Shown one piece after another: positions 1 through 54,310 of a stretch of DNA of 54,310 bases. Under the pieces are notes generated by a model, which made no database searches, was not told where the DNA came from, and saw only the letters and a list, made by a program, of their open reading frames with translations. This DNA comes from Selaginella moellendorffii (Eukaryota > Plantae > Lycopodiophyta), in assembly GCF_000143415.4 (NCBI RefSeq), contig NW_003314277.1:2372711-2427020 (forward strand), given 5' to 3'. The translations under genes and the position numbers were made by a program. Within the stretch, counting starts at the first letter, position 1, and every line of letters starts with the position of its first letter.

Positions 1-560
1 CAGCTCAAATCGCCCATATGCCTGACAAGTCCGCCTCATCCCATGCACATGCATGTTTACGACCATTGCTATAAAGAATGAAAATTGGTTCCACCGCACA
101 ATGCAAGTGTAGACAGCAATGTGTAGCAACAGGTCAGGCAAGGAAGATAAGCTCAAACCTGTATCAACCAACAATAAGAGAATAATAGGAGATCTTTTGT
201 TATAAAAATGAGCTTAGAAAGTAAACACTAGATGAACCAATGCCAAATGAACCCCTTATAATACTCCCGAAAGAAAGATAGAAGGGTCACTGACTTATTC
301 GCACAAGGTTCCTCCGTTACTCGCATGACTCCTCATTTCCCGGGTGCATCTCAGTGTCCAGATCTTCCACTACAATAGCACTAACAGAACGTTGTTGACA
401 CCAAGGTCTCCACCCAAGAAATGAAGGTTGCTAATCCGGAAAATGTCAATAACGCTAATAAGTGTGACCAACTTCATCATATGCCCAACAGCAAACATCA
501 CAACCATGACCATGTCCTCGCCCTTGTCCTTGGACTCGAGTAGCAGCAACATCAACCTCC

Positions 561-716
561 ATTAGAACAGGACCATCGTGTAAGCTCCTGAGTTTGGACT
601 TCCCAGGAGGTCACCCAGCCTAGTACTATTCAAACCCAATTAGAACAGGACCATCGTGTAAGCTCCTGAGTTTGGACTTCCCGGGAGGTCACCCAGCCTA
701 ATACTATTCAAACCCA
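561..716. repeat. 78-bp tandem duplication spanning the Gypsy/TRIM junction
   Basis: attagaacaggaccatcgtgtaagc...tattcaaaccca occurs at 561-638 and 639-716. Confidence 0.9.
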
Positions 717-1251
717 AGGACGCTTAATCCCAAATATCCCAAGACCCTTAACCGATTGGAAAAGGGGGTGCACTCTTGTTCATGGGCCCTTTCCCTCTAT
801 ATTTGAACCCCTATGGATAGTCTCTCGAGTCGTTCCCTTTGGTTGCTTACAATCCACTACGCTTCCCTGCAAGTTCACACCCTCGTGAACGGAAGCTAAG
901 AGCCGCAGCTCTCCCGAGAGCCCCGCTCTCTTGACACCCTACCCCTCGGGTCGAGCCCAACGGGAGCAAACTGGACCAGCCAGATGTCAATCAACATGTG
1001 GTGCAATTCCCTTAGCCAACCAACAGAGTCGGACCCGAGACCCCTCTGATACCAAATGTAAGCTCCTGAGTTTGGACTTCCCGGGAGGTCACCCAGCCTA
1101 GTACTATTCAAACCCAATGACGCTTAACCCCAAATATCCCAAGACCCTTAACCGATTGGAAAAGGGGGTGCACTCTTGTTCATGGGCCCTTTCCCTCTAT
1201 ATTTGAACCCCTATGGATTGTTTCTCGAGTCGTTCCCTTTGGTTGCTTACA
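657..1251 (-). mobile_element. Cassandra-type TRIM (non-autonomous LTR element with 5S rRNA-derived LTR segment) nested in Gypsy gag
   Basis: Two 195-bp LTRs (657-851, 1057-1251) bounded by TGTAAGC...GCTTACA, 5 mismatches by eye. 5-bp TSD CATCG (652-656, 1252-1256). tRNA-iMet PBS TGGTATCAGAG on - at ~1044-1054. Purine-rich PPT on - at 852-867. 205-bp non-coding interior. Confidence 0.92.
1074..1128 (-). promoter_or_regulatory. 5S rRNA internal control region (A-box/IE/C-box, Pol III) inside the TRIM LTR; second copy at ~674-726, partial third at ~596-638
   Basis: Minus strand reads GTTAAGCGTCATTGGGTTTGAATAGTACTAGGCTGGGTGACCTCCCGGGAAGTCC versus plant 5S GTTAAGCGTGCTTGGGCGAGAGTAGTACTAGGATGGGTGACCTCCTGGGAAGTCC. 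Confidence 0.88.
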
Positions 1252-2699
1252 CATCGCCCATGGGAAGTGGAGTAGATGGACGGGCAATGAGAAGTGGAAA
1301 AGGCGACGTCTCATAATGTTGTGCTAAGCAAAGAACATTGTCAAGGATGGCTGGAGCAAATGTATGCACAAGTCTAACAAGATCTTGACGAAGTGCTAGC
1401 CACAATATTCCTAGCTTGATCCACTCCGACATATTTGGCTCCGCACGAAGCAAGAAGCTTCAGAAACGAATGCCAAATTGCATCACCGACTCAGATAGCC
1501 CTTAATGAAAATAATGCAATTGTTAGAAAGCATTATTACAATCGTTAGCATGTCCAAATGCGCGTCTAAAGATGTTCAAGAGAACACTCCAATCCCCACG
1601 AGTGGCTGCATTCAAACCATTGTACCACTATAGCGCCATCCCTTGGAGACACGTGGGAAACTTACGCAAATGTCGAGCATCATCCCAAAAATGATATGTG
1701 GCAATCACCATAAAGTAATCAAACTAATGGTACACATCATCCCTAGGATTCCCACAAAAGAACTTTAGCCGAAGGCGAGGATTAGCACTAAGAGCAAGAG
1801 GAGTTGTACCACATGTTGTGAATGCCACCATCAACTAAGTTTAATTGTTAAATTGCAATCACATGGCATCAAGCAATTGCACCAACTGCTACTCTAGAGT
1901 CAAAGGAAGAAACTATTACTCTGTCATGAAGATGAATGAAAAGGAAAGAGCAAAAGAAGATAAATAAGAAGAAAATTAGAAGGAAAAAGAGATCTAGACC
2001 ATAGAAAAGCTATATCTAAATCAAAATTCTGAAAGGAAAGAATAAAAGAAAGGAAATGGAAAAAGCTAGATCTAAACAATGTAAAAGCTAGATTTAAACC
2101 AAAATCCCAAATCCAAACACTCCTTAGGGATAATGAAAAATGCCCCTCATCTCCACTAATGTGAGTGCTTGGAATATGGAAAGGGAATATAGAAAATATG
2201 CATATCAATTAGCCCAAAAACCCTAGTTTTTATACAAGAGTAAGTGGTCTAGATTGAAACCAATCCGACGACTACCAAAATCCCACTATACTAATATTAG
2301 TATACATCATCGTAGTTATACACTTGGCCGTTACATTTCCATATTTCATGCACTCACAAAATTTTATTAATAAAAATAACTATTTTTTATAAAAAATAGT
2401 ATATTCTAAAAATATTATAATTATAAGAAAACTAATAAATGTTTTTAAAATATTTATATAAAATGATTTTATGTTTATTTTTTATGTTGTTTCAACTACT
2501 TTTTCATGTAGGAGGACTAGGTGGTAGTGAATATACCTAAAATATACTTGGATATTTTTGGATATTTTACTATCTATTTAGATTAATCTTGTATTTATAA
2601 TTTATAAACTTTCTTAAACACTTCCTAGTATATTCTAGATTATATTACTGATATGCAATAAGATTAATCTTTTTTATAAATTATAACATTTTTATACCA

Positions 2700-3870
2700 C
2701 CTTCAAGTGCCTAAGCTCCAGAAGTCTGTTGAGAGAAAATCCAGGCAGATAATCCTGAGATGATGTTGACCATAGACAGGTACCTGAGGCTTGAGTACCA
2801 GTTGGAAGGCCACACCGAAGATCAAGATCCAGTATGATATTATTAAACAAACCAAACATTACTGCATAATGCACAACAAATTATTTTATTATCACTTTGT
2901 TATACTCTAACCCCTTTTTTTAAACACATAAATTTGGCCTTAGTCTAAATATTATGGTGCCAGTATAATAGGCTCCTTGGTTGGTCACTTTTGTCTTTCA
3001 ATCTATATAGTTTGTTGGGAATCAAATGTTATGGCTTGCAAAAGCCGCTAAAACTGTGTCACGAACAGGATCACAAAGATTAAAGTACACAAAGATGGTA
3101 AATAAAAACAAGAACAAACAAGAGTAACAAAAATAATTAAATAAAAAGTGCATGGAATTTAGCTTGTGTAGATTTATGTTGATTCTTACCACCACTTGTG
3201 CACAAAGATTGTGGAACACATTGATCAAATTCAAGTGATTGAGTCAAGTCTGGGAGCAATGACCTTGAGAGATGTTTCTGCTTGTGCATAAGCAATGAAC
3301 AATAAGTTTCACGAGACTATATTCTCACCATGGCAATCCAGAGGATTTGGTGTTTCTCTGGGTGGAAGTGAATCACATGCGAAAACAGGTTAAAAATCTT
3401 AACCAACAGTTCTAAGTTCTTTTGGTGTGTTAAAGATGAGATCCAGATTCAGGAGGACATGAATCAAGATGATGCAGTGCCTAGCTGCTTTCATGAGGAT
3501 CTTCACTGGAATGAGGCTCCTCTCATGAGATGGAGGGATCTTTCTTTTCTTTGCTTTGGATCAAGATTCAGTCTTTTTTTCCCCATACTGCTAGGAAAGG
3601 TGGTGAAGACATTCGAAGAAGCTTAACTCATCAGCAAAGTCTAGTCACTGTTCAAGTTTCTACGTCACAAATGGGATTGCAACTTTTATCATAATCCCGA
3701 GGCTCATTCGTGCACTGCATGAGGATGCACTGAAGCAATCAAGCTGCTTCCAACTTTACTCCTGCAGATCCTACTTGATGTATCCATGCTGGTTTCTCAT
3801 GATTTGTCACACAAACAACTATATCTGTGGAAAAACACCTTCATTATACAGCAGACACTTTCATCACATT
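2700..3870 (+). pseudogene. Degraded multi-exon gene fragment(s), unidentified
   Basis: Moderate-GC islands with GT/AG-bounded short AT-rich gaps (e.g. 3097-3170) and in-frame stops. No family recognised. Confidence 0.3.
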
Positions 3871-4168
3871 TACCTTGAGATTTTGTGTTTAAATTATATT
3901 TATAATCACTTATTTATAAAGTTAAAAAGTATCTTAATTAAATAAATTAAGTTTTGTTACTATAACTTAACAATACAAATGATAAATATACATATAAAAA
4001 CTATAATACTAAAAGCACAATGAAGAAGTAAAATTACTCAAGACAATAGAAGAAAACTATAGATCAAAGGTACAATAGCATTAACATATTAGACAAATCA
4101 TAATAGAAAAATATATTATATTAAATAATATTTATGCCTACTTAGTGTTTTAGTTATGTTAGCAACCA

Positions 4169-4205
4169 GTGCAAGAGGTCCCGAGTTCGATTCTCGGAAT
4201 GCCCC
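4169..4205 (+). pseudogene. 3' half of a tRNA-Pro gene (truncated)
   Basis: GTGCAAGAGGTCCCGAGTTCGATTCTCGGAATGCCCC matches the plant tRNA-Pro 3' half (T-arm/B-box and acceptor strand). The 5' half is absent. Confidence 0.85.
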
Positions 4206-4251
4206 AATAATTGCACTGTCTATATAGAATTTTTATTCGTGCAAAAAGTGT

Positions 4252-5326
4252 TTACACCTTGGAGGCTAGCACAAGACCAGCAATTCCAAAAGTGAGAGCA
4301 ACGCTTCCTCCATACTTCGTTCCAAACTCAGCAATGCTGATGAAGGAATCGATGGCAGCATAGCCCTTTGCATAGAGGTCTTTGCCAACGGTGTTGTAGA
4401 TGGCGCGAACTGGAGCAAGCACGGCCTGGTATGCGTATGGCAGGTACTCGGTTGCACCGACAGCATCAAAGATGGAGTCCAAGAACCACTCGCTGTGAGT
4501 GGATGCTAGAACATTGTTCACCATGATACTGCCAGAGAGAGTGAGTGGGTTGTAGAGGCCTAGCTTCTCAACCTTTGAGATTTCTGGAGAAGTAGCACAG
4601 AATTGTTAGAAACATCCCACCAATATATTATGCTTTTTGCTTACCAGTGATTTTAGATGATTCCCACAGGGAATCTCCAACCTTGAGGTCCTCGGCTCTC
4701 TTGTACATGAGCTTCCCATTGACAGCAACGGGAACAAAGTGGCCTGCAGTGAGTTCCAACATGTTTGAAGCGCTGTGCACTTGGAAAAACTTGGAGATGG
4801 CATCAGCATCCTTGTGGCCGAATCCATATACATCTGAATAGATATTCTTGCCCACTGCAACCTGTGGAAAAGTTATACTTGGACAAGATTTGTAAATTTA
4901 TGTGGAAGTATTCAACCTTGTCTCCAACATTAAGCTCCCTCACGAACTTAATTTCTCCATTATACATCTGAACAGTTGCATCTCCTATAATAGATTGAAC
5001 ATTGTATGAAGACAACGTGAATTCACATGAACCCTACCTGGGAAGCATCCTGGAGTGGCTGGAGGGGGTGGAGGAGTGGCTGGAGGGGGTCGAGTGCCTG
5101 GAGGAGGAGTGGCTGGTGGAGTGCCTGGAGGAGGAGTGCCTGGAGGGGGTCGAGTGCCTGGAGGGGGTGTAGCGCCTGGAGGAGGAGTGCCTGGAGGGGG
5201 TGTAGTGCCTGGAGTGGGAGGGGAGGCAGGGGGTGGCGTGGGAGGAAGTGAAGTTTGTGCCACTGCAATGCCTGCAGCGAAGGCGATGAAAGAAGTCAGG
5301 AAGATTAGAGCATTAGTATGAGCCAT
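4252..5326 (-). CDS. Secreted proline-rich (extensin/AGP-like) protein fused to a Hedgehog-type Hint/Hog autoprocessing domain, ~301 aa
   Basis: Exons 5326-5038, 4984-4917, 4861-4645 and 4583-4252 are joined by 53/55/61-bp GT-AG introns, in frame (906 nt). The protein has a signal peptide (AVA/QT), PPPGT repeats, then G|CFPGDATVQMYNGEIKFVRELNVGDKV...YSDVYGFGHKD...LELTAGHFV...GLYNPLTLSGSIMVNNVLASTH...AVLAPVRAIY and a hydrophobic C-tail. This aligns motif by motif with Hedgehog CFPG...LTAAH...GAYAPLT..GTI.IN.VLASC...AFAPFR. Confidence 0.93.
5051..5240 (-). repeat. Coding tandem repeats (15-18 bp units) encoding T/R-PPP-G/A
   Basis: Repeated gtgcctggaggagga / gtgcctggagggggt units. Confidence 0.9.
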
Positions 5327-5539
5327 TAGAACAGAATTATGATATATCTAGCTAGCTCGAAACTGCTGGTTGCTAACACTCTAGAGCACGCCATTTTATA
5401 GCAGAATGTAAGCATCTAATGTTTGGTGTCGTGCATGAAAAATTCAAACATAGTTCGTGAATGGTGGTCCTACTTAAGAATTTTTGGTGAGATCCTAAAT
5501 AACCATAAGAGCATAACCTCGAGAAAGGTTACATGCCTC

Positions 5540-5925
5540 GAGTTCCAAGAGTTGGAAGAGCGTAGCGGGGATTCTTTCTGGAGAGCTTGAGACCATCCTC
5601 TGGGGATGCAAGAGTGTTGAAGCGGTGGAAAGACGACACTGGCTTTCTCTAGACATATCAGCATTGAAGAATTGATGCCTGGTACGTAAGAATTCTTCTA
5701 TAACTTGGTGTTCACAGGGTAGAAACAATGGCAGGAGGCAACCCAATGGTTCCCCGCATTTGTTTGGTGCATTTGTTTGGTCAGCGGAGTGGTGATCCAG
5801 AGAAGATTTCTGGAAGCGTACCAATCCAGCGACGCTGCGAATATTGTAGTTGGAGCGCTTGTGGTGATTGGGCTCATGGGTTTGTACTTTTGGTTCTTGT
5901 TGACTCTTATGCCTCTGGATCATCA
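5540..5925 (+). pseudogene. Inverted, decayed duplicate of the 3' end (last intron and exon) of the syntaxin-6-N gene
   Basis: Reverse-complement match to ~8505-8945 (e.g. cgtagcggggattc..ctggagagctygagaccatc; ggtagaaacaatggcagg). It keeps the intron and has stops and indels. Confidence 0.85.
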
Positions 5926-5999
5926 CCATGTTCCTTCACTGATCAAAGAAACATAAGAACGAGAAAGCAACAAAACAAGTTTCTGGGAGAAGAAAAACT

Positions 6000-8100
6000 T
6001 ACCAATCATGGCTGAACACAACGAGAGCCCATTTCCTATGCTTCAAAAGTCTGGTGTTTGACATCATGCCACCTGAAACAAGCAAGCAAACGAGATAAGT
6101 AGAGAAACAACAAAACAAGAAGTAAACCTTCATACCCCTGGACAACTCACACTGAACGGCGGCTGCTTATGGATCTCCACTGAGTGGCTTTTTGGATGCA
6201 TGAACAGAGGGAGCCCCTGATTCTCCCTTCAACCTTCAATAGCTTTGCGTCAACCACCTATTCCAGTCATGGGGACGTCCAAGCTTTGCTAAGTTTGTAG
6301 TTAAGATGGAAACAGCAAGAACGTTACCTGACGCTCGACTGTCCAAGGTGTGTGTTGCTCATAATGAAAAGAGAAGGACAGTACCGTTTCAAACCCAATT
6401 GACGACACTTTGTTTCGCTCAAAGCAAGAGCATCATTCCGACTCTAGGACTTGTCACCAAAACACCATGGAAGATCGAAAGAAACAGTGGAAGTTTGAGA
6501 AAACTAGAGAGATTGTCATACTTACATTACCACTTCTCGAGCAGACGATCAGCTTCCAGGAACTTTACTGGCGAATCAGTCAAGAGAGCAGGAGTGATGA
6601 CAATCCAGCGTAGTTGGAATAGACTGATCTGGACGATAGAGTTTCGAGGTATTACAGGTGCTCCCTCGATTGTTCCATGAACAACAAGTACTGGTTGAGT
6701 CATCCATAGATTTAGAGCCGCTACTTCTCTGGTGAGCGATCTTGGAGGTGCGAAGATCCCGGATCATTGAGCTGGACATCCTCCGCAAAGACAAGATCCC
6801 TCCAAGATCACTCTGCGCCTCCATCCAAGATTGCTCAGCATCATATGCGCTGCGATTTACCAAATGTAAAAGCATATGCTCGTCTTTCAGCACAAGCTTA
6901 GTTCTTTAGAAACTACCTAAAGATAGATCATCCAAGCTTCTCTAGACATTAAAATCTTGACAATGCCGCCACTGCCAGTTCCCAATCCCTGGCAACCTAT
7001 ATCATGAAGCTCAATGCCACAAATTCGGATTTTTTGACTTTTGAAAATCCTGGTAATGGTTTTCCCTGTGCTTGATTGCGAGCGCATCCGAGCATTCGGC
7101 AGCATTTGGCATCCCACAATTTCGACTTAGGGAATCGGGCTTGTGCTGGGCTTGGGCAGCCATGGTTAAGGACACGAATCAGGTGCGCAGCAGCGTGGTC
7201 AGGGTTGACTGGTTTATCCACCCACAGCGGATGGACTCTCGCTTGGAATCGTGGCATGTCTTCTTCTCGTGTCTGGAACCGCGGTCCTGAGGTGCAAAAT
7301 TGGGCAGGACGGGCAAGCGACTCAATCAATGCCTGTGAATTGACGACGTGTTGGTGCTCACACCATTCCACGTCCGGCATGCTACCTGTCCTGTGTTTAC
7401 CCACCGTTCTACGCCATTAACAATGTAGAGCTGTGTCGCTGTGTAAACGATGAGGATTTTTGTGCTGCTGAGGTAGAGCTTCTCGTCCTGTGCATGTGTG
7501 CGTTGGAGGTCTTGCGGGGCTTCCATCGCGCCCTCAAGACGCTCTGGAAGAAAAGCCTATGCTGGAAAGTAAAGCATGGAGCAAGAGGCTACAAGAAACT
7601 CATGAAGCCAAAGAAGAAAACTAATCTCACAAAAGAAAGACTGATTAAGTTCTAATATTCCTTGCTGGAGGGTTAGGGTTTAGTGCGCGTCCATTCTGGC
7701 GGGGCTTGGATGCGAAGCAGAGTTGCTGGTGTTGAAGAGCATTTTCTTTCTGGAGGCCGCGTTAAATCACTGCTTGGAGCGGCAACTGGTGAGTGGTGAT
7801 CCCAACTTCAGGCATGAAATAGCTATGCTTGTGGAGCTGGCCACCGAGGGATCGGGATCAATGGCGGTGGATGTCGATCAAGCCAAGCCACGGGTCAGCC
7901 AGCTTGCTCACGGCATGGTTCTAGCGTTTTCTCGCGAAGCCGACGATGATTTGAATGAAGCTGCAAGGATCAGTGGCCGCCGGGCCTTGGAGGGTGCCAT
8001 CCACGAGCTTTGCAAGCTGAATCCAAGCTCTCAAGAATCTGGAGCTTGAGCCCGAGGAAGCTCTTGCTGCATGGAGCACAGTGTTTGAAAGGGCGGGCGT
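6000..8100. pseudogene. Unidentified decayed coding fragments (some PPR-like words on - at 7000-7400)
   Basis: Coding-like GC content, short broken ORFs and intron-like gaps. No intact reading frame. Confidence 0.3.
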
Positions 8101-8124
8101 GAAGAGGGTTTGGGAGCATCGGGT

Positions 8125-8250
8125 TTGCTGTCACAGTGGGTCTGCCATCAAAGCTCTTGAGTTTCCTTCGCTTGCAATGCTCATCCATGCCAGCATTCTT
8201 ATTATCGAGGAAAGGCGAGGGATAAGATGGCAGCCGTACGGCGGTAGCAA
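8125..8250. ncRNA. Imperfect hairpin whose loop is homologous to the loop of the 27179-27370 hairpin
   Basis: Arms ttgctgtcacagtgggtctgccatc (8125-8149) and gatggcagccgtacggcggtagcaa (8226-8250). Loop core 8163-8208 matches 27261-27306 at 41 of 46 nt. Confidence 0.4.
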
Positions 8251-8478
8251 TCGTACGGACAGATTAGAACATGAATGCATTTATTCGAGAAACAAAAATA
8301 AAATAAAATCTATAAAACACACTGATTCGCAACACTTTTGCCTTTTAGAAAAGGTGTATGTACTTATACTAAATATAAGTAGAAAGCATAAATATAGAAT
8401 ATCCTCAAAGTTTTGACTTATAAAATCTAGACAGTTAATTTTTAAATTTATTAAAACCCCATTTCGAGTTTTGATCAA

Positions 8479-8985
8479 TCAATTCAAGAAGCTGCCGGGG
8501 ACAGGCTGATGATCCAGCGGCACGAGCGTCGACAAGAACCAAAAGTACAAACCCATGAGCCCAATCACCACGAGCGCTCCAAATCCGATCTTCGCAGCGT
8601 CCCCAACCTCGCTCGCTCGCAGAAACCTTCTCTGGATCACCGCTCCGCTGTGATCACCGAGGAGACCAAGCAAACGTGGGGAACCGCTTGACTGCTTCCT
8701 GCCATTGTTTCTACCCTGTAAACACCAAAGTCATTGGAGAAAACAAAAGCGAGAAAGCAATCTCATTCTTTACGTACCAGGCATCGATTCTTCAATGCTG
8801 ACATGCACTCCTCGGCGCGATCTAGAAAGCCAGCGTCGCCGTCTTTCCACCGCTTCAACACACTGGCCGACATTTGCATCTTCGATTGATGGTCTCGAGC
8901 TCTCCAGAAAAGAATCCCCGCTACGCTGTTCCAAAAACTCTTGGATTCTATCAATCCATCCCGACTGCTACTAGAACTGCCACTG

Positions 8986-9017
<32 letters not shown>

Positions 9018-9819
9018 ACTGCCACTCGAGAAAAAACCATTTCGTTCGTTGTGATGACAAAACCCATTGCAACCGTCCACAGTGTCGATTCTGATAGAAA
9101 TACTTGGAAGGCTGTCGAGCAAAACGTCGTTGTCGTTGCCCTGTTCTACCTCGCGTTCTTGGACGGCTATGGCGGTCGGAGAGCTACTATCTACGTCGTC
9201 ACTACCCGATAGGAACAGTGCGAGGCACTTGCTGTCCGCCTCACCAATGCTCGCGTACTTGAGCTTCTTCTTCTCTAAGCAATCGCCAATCTCTTTCTCC
9301 ATATTACACACCTGACTCTGGATCGCGTTCACGAACTGGGTGTGACGAGATTTCGCATCCTCGCCCAGGTAGACACGCTCGGCGGCAGCATTCGTTGCGA
9401 CTTTCACTGCCCTCGCGAATTCTTCCAACTGGAAAGAAACGAAACTTAAGAACTGACAGAGGAAAAAGCGGTCTAAAGTTCTGGAAAGTAAGTTCCAGCA
9501 AAAGGAGAAAGTCTAAAAGGGAAGAAGGTTGAATCGACTTACTTGCCATCTGACCGTGTCGAGAGCAGTGATAAGGTCGCGCTTGTTCGCTTTCACCGCC
9601 GCAATGATAGAAGAATCTTCCGGAGTCTCCTGCGCAACGCCCTGGGTGTATTTCCAAGCACGATAAATCGATTCCATTCTGCAAGGATGCTCATTCCCAT
9701 GAATCCAATCACCCTTTGGAGCTCCAAAGCAAGAAATCTTACCTGTCGGTCGAGTTTTGCACCTCCTCCGCAGCCGGAAAGAAAGGATCTAGCTCCCAGA
9801 AGGAGAGATTGCTCGCCAT
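8479..9819 (-). CDS. Syntaxin-6 N-terminal domain protein (plant syntaxin/t-SNARE-related family) with C-terminal TM anchor
   Basis: Exons encode MASNLSFWELDPFFPAAEEVQNSTDR | MESIYRAW...RDLITALDTVRWQ | LEEFARAV...RHTQFVNAIQSQV... | ...GFGALVVIGLMGLYFWFL. The WExDPFFxAAEEVQ and L.T.KWQLEEF motifs are typical of the family. Poly-Ser from (ctg)n at ~8980-9020. Confidence 0.88.
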
Positions 9820-10157
9820 AGCTGGAGAGCGAGATTTCCCTGCCCTAAACCCTGTTCCCACACTGCTCCACTCGCCGCGCACTTGCTTAGACCGATCGAT
9901 AGCGACGGCGGGGAGGCGAGAATCGATAGCGATCGGAGGCAACAGCGCGTATTCGATCAATCCATGGCCGCCATGGCGTTGAGCAGGCACCAGCCAGACG
10001 AAGACGCCCTCGTGTGGTCTTTAAGCGCGACAAGTAAAAGGGGAGGGGCCCCCGAGCCCTACCTTTAGCTTTGTTTTTTAACTGGTTCCTTTAAATAATA
10101 GCCGGGAAAGTGGGGGTTCGAATCTTCTAAAGGCCCCGCTATTTACTCTATTAAATC

Positions 10158-13100
10158 CTAGTCGTCGGTTCCGCCATAGATGTTGGCCATGAGGACGTAC
10201 GCCGGTCCGTACGCCGCGTCCAGCCTTTGGAGGTTTTGGAAGGCCAGCCTCGCGATCTTCACATTCTTCCACTTGTGACAAGCGCTGAGAATCGCCGTCC
10301 AGGCCACGGAAGAATTCGATGGCGATTCTTCCAAGAGCTTGGACGACTCCACCATCGCCACTGCTGATTCGAGCTCGTTGTTCCTGCCAAGGATATCGAC
10401 CATGCAAACGTAGTGCTCGATGCCTGGAGAAACTCCATACCTCGGCTCCATCGCATGGAAGTAGCTCTTTGCTCGATCGGCCAGGCCGGCGTGGCTGAAT
10501 CCAGTGAGCAGCGACACGAAAGTCACTGCCTCGGGCTTGAGTTCTTCGTGCCGCATTTGCCGAAACATTCCAGCAGCGTTTTCCATGTCTCCCTGTCGGC
10601 TGTATCCCGAGATCAGCGCCGCGAAAGCCACCGAGTCCCTGCGAGTTTGCTTGTCAAAGACATGCCGGGAATGAACCATGCAGCCGCATTTACCGTAGAA
10701 GTCGACCAGGCATGTCTCGAGAACTGGATCGTCTTCCAGGCCGTGACGGGAGAGACGAGCGTGGATCGCTTTGCCGGTGTCCATGGCGACGACGCTACCG
10801 CAGGCCTTGAGCGCCGCGGCCAAAGTCCGGGGATCCTGCTCAAACCCGTTAGCTTGCATCCAGAAGAAGATCTCGAGAGCTAGCTCACCTTGGTCGCCGT
10901 CGGCGTATCCCTGGATCAAGGCGTTCCACGAGACGGTTGTGTGGGACTCCATCTTGTCGAACACTCGACGAGCGTCGAGCACACTCCAGCACTTTGCGTA
11001 CATGTCCACCAGCGTGTTTCCCACGAAGATCTTCGTGTCGTCGCCTCCACTAGCGGCTTGCGAATGGACAGCCATCCCTTTGTCCAGTGATCCGAGCTTT
11101 GCGAGCATGCCATCCATTTGCTTCGGCTCTTCCTTCGACGCCAGGCCAGCGCAGGCCTTGAAAGCAGCGACGTAAGTGAGAGGATCTGGAGTGATGCCTT
11201 CGTCTCGCATCCTCGCAAACAGCTCTAGCACGGCCTCAAACTCGTCGGTGTCGGCGTATCCCAGCAGCAGCACAGTCCAGGATATCACATCCCTGTTTTC
11301 CATCTTCTCGAAATGCTGCCGTGTGTCTGCCATGCTTCCACACTTCACGAACATATCCAACACCGTGTTGAGGAGAAAAATGTTGGTAGAGTCACCGCAG
11401 CTCTCGACGGCCTGAGAGTAAATGCCCGTTCCTCTCTGCAGCGTTTTCACCTTCACGAGCTTTCCGTTGAATTGCTTGGCTTCTTCTTTTTCTGCTAGGC
11501 AGCAGCAGGCCTTCAATGCTGCAACGAACGTCCGAGAGTTTGGAGAGCAGCCTCGAGTTTTCATGCGCTCGAAAAACTCCAAGGCTAGCTCTCCCTCCCC
11601 GTTTTCAGCGTAGCCGAGAACCATCACTGTCCAGGAGACGACGCTGCGTGAAGCCATGCCGTCAAACACCCTTCTCGCATCCAGCATGCTCCCACACTTG
11701 GCATAAAAATCCATCGCGGTGTTTGAGACGAGCATGTCAGTGTGGAAGTTGCTCTTGACGGCTTGCAAGTAAATCTCGGTTCCCAGTTGCAGTGACTCGG
11801 TCCTCACCAGCCTTCCATCCACTTCCTTGGACTCCTCTCTCGATGCTAGAGCAATGCAAGCTTTGAGTGCGGCCACGAACGTCAGAGCATCTGGAGCACA
11901 CCCTTCGGACTTCATGCGTTGGAAAAGCTCCATTGCCTGTTCCCCTTCTCCATTTTCCGCATGTCCCAGCATGATCGACGTCCACAAAACCACGTCTTTG
12001 CAAACCATCTTCTCGAAAACCTTGCGAGCTGCAGCGACATCACCACACTTCGCGTACAAATCCACTAAGCTGCTGGCCACGAACATGTGCGACTCGTATC
12101 CCCGTTCGGCAGCTCGAGAGTGGATGTCGACGCATTTTCTCAGAGTCTCGTTATTCACGGGTTTGCCATCTAGTTTCCTTCCTTTCTCCATAGCTGCCTG
12201 AATAGCGCAAGCCTTCAAGGCCGCAACGAAAGACTGCGCGTTGGTCCCGGACTCTATAGCTTCCATCTTTGCAAACAAGTCGAGAGCAAGCTGCTCTTTT
12301 CCATTCTCGACATACCCCAGCACCAAGGCATTGAAAGTAGCGGCATCGCAGCACGCCATTCTCTCAAACACCCTTCCAGCATCCACCATGCTTCCCAACT
12401 TTGCGTAGAGCTGGACCAGCGAGCTTGCGACAAATATGTTGGAGTCGCAGCAAAACTTCGCAGCTTCACTGTGGAGATCCATGCACGTCTCTAAAACCCG
12501 GAGCTTACACGGCCTTCCACTGACTTGAGTCTCGTCCCCTGACAGGTTTGCACAGCCTTTCAGGGCCGCGACGAACGTAAGAAAATTCGGTGGAGCTCCA
12601 GTCTGCCGCATTCTCGCAAATAGCTCTACTGCCGCCTCTGCTTCTCCGTTGTCCACTGTCCCAAGAATTATAGCGTTCCAGGAAACGACGTTGTGACAAG
12701 GCATCTTCTCAAACACCATCCGAGCGTTTTCCAAGCTTCCACATCTAGCATACATACTGACGAGAGTGCTCGCGACGAAAACGTCTTGTAAGCCAGTGCT
12801 GCGTCGAACTTGAGCGTGAATAGCCAGGCCCTTCTGCAAAGCCTCGATTTTCACAAGCTTTTCTCCAATCTATAGATTTTCCAATTTAGCTAGAAGCGAA
12901 AGAAGAAAAGAAAAAAGCTTACTTGCTTGGGCGATTCCTTGGCTGCAAGACCAGTGCACGCCTTGATCGCAGAAACAATGCTTCTCGCGTCGGGAACACA
13001 CCCTTGAGCTTGCATGCGATGGAAAGCATCCAAAGCTACTTGTTCTTCACCGATCTCCACATAGCCGAGGATCAAAGTGTTCCAAGTCACGACGTTGTGG

Positions 13101-13533
13101 CGAGGAATGGAGTCGAAGACTTTGCGAGCATCTTCCATGCTGCCACACTTGGCGTACATGTTGAGAAGGCTGCTAGCCACAAAGAAGTTTGAGGCTTCCC
13201 CGGTCTTTGTAGCATCTGCGTGACAGACTTTCCCCTTGTCTAAGTCTCTCGACACTGTGCATGCCTTGATAGCAGCCAGCAAAGAAGCTCTTACCTCGTC
13301 GCGAGAAGAATCACACCGCCCATGGGCCACATTACGGCTTGCAAGCTCTCCAGAAGACCACTGGAAGAGCACCAAGAGAAATCGATAAGAAAACGCGAAG
13401 AACAGCGAGATTATACCTGTGAAATGTGTATCGACTTGATATGGCAGAGATTGCGACCAGCGAAGAGGATTTTGATCCCTTGGTGCCCGATTCTTCCAAG
13501 AAAACGAAAGATCTCCACACCCGCATTTTTCAT
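10158..13533 (-). CDS. PLS-class pentatricopeptide repeat protein with E domain, no DYW (~1088 aa); probable organellar RNA-editing specificity factor
   Basis: Exons 13533-13417 (basic, transit-peptide-like), 13360-12923 and 12869-10158 with phase-0 GT-AG introns. Repeated LVDMYAKCGS..DARRVF..M..DVVSW motifs. Ends HYVCMVDILGR...WTAILSAC...YVLMANIY. Confidence 0.93.
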
Positions 13534-13632
13534 CCAAAATCTCTACTCCATCGCGAAGATTTTGATCCCTTGGAACCCGATTCTTCCAAGAAAATGAATG
13601 ATCTTCGACGCACCCGCATTCTACTCCATCAA
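13455..13632. repeat. ~90-bp imperfect tandem duplication over the PPR start codon
   Basis: gcgaaga..ttttgatcccttgg..cccgattcttccaagaaaa...gatct...cacccgcatt..ctactccatc occurs twice. Confidence 0.8.
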
Positions 13633-13680
13633 ACGAGCTGGCATCCCGCCCTGTATTGCGAGATCACGCTCATTTTCTAC

Positions 13681-13716
13681 AAACCCTAGTTCTTCCCTCC
13701 CACGGGGTTTAGGGTT
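13681..13716. promoter_or_regulatory. Two oppositely oriented telo-box motifs in the ~190-bp PPR/Nup88 head-to-head promoter
   Basis: AAACCCTAG at 13681 and TTTAGGGTT at ~13708. Confidence 0.5.
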
Positions 13717-13726
13717 CTTCCACAAA

Positions 13727-16506
13727 ATGGCGAGAGTGAAGCTGGAAGGCGCCGGTATTTTCAAGTCGATGGCGATCGATCCCGCCGGCCTCGCAGTGGC
13801 TGAGGCGGCATTCACGCCTCTCAATCTCCTGGCATACGATGGCGCTGGTCGAATTTTCATGTGGGATCTCGAGCGCCGGCTGCTCCATTCTCTCCAGATC
13901 GAGGATTCTACCCTCGATGATCAGTCGGAGTCCCTCTATGCAGCGAGTGAGAGCAAGGTGAGCTCAAAATTACCTCCATTTTCTTTGATCGATGAGAATG
14001 TAGATAGACCTTGAAGCTCAGCACAGACGTTTCCTTTGCTGTGAGGAGTCTCAAGCTGAATCGAACGGGAGAGCTGCTGTTACTGGCTGGTGAAAGAGCT
14101 CTCATGTTCGTGAGTGTGGTCTCGCAAGCTTCACAGCCATGCCGGTAAGTTTGTCATCATCCACAGCGTTGTTTTTCCTTGATTACTCTTCTTTCTTTTT
14201 GGCAGATCTGGAATGATTGCTGGGGATATGTTTAATGGCCGGTCTCTGCGAGTACTTCATGCCGCTTGGCATCCTTACAGTGAAACGCACCTTGGAGTGC
14301 TATCCTCGGACGGGGTTTTCAGGTATGAATTCGTCAGTAGTGACAGCGCTTGAGGTAATGAGTTTCCCTTCCAGACTATACAACTTAGCTGGAGATATCA
14401 CGGTGCCAGAACAAGAGTACCACTTGCAGATTGGTGCTCGCTCCAAACCATATTGTCGCGCGGTATCATTTGCTTTTGGCGGTGAGCACTTTTGGGACCG
14501 GTTTACGGTAAGAAGTTGGTTTTTCCTCAGGGTACGAAACTTCTATCATCAATAATTTTTACAAGGTTTTTGTTCTTCTTACGGATGCATCGATCTATGC
14601 TCTTTGTCCCATAGTGCCATTTGGAAGGTAAAAATGCGTAGAGTATGAAGTCAGTGATTTACAAAAGCTTTTTGCAGCCTTCATTATGGTTCAAGTCTTA
14701 AAGATCTGGCCGGCCAAGTGTCGAACAACTCTCCCACGGCAAAGGAAAGCTCGAGGCTTGCAGCTGTTTGGCTCGAGATTGTCTTCCCGGAGCTTGGTGA
14801 TGCTGAAAAAGAGCTGGAAACCTCGTCAGTGTTTAGAGCTCGTCCCCAGGTTCCCTTCAATGCGTCGTTGGTGCTGCAGGTATGCCACTTGATTTTTTCT
14901 TTACTTCCCGGTTCTTATAGTATGTTGTGCGCAGGGGCCTCTTCCCAAACTATCTGGACGTGAGAATGATCACAAAATATCGAGCTATGCCACTGGGATG
15001 CTGTATAATACCGCTGGGAAGGATAGCGTCATTACCGTGTGCACAAAAAACGGGGAGATGTTCTTTTATGCGATTGCTGATGAAGTCCATCCTATGTGGA
15101 GCTTGGACAACAACCCCAAACTTCTCCAAGACGATCTAGGCGATTTGGTAACTTTGGCAATGCTCGTGGAACCGAGCGCAGAGAAAGATGACGCTGCACA
15201 AACTGCCGACGAGGACACGGAAGAAAAGGAAGAGGAGCAGTTTATCGGACCGAATCCACCGCTTTTGCATTTGGCGTCGGTTGATCTAGCACTGGACACA
15301 GAGGTTTACAATGCCAGTCCTTTGGGAATATTTTCGGACCCTCTTGTCCCCGAGCGGATATATTGTCATCATGCGATGGGACTCGACACCATCCAGCTTC
15401 AGTGGTTACCATTTTCAGATACGTTTTCTGGTGAGAGCAGGGAACCGCCTATTGTGTTTCCAGTTCTCGAAACATCGGCCTCAGGAAACTCTGCTCCTGT
15501 TCCTCTTCTCGGTGCTACTGTAATTCTCCAGTCTTCCGGCGATACATGGCTGGTGGTTCTTACAGCTTCGGGAAACTGTGCTGTTGTACACATGAAACCG
15601 CATCGACCTCTTCCTCCAGTTGCTATCGAGGACACCAGTATTCCAGCGACAAACTCCGACCAACCTTCGCTCAAGCTTATCAGCAGTGATTTGCTGCTCG
15701 GACCGAAAGATATACACATCCCTCTGGTACAACTGATTCGCACCTTGAGATGCATGTCTTACATTCTGTGCAGATTTCGGCTTCTACACCTCTTACTTTG
15801 AATACTGTTGAAGGTCGCTCCATCCTTCACGATCAAGGCAAGCTGCTGCACGAAAAATATATTGAGTATGCACACAGGGTATGGCTTTCTACGTTTGATG
15901 TTTCATGGTTTTAGTTATGATATGACGAAACAGGTGCACGTCGAGCTCAAGTCTCATCATAAGTACCTCGGTCACGTTGTTCAAGATCTGCAAAGGCAGC
16001 TGCGTCAAGTGACTGGCGAGCTTGATCAAGCTCAAAGTAACTTGGACTCCTTCGTAACTCGCATACAGCGAGCATTTGAGAAGAACGTGCAGTTACAGGA
16101 GCGAATTCGGGAATGCAACAAGCTGCCAGCTTTGAAACAAAAGGTTCTGACAGTCGCAGAGCGGGAGTTCAAAGATCTTCTGGGTATGCCACACATATAT
16201 ACGGAAAACATATTCACCTGACCTTACTGTTTCTGTGACGCAGATAGAAAAATGAATCAGGACGTCGATATCCTACAGTCTGCAGTGGAATCACTTACCT
16301 TGCGCGCTGAACGTGTTGCCAAAAAGAAAGTTGGTCTTAACAGTGCTGGACGCCGGAACAGCCCAAAGCTTGCGGTTCCAGACAGTAAAATGCGAACTAT
16401 GAGGCAAGCATTAGACAAGCTGGGGCAATACATTGAACTCTCAAGTCGAAGAATAGACATTCTGGATCAAACGGTGAAACGAAAGGAGAGTCAGCTGGAA
16501 TCCTGA
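13727..16506 (+). CDS. NUP88: Nuclear pore complex protein Nup88 (MOS7 homologue), multi-exon
   Basis: NLLAYDGAGRIFMWD, LRVLHAAWHPYSETHLGVLSSDGVFRLYNL, PEQEYHL, FGGEHFWDRFTV, LCPIVPFG and DPLVPERIYCHH motifs, plus a C-terminal coiled coil. Many ~50-bp introns. Confidence 0.9.
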
Positions 16507-17116
16507 GAATGTACGTGCGGCTGTAGTACTACATTCAGGTAACGATTTCCAATGCTTTGGAGTTATCCGATTAACAGATTCTTTACAGATTAATTCTTCT
16601 GTTTTGTTGGAAGAACAAAAGTAAGCATTGCTTCGAGTTGCAAACTAGCAATTGCTTTACAGCAGTCCAAGTACTGGACATGTGCCACAAGTCTGCTAGC
16701 TCTGGTTCGCTTTCTTTTTTCGGGTTTTATTATTAAAGGTAAAGTAGAGGAGACAGTCCGTGAATGGGAATGGTGGACCATCAATCCAGACTTGGAGTGG
16801 GTAAACACTTTACTTTGGCATGGGAAGGTTTGCTATGCTTCTTACTTGGCCTTAGCTCGTCTTTGTTGTAGCGGAGCTGTCAGCTGCAGCGGTAATTCAT
16901 CAGCAAGCAGGGGTCTCTGTCAACATCCTTTGCCTTCTGCGTCGAAATTGACTTCGCTTCCCCATCGCAGCAGCGTTTAAATCACTGAGGACACAAACAT
17001 CATCATGGTGGCAATGCGTGTAAAGAAGAAACGCGACACTCATACTCAATCGAGAAGCCCAGTCAAGGTAGGCCAAAAATCACCCCTTTCTTGCTGTTTT
17101 GCTAACTTCTCTACAG

Positions 17117-18772
17117 ATGGGAGGAATAGCAGCTCTTCTAGCAATTCTCCTACTTGTCTACGCGCAAGAAACATCAGCAGAGCTGAGAAGCCCCGGAACA
17201 TGGAACCTGCTGGTGAACAATGCAGGAATCTCCGCAATGCACATGGTTCTCACGCACAACAACAAGGTGATCCTCTTCGACGGCTTCAGCTCGGGTCCTT
17301 CCAACATCAGCCAGCCGAGTGGAGAATGCAAGAACACCGGAAGTCGAATCCCGGGGAAGCTCGACTGCAGCGCACACTCGGTTGAGTACGACGTCGCTAC
17401 CAACACCATCCGGCCGCTAACAATCTACACAGACACCTGGTGCTCGTCGGCGGTCACTATAGCAGACGGTACGCTTGTCCAGGTTGGTGGTCTCAACAAT
17501 GGCTCACAGACCGTGCGGCACCTCGCTGCCTGCCAGAGATGCGACTGGGTTGAATCACGCCAGAGGCTCGCGGTGAAGCGGCGGTTTTCGAGCAGCCATC
17601 TCTTGCCGGACAACCGCGTTATTGTCGTCGGTGGCCGCGGACAGTTTAGCTACGAGTTTGTCCCCAGGCAGGACAACGAAGGCGTCCACGAGCTCTCGTT
17701 CTTGGCGGAGACCAACGATCTATCGCAGGACAACCTCTACCCGTTCGTCCATCTCACACCGGATGGGAACCTGTTCGTGTTCGCAAACTCCGATTCCATT
17801 CTCCTCGACTACAAGACCGGCAAAGTCGTCAAGCGGTTTCCCAGAATGCCAGGCCTCGAGGCTCGAAACTACCCGTCCTCGGGCTCCTCAGTGATGCTGG
17901 CACTCGAGGGAGCGTCCGACTACTCGGACGCGCAGATCCTCGTCTGTGGAGGCGCCGATCCATACAACTACGCGCAGGCCAGCCGGGGGAACTTCCTCAA
18001 CGCGTCGCAAAACTGTGGCAGAATCAAAGTGGGCGACGCGTCGCCGAGCTGGGCGATGGAGGCCATGCCGATGCCGCGCGTCATGGGCGACATGCTCTTG
18101 CTTCCAACCGGGGACGTGCTCATTATCAACGGCGCACAGCGCGGTACCGCCGGGTGGCGCAACGCCCGCAACCCAGCACTCCATCCAGTGCTCTACAAGC
18201 CAAACTTGAAGCTCTACAACCGGTTCCAGACGCTCACCGCCGCTTCTCGCCCGAGGCTCCACCACTCATCCGCCATCCTCCTTCCAGACGCCAGCGTCCT
18301 TGTCGGCGGTAGCAATCCAAACGGGCGGTACTCGTTCGCCACTGCCACAGACGGGGTCTATCCAACCGACGTCTCACTCGAGGTGTTCTCTCCGCCTTAT
18401 CTCGACTCGGACTATGCCGCGCGGCGTCCCAGCGTCACCTCGGTCAGCACCGCCAGCCCCGCCCACGGCGCCCGGCTCACCGTGCGGTACCGCCTGCGAG
18501 GACACTTCTTCCCCGGTACCACCAGCGTCGCACTGCTCGCGCCACCTTTTGCCAGCCACGCGGTCTCCATGGGCCAGAGAATGATACGGCTACCACTCCA
18601 CAATGTGACGCTCGTGGACGATGCTCCAGCCTCCATCTCTGGCCGAGTCCCAACTTACGAGATCGAGACCACGGCTCCTCGCAGCGCCAGCGTTGCTCCC
18701 AGCGGTTACTATATGCTCTTCGTCGTCCATGCCGGACTTCCAAGCCATGCTACCTGGATCAATCTAATGTGA
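17117..18772 (+). CDS. Secreted glyoxal oxidase / galactose-oxidase-family (AA5, GLOX-like) protein with substituted copper-radical tyrosines
   Basis: Signal peptide; GISAMHM, DTWCSS, NLYPFVHL, RNYPSSGSSVML, PRVMGDM..LPTGDVLIINGA, VLVGGSNP and APSGYYMLFVV motifs. Intronless CDS. Confidence 0.93.
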   Translation: MGGIAALLAILLLVYAQETSAELRSPGTWNLLVNNAGISAMHMVLTHNNKVILFDGFSSGPSNISQPSGECKNTGSRIPGKLDCSAHSVEYDVATNTIRPLTIYTDTWCSSAVTIADGTLVQVGGLNNGSQTVRHLAACQRCDWVESRQRLAVKRRFSSSHLLPDNRVIVVGGRGQFSYEFVPRQDNEGVHELSFLAETNDLSQDNLYPFVHLTPDGNLFVFANSDSILLDYKTGKVVKRFPRMPGLEARNYPSSGSSVMLALEGASDYSDAQILVCGGADPYNYAQASRGNFLNASQNCGRIKVGDASPSWAMEAMPMPRVMGDMLLLPTGDVLIINGAQRGTAGWRNARNPALHPVLYKPNLKLYNRFQTLTAASRPRLHHSSAILLPDASVLVGGSNPNGRYSFATATDGVYPTDVSLEVFSPPYLDSDYAARRPSVTSVSTASPAHGARLTVRYRLRGHFFPGTTSVALLAPPFASHAVSMGQRMIRLPLHNVTLVDDAPASISGRVPTYEIETTAPRSASVAPSGYYMLFVVHAGLPSHATWINLM

Positions 18773-19011
18773 TGAGAAGGAAAAACCATAGAATCAAGTA
18801 AAGAGATTTACCAAGTGAAGAACACAGAGCCTGAAATTTCGATCTGGAATATACAAAATGAGAGAAATGACAGCAGCTTCTCTTCACCGGAAAAAGCCTT
18901 GCTACGATTGCTTTGTTAGTCTTTTAACGGATGGAATACTTTCCTGTAAATTCCTGTCTCGTCTCGTTTTCTTCGAAAAACCAAGGAGTGATAAAGACGG
19001 ACGGACCTCGC

Positions 19012-21515
19012 TCAATAGTAGTTCCTGCCTCTCCCACGACCAGCTCGCCACTGCCTCCTTCCGCCGCCACCACCACCTCCGCCTCGAGAGATTCCGGCGA
19101 AGGCCTTGTTGACGAGGTGCTGCTGCTCGGGTTGACGCTGTTGGTGTTGATGTTGCTCGCCTCGAGCCCTCTTTGTGGTCGCTCCATTGTTTGCAGCTGC
19201 TGGACGCTTGGCTCTGTGCGCAAGAGTGAGGCGAAAACAAAGTAAGGAAGCACTCATTGGAAGGAGAGCTTTTCTTACCCCGAATTGGCTGGCGCGGAAG
19301 CCTGTGTCGCTGTGGCTGCGGCTGCGGCGGGCTTAGCCGCCTCCTTCCACGAGGGATTGAAGTTCTTTGGGCCGCCGAGGAACTCTGGTGTTTTTTGTTT
19401 CAAAGGCTGTGGAATGAACACAGTTTAGTGCTCCAAACACGTACGCAAATCAACTACAAACCGTTATCAGCTTCGTGATGTTGTTGCAGGATCTCAGTCC
19501 AACCCCTAATGCTACTTTTTTCGCTTTCTGGAAAATCGCATCGGTGATTAGCTGGAGTTTTCTAGACTGGAAAACTTACTTCTTCTGCTTTTCCGTTCTC
19601 GTCTTTGGCAGCTGGTACTTTAGTCATCCCTTGCGTCAATTTTTTCAGCGTGGATTTCGAAAGGCTTTCCGCAACTTCCAGCCTGATCACAGGCACTGAA
19701 AACGTTAAGGATCTGGTCTACAATGCAATGACTTGCCTCTCAATGAAGTCCTTGTAAAGGTCGGTGAAATCTTCCCCGAGACGGTCAGATGGTTGGCCAG
19801 TCACGATCTTATATCCACAAAGGCTATTTGTAGAATTTGGCGACTGTACATTGTAATAGACTATCAGTAAGAGAAAAGAACATGAGCAGGAATTACCTTA
19901 TGTGCAAGCTGATGAAACGCATATAGCAGGCATTCTACATGCAGATAGTTGAACTCTTCGGTTGTTTTCCTTTTCGGCATGTACTTCTGCATGAAACATA
20001 TAAGCACTACATCAGTCTAACGACATTCATACCTTCAACAACTGCAAGATGGTAGGCAGAAGATTCCTGGCATCTTGCGCCGACGAGAATTGCACACTCT
20101 CGGCAATTTTCTTTAGCAACTCAGTTTTCTTGTCTTCTGGCAGCTGAAGAAACACGACAGCAAATACTATAAATTCGAATACTATAAACAGTGGTACAGA
20201 CCTTATCGAAGGCAGGAAATAAAGACTTGTTAATATAGTTCAGAAACTTGCTGTTTGAAGCGCCCCTCTGGCAGATAGCAAACGCCAATAAGAACAAAGA
20301 ACTTCTTTTTGCATACCGCATAGAAAGGAAGCGACATGAACAAACACGCCATTAAGCGGTCAATGTGATCGGTGTCCTCTACCTATAAATTTTGAGAATG
20401 AGTAGCAGAAAAGGAAACGAAGGTGTGCCTTACTTTGAACTGCGAATCCAAATCAGCCTGCGACTCTACAATTTCCAAAAGCTCCTGCACGCGCTCTTGC
20501 GGAGCTTTCTCGCCAAAAATGCTAAGACTCTTAAGGAACTCCATGAACATTTTAAACTCTGCTCCTGTAACATCTTGTAGGCTCTGTCATCGGTACCACG
20601 AAGTGAGTATAAGAACATTGAGAAAAAGCATTAGTAAGATATCCCACCTTCTTTATTAGATCCGTTACGTGACGCTCCATTTCTTCTTGCGGTTGAAGGA
20701 GGTCATTCTTTAAAGGGAATACCTGGTTCATCGCTACCATAGTTAATAATCTGTTCCCGAAACGATAAAATAACCAACCTTCTCACGGATGAAAGCCAAC
20801 ACTTTCTCGCGGAGGTTCTCGTCGCTGTTTTCAACGTGCTTAAACAGTGCCGTAAGAGTAGCTGCATACCACCCATGCATTAGCACAAAACGCATAAGAC
20901 TCGAATGCTCAGGCCACACCTTTGGCATCTTGTCTTAAGATGGACATGAGAGCTTTCTGAACAGCATCCTTCTCAAGTGGTTCTTCTGCCAAAATGATAA
21001 ACACGTAAGTTAAAACAATAGCGGACAAACCAAGAAAGTTACCTGTAATCAGCAGTTGCCCCAACACATCCGCGACTTTTGGAAGCAAATCTTTGGAATC
21101 CTTGCAAATTGTGGCTAGTCCTCTGACAGCTTGAACAGTAATCTGCAACGAAGGAAACAATCACAAAAACAAAACAGAATTACCAACAGCTGACATATAG
21201 ATCACGCTTACCCCAAGCTCCTCTTCCTCGCATAAATCGAGCTGTGCTTCCAGGCTCCGGACCGACAAGTTGGGGAAGTACTTGAAGTAGCGAGGAATCA
21301 GCTGCGCGGCGAGCTGCTTCACCTTTCCTTTAGACTTTGCTGCTTCTATGATACCGAGGTAGTCACTTTCATTCTGCTAGGAGTCATGCCAGAGTTGGGA
21401 GTGAACTAACAACGAAAAATTGCCACACCTTCGACTTGTCTTCCGAGTTACTAAGTCGTTCCCCATACTCATAGAGCATAGCAATCACCGAATTCTCATC
21501 TGTTTCACTAGCCAT
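19012..21515 (-). CDS. API5: Apoptosis inhibitor 5 homologue, multi-exon
   Basis: LYEYGERLS, KVKQLAAQLIPRYFKYFP, AQLDLCEEEELG, VQAVRGL, KVADVLGQLL, ENLREKVLAFIREKV and NYLHVECLLYAFHQLAHK motifs. C-terminal RG-rich tail. Confidence 0.92.
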
Positions 21516-22080
21516 TTTTCACAGCCGCTGCTTCTTTGTGAGCCAAAACCTTCAAACCTTTTTTCCTTTCCCTGTAGAAAAAAAAATGACGGCGGTTGGG
21601 AGCTTGCAAAACTGGACGCTTCTACACACAGCCCTCGTTGCCATTTGTCGAGACAGGAAGAAAGAAAACCTCGCGACCTAAAACCCGCAATGAAAAGAGG
21701 GAGAGCGTAATGCAGCGGCACTCCAGGAAAGCAATCCAATCCCCCAGAACAGCTACTCCTTCCAGATATTTCACCTTAAGAAGAGATTGATGCGATGGAA
21801 CGATGCGACGACGATGCGAGAGAGAAGGACGCTGGCGCTGGCGCTGGCGCTGCCGGGATTTCGCCAAGGAAGACTGGACACGAACTTACCCCCGGAGAAA
21901 AGCCCTCTCGCCCAGCTCCTCTAGCCCTAAAATAAATTGCAAATTCTAAGAGCCCTTCCCGTACTTTAAGCCAGAACCTGTACGGAGGTCTGGGTTTCGA
22001 TTCCCGGGGCGAGCGCGATGGCGTCAAGAGCTCCTCCGCGGCTATGGCGATGGCGACTACATCCGGCCCTGTCTTTAAAG

Positions 22081-22100
22081 TTAGAGACACGTGTCTCTAA
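22081..22100. promoter_or_regulatory. Perfect 20-bp palindrome centred on a G-box in the divergent API5/NFRKB promoter
   Basis: TTAGAGACACGTGTCTCTAA is its own reverse complement, with core CACGTG. Confidence 0.55.
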
Positions 22101-22429
22101 TGGGGCTGTGTCCTTAGATTTTAGGGCAAGGCGAGAGCGTGATGGCGGCAATGGTGCCTGGCAGTGCTTTGCGGGGGCGATTGGTGATTGCACTCACAAT
22201 TGGTACGTATGCATTGTGAATTTCACTGGATCTCAAGCTGCACTCTTGATTTTGCTCGGGATTCCGTAATTTTTCTATGTGCTGCTTAGAAATTCTTCAT
22301 GAAAGAAGGAAAAGAAGTTTTCGTTCTTTCGCTCTTTCTAAGTGATCTTCTTGGTTTGTTTCTTATTCTTCTTTTCGTTCTTTTCTTCTTCTTTCCTTTT
22401 CAGTGAATTAAAAAGCCTCCAGGAGCGTC

Positions 22430-24215
22430 ATGGACGATTATTCTATGGTACCTCATGTACCACTGGAGTGGAATTCATCGCATCAACAAGTCGTGGCAAA
22501 ACAATCACTAGTTGGTCTATCATGGAGCTCATTAGCAGCATCCTCCCGCGTGGAAAAAGCTAAAAGGCTGCACAAATATCTCGCTGATGTGGTTGAAGTT
22601 CCGGACGAAGTTTTTGCGCTAGAGAATCTTCATCAAGTTCTTTCTATTGAGGTAACCAGGAATTTCTTTCCTCGCATCCACCTTACTGTGGTCTTTGTTA
22701 TATAGACATGGAACTCCTGTCTTTCAGATCTAGAAAAGGAGCACCTGTGCGGATTGCTGCCCCAGGGGTGTGACATCGAGAAAGCCATCACGGCTTTGCT
22801 GGCTGGCGAAAATGTGAACTTTGGAAATCCCTTGACGTCATGGCAAGCTTAAAGTTTTCGGTTGGGTTTGATCTGTGAGAAGTCGTTTTCTCGTTTCAGG
22901 GGCGAGCTGGCTTGCAGCAGAGCTATGCATCCCGACGTAGTTGTTTTAACACAAGCGCGGATTCACAACGAACGAAAGAACTACCGTGTATCTTTGCGAA
23001 AGTTTCATCAAACGTAAGTTCGTCTTAGCTCAGAGATTTGTTTCTGATGATAAAGGCTGCAGAATGATTCAAAACCTTCAGCAGCTCAAAACTTTGTGGA
23101 AGGCTTGCAAAACCCAGGAAAACATTTGTGCAGAAACTCAGAGGTGAGCATGTAGTTTTTCTTTCTCTGCATGCTACTTACAGTAAACGGTCTGATCAGG
23201 TGGATAAGAGCAAGGAAGCCAGCGTCCTTGTTACTACAAAATTCACACCTTGTGAATGGTGACAATCTAAGCGACATAACAGATGAAGCTTACTTGAGGT
23301 ATACACTCTCTTCGTTATTCTTTTGTGTGGTCAACTTAAGTTCTATTCCAGGCAGCGATTAAAAAGGCGACGGAGCCTTGTGCCAGAGTCTGCTGTAGAA
23401 AGAGCGAACGCTGCTGTCGAATTAGCTATGAACGAATGGTATAAGGCTGTGGATGGCTCGAGCACTGAACTACGAACAATAATGGTACTTTGTTGATAAC
23501 CTTTTCTAGTGACTGAGAGCACTCGCATGCCTCTTACTTTCAGGTAACACGAAAGCAATTCATCGAGATAGCGAATAGGAAATCAACTGGCGCGGACCTT
23601 CGTCTTGACACTCTAAAAGACGTGCTTGGCTGCTCGACAAGATTGCAAACGAGTGACGAGCACTTCAAGAGTTACTGGTTTGTTTCCAAGCACATTTTTT
23701 TCGAACTTATCTCGCAAATCTTTTCTTGTCAGGCACTCTCTCGCTCGCAAAGATTTGCCTGAGGTTCATAAAGCTTTCATGAATAGAGTCTCAGGGAGAA
23801 AAGAACTGGCGACATTGGTAGCCAAACAATGCATGCATCGATATCCCAAATCCGAGGTTAGTAGGACATGTAACTAGCAATGTCCAGTCGCTGAAAGTGT
23901 CTAGCAGAAAAAAAATTCAGGGGCTGTGATGGCGAGGCCCAAAGCCTTGTCTCTCCTTCCAACAGTATCATCAACAAGGTACTCCGTTTCAATTGCTCAA
24001 AAGAAAGTATCATGTCTAAATTGCTTGTAAACTTCCCTGGCAGATTTCTTCCGGAGCGATGTAATGCTAATGGTAAACTAGACACCACCAGTGTAAATTC
24101 TCAGAGCTTGCTTTACTACCAAAGAGTTGGAGTTCCATCCGAGGACGACGAGCTTGCTTCCATCCAGGAACTATGGAGTTACAATTGTTTGCAGGACGCT
24201 CCCATTCATTTGTAA
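22430..24215 (+). CDS. NFRKB-related (DEUBAD/ASXH domain) INO80-complex-type protein, multi-exon
   Basis: LEWNSSHQQVVAKQSLVGLSW...LADVVEVPDEVFALENLHQVLSIETWNSCLSDLEKEHLCGLLP...LLAGENVNFGNPLTSWG...MHPDVV. The 3' exon boundaries are less certain. Confidence 0.8.
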
Positions 24216-24865
24216 TAAAAGGATCCAATATATTTTTTCCTCTTGTGTGATCACTGATGATGTTCAAATCAAGTTAAAAATCAAAATGGATTTTAGCTCA
24301 GGCGTTTTAAGTTCTTCGGATTGGGGAACTAGACTCCTAGATCTTCTAGTTGGAAATTCAATAGTGTAGGGTTATTAAATCTTTCAAATTTTAGTTAAAA
24401 AGTATACAGAGAGTAGCATCTGTGATTCCAATCCCATTTGCCAGCAGGATTGAATCCGAATGGAAATTGATTTGGCGAAGCATGATGCAACTTAACTATG
24501 TTGTTAACAGCTGGTAGCGCACTATACACTGCGATAATCCACATACTCATGGAGCTCTGCTTCTCTTCTTGTTGTGTGCGTGCTTCACTGCTGACAGAGT
24601 TCATCTTGTCTACCATCGAGGACCTGCCCTTCAAGAAGAACGCAGTCTCTCCATCAATCCGGAGTTGTTACAAGCTAAGTTTGGAGTTGATGACACACAT
24701 GGTTTTGCTCCAAGAAAAAATTAATAAAATTCCATTGACCTTTTGATTTTATTTATATTTAAGATTTCTTTTATAATGTTAATGGATAAACTTAAAATAT
24801 ATTAGAACATTCTCGTATATTCTATCATCTTGTGTTTGTAATCTCTAAACTTTCCTAAACACCAT

Positions 24866-25152
24866 ATGCTTTATTTCGTTAAAGTGGAATTTTTCATTAT
24901 CCCACTTATGGTGTGTGGCCACATGCCATTTTTATAACAACAATAAAAAATTGAAGTTTTAGCTTTATAATTTATAAATTAAAAACTTTTCATATGATTT
25001 TGTGTTATAATATTGTGAAATATAAAAAATAAATTAAAAAACTGATAGAAATATTAATAAATATTAATTAAGTACTAAGAAATGGCATGTGGACACATGC
25101 TAATTAATGTCCCACTTTACTGAATAAGTTCCACTTTAATGAAATAAAGCAT
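24866..25152. mobile_element. MITE-like fold-back element
   Basis: TIR atgctttatttcgttaaagtggaa / ttccactttaatgaaataaagcat, inner IR tgtgtggccacatgccattt / aaatggcatgtggacaca, flanked by CCAT on both sides. Confidence 0.75.
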
Positions 25153-26274
25153 CCATCTGATATAAAGATTAATCTTGTGTTTATAAGTTATAAATATGTT
25201 TATGATTTAAATATATTTTGAACAACAACACCACAATTCTATATGTTCAATGAACACTCTTCATTCATGAAAAAGCAGATAGTGATAATTTAGATCATAA
25301 ACACTTATAGCATAGTTACTATAAGGAAGATGATTTATAAAGATAATGGAGTATAATACAAAAGCACATATCAAATGCAAGTTTAAAACTTTTTACATTA
25401 CCAAAACTTATTTTGGCAAATAATCTTTACAAAAGTTAAGTAGTAATTGTCTTTAAAATATGTGCTGAATACTCATCCAACTTTATATCATTCTTTTATT
25501 TTAGAATTTTTAATTAAATTACACAATGATCAAATATAAAAGTAAATAACACTAAAATATTGTATAATATATAGCAACTTATTTAAATTTGAAAATTTAA
25601 TTGTTATTCTTACTTATATTTTCCAGGAGGTGTTACAAAACATAGTTAATAATTTCTATGCACAAGTAAAACTTTTTGAAGGAAAAAATATTGCATACTA
25701 AATCCTTTAATTTTTTTTAAAAAAATGCAATCAATTTCCAGAATAGAATCATAATAATTTACATTAGAAACATCACTAAATGTTATGAAATAATTTCCCT
25801 TGAGAGACACTAAAACTTTACAATGGCTATGACACATCTTGATAATCTAGGCTTTGTACACTAAAATCACCTCCAAAAAGATCTTTTTTTGATCCAAAAA
25901 AGGTTTTATTTAACAATTATTTACTACTTTATTTCTTTGTATAATTTATGCAGTTTCAAAAAGTATTGTTTAATATCACTTAAAAGTTTAAAATTTGTGT
26001 AAAAACTTACAAAATATTTTTTGATCCTTCATTAACTGTTAAACTCTCTAGTGTATAGTGCTCAACATTCATATAAACACTATCTTATATAATTATTTTT
26101 AATTAAAATCCTTAATAAATTTAGCTAAAATTACATATTTCATAAAATTGCACTTAATGATTTTATATATTTTCCTCCTTAAAATAATTAGCCTTTGAGT
26201 TTTCATGATAATAATATAGAATCTAGTTGATTAAAATCACATAATTATTTAAAAAAATGGCAAATTGATCTAGA

Positions 26275-26470
26275 TATATAGCTTTTAAATCTTAGAATTT
26301 TGATGTTAAGCTTATTTAACCATCTCAATAAACTCATTGACTACCTCAATCAAAACTCAATAAAATTAACCATAAAGTTTTATCAAGATTTTTAACTCGT
26401 GATAAAAGATTAACAACATTTTTATATTTATGTGGATTGTCTCTCGAGTTGTTCTTTTTTATTGCTTACA
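26275..26470. mobile_element. Heavily decayed solo LTR of the Cassandra-type TRIM
   Basis: ggattgtctctcgagttgttcttttttattgcttaca (26434-26470) matches the LTR end ggattgtttctcgagtcgttccctttggttgcttaca. The upstream part is only weakly similar and AT-drifted. Confidence 0.55.
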
Positions 26471-26832
26471 CAAATTCCATAAGTGGCTAAAATTTAATTT
26501 CTTTTGTATAAATAAATACTAAGATATGTTAAATATGGATAATCATACTTATGGATGCCCATAATTAAAGTTTTATGTATTGTATTCTATCATATTAAAA
26601 TTCATACATAATAATTATATTCATTACAAATTTTTTTTTGTTATTATGTGAGTGAATATATTGTTGAAGTGGATTTGGAGTAGAGTCAAAAATGTTACGC
26701 CAAATCCACTCTCCCACTAACTCATATTTACCTTCCATATGACTCCAATTTAACTCACAATTCAGCATTGGCAGAAACAAATTTAGAGTGGCAAGTCTGA
26801 ACCTGTTACCACAAATGAATTGCCATAGCAAA

Positions 26833-27012
26833 GATGCAAAATCTCATCATCCCAGTTTGTAAATGTGATCTGAAGCTAGATGTGTAATATGGAATAAGAG
26901 ATAGGTCATTCCTTAACTAGGTGAGGATGCAAAATCTCATCACTCCCAGTTTGTGAATGCAATCCAAAGCTAGGTGTGTAATATAATGAAGTGAGAGATA
27001 GGTGATTCCTTA
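26833..27012. repeat. ~93-bp imperfect tandem duplication
   Basis: gatgcaaaatctcatca..cccagtttgt...gagataggt.attcctta at 26833 and 26926. Confidence 0.85.
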
Positions 27013-27178
27013 GAGAAGAAGAAGCTAGAGTACATCAGCATTGGCGAGGCAGACAACAAATGCCTCACATTGTTCCTCTGGATGACGTAGATAGTAGCTC
27101 TCCAACCAACACTGGCAGTTAGCTTAATTAAATATTGAACATAGAATTACTACAAGTTTTTCACTAAAATCGTTTCGA

Positions 27179-27370
27179 ATTAAACTTTCAAAAACCTGCT
27201 ATTTGGAGCACGTCTTGGGCTCACCTTCGCTGCATTGATATATCAGGGCTCTTTCCACTCTTCCTTCACTTTCAATGCTCATCCAAGCCAGCATTCGAAT
27301 TATCGATCAAACAATGTAGCGAAGGCAAGCCCAAGATGTGCTCTGACCATCAGGTTTTTGAAAGTTTAAT
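27179..27370. ncRNA. Long fold-back hairpin, candidate MIRNA precursor (or small MITE)
   Basis: Perfect 20-bp basal stem attaaactttcaaaaacctg/caggtttttgaaagtttaat, an internal loop, then a 32-bp stem 27206-27237/27312-27343 with 4 non-WC pairs. Confidence 0.55.
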
Positions 27371-27644
27371 GTGTGAGCTTCCCTCTGTAGAAGCAAAGCT
27401 ATGTCGTGCCTACAGTTTGGAATCGTGACTCACCAGTTGCTGCTCCAAGCAGGCATCCATGTAGAAAATGCAACCTGACCCTCACCAAGGGAAAAAGAGG
27501 AATTAAGAATATTCTTTTTTTCAAGCCCTAATACAAGAAAATCACAGCCGTGAGATTGAAAAATATATTTTGTAGTTACACAAAAAGGATATAAAATGCA
27601 CCGACTACAACTCTTTAGTGCTATCTAGTGGTACAGGTAGGTCT

Positions 27645-28799
27645 ATGGCGTTATTTCTAGTGTTGGTGCTCCTCTGCTTTACAGGTATTAGTGATGTAGT
27701 GGCTAAACCTGCTCTCGATTGTGCAGCTCTACTGCTCCTCAAATCTTCCATCACAAATGACCCAATTGGATTCCTCACGAGCTGGAACAAAACCAATGTA
27801 AACTGCTGCCGAGGCTGGAAGGGCGTAAGATGCAACAAAACTACGTCCCGAGTGATCCATCTCATGCTCAGCAATGGCCAGCTCTCGGGAACTCTCCATG
27901 AGAGCGTTGGATCACTCTCGAGCCTGGAAAAGCTCGATCTTTCCTACAATCACCTGACAGGGGCAATTCCAAGCACGGTTACCAAGCTCTCTCGGCTCCG
28001 GCTGCTTGATCTAGCTTACAACTATGGATTCCAGGGCAGCATTCCATCTTCCATTGGTGGCCTTTCCAGCTTGAAGAGGATCCGGCTCCAGTCTAACAAG
28101 CTCACGGGCAGTGTTCCATCTTCGTTTGGACTGCTCTCTAGCCTCGTCTATGCGGAGCTCGATGATAACTCTCTCGCTGGCCAGATCCCCAACGCCTTCA
28201 CTCGCAACTTATCCAATCTGGCTTTGCTCGATCTCGCGAAAAACAAGTTGACAGGGCTTCCACTGAATCTCCGCCGCCTCGCACGGCTTGGAATTCTCTA
28301 CTTGAGTTCGAATCCACTCACTTTCGACACCATCCAGGGGCTCTCCACGCTGCCTTTCCTGGGCGAGCTCCACCTTGACAACTGTGGTCTCCAAGGCCCC
28401 ATTCCACCATGGTTGGCGACCCTCAAGCTTCGAGACTCAGACGACTTCCTCACGTCTATGCTGAGCTTGTCAAGCAACAGTATATCTGGTCCCATTCCCC
28501 GGACGATTTCCAGCCTTTCCAGTGTTGAGATCCTGCGACTGAGCAGTAACAAGTTTTCTGGGGCGATTCCTTCGTCCATGGGAAGCATGCTGAGTTTGAA
28601 GCAGCTATCTCTGGAGAATAACCAGCTAAGTGGTGAGATCCCCGGGAGCCTGGTAAACCTGGACTTGTTGAGGTGGTTTAACGTGAGTAACAACAAGCTG
28701 AGCGGACAGATACCTCAAGGTGGAGCGTTTTCTACGTTTGATGCTAGCTGCTTTGCAGGAAATCCAGGGCTTTGCGGAAAGCCTCTGCCTTCATGCTAG
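27645..28799 (+). CDS. Secreted extracellular LRR protein (PGIP/DRT100-like; LRRNT plus LRRs, no TM or kinase)
   Basis: Signal peptide, LRRNT (D..ALLLLK..I..DP.G.L.SW....CC..WKGVRC), LxxLxLxxNxLxGxIP repeats and C-cap FAGNPGLCGKPLPSC*. Confidence 0.93.
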   Translation: MALFLVLVLLCFTGISDVVAKPALDCAALLLLKSSITNDPIGFLTSWNKTNVNCCRGWKGVRCNKTTSRVIHLMLSNGQLSGTLHESVGSLSSLEKLDLSYNHLTGAIPSTVTKLSRLRLLDLAYNYGFQGSIPSSIGGLSSLKRIRLQSNKLTGSVPSSFGLLSSLVYAELDDNSLAGQIPNAFTRNLSNLALLDLAKNKLTGLPLNLRRLARLGILYLSSNPLTFDTIQGLSTLPFLGELHLDNCGLQGPIPPWLATLKLRDSDDFLTSMLSLSSNSISGPIPRTISSLSSVEILRLSSNKFSGAIPSSMGSMLSLKQLSLENNQLSGEIPGSLVNLDLLRWFNVSNNKLSGQIPQGGAFSTFDASCFAGNPGLCGKPLPSC

Positions 28800-28926
28800 A
28801 GATCACAGTAACAAAGGAAGTTAAGACTGATAAGCAGCGAAGATTAAAAAACTCAAGCTAACAAAGAAAAATATGAAAAAACCCGAAAACCCAAGCTTGC
28901 CTGAAGCAAAATCGGGAGAACACACT

Positions 28927-28999
28927 CGCCGTCTGTGGGAATTGAACCCACGACCACGTGGTTAAAAGCCACGCGCTCTACCGGCTGAGCTAAGACGGC
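28927..28999 (-). tRNA. tRNA-Lys (anticodon UUU)
   Basis: GCCGTCTTAGCTCAGCCGGTAGAGCGCGTGGCTTTTAACCACGTGGTCGTGGGTTCAATTCCCACAGACGGCG forms a complete cloverleaf. A T4 run lies ~17 nt downstream. Confidence 0.96.
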
Positions 29000-29293
29000 T
29001 TGGTTCTACATCTTTGGAAGAATTCTGAAAGAAACTAAATGTATGGATGAGCCTGTTGAATTCTCACTTTTATTCATAACCGAAACCATGAAAGAAAAAA
29101 GACAGAAATTAAGGAGAGAAACAATGAACCAAATTGTACATGTTAAGCTCTTTTTGCATGAAACTTCATTCGTTATGTATGAATGAATGTTTCTTGCAAA
29201 AAGAGATTAAATATGAATGAAGTTTCTTGCTGACTGTAGCTAGAAACTTCCGCTGCTAATCTGAATCTTCCTTTCCACCTGGGATCCCGACTT

Positions 29294-31186
29294 TTACCTG
29301 GGAGATTTTCTGAGATTGCATGCAGCTGCAAGGTGGCCGGCATTACTAGGACCTGCAACTTTGGAGTTTGTGGCTCGATCTTTCTGCTCGGTTTGATTTC
29401 CTCCACACATTCTTGAACTGGTTTGGATATTGGATCCTGTGATTGAATTGCATGACAACGATCTCATTGCCAAGAGGACGCGCTCGCGATCCGCCCACAT
29501 CCCCTCGCCCGCGTAGATCCCAGCCATGAGGAGATAGATCGCAGCATGGCGCTCGCCCAGATCGATCAAAGCCTCAAACGCAACCTCGCCAATCTCCACG
29601 CGCCGCCACTTCCGGCACGCCGCGAGCACAGTCCTCCAAGTCACCGCATTTGCCGCGAATGGCATCTTTCTCGCCATCGCCACCGCCTCCTCGACCCGAT
29701 TCGATCGCGCTAGCAGATCGATCACGCAGTGGTAGTGCTCGATCTCGGGCTGGATCCCAAATCGCGGCTCCATCGACTCGAAGAGCTCTAGCCCTCGATC
29801 CACCTGCCCGGCATGGCTGCAAGCGTGGAGGATCGACACAAACGTCGTTGCGCTGGGGCGAAACCCATCGCCTTGCATCGCATCCAGCGCCGAGATCGCC
29901 CCCTTGGCATCGCCGGCGCGGCCATAGCCAGCGATGATGGAGCTCCATCCCACGAAGCTCCGGGATTCTTTCGCCATGGATGCGATCACGCGCTCGGCGT
30001 CGTCCATGCTGCCGCATCGCGCGTAGCAATCCAGCAGGCAATTCGCGAGGATGGGATCCGGCTGGAGCAATCCGTGGCTGGAGACGCGGGCGTGGATCGA
30101 TCGCGCCATGTCGATAGCGCCCAGATTCGCGCACGCGCCCAGCGCCGCGCAAAAGCTCCGCTGGTTTGGATTCTCCATCTGTGAGAAGAGATCGAGAGCT
30201 ATGGCGGATGATCGATCGTCCTGCTGCGCGGCATAGCCGCGAATCAGAGCGTTCCATGACACGACACTCCTCTCCTTGATCGAATCAAACACCGCTCGGG
30301 CTCGATCCAGGCTTCCACAGCGCGAGAACATATCCACGGCGGTGTTGGCAACGAAGATGTTGGAATCGCAGCCCATTGCCACTGCCATAGCGTGGAGCTC
30401 GATAGCTCGATCGAGAGCCTTGATCGTCGAGAAGATGCCCACCCTCTTCTTCTCCTCGAGCTCTCGATCGGCAAGGCCCGAGCACGCCATGAACGCCGCC
30501 ACGATCGTCCGGGAGTTTGGGACGATCCCAATCCCGCCCATGGCATGGAAGAGCTCCAGCGCGAGCTCGCATTGCTCGTTCTCGACATTGCCCAGGATCA
30601 GTGCCGTCCACGCCACAACGTCGTGGCGAGGCATTCGATCAAACACCGCGCGAGCATCAATCAAGCTGCCACACTTGGAGTAGCAATCCACCAGCGCGCT
30701 TGAGAAGAAAATGTGTTGGATCGAGTTGTTCTTCTCGGCCTTGGAGTGGAGGACCATCGCCTTCTCCAGCCACGCAACCTTGGCGTGATCGTGTTCTTCG
30801 TGCGATGCCAGGCTCGCGATCGCGACCAGCGCCGCGACATAAGCCTGCGAGCTAAGATCCACAAATCTCGACTCTAGTTCCAACCTCTGGAAGATCTCTA
30901 GCGCGAGATCACTGTCGCCATTCACCGCATACCCGAGGATCAATGCCGTCCACGACGCAAGCGTGTGGAAGGGCATGGCAAGGAAGATCTTGCGTGCGTC
31001 CACCATGCTTCCACACTTGGAGTACATGGCGATGAGAGAATTGGCAACCCTAATGTCGGAATCGAGGCACGCACGGGAGGCCTCGGCGTGGATTCCTTGG
31101 CCGCGGCCCAGATCTCTGGAATCGCGGCAGCCCTTGAGGGCCGCGAGGAGAGCCTGGCATTTGCTCTTGGGAGCGAATTTGCTCAT
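29294..31186 (-). CDS. PLS-class PPR protein with E domain (630-aa ORF; true 5' exon and 3' end uncertain)
   Basis: LIAMYSKCGSMVDARKIF, DVVAWTALI, HYHCVIDLLARS, TWRTVLAACR and YLLMAGIYAGEGMW motifs. Confidence 0.88.
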   Translation of the reverse strand: MSKFAPKSKCQALLAALKGCRDSRDLGRGQGIHAEASRACLDSDIRVANSLIAMYSKCGSMVDARKIFLAMPFHTLASWTALILGYAVNGDSDLALEIFQRLELESRFVDLSSQAYVAALVAIASLASHEEHDHAKVAWLEKAMVLHSKAEKNNSIQHIFFSSALVDCYSKCGSLIDARAVFDRMPRHDVVAWTALILGNVENEQCELALELFHAMGGIGIVPNSRTIVAAFMACSGLADRELEEKKRVGIFSTIKALDRAIELHAMAVAMGCDSNIFVANTAVDMFSRCGSLDRARAVFDSIKERSVVSWNALIRGYAAQQDDRSSAIALDLFSQMENPNQRSFCAALGACANLGAIDMARSIHARVSSHGLLQPDPILANCLLDCYARCGSMDDAERVIASMAKESRSFVGWSSIIAGYGRAGDAKGAISALDAMQGDGFRPSATTFVSILHACSHAGQVDRGLELFESMEPRFGIQPEIEHYHCVIDLLARSNRVEEAVAMARKMPFAANAVTWRTVLAACRKWRRVEIGEVAFEALIDLGERHAAIYLLMAGIYAGEGMWADRERVLLAMRSLSCNSITGSNIQTSSRMCGGNQTEQKDRATNSKVAGPSNAGHLAAACNLRKSPR

Positions 31187-31448
31187 CCATTCCTGCCCTA
31201 GAAAGAATCTGGTCAGCAGACACGTGGCTTCTTAATAAAACTAAAAACATTTGTTACAGCTATTTTAATTTAATATTAATATGTGTTATTATATATAGAT
31301 ATGGTTTTTTGATTGATTACACATAATTAGAAGTATAAGAACTTAGGTAATTTAATCGAAATTTATTCAAACTAAATATGGAATATATTTTCCATTTGGT
31401 TTCAATTTTATTTAATCTTTTTAGTTATACATATTATTAAAATTAAAT

Positions 31449-34400
31449 TGTGAGTGCTTGGAATATGGAAAGGGAATACAGAAAATATGCATATTAATTA
31501 GCCCAAAAACCCTAGTTTATATACAGGAACAAATGATCCAGATTGAAACCAATCCAACAGCTACCAAAATCCCACTACACTAATATTAGTATACGGCATC
31601 ATAGCTATATACTTGGCCCTCACATCATCCCTTCCTTTCAAAATAATGGAAAACCATCATGGTTCTCTTGTAGATGGGCTAGGATCTGGAAGAACATCAG
31701 GAGGAGGCATTGGTGGATCTGTAGGTGGTATTAACTACTCCTGATCCCTTTGTATGAAGCATTTCAATTGCTGCACATGCACAAACTTTGCACCCCTGTG
31801 ACATATGCATATTGAAGAGACAGTAAATAACCATCCCAATCCGAATGTTGAAAGTTCAAGCGCACTTGTCTAGTGTGGGAGGCAAGGTAGCACGCTCTAG
31901 TCTAGAGCTGGAGGAGGCTCACACCTTGCTTGTTCTACGCCTTGGAGTTTGTTCGCAATGGGCACCGACTTAGTGCTGGAAGTACACTGGGGAGGTAGGC
32001 GCTCCAAGACACAGCATCACGTCTTGGGGCGTAACAGGTGGCTTCAGCTTGTGCAGTGGAATCACCTTGGAGGTGAGTGACCCATGAGCGACGCTGGGTC
32101 ATCGTGCTCGAGTTGGACTGCTTGGCTGCGACGACGTTGAGCTAGATCGACACGGTGTTCGTCCGGCTTGACATCATTGTGACCGAGTGGAGGAGTGGCG
32201 AGGCGAAGCAGGTGGCTTCAAGCTCCGCGGTGGAGTCACCTGGGAGGTGGACGGCCCAAGAGCAGCGCCGGGCGTTCGCGCTCATAGTTTCACTAGTTTC
32301 TTCGAGAGTGCGCTCTCAATGTTGTTTTGATCCCTTTGGGATTGGGGTAATGTACATATATGTTTAGCGAATGTTGAAAGTTCACATACTTCGCGATCAT
32401 CCCTTTGAACGTTTAAATGAGCCGTTCCACCAAACCATTTGACTATGGATGATAAGCACTCGTAAAAGTGTGGCATATCCCCAACCAAGACTTCAAAACA
32501 TGAAATGCCTCAACCATAAATGCAGGACTATTATCCAAAAGAATCTGCTCTGGACAAAAATGTGGAACACCACTCGATTGAGGAGGAAGTATCCAACAAC
32601 AGTTGCAAAGGCGTTAACAAGAGCACCAACTTCCACCCAACGAGTCAAGTAGTCAGAAGCAATAATAATATATCATTACCAACATTACTAGCATTACTAT
32701 CATTACCAACAGTCGACCGTGGAAAAGGTCCCATAAGATCAAATGCCACCAACTTAAACGGATGGGAAACTGCAATTAACTCCAACCATCCTTCTGCGAC
32801 ACGAGGGGGAGTATTACGAGCTTAGCACCAAACGCAGCTACATACATACCGGATAATATCATGTTGCATCTCCGGCTAATAAAAAGACCTGCGTAGCTTC
32901 TCGGTCACACGACGATGTCCCATATGCCCACCTAGAATAGGAGAATCATGGTAGGCATAGAGAAACCCCAAAATAAAGATAGAAGGCACCACCAGCTGTA
33001 AATGATCATCAGGATCCGTCCCCATAAAATAAAGAAGGCCATCTTCAAGGCAATATTGAGAATGTAAATGCTGGAAAGGTAAGTCATCAACAAGTGATGC
33101 AGGATTCTCAACCCATCTCGAAACCTTTGAATCCACAGCTCAATCTTTTGAGCCTCGCGAACCTCATCAAAATAAGGTAGATCTTGCTCTATGCCTTGTG
33201 GACATTGAACGTCAAGTACAACAACCGGCGTCGGCACAGAATCCTCGTTTAAAAAATCCACAGATGTTAGAACAATAGGCTTGTTAGAAACATGAAAAAA
33301 GAGTGGAGAAGGAAAAGGAGCTCGAAAAAGGGCATCAGCATCAGCCATGGAACTCCTTAGGTGATGAACAACATCAAAATCATATATCTGAAGCTTCAAA
33401 GCCCATCGAGCAGTACGACCAACCAGGTTCTTCTGCTTCAATAATGAAGTAACAGTAGCATGGTCACCTTCAAGTAATATCCAAGAACCATGTAGATATG
33501 CATGTAGTTTCTCGAAACCTCAAACTACTGTTAAACACTCCTTATCTGTCATGGAGTAGTTCATCTCTACTGGTTGTAATATACGGCTTATATACACAAT
33601 AGGATGGCACTGACCAAGCACACTTGCGCTCTCTTGCATTAACACACTTCCAAGACCAATCCACGTGCAAAATAAAAGGTCGAGTGTAATTAGGAAATGC
33701 CAAAATTGGAGGAGTCGTCAATAGCTTTTTGAGATCCTTGAACGCCCGCTCACAATCCAGAGACCAGATAAAAGATGATGTTGATGACTTCAGCAATGCT
33801 CACAATGGTGCAGTGCGATCAGAAAGATGATCCACAAAACGACCGAGATACTGCACCTTGCCCAAGAAGCATTGCACATCAATCACACACTTCGGAGTAG
33901 GAAACTTTAGAATAGCCACAAGTTTGTCAAGATCAACTTGCAAACCCTCACGAGAAATATGGTACCCAAGATAAATTGTGTCCTTGGACCCAAACATGCA
34001 CTTCAACCGCTTCAGCTTTAAACCAATGTCGCATAGCTGATCCAACACTTTACAAACATCACGAATGTGCTCCTCCCACGTCCTCTCCGAGTGGATCAAG
34101 ACATCATCAATGAAGTCAGCAATCACTCTGGCATATTGCAAAGAACCTCGTCCATTATCCGTTGGAAAGTTGCTAAAGCATTGTTCAAACCAAACAGCAT
34201 CACTAAGAACTCATACAAACCAAATGGTGTACGAAAAACAGTCTTAGGAATATCTTCTTCGGCCATCGGTACTTGCTAGTACCCAGAAGCAAGATCTAGC
34301 TTGGTGAACCAACGACTTCGCCCCAGATGATCCAAGAGATCAGCAATGTGAGGAAGAGGGTACACATTCGGGATCATCACTTCGTTTAATGGACGATAGT

Positions 34401-36568
34401 CGATGCAGAAATGAATACTCCCATCAGGCTTCATCACAAGATGAGGTTCACATGCCCAAAGACTCTAGGACTTCCGAATAACACCCTTTTCCAACATCTC
34501 TTTAACGTTTGCATGTAAAATTTTGATCTCCTTGGGTGACCGACGACGAACAGGAACCTTGATTGGACAAGCATCCCCAGTTGGAATCGGATGACGTGTG
34601 GCAATCTTGGCCCCAGACGATAGGTCAAATTCAAAGAGATCAGAATACTCTTTCATGAGCCGGTCAACCACTACAACATAAAGATTATTGGAGGGATTGA
34701 AAAAGGGAAGAGTAAAATAAGATCGAAATACAAGAGGAAATAGTGGGGGAACAAAAATAATGGAAGCAAAGGTAGAAGTAAAGGGACGAAGAGGTATAGA
34801 AGTGAGAGGAATGGATAAAACATAAGGAAGTATGAGACAAGGGGTAGAAGCCTCAAAGTCACACTTGGCATGATTGCACTGCAACCAATCCATACCAAGA
34901 ATAAGGTCAAAAGCTTGACTCGGCACCACCCGCAACGATTGCAACTCAAGCTCGAGATCACCCACACGCACAACTAGGTCCGCCTCATCCCGTGCACATG
35001 CATGTGTACGACTGTTGCCATAAAGAATGAAAGCTGATTCCACTACACGATGCAAGTGTAAACGACAATGTGTGGCAACAGGTCAAGCAATAGAAGATAA
35101 ACTCGAACCTATATCAACTAACATAGAGAGAATGATAGGAGACCTCTTGTTATAAAAACGAGTTTCGAAAGTAAATACTGAATGAACTGGTGCTGAGTGA
35201 ACCCCTTGATAATACTCCCGAAAGAAAGATAGAGGGGTCACTGACTTATTCGCGCAAGGTCCCTCTATTACTTGTGCAACTCCTTGTTTCCCGTATGCAC
35301 CTCGGTGTCTAAACCTTCCACTGCAACAGCACCAACAGGACGTTGCTGATGCCAAGGTCTCCGCCCAAGAAATGGAGGTCGCCAATCCGGAAAATGCTGA
35401 CAACGTCGATAAGTATGACCAACTTCATCATACGCCCAACAGCGAACATCACGGCCACGACCATGTCCTCACCCTTGTCCTTGGACTCGAGCAGTAGCAA
35501 CATCAACCTCCATTGGAACAGGACCATCACTCATAGGAAGTGGAGTTGAAGGATGTGCAATGAGAAGTGGAAGAGGTAATGTCTCATAACATTGTGCCAA
35601 ACGAAGAGCATCATCAAGGTGGCGGGAGCAAGTGTATGCATAAGTCCGACAAGATCTTGATGAAGTGTTGGCCACAACATTCCTAGCTTGATCCACTCCG
35701 ACATATTGGGTTCCACACGAAGCAAAAGACTTCGGAAACGAACGCTAAATTGCATCACCGACTCAGATGGCCCTTGGCGAAAACGATACAATTGTTAGAA
35801 GGCATCATCACAGTTGTCAACATGTCCGAATGCGCATTTGAAGATGTCTGGGAGAACACTCCAATCCCCATACACTCCAATCCCCATGAGTGACTGCTCT
35901 TAAACCATTGTACTACTGTAACACCGTCCCTTGGAGACACGTGGGAAACTCATGCAAACATCAAGCATCATCCGAAGAATGATATGTGGCAATCACCGTG
36001 AAGTGATCGAACCAATGGTACACATCATCCCTAGGATTCCTGCAAAAGAACTCCGACCGAACGCGAGGATTGGCACCAAGAGCAAGAGAAGTTGTACCAC
36101 ATGCCATGAATGCCACCATCAATTGAGTTTGATTGTTCAATTGCAAGCACATAGCATCAAGCAATTGGACCAACTGTTGCTCAAGAGTCAAAGGAGGAGA
36201 TTGATGATCTACCATGAAGATGAACGAAAAAGAAAAAACAAAAGAAGAGAAATGACAAAAAGCTAAAAGGAAATGGTAGATCTAGACAATGGAAAAAGCT
36301 AGATCTAAACGATGCAAAAGCTAGATCTAAACCAAAATCCCAAATTCAAACACTCCTTAAAGACAATCAAAGGTGTCTATCACCTCCACCAATGTAAATG
36401 CTTAGAATATAGAAAAGGAATATAAAAAATGTGCATATCAATTAGCCTAAAAACCCTAGTTTATATATAGGAGCAAGTGGTCCAAATTGAAACTAATCCA
36501 ATGGCTACCAAAATCCCACTACGCTAATATTAGTATACCGCATCATAGCCGTATACTTGGCCCTCATA
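31449..36568 (-). mobile_element. Complete but decayed Ty3/Gypsy LTR retrotransposon (gag-PR-RT-RH-IN)
   Basis: 176-bp LTRs at 31449-31624 and 36393-36568, flanked by AAAT. PBS TGGTGGAGGTG (tRNA-Ala-like) and PPT GAAAGGAAGGGATGA. Gag CCHC-like motif (~35400-35450), protease LVDIGSS / DLILGMDWL, RT FIDDVLIHS, RNase H LAFPNYTRPFILHVDWS, integrase HHCC (YHDSP..GGHMG...C..C). Many stops and frameshifts. Confidence 0.95.
31859..32367. mobile_element. 509-bp GC-rich insertion in the integrase gene flanked by a 17-bp direct repeat (non-LTR/TPRT-like)
   Basis: CGAATGTTGAAAGTTCA occurs at 31842-31858 and 32368-32384. The integrase frame AKYVNFQHS|DWDGYL is split exactly there. Confidence 0.75.
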
Positions 36569-36888
36569 AAATCAATTTAATGATAAATTTATTTCAAATA
36601 TATTTTTATATGACCATTTTAGTTATTATAGCATGTAAATATGTATTATTATTATTCATTACATAGCACTTATTTGAGCTAGAAATTTATTATTTTAAAG
36701 GGTGTAAGTTTAGCTATTTTTAATAATTTATAATTTATAAATTTATTTTTTATGTACTCATAAATACATTTTTTAAAATAAAAGTGCTATAATTTCTAAA
36801 AACACATTTGAAAAGAAAACAAACAATTAAATGTAAGTGGAGTATATTCATCTCATTTTAATGCACCCTTTATTGTATTAAATATAAA

Positions 36889-36916
36889 CTAGCAGGGAAC
36901 CTAGCTCTGTTGGGAT
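36889..36916 (-). mobile_element. Degenerate Helitron 3' terminus
   Basis: Minus strand tcccaacagagctaggttccctgCTAG|t is a decayed hairpin plus CTAG, resembling the 51568 terminus. Confidence 0.55.
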
Positions 36917-37384
36917 AGTTAGATGCTAATTCTAAAAAGAGAACAATTTATTAAAACTTTCTTAAGTTCAATATGTAACAAGCACTTGGTTTATTTAGTT
37001 TTTACTTAGTGATTGCAACCAAACACTATTTCTTAAATGGTTTACTGGAATAGAATAATACAAGCTTGGACTCAAAGCTTAAAAGAATTATTCAACACAT
37101 GAAGAGGTGGCTTAATCATATTCCTCAATTTGGTATATTATTTGGGCATTCCAAAGGTAAGAGCAGTTAATGGGATGGCATGGTAAAGGGATTTTTGGTA
37201 TAGAATGGCTCGTTGTCTTTATATACAGTCATTTTATATAGACGACCTAGTCATTATAGAACTAATTAGTCAGCAAGGATCCCAACTCCACTGGGAGTAG
37301 TAGAGAATATTTTCAATTTGAAAAAATGTTATAATTGTTCAATCTATTTCTTTATTTGCTTTCCCTTGGCATGTTTATTTTTAT

Positions 37385-39395
37385 TTTATCTTAATTTTAC
37401 TACTATTAATATCAAAATTAATGAAAAATAATGCAATTAGATAATAATGCAAGTGTTGGGGAAGATAAGATCATTTTTTAATCATCATTAAATTTGAATT
37501 TAAATTCTTTTATTGCCTATATAAAAAGGTACACAAACCTAAACACATCTACAAAATTGCTGCCATACTTGAAAGGCAATTGACTTTTCACAAAACCAAA
37601 GAATTATATATACTATAAAAAAATAATAGGTTAGTTTTTTGGAAATTATAATTTTGATTGCATATTGAGGTAAACTGTTTTTATCTGATGCCTCTAACTT
37701 TCATAGTTTATTAAAAAATATTACAATTTCTATTATGTGTCTGGTTTTACATTTAAAAATATACATAAGTAAATCTATCTAGATATTCAAACTATATTAG
37801 AGGTGTTTGAAAAGAGGTACAAACAAAAAAATTTACTATATTAGAGATATAATGTTTGTATTAAGACAAGCCAGTACTAATGCTTTATGATAAAAATATA
37901 ATGTCCAATTTAAAAAAAAATTACTATTAAATGACTTAACACTAGTTACTACCCAGAAATTATATAAAGGTGAACATGGTTAGAGATTAACCTAGATTAT
38001 AACAGTATTAATGTTTTAAATATAAACATGGATCTAACACAATATAATGTAAATATTAATATTATACTATTTTGTATATGATACATTATTTAATGAAAAA
38101 TAATAATAAAATAAATATTTTATTATTTATTTAATAATTTTTTTAGAAAAACTTTGTATTATTAAGCTTATCATTTGTGAGTAAAGTGTTACTATTGCAT
38201 TTTGTTCTCAATACTTATTCATTTTATACTATTGAAATTACATTGTTAATAGTTATATTTCAGAGAATATAAAAATTAACACTATCTAATTAGATATCGT
38301 ATTAATATATAAATAAAAATAAATTAATATTTGATACATTTTTCAACTAATATAAATATGGAATGTTTTTACAACATAAATATAGCAAAAATTTTATTAA
38401 AACATTTATCAAAGAAATAATTACAGCTCTGATTTATATTAATTTAATGATGAATATTGTAGAAAACTCTTCTCTTGTAGACTCAATATGATTTATAAAA
38501 TTAATTGTACAAATAAAAATCCTCCAAAACAAATGATGTTTTTTAAATTTCTTCAAGTATGTACATATATTTGATATTTATATCATCAAAAGTTTCTCCA
38601 AATTTAAAATTTAAAATAGTTATTTATATAATTTGTAATTTATATTTAAAAAATAGTAGCACTGTTTTATTTTATTTTTTGTATCAAATACTCCTTTATC
38701 TGGTTTTTAACTTAAAACATTTATACTCTAATTTATTTATTTTATAATAATCAAAATTTGCTTCTCAATACTTTTTTTAATGTTTTTGTCATCTTGTAAA
38801 ACCCATCGATAACACTTAAATTTTATTCCCACTATCTACATCCTTTGCAGTTAATAAATAATAATTTTAAATAATATACTTTGTCCAAGAGTTTCAAGTG
38901 CACACCTCTAGGAATATTATTTGATTTGTTTTATGAAGAAAAAATTTATACATGTATTTCAAGAAGGTGGGAACATGTTGATATTGTAAGTAGACTTATA
39001 CTTATGCATATTTTTAAATGTAAAACCAGCCATATTATAGAAATTGTATTATTCTTTAGTAAACTATGAAAGTTACAGGTGTCATTACAGTTCAATTAAA
39101 AACAATTTAGCTCAATATGCAATAAAAATTATAATTTGCCCAAACTAAACTTATTCTTTTTTTAGTATATATATTTCTTTGGTTTTGTAAAAACTAAATT
39201 GCTTTTCAAATATGGCAGCAATCTTTTAGATGTGTTTAGATTTGTGTACCTTTTTATAAAGACAATAAAAAAATTCAAATTCAAATTTAGTGATTATTAA
39301 AAAATGATCTTATGTTCCCCAACACTTGCATTATATCTAATTGCAGTATTTTCCATTTCTTTGGAGATGAATAGTAGTAAAATTAAGATAAATTT
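37385..39395. repeat. Long AT-rich inverted repeat pair (~37385-37680 and ~39090-39395)
   Basis: taatgcaagtgttgggga..ataagatcatttttta...aaaaaggtacacaaa.ctaaacacatcta...attgctgccata is reverse-complemented at 39200-39340. Confidence 0.8.
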
Positions 39396-39621
39396 AACAT
39401 TGTATACAATCAAAATATCGAACATTTTAAAATTACAAAAGAAGATCTATTTATCATCGATATGCTATATCTCCCAGCAGATATATCAGCATACTCTTTG
39501 ATCTATAGAATAAAACCTTTATAGAACAAAGAGTATTTGATTGATTCAATAGTATATTAGTAAAATTAAACATAAGTTTTTTGTACAAAATTCATATATA
39601 GCAGACATAATAGAAAATATA

Positions 39622-39721
39622 NNNNNNNNNNNNNNNNNNNNNNNNNNNNNNNNNNNNNNNNNNNNNNNNNNNNNNNNNNNNNNNNNNNNNNNNNNNNNNN
39701 NNNNNNNNNNNNNNNNNNNNN
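39622..39721. other. Assembly gap (100 N)
   Basis: Run of N. Confidence 1.
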
Positions 39722-41297
39722 ATAAATTAGCTTTAGTTTTGTCAATAATCTTATGATACTTATTATACACTCATAAACAAATATAATTGCATTGAGTTGT
39801 TTGTTAGCTCAGATATAGTCTAAGATTTGTGTAATATCATAAAGTGATAATACTGTTTTTAAGACTTAAAATTTATGAATTGATAAATAAATATAATGAC
39901 ATACAGGTAAAAATATGATTGAGCAACATTAGACACAGTACAAAAGGCTACAATCTACAAAATGTCATTCCAGGAAAAAAATGATTATGCATCATCAATA
40001 CCCTAATATCAGAGTAAAACCTTACCTTTCACTGAAAAATATTAGCCTCAATAACATTGTTATAATGCCATAAATGTAAATATAAATCAATGAAACATAG
40101 AGATAATAATCTTAATTTATATAAGCATTTTCTCTATATAAAAAGATATACAGAAACAATTTTAATGATATGTAATATTATACTTTAACTTTTAATAAGT
40201 ACTAATCTCCATAACAATATTTATATTTTATAAATTTATAAAATGTGTGTAGTTTAAGTGAGTTTTAAATCTATATTTTTCATTATTATAATTTACTATA
40301 CCTAAAGTAACACTTTAATATAAAATATAAAATATAAAAAATAGATTTTAAAATATTATTATTTTTTAAAAAAAATTAGATTTAGCACCTAAGTAATAAT
40401 ATTTTTATAGTTTGTCTATGGTACTATATTTAATATAGTATAATAACATTATCAAACCCTTGAGTGATTAAAATTAGTGACTAAAGTCTCAGCTACGCTA
40501 GGAACATCTTGTTTATTTCTGATGTTTTAGTAATTTCTAAGAGTAATTGTAATTTTTAACATAATCATAATGATAACATATATAATCTTTATATTAAAAA
40601 TCCCTTCTACAATTGACTCTATCACTAACACAAAACACAATATTCAAATCATTCTCAAGGCTTGGCAGGGTGTGAAATACATTTGCCTTGACAGCTTACA
40701 TGTGCTCAACTCCAAAACTCTGGAACCAGTTGCCAAGGACGGTGTCACCTTTGGCGAAGTTTGGATGTGTGGGAACATGGTGTTCAAGGTGTACTTGAAC
40801 AATTGTAGAAGAGTTTTCAAGCATGCGATACATGTTGCTTGATATATGCAACACTTCATATTCAAGTATCATGCTAACATCATCTAGACTTCATATGCCA
40901 TATGGAATTTTATATTAAAATTGATATGGTTAGTAATGCATCATACATAATGAATCATCATTATTTTATGTGTACCTTGTATAATTAGTGTGAATCACTA
41001 ACACCATACAATAGAAAATACAATAGAAGACTACAATATAAGACTTCACTCAACAATCAGAATTTTAAATGTGATATAATGTTATGAGTTATATTTATTA
41101 TGTTATGATGTGTGTTGATGATAGAGTAAATTGTAGAAGGGATTTTTAATATAAATATTATATTATGTTTAACTATGTATGTTATCATTATGATTATGTT
41201 AAAAATTACAGTTGCTATTACATCTCTTTGAAGTTACTAAAATATTAGGAATAAACACAATGCTCCCAGCATAGCTGGGACTTTAATCACTAATTTT
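39722..41297 (+). mobile_element. Non-autonomous Helitron-family copy, opposite orientation to the 51568+ element, ending in an inverted duplication of its subterminal region
   Basis: 39780-40400 is reverse-complement homologous to ~51900-52800. Hairpin cccagcatagctggg at ~41265-41279. Inverted copy of the last ~170 bp at 40470-40640. Confidence 0.7.
40655..40802 (+). pseudogene. Captured fragment of an acyl-activating enzyme (AAE7/AAE1-like acyl-CoA ligase)
   Basis: AWQGVKYICLDSLHVLNSKTLEPVAKDGVTFGEVWMCGNMVFKVYLNN resembles the AAE RQGV..L..LDV....T..PV..DG.T.GEI..RGN.VMKGYL.N motif. Confidence 0.8.
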
Positions 41298-42040
41298 CTT
41301 GGTATTGATTGGTATGTACTTATACAGTTAGAATTCTAGATTAGTGGATTCACAGTGATGTGGATGTATATAATCCTGGATATATTCATTATCCTGGATC
41401 TAACATCTAAGTAGCCGAATTATATAATTGGTTATATAATTTTATATGATCAATATAATTCATTTATGCAATCAATATATAATGCAATATATATAAATAT
41501 TCAAGCATGAGATTTCATAGGTGGTTATGTTAAAAGTTTTGAATGTGAAAGTGTGGGAAAGCTTACTCGATTGTAAAAAGTCAGCCTTTTTCTATAACAT
41601 TGATTTTAAATACATATTCTGTAATTACATTAACCTCAAAGGATATGCCACTCTCAACTATTTTTTTCCAACATGTCTTCATCTCCACCATTAAGCTTGA
41701 ATATATATATATATATATATATATGAATAATTAAAATATATTTTATATTGCAAGAACCACTGCTTCCTTCTAACTGTAAGAAATTTTTGGCTTTTTTAAA
41801 TACTATAGAATACCATTATCTACATAAAATATAAAACTATTTTTAATAAAAATTATTGAAAAAGAAACATATTTTCAGCTGGGATTTATATCAGTTGTAA
41901 GTTGGATGTTGTAGAAAATGCTATTGTTGAAGACTAAAATTGATTTAGAAATTTTTTCTTACTTTTAAAGATTCTAAAAAATAATGATATTTTATTATAT
42001 CTTCCTTCGCTTTCTTCAACTTCTTTGATTCCTCTTACAG

Positions 42041-42935
42041 GTGTTTATGGAGCTGGGAGGCAATGCTCCATGCATGGTGGAAGATCTTGTTCCAGACTTG
42101 GAAGGTACAATGGCTAAGTTGGTCCACAAAGGATTCTATCAAAGCGGCCAGTCGTGCATTCACATGCAGCGTCTTTACGTGAAAGGTGAGGTATCCAGCA
42201 CTCATCTTTAAATTCTATCATATTCTTTGTTCTCAAATCGAGCTTTGATCTAACGTATTTGGTGCTGGTTGTGTACATTGATTGCTGCCGTTAAGAAACT
42301 CAAAGGTGGAGATCCTCGCCAAGACGACATGTCAATCTGGCCCAAGTCATCGGCAGCTACAGTGGAGAAGAGCGTGAACGAGACAGTGAAGGCAGGCACC
42401 AAACTTTTAGTTGGTGGTAAGCGAAGGGGAGCTTTCATGGAGCCAATGATCCTGGAAGACGCTCCCTTTGACACAGATGCAAAGAAGGAAGAGATTTTCA
42501 GTCCAGTGATCCTTCTCTACTCATACAAGTAAGCTCTCAAAGTTTCTTAGCCCCTAAAGTTCTTCTTTACTTCCTTTTTTTTCTCTAAACTAAAACGGTG
42601 GTGACGCAGTGATTTCAAGGAAGCCGTGAAGGAAGCTAACAACACGCATTACGGTCTCCAGGCCAGCGTCTTTATCCATGATCTAAACAAGGCCTTCTAT
42701 GCGTTTGAGCACATAGAGGTAGCTTTGCGTTTGAGATATAGAAAGTATTGATCGATTGTTTGATGATTATTTGATCCTCACAGGCTGGAGGAGTTTGCCT
42801 CAACGATTCGCCAAGCATGCGCGTTGATAGCCAGCCATACGGTGGGATCAAAGACTCTGGAATCCAACGAGAGGGTGTCAAGTACGTGATGGACGACATG
42901 CTTGAAACCAAAGTTTTAGTCATGTGCAATGTAGG
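42041..42935 (+). pseudogene. ALDH21: 5'-truncated ALDH21-family (NADP+ succinic semialdehyde dehydrogenase) pseudogene with introns
   Basis: MELGGNAPC, GFYQSGQSCIHMQRLYV, KEEIFSPV, NNTHYGLQ, DLNKAFYAFEH and RVDSQPYGGIKDSGIQREGVKYVMDDMLETKVLVM motifs. The N-terminal half is missing and exon 2 is damaged. Confidence 0.88.
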
Positions 42936-42944
42936 CAATGTTGC

Positions 42945-43200
42945 CATGGCTCTTCCATGCCATGGCCTTGAAATAGGAGGAGATCGCTTTCGTGAACGTG
43001 TGGCAGTACTTGGAGTCTGCAACCATGGCTTGAATCTCACTGCAGATTGCTTCAGCAGCATGTATTTGCAAGGGCCGGGAAGCTGAAGGATTCCAAGGGG
43101 ATGCTGGGCAAGAGGAGTGAGAGAGTCTGCTGGGAGCTTGTCGAATGTACTGGGATCTAAGCACTGCCTTGCAGACGGCACAGGAGTTTGGTGGTTGTAA
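42945..43200 (+). pseudogene. PPR/E-domain fragment fused to the ALDH21 3' end
   Basis: Frameshifted HGLE*EEIAFVNV..LGVCNHG and *ESLLGACRMYWDLSTALQTA. Confidence 0.65.
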
Positions 43201-44399
43201 CAAGGATCTTTTTTCATATATAATGCTTGCAAAAGGTGGCAGTTAAGTTTTTGAAGTGTTTTGTAAAATTGGGAGAATATTTTGATATATTTGAGTGTGT
43301 ATTTCTTTAAAAGGAGTGGAAGCTTTAAAAACACAGCTTTTCAAAACTTGGTTTGTTTTTTTCTTTCTTTCTTTCTTTCTATTCTTTTTTTCATCTCTCA
43401 TTTTTCAAAACATCTATTTCCGATTTACCTGAAAATCAAAGGCCTACATATGAATGAATGAGTGTTTTGGAAGTTAGCTGTATAGTTCTCTTGTGCTATT
43501 TGACACATTTCTTGTCGCCATTTCCAATGGGGCTTTTGCAAATGCAGGAGGTAAGCTGTAGGTGTGTGTCTGACCTCATCTCCAGATAATGTAAATGCCA
43601 GAGAATATATTTTTTTTTGTGTCTGCTCTTGGATCCAATGCTTGTGAAGGCGCTTGTGTTTTTCTTGCTCATCTGTCTCACGCTCACTGAATAATCATCC
43701 TCTGCCCCCTTAAGAACGCCTTAGCAGTTGATCCACACAACAAAACAAAAATGGCACTACAGTGTACCTGTCAGGTAAAACAAGGGTGACTCAGCTTTCA
43801 TCCATCAGTTAAGCTCTTAGTGATTGAGCTGAGCTCTTGTTATCTCAATTTTGCAACAGCATAGTGAAAAAGGGAAAGGGAAAGTATAGTACCTGAATGA
43901 AGGTGTGTCTGTCTGCTGTGTGTTTTTATTGCCTATCTCCTTTTCTTTGTTTTGCAGTTTCTCTTTCCCTTGTTGGTGGTCACCTGATTGGATCAAAGAG
44001 ATCATTTTCGTGGAGTTGTTTGGCGTGCTTGCTATTGGTTGCATGTGTGCTACAGCTGGCTGGTATATGAGAGCTGCTGCTATAACGTATTGAACTTACT
44101 TTCCACTCATTACAGAGCTTGTCCCAGGCGGGGCTTCAGGTCTACATTCAGGTCAACAAGTACTTAATGACAGTGTTGAGAGCTTGTGGTTTTCACCTCC
44201 AGCTGCTTAAATTGAGCGAACCCGAACATTTGTGATTTGTTTGTTAAAAAAAAGGTACTGTGGTGGAGTCCTCCTGATTGTCCGCTTAGCCCTAGCCATC
44301 TCTACCTAGAACAACAAAGCAACAAACTTAAATAGTTCTCATAAGTTGCTAAATTAAGCCCACCTTTTATCATATTTACTCTTCAATGTTCTTGTACCG

Positions 44400-44803
44400 C
44401 ATCAAAGGTGTCATTATAAACCCTAGATGAACAGCATTGGCTGTGATGTCAACCTTGGGCCTAATCAGTGAAAGAAAAAGCATTGATGAAAGAGAAAGGT
44501 GGGAGAGATTTCAAAGCATTAGATGAATACCTTGAATCTCATTGCCATCAAAGGTGTCATTATAAACCCTAGATGAACAGCATTGGCTGTGATGTTAACT
44601 CCTTGGGCCTAATCAGTGAAAGAAAAAGCATTGATGAAAGAGAAAGGTGGGAGAGATTTCAAAGCATTAGACGAATACCTTGAATCTCATTGCCATCAAA
44701 GGTGTCATTATAAACCCTGGATGAACAGCGTTGGCTGTGATGTCAACTCCTTCGGCCTAATCAGCGAAAGAGAAAGCATTGGCGAAAGTGAAAGGTGGGA
44801 GAG
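44400..44803. repeat. ~147-bp tandem repeat, ~2.7 copies
   Basis: Units start catcaaaggtgtcattataaaccct at 44400, 44546 and 44694. Confidence 0.92.
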
Positions 44804-46387
44804 ACAATTGAAGCCGTTATGATTAAGATGATTTACTTGTCCTACAACAGTGTTGAGATAATTGTTGCATGTTCCAGGTCTCAGCATTGCGCTGGGAGAT
44901 GCAATCGAAGAGCTTAGTAGCACTGGAGGTGTGCCCGACAGCGAGCGGCTGGTTCATATTTCCAAAGAAGCAACAGTCAAATGATTGTAGTAAGAGCTGA
45001 GGTACAGCACTGTATATTCGTGTTTTATTTTTAAAGAGAAGTTAATAGCAGAAACTTCCAACTTTCGAGAAAGCATGGTAGAGAATGTCACTCTTTGAGA
45101 TACGCTTCTGGAGAATCCCTGTTTTTCAAGGCAAGAATCCACCATTCTCTCTTCATTTTCAGTGAGAAATTTGTCTAGCATGACTGAGTAACGACTGCTG
45201 AAATTTATGTGGAAAACTTTAGAACACAGAAGTTACAAGTTGGTCTTTCATTGAGAATCAGCATGTGCTCACTGCCCCATTAGTTTTTTGATAGGATGCT
45301 GTTGGTTGGACAACAAGGACTTACGATATTGTTCTATTGGTTCTTTGGATGAGCAATGCATCAAGGTTCAAGGGTGAAAGTTTTCAATCAGGTCTGAGCC
45401 AGTAAGTAGAGTCTCTTGAGGAAATTGTAAAGGAATGTTACAATCAGAAGTCAAAATTTCCTATAGATTTGGAAATGGAACCTCTGACCTCTTTGTCATC
45501 AGAGCTCCAGTTTTTCAAGCCTTCTGCCAATTCTCTGGATTGATGAGATCTCATCAATCCAACACGCAGCTTTGGCAGCCACAATTATGTCCAGAGAATT
45601 GTTGCTCCTGCCTGTATCATGAGTCCCTTCAATTCCATGTCTCTGCAATTGAGGCACTTGCAAGCTTGCTCAGTCCTTGATTAAAAAATCCATCAATATG
45701 GCCAAGGTAGCCTCTAGCAATACTTGTCTATCTATTCTGAGCAGAAATGCAAAAGTTAATCGTAAGGACTTAACTATTGCCAAGGCATTATTGTTTAGAG
45801 TGAGCTGATGATGTTATGTGGCATCACTGCTAAAGAAATTTAGAACTGGACAAAGCAGTAAAGTGTAAAAATGTGAGCAATTTCCTTGTAATGGTTTACC
45901 TCTTGACAAACTAATTTGTCTTAAAGAGAAATTCAAATAAGAGCTATAAGAAGTTAGTGCAAGTAAAGCAGGAAGGGAAATGCTAATGGTAATAAAAGAA
46001 GGAACTTGGTGCATTGTTCTTGTTTTAAATAAATTTGCAACCATGAACAGTTTGAAATCCAAAAAACATCTTTGAAGATTTAATTTTGTGTAGACCAGCA
46101 TAGCTGGATTCATTGCTAGTATATTCTGAATATATCCATTCATTTACATGTTGTTTGACATGTTGGAGCCCAAAAATGGGAAACAAAGCTTGTGCAAAGC
46201 AAGACCGGAACAGATTAGAGAGAGGAAGAAATCAAGATCTTTGCCCTGGTAGATCTTTTGAGATAATTGCCTGAAAACTGTGAATAGAACTGAACCGAAG
46301 CCCATTGGACCAGGATCATGGCAGATTGGGAGCTTCCAATCTAACCTTCGCACAAAGCAAAATTAATATTCTAGTCAATATGTTTGA

Positions 46388-47951
46388 CTACTTGCGGAGA
46401 AGTGGAACCAATGCAAGTGGACGAGCCCGCATGAGCGTGAACCCGACCCCCTCGCCCACGTCCACCTCTTTACCATCCGGTGTTGTCCAGTTGAACCTGT
46501 AGAGAAGATTGGCGAGAACGAGATGAACAGCAGTCAACCCCAAGTTCATCCCCGGGCAGGATCGCCGGCCAAAGCCAAACGTCATGAGTTCCGTGGCCGC
46601 ATTGAATTCGCTGCTCATCCTCTCCGGGATGAACTCCAGAGGGTTCTCCCAGATGTTTGGATCCCGGCCGATGGCGTAGAGGTTGATCAACACTTGGGTC
46701 TTGGCTGGGATCGTGTAGCCAGCTTCTTCAAGCTTTCATACACGTTGATAACAAATTCAGAGATCTAGCGAGGATCAAACCTTTTAGACTACTTACCTTA
46801 CACTCGGCGGTGGATTCGCGTGGAACCATGAGTGGCGCCGGAGGGTGCTTGCGCAGGGTCTCCTTGACAATCGCGCCGAGGTACTTGAGCTTGGGAATGT
46901 CGGCCTCGCTCACCATGGCGCTACTAGCAGGGATCACGTCGTCCAATTCCTTCTGGGCTTTTGCCAAGATTTGTGGATGAAGAAGTAGCTCCGTGAGAGC
47001 CCATCCTATCGCTGTGGCAGTCGTGTCCAGCCCTGCACTCACAGCATCCTAGCAAGAGCGGCCAGCGAGTTAGTCAACACTCAAGTCAACCCCCAGTCTT
47101 ACCAGCATGAGGCACCGGATGGTAAGGTCTGACATGTTGTCGAGGGAGAGCAAGACGTCCAGGAAGCTCTCGCCGCCATGTCCTTGCTTGGCTATGGAGG
47201 ATCGGTGCTCTTCAATGTGTGCTTGAAGCAAGGCATGGAATTTGGTTGCTAAGGTTCTCAGCTTGGGCAGCGAGAGATCCATCCATTTAAGCCATGGGAC
47301 GTAATCGCCGATGTGTAGCCTCCCGCCCAGCTCGTTCCCCTGGTGGACCAAGCGGACGAAATCGTTGGCACCGAAGGTCCGGCTCGTCCCAAACACGAGC
47401 GTTTGCATGATCTCCAAGGTGAGGACGGTGACCTCCTGGGTTATGTTCACCGTTCTTCCTAGATTCTGGGAGAGCATCGCCAGGAACTTCTCCATCTCCG
47501 CTTGTCTCACTGCCGCAAAGCTCCCCACGCGGCGCGCGGTGAAGAGCTCGAGCGTGCAGATCTTGCGGAGCTCCCTCCATCTCGCGCCATAGCGCGCGAA
47601 GATGAGATCGTCTGGGAGGATCGCCTCGGCAAACGTGAGCGATGGCCGCGAGGAGAAGGTCCTGTCGTGGGACTTGAGGATCTCTTGGGTGATCTTGGCT
47701 GACGAGATGACGATCGTGGGGGTGTAGCCCAGGCGGAGGTAGAAGATCGGGCCGAGCTTCTTGGCGAGATCGAAGAGGATGAGATGCGGCCCGCGGGAAT
47801 TGCTAGCCAGGAGTGGAATGTGGCCGAGGATTGGAAAGGCCCGGGGGCTTGGAGGCATGACATGGGAGCTGCGTGAATTAGATCGATCATAGTAGAAGAT
47901 CACCAAGAAGAAAGAAGCCAAGAAGGCGAAAAAAGCTGTGATGTGCTCCAT
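46388..47951 (-). CDS. Cytochrome P450, CYP71 clan (A-type), 3 exons, apparently intact
   Basis: N-terminal TM and PPSPRAFPILGHI; WRELR C-helix; AGLDTT I-helix; KETLR; PERM; FGFGRRSCPG heme motif. Introns ~47102-47050 and ~46796-46734. Confidence 0.92.
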
Positions 47952-48989
47952 GGAAGTTTGGAAATGTAGTGTGTCCTTATAAACACTTCAAATGGTGGAT
48001 GACGCATGGAAACTTCTATAAACTGGAAGCCCTTCCTTGAGAAACAACCTTTCTAAAAAATAAACACGTTAGTTTTCTGATTTAGGCCCGCGTGGCAAAA
48101 AGAAATTGATGATGTGGCGCCGGATCATCTCCTGGTTCGCTCAGGGATGGAGATCTTTTCCTTGTCGCCCCGCCCCATAGCCAGGGCTTGCTCTATCACT
48201 CCCCAGCCGCCAGCCAAAGCTTCCAACGAGCTGAAACCATGGATGATCCCTTGAATCATCCTCACGCTTCCATTTTATCCAAGAACGCAGCCAAGGCTTT
48301 GCTCAAGCACCACTGAGCAAGATCGATGCCCTTGGGGAGGGAAAATTGCCCTTCCGCGGCAAGCTCTCCAAGAGCTCCCAAAGAACATGTATTCATACTT
48401 GGAATTTCTTTTGGCTCAGCCACGCTGTCTCGCCACATTATTCAATCCTTTGGCCAAGAGGGCCTCCACGTTGCAAATCAGAACGAGTTTTAACTGGCTA
48501 CCCCTCCGGACTTGCATCATATTCCTCCGAAAAATGTAAACATGATCTCGCCCTAGATGCTGGAAAGATGCTTTTGAACCTCTTTGCACGGATTATTACA
48601 TTAAACTTCAAACTCCCAAATTATATCCTCATCAACTTAAATCTGCCTTTAGTGATTTTACTGTACAGTGACACTTTAGTTAATTGAGGAACAGCATTAG
48701 AGACTGATTTTAGGTTTAGAATTTGTACATTTCACAATTTTCTGTGTGCTCATGCATGAAATTTGTGTAAGGACGAACGTCCTTTGTCTCACAGCTCATA
48801 AATCACAAAATTCACAGAAGTTGGCCCATTAAATATTGTGGATTCCATGTTGCATTTACTTTTAATTGAGTAATTTTAGTTGAATTTACTCTGGCATAAT
48901 TTTAATTGCGTAGCAATACCAAGTCTCAATAAAAGACGAAGAAAGAAATGAAAGTTTCCAATCCAACCTTCTTAACATGGGAGTCCACG

Positions 48990-49673
48990 ATCACAGCTTC
49001 CCTCAAATCGTTACGCCATCACCGTCAGCCACAGCAGCCGCCTTGCCAAAGCTACAGAGAGATCTCCATGAACGAATCCCCGAAATTCTTCGTCTATCTC
49101 TCGCAAAGCCTCCCTCGGCCGTTGATTAGCATTGCCATTTTGAGGCTCTTCACCCAGATGGTCTTCACGAGTTTCTGTGAGTGAGGAGCACTCGTCTAGT
49201 TGCTGTACCCCTTGATACCTTGAATCCCTGGCAGCCTGGTCCGGCATGCCTGGCGATTGTGAGACTGTGAATCCCATGAGCGAAGCAGTGGATCGCCTGG
49301 ACCATCCGGATGCTGGTCTTCCATGTCATCTTCTGCTTCTAAGCCAGCTGATTTGCCTTCTCGTTGTTGTTTGCCTGTGTTACTCCAAGTTCTCTTCCAT
49401 TTCTTCACTTTCTTCTTCTTTGGCGTCTAAGTTCGCCTTCCCACGAACTGGTTCATCTGGTGCTGCGATTTCAGTGCTCGCCGGTTGCATATCAGCTTCT
49501 TTTGTGCTGGAGCTTTGCTCCAAGCACGCATCTTGCTTTAGCTCACTAGCCTTTGCTTCTTGTTCTTCCAAACTGAGAAGCTCTGGGCTAAAAAACTCCA
49601 GCATTCCAGTGTTATTCGGCTCCACCTCCATGAAAACTTCTGCAGGAGCTCCTTCCATGTCTCCATGAGTCAT
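48990..49673 (-). pseudogene. Unidentified acidic low-complexity coding fragment with stops
   Basis: Broken Glu-rich ORFs at 49380-49673, 49196-49408 and 49011-49277. Confidence 0.35.
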
Positions 49674-49844
49674 ACATGTGCGAAAAGATGGACATAGAGA
49701 AACAAATTTGTTGCACTTAGTTTAGTGCATATTAATGGTAAAATTCCTAGAATATTCAAATAAATTTTGAATGTAAATGTTTAGTTAAGCATATGTTAAC
49801 TGGACTGCAATGACAAAAAAATGGCGGCCTGGTATCCCTCTTGA

Positions 49845-50258
49845 GAGAGGAAGATTTTTTGAGATAATTGCCTGAAAATTGTAGGCTGCTCTTACTTTGT
49901 GCCAAGGTTAGATTGGAAGCTCCCAATCTGCCATGTATCCTGGTACAATGGGCTTCTATTCTAAAGTGTCTTCGTTTATTCCAGTCAATATGTTTCATTA
50001 CTTGCGGAGAAGTGGAACCAATGCAAGTGGACGAGCGTGAGCCCGCATGAGCGTGAACCTCTTTACCATCCGGTGTTGTCCAGTTGAATCTGTAGAGAAG
50101 ATTGGCAAGAACGAAATGAACAGCAGTCATCCCCAAATTCATCCCCGGGCAGCCGTGGGTCTTGGCTGGGATCGTGTAGCCAGCTTCTTCAAGCTTTCAT
50201 ACATGTCGATAAGAAATTAAGAGATCTAGCGAGGATCAAACCTTTTAGACTACTTACC
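49845..50258 (-). pseudogene. Rearranged partial duplicate of the P450 intron 2 / last exon / 3' flank
   Basis: Matches 46216-46797 with an ~135-bp deletion removing PERF and FGFGRR, and an inverted copy of ~46308-46356 at ~49895-49945. Confidence 0.9.
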
Positions 50259-50269
50259 TGACAGAAAAA

Positions 50270-50561
50270 GCATTAGACGAATACCTTGAATCTTATTGCC
50301 AGTTCTTTGGCATGGAAAAAGTTCGCGAGCTTGGATTGACAGTATGCTCTAGTGTCGGAGTACCTTTTGGAAGAAAAAAGGAAGAATGTAAGCTCACAAG
50401 AAAAGAGAGTTGTTTGGCGTACAGGTTTAGTCATTAAGGTGTGAGAACTGGATTCCACCGCTGTAAGAGGCGATATGCGCGACAGAGGAGAGATTGACAA
50501 ACACTTTCCTTAGCGGTCTCCTTAATTTTGTCCAGTAGCAAGTTTGTGAGAAGAAAATGGC
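50270..50561 (-). pseudogene. Two exons of a short-chain dehydrogenase/reductase (TIC32/retinol dehydrogenase-like)
   Basis: (G)HFLLTNLLLDKIKETA..VNLSSVAH and YSDTRAYCQSKLANFFHAKELA (YxxxK). Confidence 0.85.
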
Positions 50562-50650
50562 CTAGACATCACAACAAGATAGAAAAGATACGTATGTATA
50601 CACGGAAAATCATGGATTTCTTTTGATCAAGTTCGAATTTTTCCTCATAC

Positions 50651-51225
50651 CTTGTAAAGTTCCATCATTTTGGAGGTGAGCTTGGAAGCATCGTGCCAGG
50701 CATGGCGACTCGCCATCTCCGGGCACAGCAATGGCCGGAGTATGTGCCGTCCCAAAGAAGTGTGGAGCAAAACTCGAGCAAATGGCGATATCACCTCTCT
50801 GGAGGAGCTCACCACGATCAAAACCACATCTTTGATCACCACCTTCATCATAGAAATGAAAATCCATGAAATGATCCAACTATAGTGGCTTGGAGCTTAC
50901 CTGTGTTGAGCTTAGAGATTTCAAGATCTTGGCAGCTGCTATAAGAGGGAGCAATTCACCGTCGTCATGACCAACAAGCACAACCGATGAGAATTTTAGT
51001 TGCTGGCAAAAGCTCAGCAGCAAATCCACCTGCGAGCTCTAATCAGAGAAATCAAACAAGCAAGAACAACAGAAAAAACTCAATTTTTTTTCTAGACGAT
51101 GATGAATAGAACACTCACTTGGGACTGGTGCTCGTGAGGATTGGGAAGACCATCTTTGTCACGGCCACTTTTTTTGCACGGCCGGCTCGTTAGTCCCCAG
51201 CCAGTCCGATCAAACGCAGCAAATA
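50651..51225 (-). pseudogene. Three internal exons of a plant alpha/beta-hydrolase
   Basis: AAFDRTGWGLTSRP...LPNPHEHQSQ | VDLLLSFCQQLKFSSVVLVGHDDGELL | VVLIVVSSSREVISPFARVLLHTSLGRHILRPLL...AWHDASKLT. Confidence 0.85.
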
Positions 51226-51233
51226 GAAAATTT

Positions 51234-51353
<120 letters not shown>

Positions 51354-52012
51354 CACAATCTGCCCAATCGCCCTAAATTTTTTCTGTTGATTTGGATCGT
51401 CATTAAAAAATTGAAGAGTCACCCCTTTGGCACTTGATCTATGCCATCTATTTGAAGTTTTTGAATTTGAACCGTTAGATTATAAGTATATTCAGAAATA
51501 ATATTCTAAAAATGGAATAAAAAACGCTGGATGCCATATGCCAATAGCACGTTTAAATAAGGGAGTACTAGCAAAAGTCCCAGCTATGCTGGGAGCATCA
51601 TGTTTATTTCTGATATTTTATTAATTTCAAAGAGTTGTAAGTGTAATTGTAATTTTTAACATAATCATAATTATAAGATATATATTTAAATTTAACATAA
51701 TATTTATATTAAAAATCCTTTCTAAAATTGAATCTATCAACAACACACATCATAACATAATAAATAAAACTCATTACATTATATCATATTTAAAACTGAT
51801 TGTTTAGTAAAGTTTTGGATCTTTTATAAATGGAATTGCTCACTGCAGAATCCTATGGCCAGATGAGTCATTTAGAAATTGAGGTTTGATAAATAATGTT
51901 TTCTTTTATTTGAAATTTCTATACAATTGATAAAAAATATTATTACTTGATGATTCATTCAACTTTACAATTTTTCCTCTTAAGAAAGTAAGTATTAATT
52001 AAGTAGACTAAA

Positions 52013-52121
<109 letters not shown>

Positions 52122-53682
52122 CACCTAAACTACAAAAATCTTTTAAACTTATAAAAATATAAATATTATTATGGAATTCAGGAATTCATCTTTTCCTCAT
52201 TTCAAACTGAAAGTTTTGGAATTGCATGATACTAAGTCAAAGATGTTAGGTTAATGTGTTATTTTTCTTTCAAGAACTTTTAATATTTTACATATTTATC
52301 TTTAATATTCCCTTTTTACCTAATATTTATATTTATGCATTTTGACAGTAATATTTAAAATTAGAAGTATTCTATTATTTAATATAAACATTATTTTTGT
52401 CAATATTTTTATATAGACAGAATGCTAATCTGAAATAAGATTATTATCTCTCTATATTCATGTATATATATTTAAAATTAAGGCTTTATAACACTGTTAT
52501 GAATGCTGAAATTTTATTATGATAAATGAATGGTAATGTTTTACTCTATGCTGGGGTAAAGTAGGGTTTGATGATATGTAATCTTTTCTTTATGCTATAA
52601 TTATAATATATCAGAAAATTCATGAATGTTATATAGATAGGTCTAATATAATTAAATTGCAGTTGTTTTTCATGTATAAATGCAATGTAGGATTAAGTGT
52701 TAGAAAATTTTATGATAAAATATAAATCTTAGACTATATCTTAGCCATTTGACAACTCAATAAGTTTAATTTTATTTATGTTTGTATTATTAAGTACCAT
52801 AAGATTACTAATAAAAAATTATTTTACACAAGAGTTATAATCATAATTATAATTTTTAACATAATCATAATTATAAAATATATGGGTAAACATAATATAA
52901 TATTTATATTAAAAATTCCTTCTACAATTGACTCTATCACCAACACACATCATAACATAATAAACAAAACTCATAACATTGTATCTTTGATCTTCTATAA
53001 GTGGAATACTCATTATGAGATCCCACTCTTAAGGATGGGTTTAATATGAATGGCTGCATGAGTAAAAATGTAGAAACTTGATATTCTGTAAGAGGAAGAA
53101 GCTAAAGCTTTAAAAGATCATACATGTATATAAATGCTCATGGTGGCAGCTGTAGTGATTATTATTTTGTATTTTTGCTCTATATGACTTACCATATTTG
53201 GTATGATCTATATCATAGACTCGTAGTTTTAGAAAAAAAAAAGTCTATGTACTAAAATTCAAGTTATATTATTAAGATATATGCATATTATTATATTTTT
53301 ATTACAGTATTGATAATTTTAGTGATAATATAATATTATAGTATTAAAATTATACATTAGTGATAATATTATCATTTAATATTTAAAATTATTTATTAAT
53401 TCACATATTTATATGTAAGAAAAAATATATTTATTAAATCTATTCTGTAGCAATGTTTGCCAATACTTAGTAAATTTAAACAATTTGTAACTAATTACAT
53501 TATTACAAATTGTTTTAATCATTCATCAACTTCTACACAATATTAGATTTGAAAGCTCCAACTTGGCTTATACTTAGAAACCTGATACCACACACAACAC
53601 ATTATAAAACAATAGTAGAAAGAAATAAAACATACTTTTTGTTTTCTCGCACATTTTTTCTTTTTAGTGTGAAGTCCAACTA

Positions 53683-54310
53683 TTATTTTTTGGTATCTCT
53701 GTAGCTCTCAAGCTTGCAACGAATCTTCAGATTGTACATCTTTGATCCAATAGAATCCATTACGGTCAAAAAAACAGTATAATCATCATCTTGTAGTGCA
53801 GCCAGCTTACATGCAGGCATCTCTACAATTTCATTAGCATCATCAAATGCAACTGCCCATATATGTCCAGTGCTATCCAGAATACACAAGTGTAGTGCAT
53901 ATTTGAGGTGAATATCTCCAGAATCAGTGTCACAAGAGTTGCATTGCCACATACTTTCCGAAACCTGAGTAACCTTCTTGGCACATTGCCTTCCATTGAC
54001 AACCTTCATGCATGCTGGGTAATAGAAGTCACCAGTCTGGAATTCTTTCACTAACACAATAACACGAAAAATAGCAGAGAACTCAGAAACCTTCAGGTTG
54101 ATAGACAACATCTCAGATACTGTCTTTGTACCAGAAATCACTGCTTTAGAAGAAGAGTTGGTCACATGGACAAATATGGTTGTGTTGTAGCTAGCAACCA
54201 TCCATTCACACAGCCATGAGACATCTTCTAATTCAGGATCAACTAAAAGGTTAGAGCCACCTGTCACTGAAATGGACTTGCCATTGTAATCTGAAATCCG
54301 GCTGCCCTTC
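53683..54310 (-). CDS. Replication protein A 70-kDa subunit-like C-terminal part (OB fold plus C4 zinc ribbon), probably Helitron-borne and possibly truncated
   Basis: ISDYNGKSIS, FYYPACMKVVNGRQCAKKV....MWQCNSCD, YALHLCILDSTGHIWAVAFDD and K.ESYRD motifs. It stops slightly early relative to the RPA1 consensus. Confidence 0.85.
   Translation of the reverse strand, partial: KGSRISDYNGKSISVTGGSNLLVDPELEDVSWLCEWMVASYNTTIFVHVTNSSSKAVISGTKTVSEMLSINLKVSEFSAIFRVIVLVKEFQTGDFYYPACMKVVNGRQCAKKVTQVSESMWQCNSCDTDSGDIHLKYALHLCILDSTGHIWAVAFDDANEIVEMPACKLAALQDDDYTVFLTVMDSIGSKMYNLKIRCKLESYRDTKK

Follow-up and report, generated by a model that had tools for sequence, protein, structure and literature searches.

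To our knowledge, animal Hedgehog ligands are the only proteins so far known to be sterylated. In these the 3-beta-hydroxyl of the sterol, and not its side chain, is the key requirement in the substrate (PMC9163320), and transfer needs the sterol-recognition region, or SRR (PMC7242414). Mutants of D303 are cleaved better by DTT, the position serving sterol activation and not thioester formation (PMC9163320), and an engineered D46H Hedgehog retains its structure and cholesterolysis and accepts more sterols (PMC9163320; PMC12054796). Cys143 is needed for the autoprocessing of Shh, with both C143A and C143D being dead (PMC12054796). Outside the animals, Hog genes were reported in 2008 from Selaginella moellendorffii, S. 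lepidophylla and Physcomitrella (Bürglin, PMC2362128), where the neutral term 'ARR' was used because no adduct is known for any Hog protein other than Hedgehog. Plant and algal Hog domains have been catalogued since then; as the original prediction had supposed, no functional study of a plant Hog protein was found in the literature searched, nor any test of plant or algal Hog chemistry, nor a demonstration of cleavage or adduct transfer by any non-animal Hog domain, and the name 'warthog protein' was not found in the plant papers searched.

A real and expressed Hog gene lies on the minus strand of the window, the 54,310 nucleotides of S. moellendorffii DNA analysed here (Table 1). Its four exons fall in separate ORFs and splice in frame, at the positions originally predicted, into a coding sequence of 906 nt, exon 1 ending in phase 1 after CCCAG. 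The three GT..AG introns had also been expected in transcripts, and all are skipped exactly by joints in Logan contigs (X1), whose RNA nature we infer from the spliced joints and from coverage that is limited to the gene and stops some 20 nt before the ATG. GC content is 31-36% in the introns and 53% in the coding sequence. Raw RNA-seq runs (X22-X24) each gave 0-2 reads over the gene, counts too low to speak for or against the splice sites, and a sign of low expression in some samples. Every letter of the spliced protein is the same as in P0152, 'warthog protein 4 isoform X1' of S. moellendorffii in RefSeq; with the exact protein deposited and the family published in 2008 (PMC2362128), the gene is not new, and the novelty implied in the original prediction is overstated. 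A tblastn search of the window found this one locus and no second Hog copy.

Table 1. Features of the Hog gene, in window coordinates.
Feature	Positions	Strand	Basis
Whole coding sequence, 301 aa and stop	4252..5326	-	Identical to RefSeq P0152
Exon 1: signal peptide, Pro-rich cargo, G93/C94, first Hint residues	5038..5326	-	
Signal peptide, aa 1-23, hydrophobic core and AVA/Q motif	5258..5326	-	Kyte-Doolittle maximum 2.4, residues 6-23
Cargo, aa 24-93, 70 residues	5048..5257	-	Imperfect 18/33/51-nt tandem repeats
Predicted self-cleavage site, codons Gly93/Cys94	5045..5050	-	Cys invariant, 79/79 members
Hint domain, aa 94-222, across introns 1-3	4492..5047	-	PF01079, AF2, Foldseek
Intron 1, 53 nt, GT..AG	4985..5037	-	X1 contig joint, CT..AC on + strand
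Exon 2, 68 nt, Hint N-terminal strands	4917..4984	-	Pfam Hint profile positions 17-38
Intron 2, 55 nt, GT..AG	4862..4916	-	X1 contig joint skipping 55 nt
Exon 3, 217 nt, central Hint: FGH (His135), LTAGH (Thr157, His160)	4645..4861	-	Profile positions 46-92
His135 codon, position of Hedgehog general base Asp46/Asp303	4814..4816	-	His in 76/79 members
Intron 3, 61 nt, GT..AG	4584..4644	-	X1 contig joint skipping 61 nt
Exon 4: Hint end (LYNPLT, ASTHS), adduct-recognition-like helices, hydrophobic C-terminal helix, stop	4252..4583	-	Profile positions 132-168
Thr220 codon, aligned to Hedgehog Cys143	4498..4500	-	Variable position in family
Adduct-recognition-like helical region, aa 223-274, four predicted helices	4336..4491	-	
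Pro249 and Arg251 of tail	4405-4413	-	Each in 77/79 members
Hydrophobic C-terminal helix, aa 283-299, then Lys-Val-stop	4261..4311	-	Hydropathy 1.65-1.75

The sequence elements on which the original prediction was built are all present, namely a signal peptide at 1-23, with a cleavage site that follows the AxA rule, a 70-residue repeat, G93/C94-FPG, LTAGH (156-160), GLYNPLTLSGSIMVNNVLAS and AVLAPVRAIY. The repeat, referred to here as the cargo, contains 37 Pro, 14 Thr and 8 Gly (53, 20 and 11%). No Pfam family was matched by the cargo alone or by the N-terminal 93 residues, which consist of the signal peptide and the Pro-rich repeat; the Hedge signalling domain is absent upstream of the Hint domain, as in the Pfam search is the Wart domain of nematode Warthog. 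Judged by its domains, the RefSeq name 'warthog' is a misnomer that mirrors similarity in the Hog domain only. Classical AGPs combine a PAST content of at least 50% with clustered non-contiguous AP, SP or TP dipeptides and a C-terminal GPI signal. The cargo has a PAST content of 83% and 11 [AST]P dipeptides, nearly all of which open contiguous PPP runs; with its prolines mostly in contiguous TPPP and no GPI signal after the glycomodule, it is probably not a classical AGP. Extensins are defined by repeated Ser-Pro3-5, often with Tyr cross-link motifs (PMC4769139), and this identity was ruled out, the cargo having seven TPPP motifs, no SPPP, no Tyr and no Lys. The cargo therefore does not fit the extensin definition and fits that of classical AGPs poorly, and of the proposed 'extensin/AGP-like' character what survives is a secreted low-complexity segment rich in Pro and Thr. 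Fusions to Hint are unmentioned in two kingdom-wide HRGP surveys that took in Selaginella.

The Hint domain predicted to follow the cargo is of the Hedgehog type, far beyond chance, with Cys1 and TxxH intact. The whole protein matches Pfam PF01079 (Hint) with a score of 90.2 bits (cut-off 29.7; E 1.8e-25), its residues 91-224 aligning with profile positions 10-163 of 213, and exons 2, 3 and 4 each match colinear parts of the profile on their own. Consistent with the structural comparison that had been proposed, the AF2 model (pLDDT 93.8, pTM 0.87) has its best fold matches in Drosophila Hedgehog-C, with 6TYY (E 6e-11) and 1AT0 (E 2e-10) at the top of the Foldseek results and target-normalised TM scores of 0.79-0.80, while inteins and BIL domains rank lower, from E 8e-7 down. 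A family profile finds both Drosophila Hh-C (E 3.7e-32) and human Shh (E 8.5e-25). Inteins need a C-terminal His-Asn, a Cys, Ser or Thr at +1 and a C-extein for splicing. Here the sequence A-S-T-H-S has no Asn and is followed by a conserved helical tail and no extein, which rules out intein identity.

In an alignment of 79 members from lycophytes, mosses, ferns, liverworts and algae, Cys94 is found in all, position 157 is Thr or Ser in 78 and His160 is likewise kept in 78; there is next to no variation in Phe, Pro, TxxH, NPxT or the tail motifs. The catalytic set is not the full one of Hedgehog. The residue at the position of Asp46 is His135, for which, by analogy, a role as general base is possible. 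Thr220, unlike the conserved Ser222 (4492-4494), lies in an unconserved column (A24/S21/T12/V11/C10/D1 in the 79 members). With Thr here at the Cys143 position, and Ala or Val in 35 of the 79, the chemistry cannot be identical to that of Hedgehog.

From His221 onwards the family shares the pattern HSxWFLD..LPxxYQxxLxPxRxxYxxxG, and conservation of this tail falls only a little short of that of the Hint domain, with mean majority-residue frequencies of 0.44 and 0.52, respectively. The likeness to the sterol-recognition region that had been noted is a limited one: the helices are conserved, and one helix of the AF2 model is kinked at an A-P-x-R motif and in this resembles helix 1 of the Hedgehog SRR (PMC7242414); motif K was moreover scored as present in the moss and Selaginella Hogs by Bürglin (PMC2362128). 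Homology to the SRR is nevertheless ambiguous, as PF01079 positions 164-213 are unmatched by the spikemoss protein, a Pfam search with the tail alone (215-301) found no family, and HMMER placed LAPVR, with a low posterior, against LAPAR of Shh and not FAPFR. In a feature search of the ESM Atlas, the leads obtained from the tail, all below 0.9, pointed to Hint clusters and are uninformative. The hydrophobic C-terminus, which is covered by a predicted helix at 275-300 in the AF2 model, recurs in 46 of 79 relatives, in 40 of which it is followed by K or R, and is probably a membrane anchor of the Hog fragment. Since the hydrophobic stretch is followed in many relatives by a basic tail of the cytosolic type, we rate a GPI signal at this end as the less likely reading and a transmembrane helix as the better one.

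The survey of paralogues that had been suggested covered 87 family members, and the Pro-rich cargo is seen only in three closely related paralogues from Selaginella. Other cargo types in the family are hevein, Cys-rich and a 230-aa domain; the N-domains of the long-cargo relatives matched no Pfam family. The three Pro-rich proteins group together in the tree (support 98/98), nested among short-cargo and 4-Cys Hogs in a larger Selaginella clade, and the nearest sisters have cargoes of about 5 residues (TNTTG, TNTNNS) on a Hog domain that is 86% identical. The placement in the tree indicates a recent, Selaginella-specific repeat expansion in an otherwise tiny-cargo clade. Amongst the three the cargo is 48, 50 or 70 aa long with Hog domains 93-95% identical, and across the indels all keep the frame and the Pro/Thr/Gly composition. 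The tiny cargoes of the sisters, and a length that varies as expected of slippage-prone repeats, weaken the idea that the cargo is the purpose of the protein. Comparison of the Hog region with that of the paralogue P0151 (locus L001) gives a dN/dS of 0.32, a value indicative of purifying selection and derived from only 21 differences. That L001 might be the same locus or haplotype was rejected, since the flanks are unmatched and only about 1.23 kb is common to both, at 88-93% identity. Exact-sequence look-ups for genomic context retrieved only P0151, with no record for P0152 or P0001.

That the gene is an expressed member of the land-plant and algal Hog family, with a Hedgehog-type Hint domain and an adduct-recognition region, is virtually certain. 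As an explanation of the whole we tentatively favour, at a little under even confidence, self-cleavage by the Hog domain with sterol-type transfer of the Pro-rich peptide. The precursor would enter the ER and lose its signal peptide after Ala23. The conserved residues and the fold suggest that the Hint domain would then carry out an N-to-S acyl shift at Gly93/Cys94 with the help of Thr157 and His160, and self-cleavage at this site is likely. The thioester would be resolved by an activated hydroxyl and not by water, most probably the 3-beta-hydroxyl of a membrane sterol, with His135 activating the acceptor, the conserved helical tail presenting it and the C-terminal transmembrane helix holding the tail against the membrane on its luminal side. 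Such a transfer of the N-terminal fragment to a sterol-like acceptor is, taken alone, plausible but doubtful. The product would be the 70-residue peptide, with a lipid on its C-terminal Gly and with contiguous prolines that are probably hydroxylated and O-arabinosylated, and the Hog fragment would be left in the membrane. Phytosterols are chemically plausible acceptors, given the requirement of Hedgehog for the 3-beta-hydroxyl and not the side chain. It is rather unlikely that a phytosterol ester is made at the ER membrane on Gly93 of a hydroxyproline-rich, O-arabinosylated peptide, as a GPI-independent anchor for a cell-surface glycopeptide, by a variant of Hedgehog cholesterolysis that predates the animals and uses a natural His base and no branched intermediate of the Cys143 type.

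The same acyl shift could end in plain autoproteolysis, with water hydrolysing the Gly93/Cys94 thioester, a soluble, unlipidated Pro/Thr-rich (glyco)peptide being released and the membrane-anchored Hog fragment discarded. Intact Cys1 and TxxH suffice for thioester formation, and the missing equivalent of Cys143, the unmatched SRR part of the Pfam profile and the lack of any known adduct outside Hedgehog all agree with this outcome. Hydrolysis alone, however, needs neither a strongly conserved tail of about 50 residues nor a near-invariant His at what is, in Hedgehog, a sterol-activation position (PMC9163320), and we consider it an unlikely outcome, if one of real weight. The missing second nucleophile would also suit a catalytically dead relic, made and left unprocessed, as the Cys143 mutants of Shh fail to autoprocess (PMC12054796) and many relatives have Ala or Val at this position. 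Against this, hardly any change is seen over the 79 sequences in Cys1, Phe, Pro, TxxH, His135, NPxT or the tail motifs, and the ORF is intact, spliced, transcribed and apparently under constraint, making a relic very improbable.

The evolution of the cargo suggests another possibility, that function lies in the membrane-tethered Hog fragment, or in the processing itself, and that the N-terminal segment is a dispensable pro-peptide or stalk, its repeats being near-neutral products of replication slippage. The tiny cargoes of the sisters, the range of lengths on nearly identical Hog domains and the imperfect tandem array in the cargo DNA would all be explained, and the analogous Thr-rich stretch of nematode Thog has been ascribed to polymerase slippage (Bürglin, PMC2362128). 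The frame and composition kept in all three paralogues speak against it, and the diversity of cargoes in the family suggests that the Hog domain is a delivery module; this reading seems distinctly unlikely. The acceptor could instead be a hydroxyl on a molecule other than a sterol, as the original prediction also allowed; with a wall polysaccharide, a different glycan or a different lipid in this role, the Hyp-rich peptide would become covalently cross-linked. Any activated hydroxyl can resolve a thioester, acceptor geometry is relaxed in D46H Hedgehog (PMC9163320), and the family has no clean match to the Hedgehog SRR. Hedgehog is, however, processed in the ER, ahead of wall polymers (PMC12054796), as is assumed here; the C-terminal helix would put the active site at the membrane and not the wall, and there is no precedent. 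This is the least probable of the alternatives.

The gene offers a compact, expressed test case, with 301 residues, a cargo of 70 that is easily followed and close paralogues set apart chiefly by how long the cargo is. Whether plant Hogs cleave, what they attach and whether a His base works when Cys143 is missing could all be learned from it. Sterol transfer, if true, would be a new route of lipid anchoring in plant cell-surface biology and would date the chemistry before the animals; if there is hydrolysis only, the role of the conserved tail would still be defined.

Compared with the plant Hogs of 2008 (pSm, pSl and pPp Hog), the protein belongs to the same family, pSm Hog being from the same species, and has in common with them the signal peptide, motifs J and K and the change of the motif-J Cys to Ser, Thr or Asp (PMC2362128). 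Its Hog domain is 43-49% identical to those of 'long' relatives from Ceratodon, Marchantia, Adiantum and Selaginella. Where the 2008 proteins have in common an N-terminal domain, conserved and some 230 aa in length, there is here the Pro/Thr/Gly repeat, and the His at the general-base position and the C-terminal membrane helix are unmentioned in the 2008 text (PMC2362128). The best match in both sequence and fold is the C-terminal domain of animal Hedgehog (1AT0/6TYY; human SHH-C), with which it shares the G/C-F cleavage site, TxxH, an ionisable residue 46 and a post-Hint helical kink with A-P-x-R. Unlike Hedgehog, it has no Hedge domain, has His for Asp46 and has no conserved Cys143 (SCYA becoming STHS); the tail is longer, with extra helices and a probably membrane-spanning end, while a peripheral position is predicted for the SRR of Hedgehog (PMC7242414). 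The architecture of a signal peptide, a short or repeat-only segment prone to O-glycosylation and a Hog domain is the same as in Thog (about 70 Thr/Ser residues) and Shog1/2 (15-25 residues) of the nematode Xiphinema and in choanoflagellate Hoglet, with its Thr stretch of about 200 residues (PMC2362128), and short-cargo and repeat-cargo forms likewise occur side by side in one genome. The cargo here is dominated by Pro (TPPPG-type), as in plant hydroxyproline glycoproteins, in contrast to the mucin-type segments of Thog and Hoglet, and arose independently of these, within Selaginella. Like GPI-anchored classical AGPs and extensins, it provides a secreted, PAST-rich proline-repeat backbone on which Hyp-O-glycans could sit, and a C-terminal lipid anchor would, should the sterol step hold, be a further likeness to GPI-anchored AGPs; in place of a GPI signal directly after the glycomodule, however, there is a Hog domain of 208 aa.

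The Hog gene lies on the minus strand, where four ORF pieces found in 3900-5700 can be joined at canonical GT..AG sites into a coding sequence of 906 nt (301 codons and a stop). The introns, of 53, 55 and 61 nt, are AT-rich, with a GC content of 31-36% compared with 53% for the coding sequence; short introns are usual in the Selaginella moellendorffii genome. Contigs from the public sequencing run X1 contain joints, with CT..AC ends on the + strand, that omit exactly 61, 55 and 53 nt at these introns, and X1 coverage spans the exons, drops in the introns and ends ~20 nt upstream of the ATG. With the joints matching all three introns, transcription and splicing follow the four-exon model of the original prediction. 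Three raw-read RNA runs yielded 0-2 reads each over the gene, so its expression in those samples is low. Extra joints in X1 contigs at 4576-4645 and 4986-5050, whose two sides are separated by 7 and 28 unmatched letters, are accompanied by contigs with several mismatches and show that the run includes transcripts from one or more close paralogues or alleles. Sequencing runs X5-X15, labelled as organisms B and C, contain 22-37% of the window's sampled words at near identity; they may come from closely related organisms or be samples under another label.

Features of the Hog gene, its protein and the neighbouring genes (window positions, or residues where marked aa)
Feature	Position	Strand	Basis or detail
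Hog exons	5326-5038, 4984-4917, 4861-4645, 4583-4252	-	ORF pieces and GT..AG joining
Signal peptide	aa 1-23		hydropathy maximum 2.4, AVA/Q
Cargo	aa 24-93		70 aa: 37 Pro, 14 Thr, 8 Gly, 5 Ala; seven TPPP units
Predicted cleavage junction	aa 93/94		Gly/Cys
Pfam Hint match	aa 91-224		E 1.8e-25, 90.2 bits (cut-off 29.7)
Codons of C143-aligned Thr220 through Ser222	4492-4500	-	A1 alignment
Neighbour genes	10158-13537 (-), 17099-18772 (+), 27618-28799 (+), 28927-28999 (-), 29294-31186 (-), 47070-47951 (-)		

The gene almost certainly belongs to the Hog family. The Hint domain originally predicted is recovered as a match to Pfam PF01079 above the cut-off, and exons 2, 3 and 4 individually match colinear stretches of the profile. 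Searching the PDB sequences with phmmer returned Hedgehog proteins only (Shh, 4e-11; Drosophila Hh-C, 1.7e-8), and a profile of the 79-member family matches Drosophila Hh-C at 3.7e-32 and Shh at 8.5e-25. For residues 91-301, an AlphaFold2 model made from the family alignment reaches a mean pLDDT of 93.8 and a pTM of 0.87; five helices come after its beta-rich Hint core. The expected likeness to Drosophila Hh-C is borne out by Foldseek, in which the best matches were the Hedgehog-C structures 6TYY (E 6e-11) and 1AT0 (E 2e-10), whose TM scores, normalised to the target, are 0.79-0.80, ahead of inteins and BIL domains.

The spliced protein is an exact letter match to the RefSeq protein P0152, named 'warthog protein 4 isoform X1 [Selaginella moellendorffii]' in NCBI and UniRef, so the gene is already annotated. 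The 'warthog' label was passed on automatically from the nematode Hog domain; a Pfam search found no Wart domain in the protein. Published work (PMC2362128) already covers the gene, the family and its occurrence in Selaginella, and the gene itself is not new. The neighbours are ordinary plant nuclear genes with no evident connection to the Hog gene: two PPR genes (one with an E motif), a glyoxal-oxidase-like secreted enzyme, an LRR ORF, a tRNA-Lys(UUU) and a cytochrome P450 fragment. The window holds 100 Ns. At 4156-4200, ~50-100 nt past the Hog stop, a tRNA-like 3' half with T-arm and acceptor-like sequence (GGTCCCGAGTTCGATTCTCGGAATGCCCCA) drew no ARAGORN call and may be a tRNA-derived repeat remnant within the 3' UTR region.

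The Hedgehog active site consists of C1, D46, T69, H72 and C143 (PMC12054796). In A1, an alignment of 79 Hog domains, the counterparts of C1, T69 and H72 are Cys94 (79/79), Thr157 (T or S in 78/79) and His160 (78/79). In contrast to D46 of Hedgehog, the protein has His135, and His occupies this position in 76/79 relatives. Engineered D46H (D303H) Hedgehog keeps its structure and cholesterolysis, with wider sterol acceptance (PMC9163320), and autoprocesses in cells (PMC12054796); 6TYY, the top match of both the family profile and Foldseek, is its crystal structure. Hedgehog C143 makes the branched thioester, and C143A/D mutants of Shh are dead (PMC12054796), whereas here Thr220 is aligned, in a column of A24/S21/T12/V11/C10/D1 (n=79) followed by a conserved His221 (69/79) and Ser222 (71 Ser, 6 Thr). 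Loss of the C143-type Cys in moss and red-algal Hogs was already recorded by Bürglin (PMC2362128). Since the position lacks Cys, the chemistry is not a copy of Hedgehog's; we infer that either the branched intermediate is unused or its role is taken by another residue, possibly Ser222. Across the plant, algal and protist Hogs of A1, these differences suggest that the whole family uses a variant autoprocessing chemistry.

Conservation of the tail (residues 223-274) is close to that of the Hint core, with a mean majority-residue frequency of 0.44 vs 0.52 in A1, a pattern from His221 of HSxWFLD..LPxxYQxxLxPxRxxYxxxG, and Pro249 and Arg251 each in 77/79. The tail helix of the AlphaFold2 model is interrupted at Pro249 and in this resembles helix 1 of the SRR in human SHH, where the kink falls at the absolutely conserved Pro379 and Arg381 matters for function (PMC7242414). 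That the tail and the SRR are homologous, as asserted in 2008 from manual alignment (PMC2362128), is plausible, but the claim is weakened because the Pfam Hint profile is unmatched past position 163, the tail searched alone has zero Pfam matches, and HMMER pairs LAPVR with Shh LAPAR, not FAPFR, at low posterior. The SRR likeness originally given to AVLAPVRAIY is limited to the conserved, Pro-kinked helix, whose alignment to Shh is ambiguous. The final 17-19 residues are hydrophobic and followed by Lys-Val; a comparable hydrophobic C-terminal 17-mer is present in 46/79 relatives, with K/R after it in 40/46. We read this segment as a putative membrane-spanning anchor, in contrast to the Hedgehog SRR, which by prediction does not cross the bilayer (PMC7242414).

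The precursor would autoprocess, with an activated hydroxyl resolving the thioester and a membrane sterol as the most likely acceptor. Self-cleavage is probable, while a sterol-type adduct on the N-fragment is possible if doubtful. Speaking against transfer to a hydroxyl acceptor are the missing conserved C143, the ambiguous SRR homology, the sister genes nearly devoid of cargo, and a literature search that yielded no experiment on any non-animal Hog. Transfer is nevertheless favoured over plain hydrolysis of the thioester, because an invariant His occupies Hedgehog's sterol-activating position, where the residue is dispensable for thioester formation (PMC9163320), because the strongly conserved tail has a Hedgehog equivalent necessary for sterol transfer (PMC7242414), and because the built-in putative anchor would put the Hog domain at the membrane. 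Sterol anchoring is an attractive and directly testable hypothesis, if a rather improbable one.

Besides many paralogues in S. moellendorffii, the Hog family has members in the moss Ceratodon, the liverwort Marchantia paleacea, Adiantum fern species and the green alga Gonium, as well as many known as metagenomic or transcriptomic proteins. Their cargoes are a ~230-aa conserved domain (Bürglin's type), Cys-rich modules, a hevein chitin-binding domain, a four-Cys peptide, ~5 residues, or the Pro-rich repeat of the window gene. The hevein domain is carried by P0021 and a Cys-rich STIG1/CPL1-like module by Ceratodon P0005; the ~230-aa N-domain, common to moss, liverwort, fern and Selaginella (P0165/P0009/P0011/P0166), has no Pfam match. 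Among 87 members with a mappable Cys1, only P0152, P0151 and P0001, all from S. moellendorffii, exceed 30% Pro in the cargo. They form one clade (support 98/98) nested in a Selaginella-only short-cargo/4-Cys Hog clade, with cargoes of 70, 50 and 48 aa set apart by repeat indels that keep the frame. P0151 sits on the scaffold of the window gene (GL377581.1) as a dispersed duplicate of the gene alone: the gene-sized block that its locus shares is ~1.23 kb at 88-93% identity (L001:9873-11042 vs window 5454-4228, reaching from 128 bp before the ATG to 24 bp beyond the stop), with identical intron positions and unrelated flanks. The Hog-region dN/dS between the two is 0.32 (10 synonymous, 11 non-synonymous differences). 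New from the window is this lineage-specific Pro-rich cargo subclade; the natural His at position 46 across the family, the varying residue at position 143, followed two residues later by a conserved Ser, and the predicted C-terminal membrane helix were not found in the text of the 2008 paper (PMC2362128).

The cargo DNA consists of imperfect tandem repeats of 18/33/51 nt. Kingdom-wide surveys define extensins by repeated Ser-Pro3-5 (PMC4769139), and a scan of the 70 residues found neither Ser-Pro3-5 nor Tyr. Like AGPs the cargo is PAST-rich (83%), but its prolines are mostly contiguous and a Hog domain lies downstream instead of a GPI signal; the 'extensin/AGP-like' description is loose, and the cargo is more accurately called an 'unclassified Pro/Thr-rich HRGP-like peptide'. 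By the Hyp-contiguity rule, plants hydroxylate and arabinosylate contiguous Pro after Thr, Ala or Ser, and the predicted cargo context is of this kind. Its closest precedents are found in nematode Thog, whose cargo is Thr/Ser-only, in Shog1/2, with a cargo of 15-25 residues, and in choanoflagellate Hoglet, with its Thr stretch (PMC2362128); the short-versus-repeat cargo pattern seems to have arisen independently in Selaginella.
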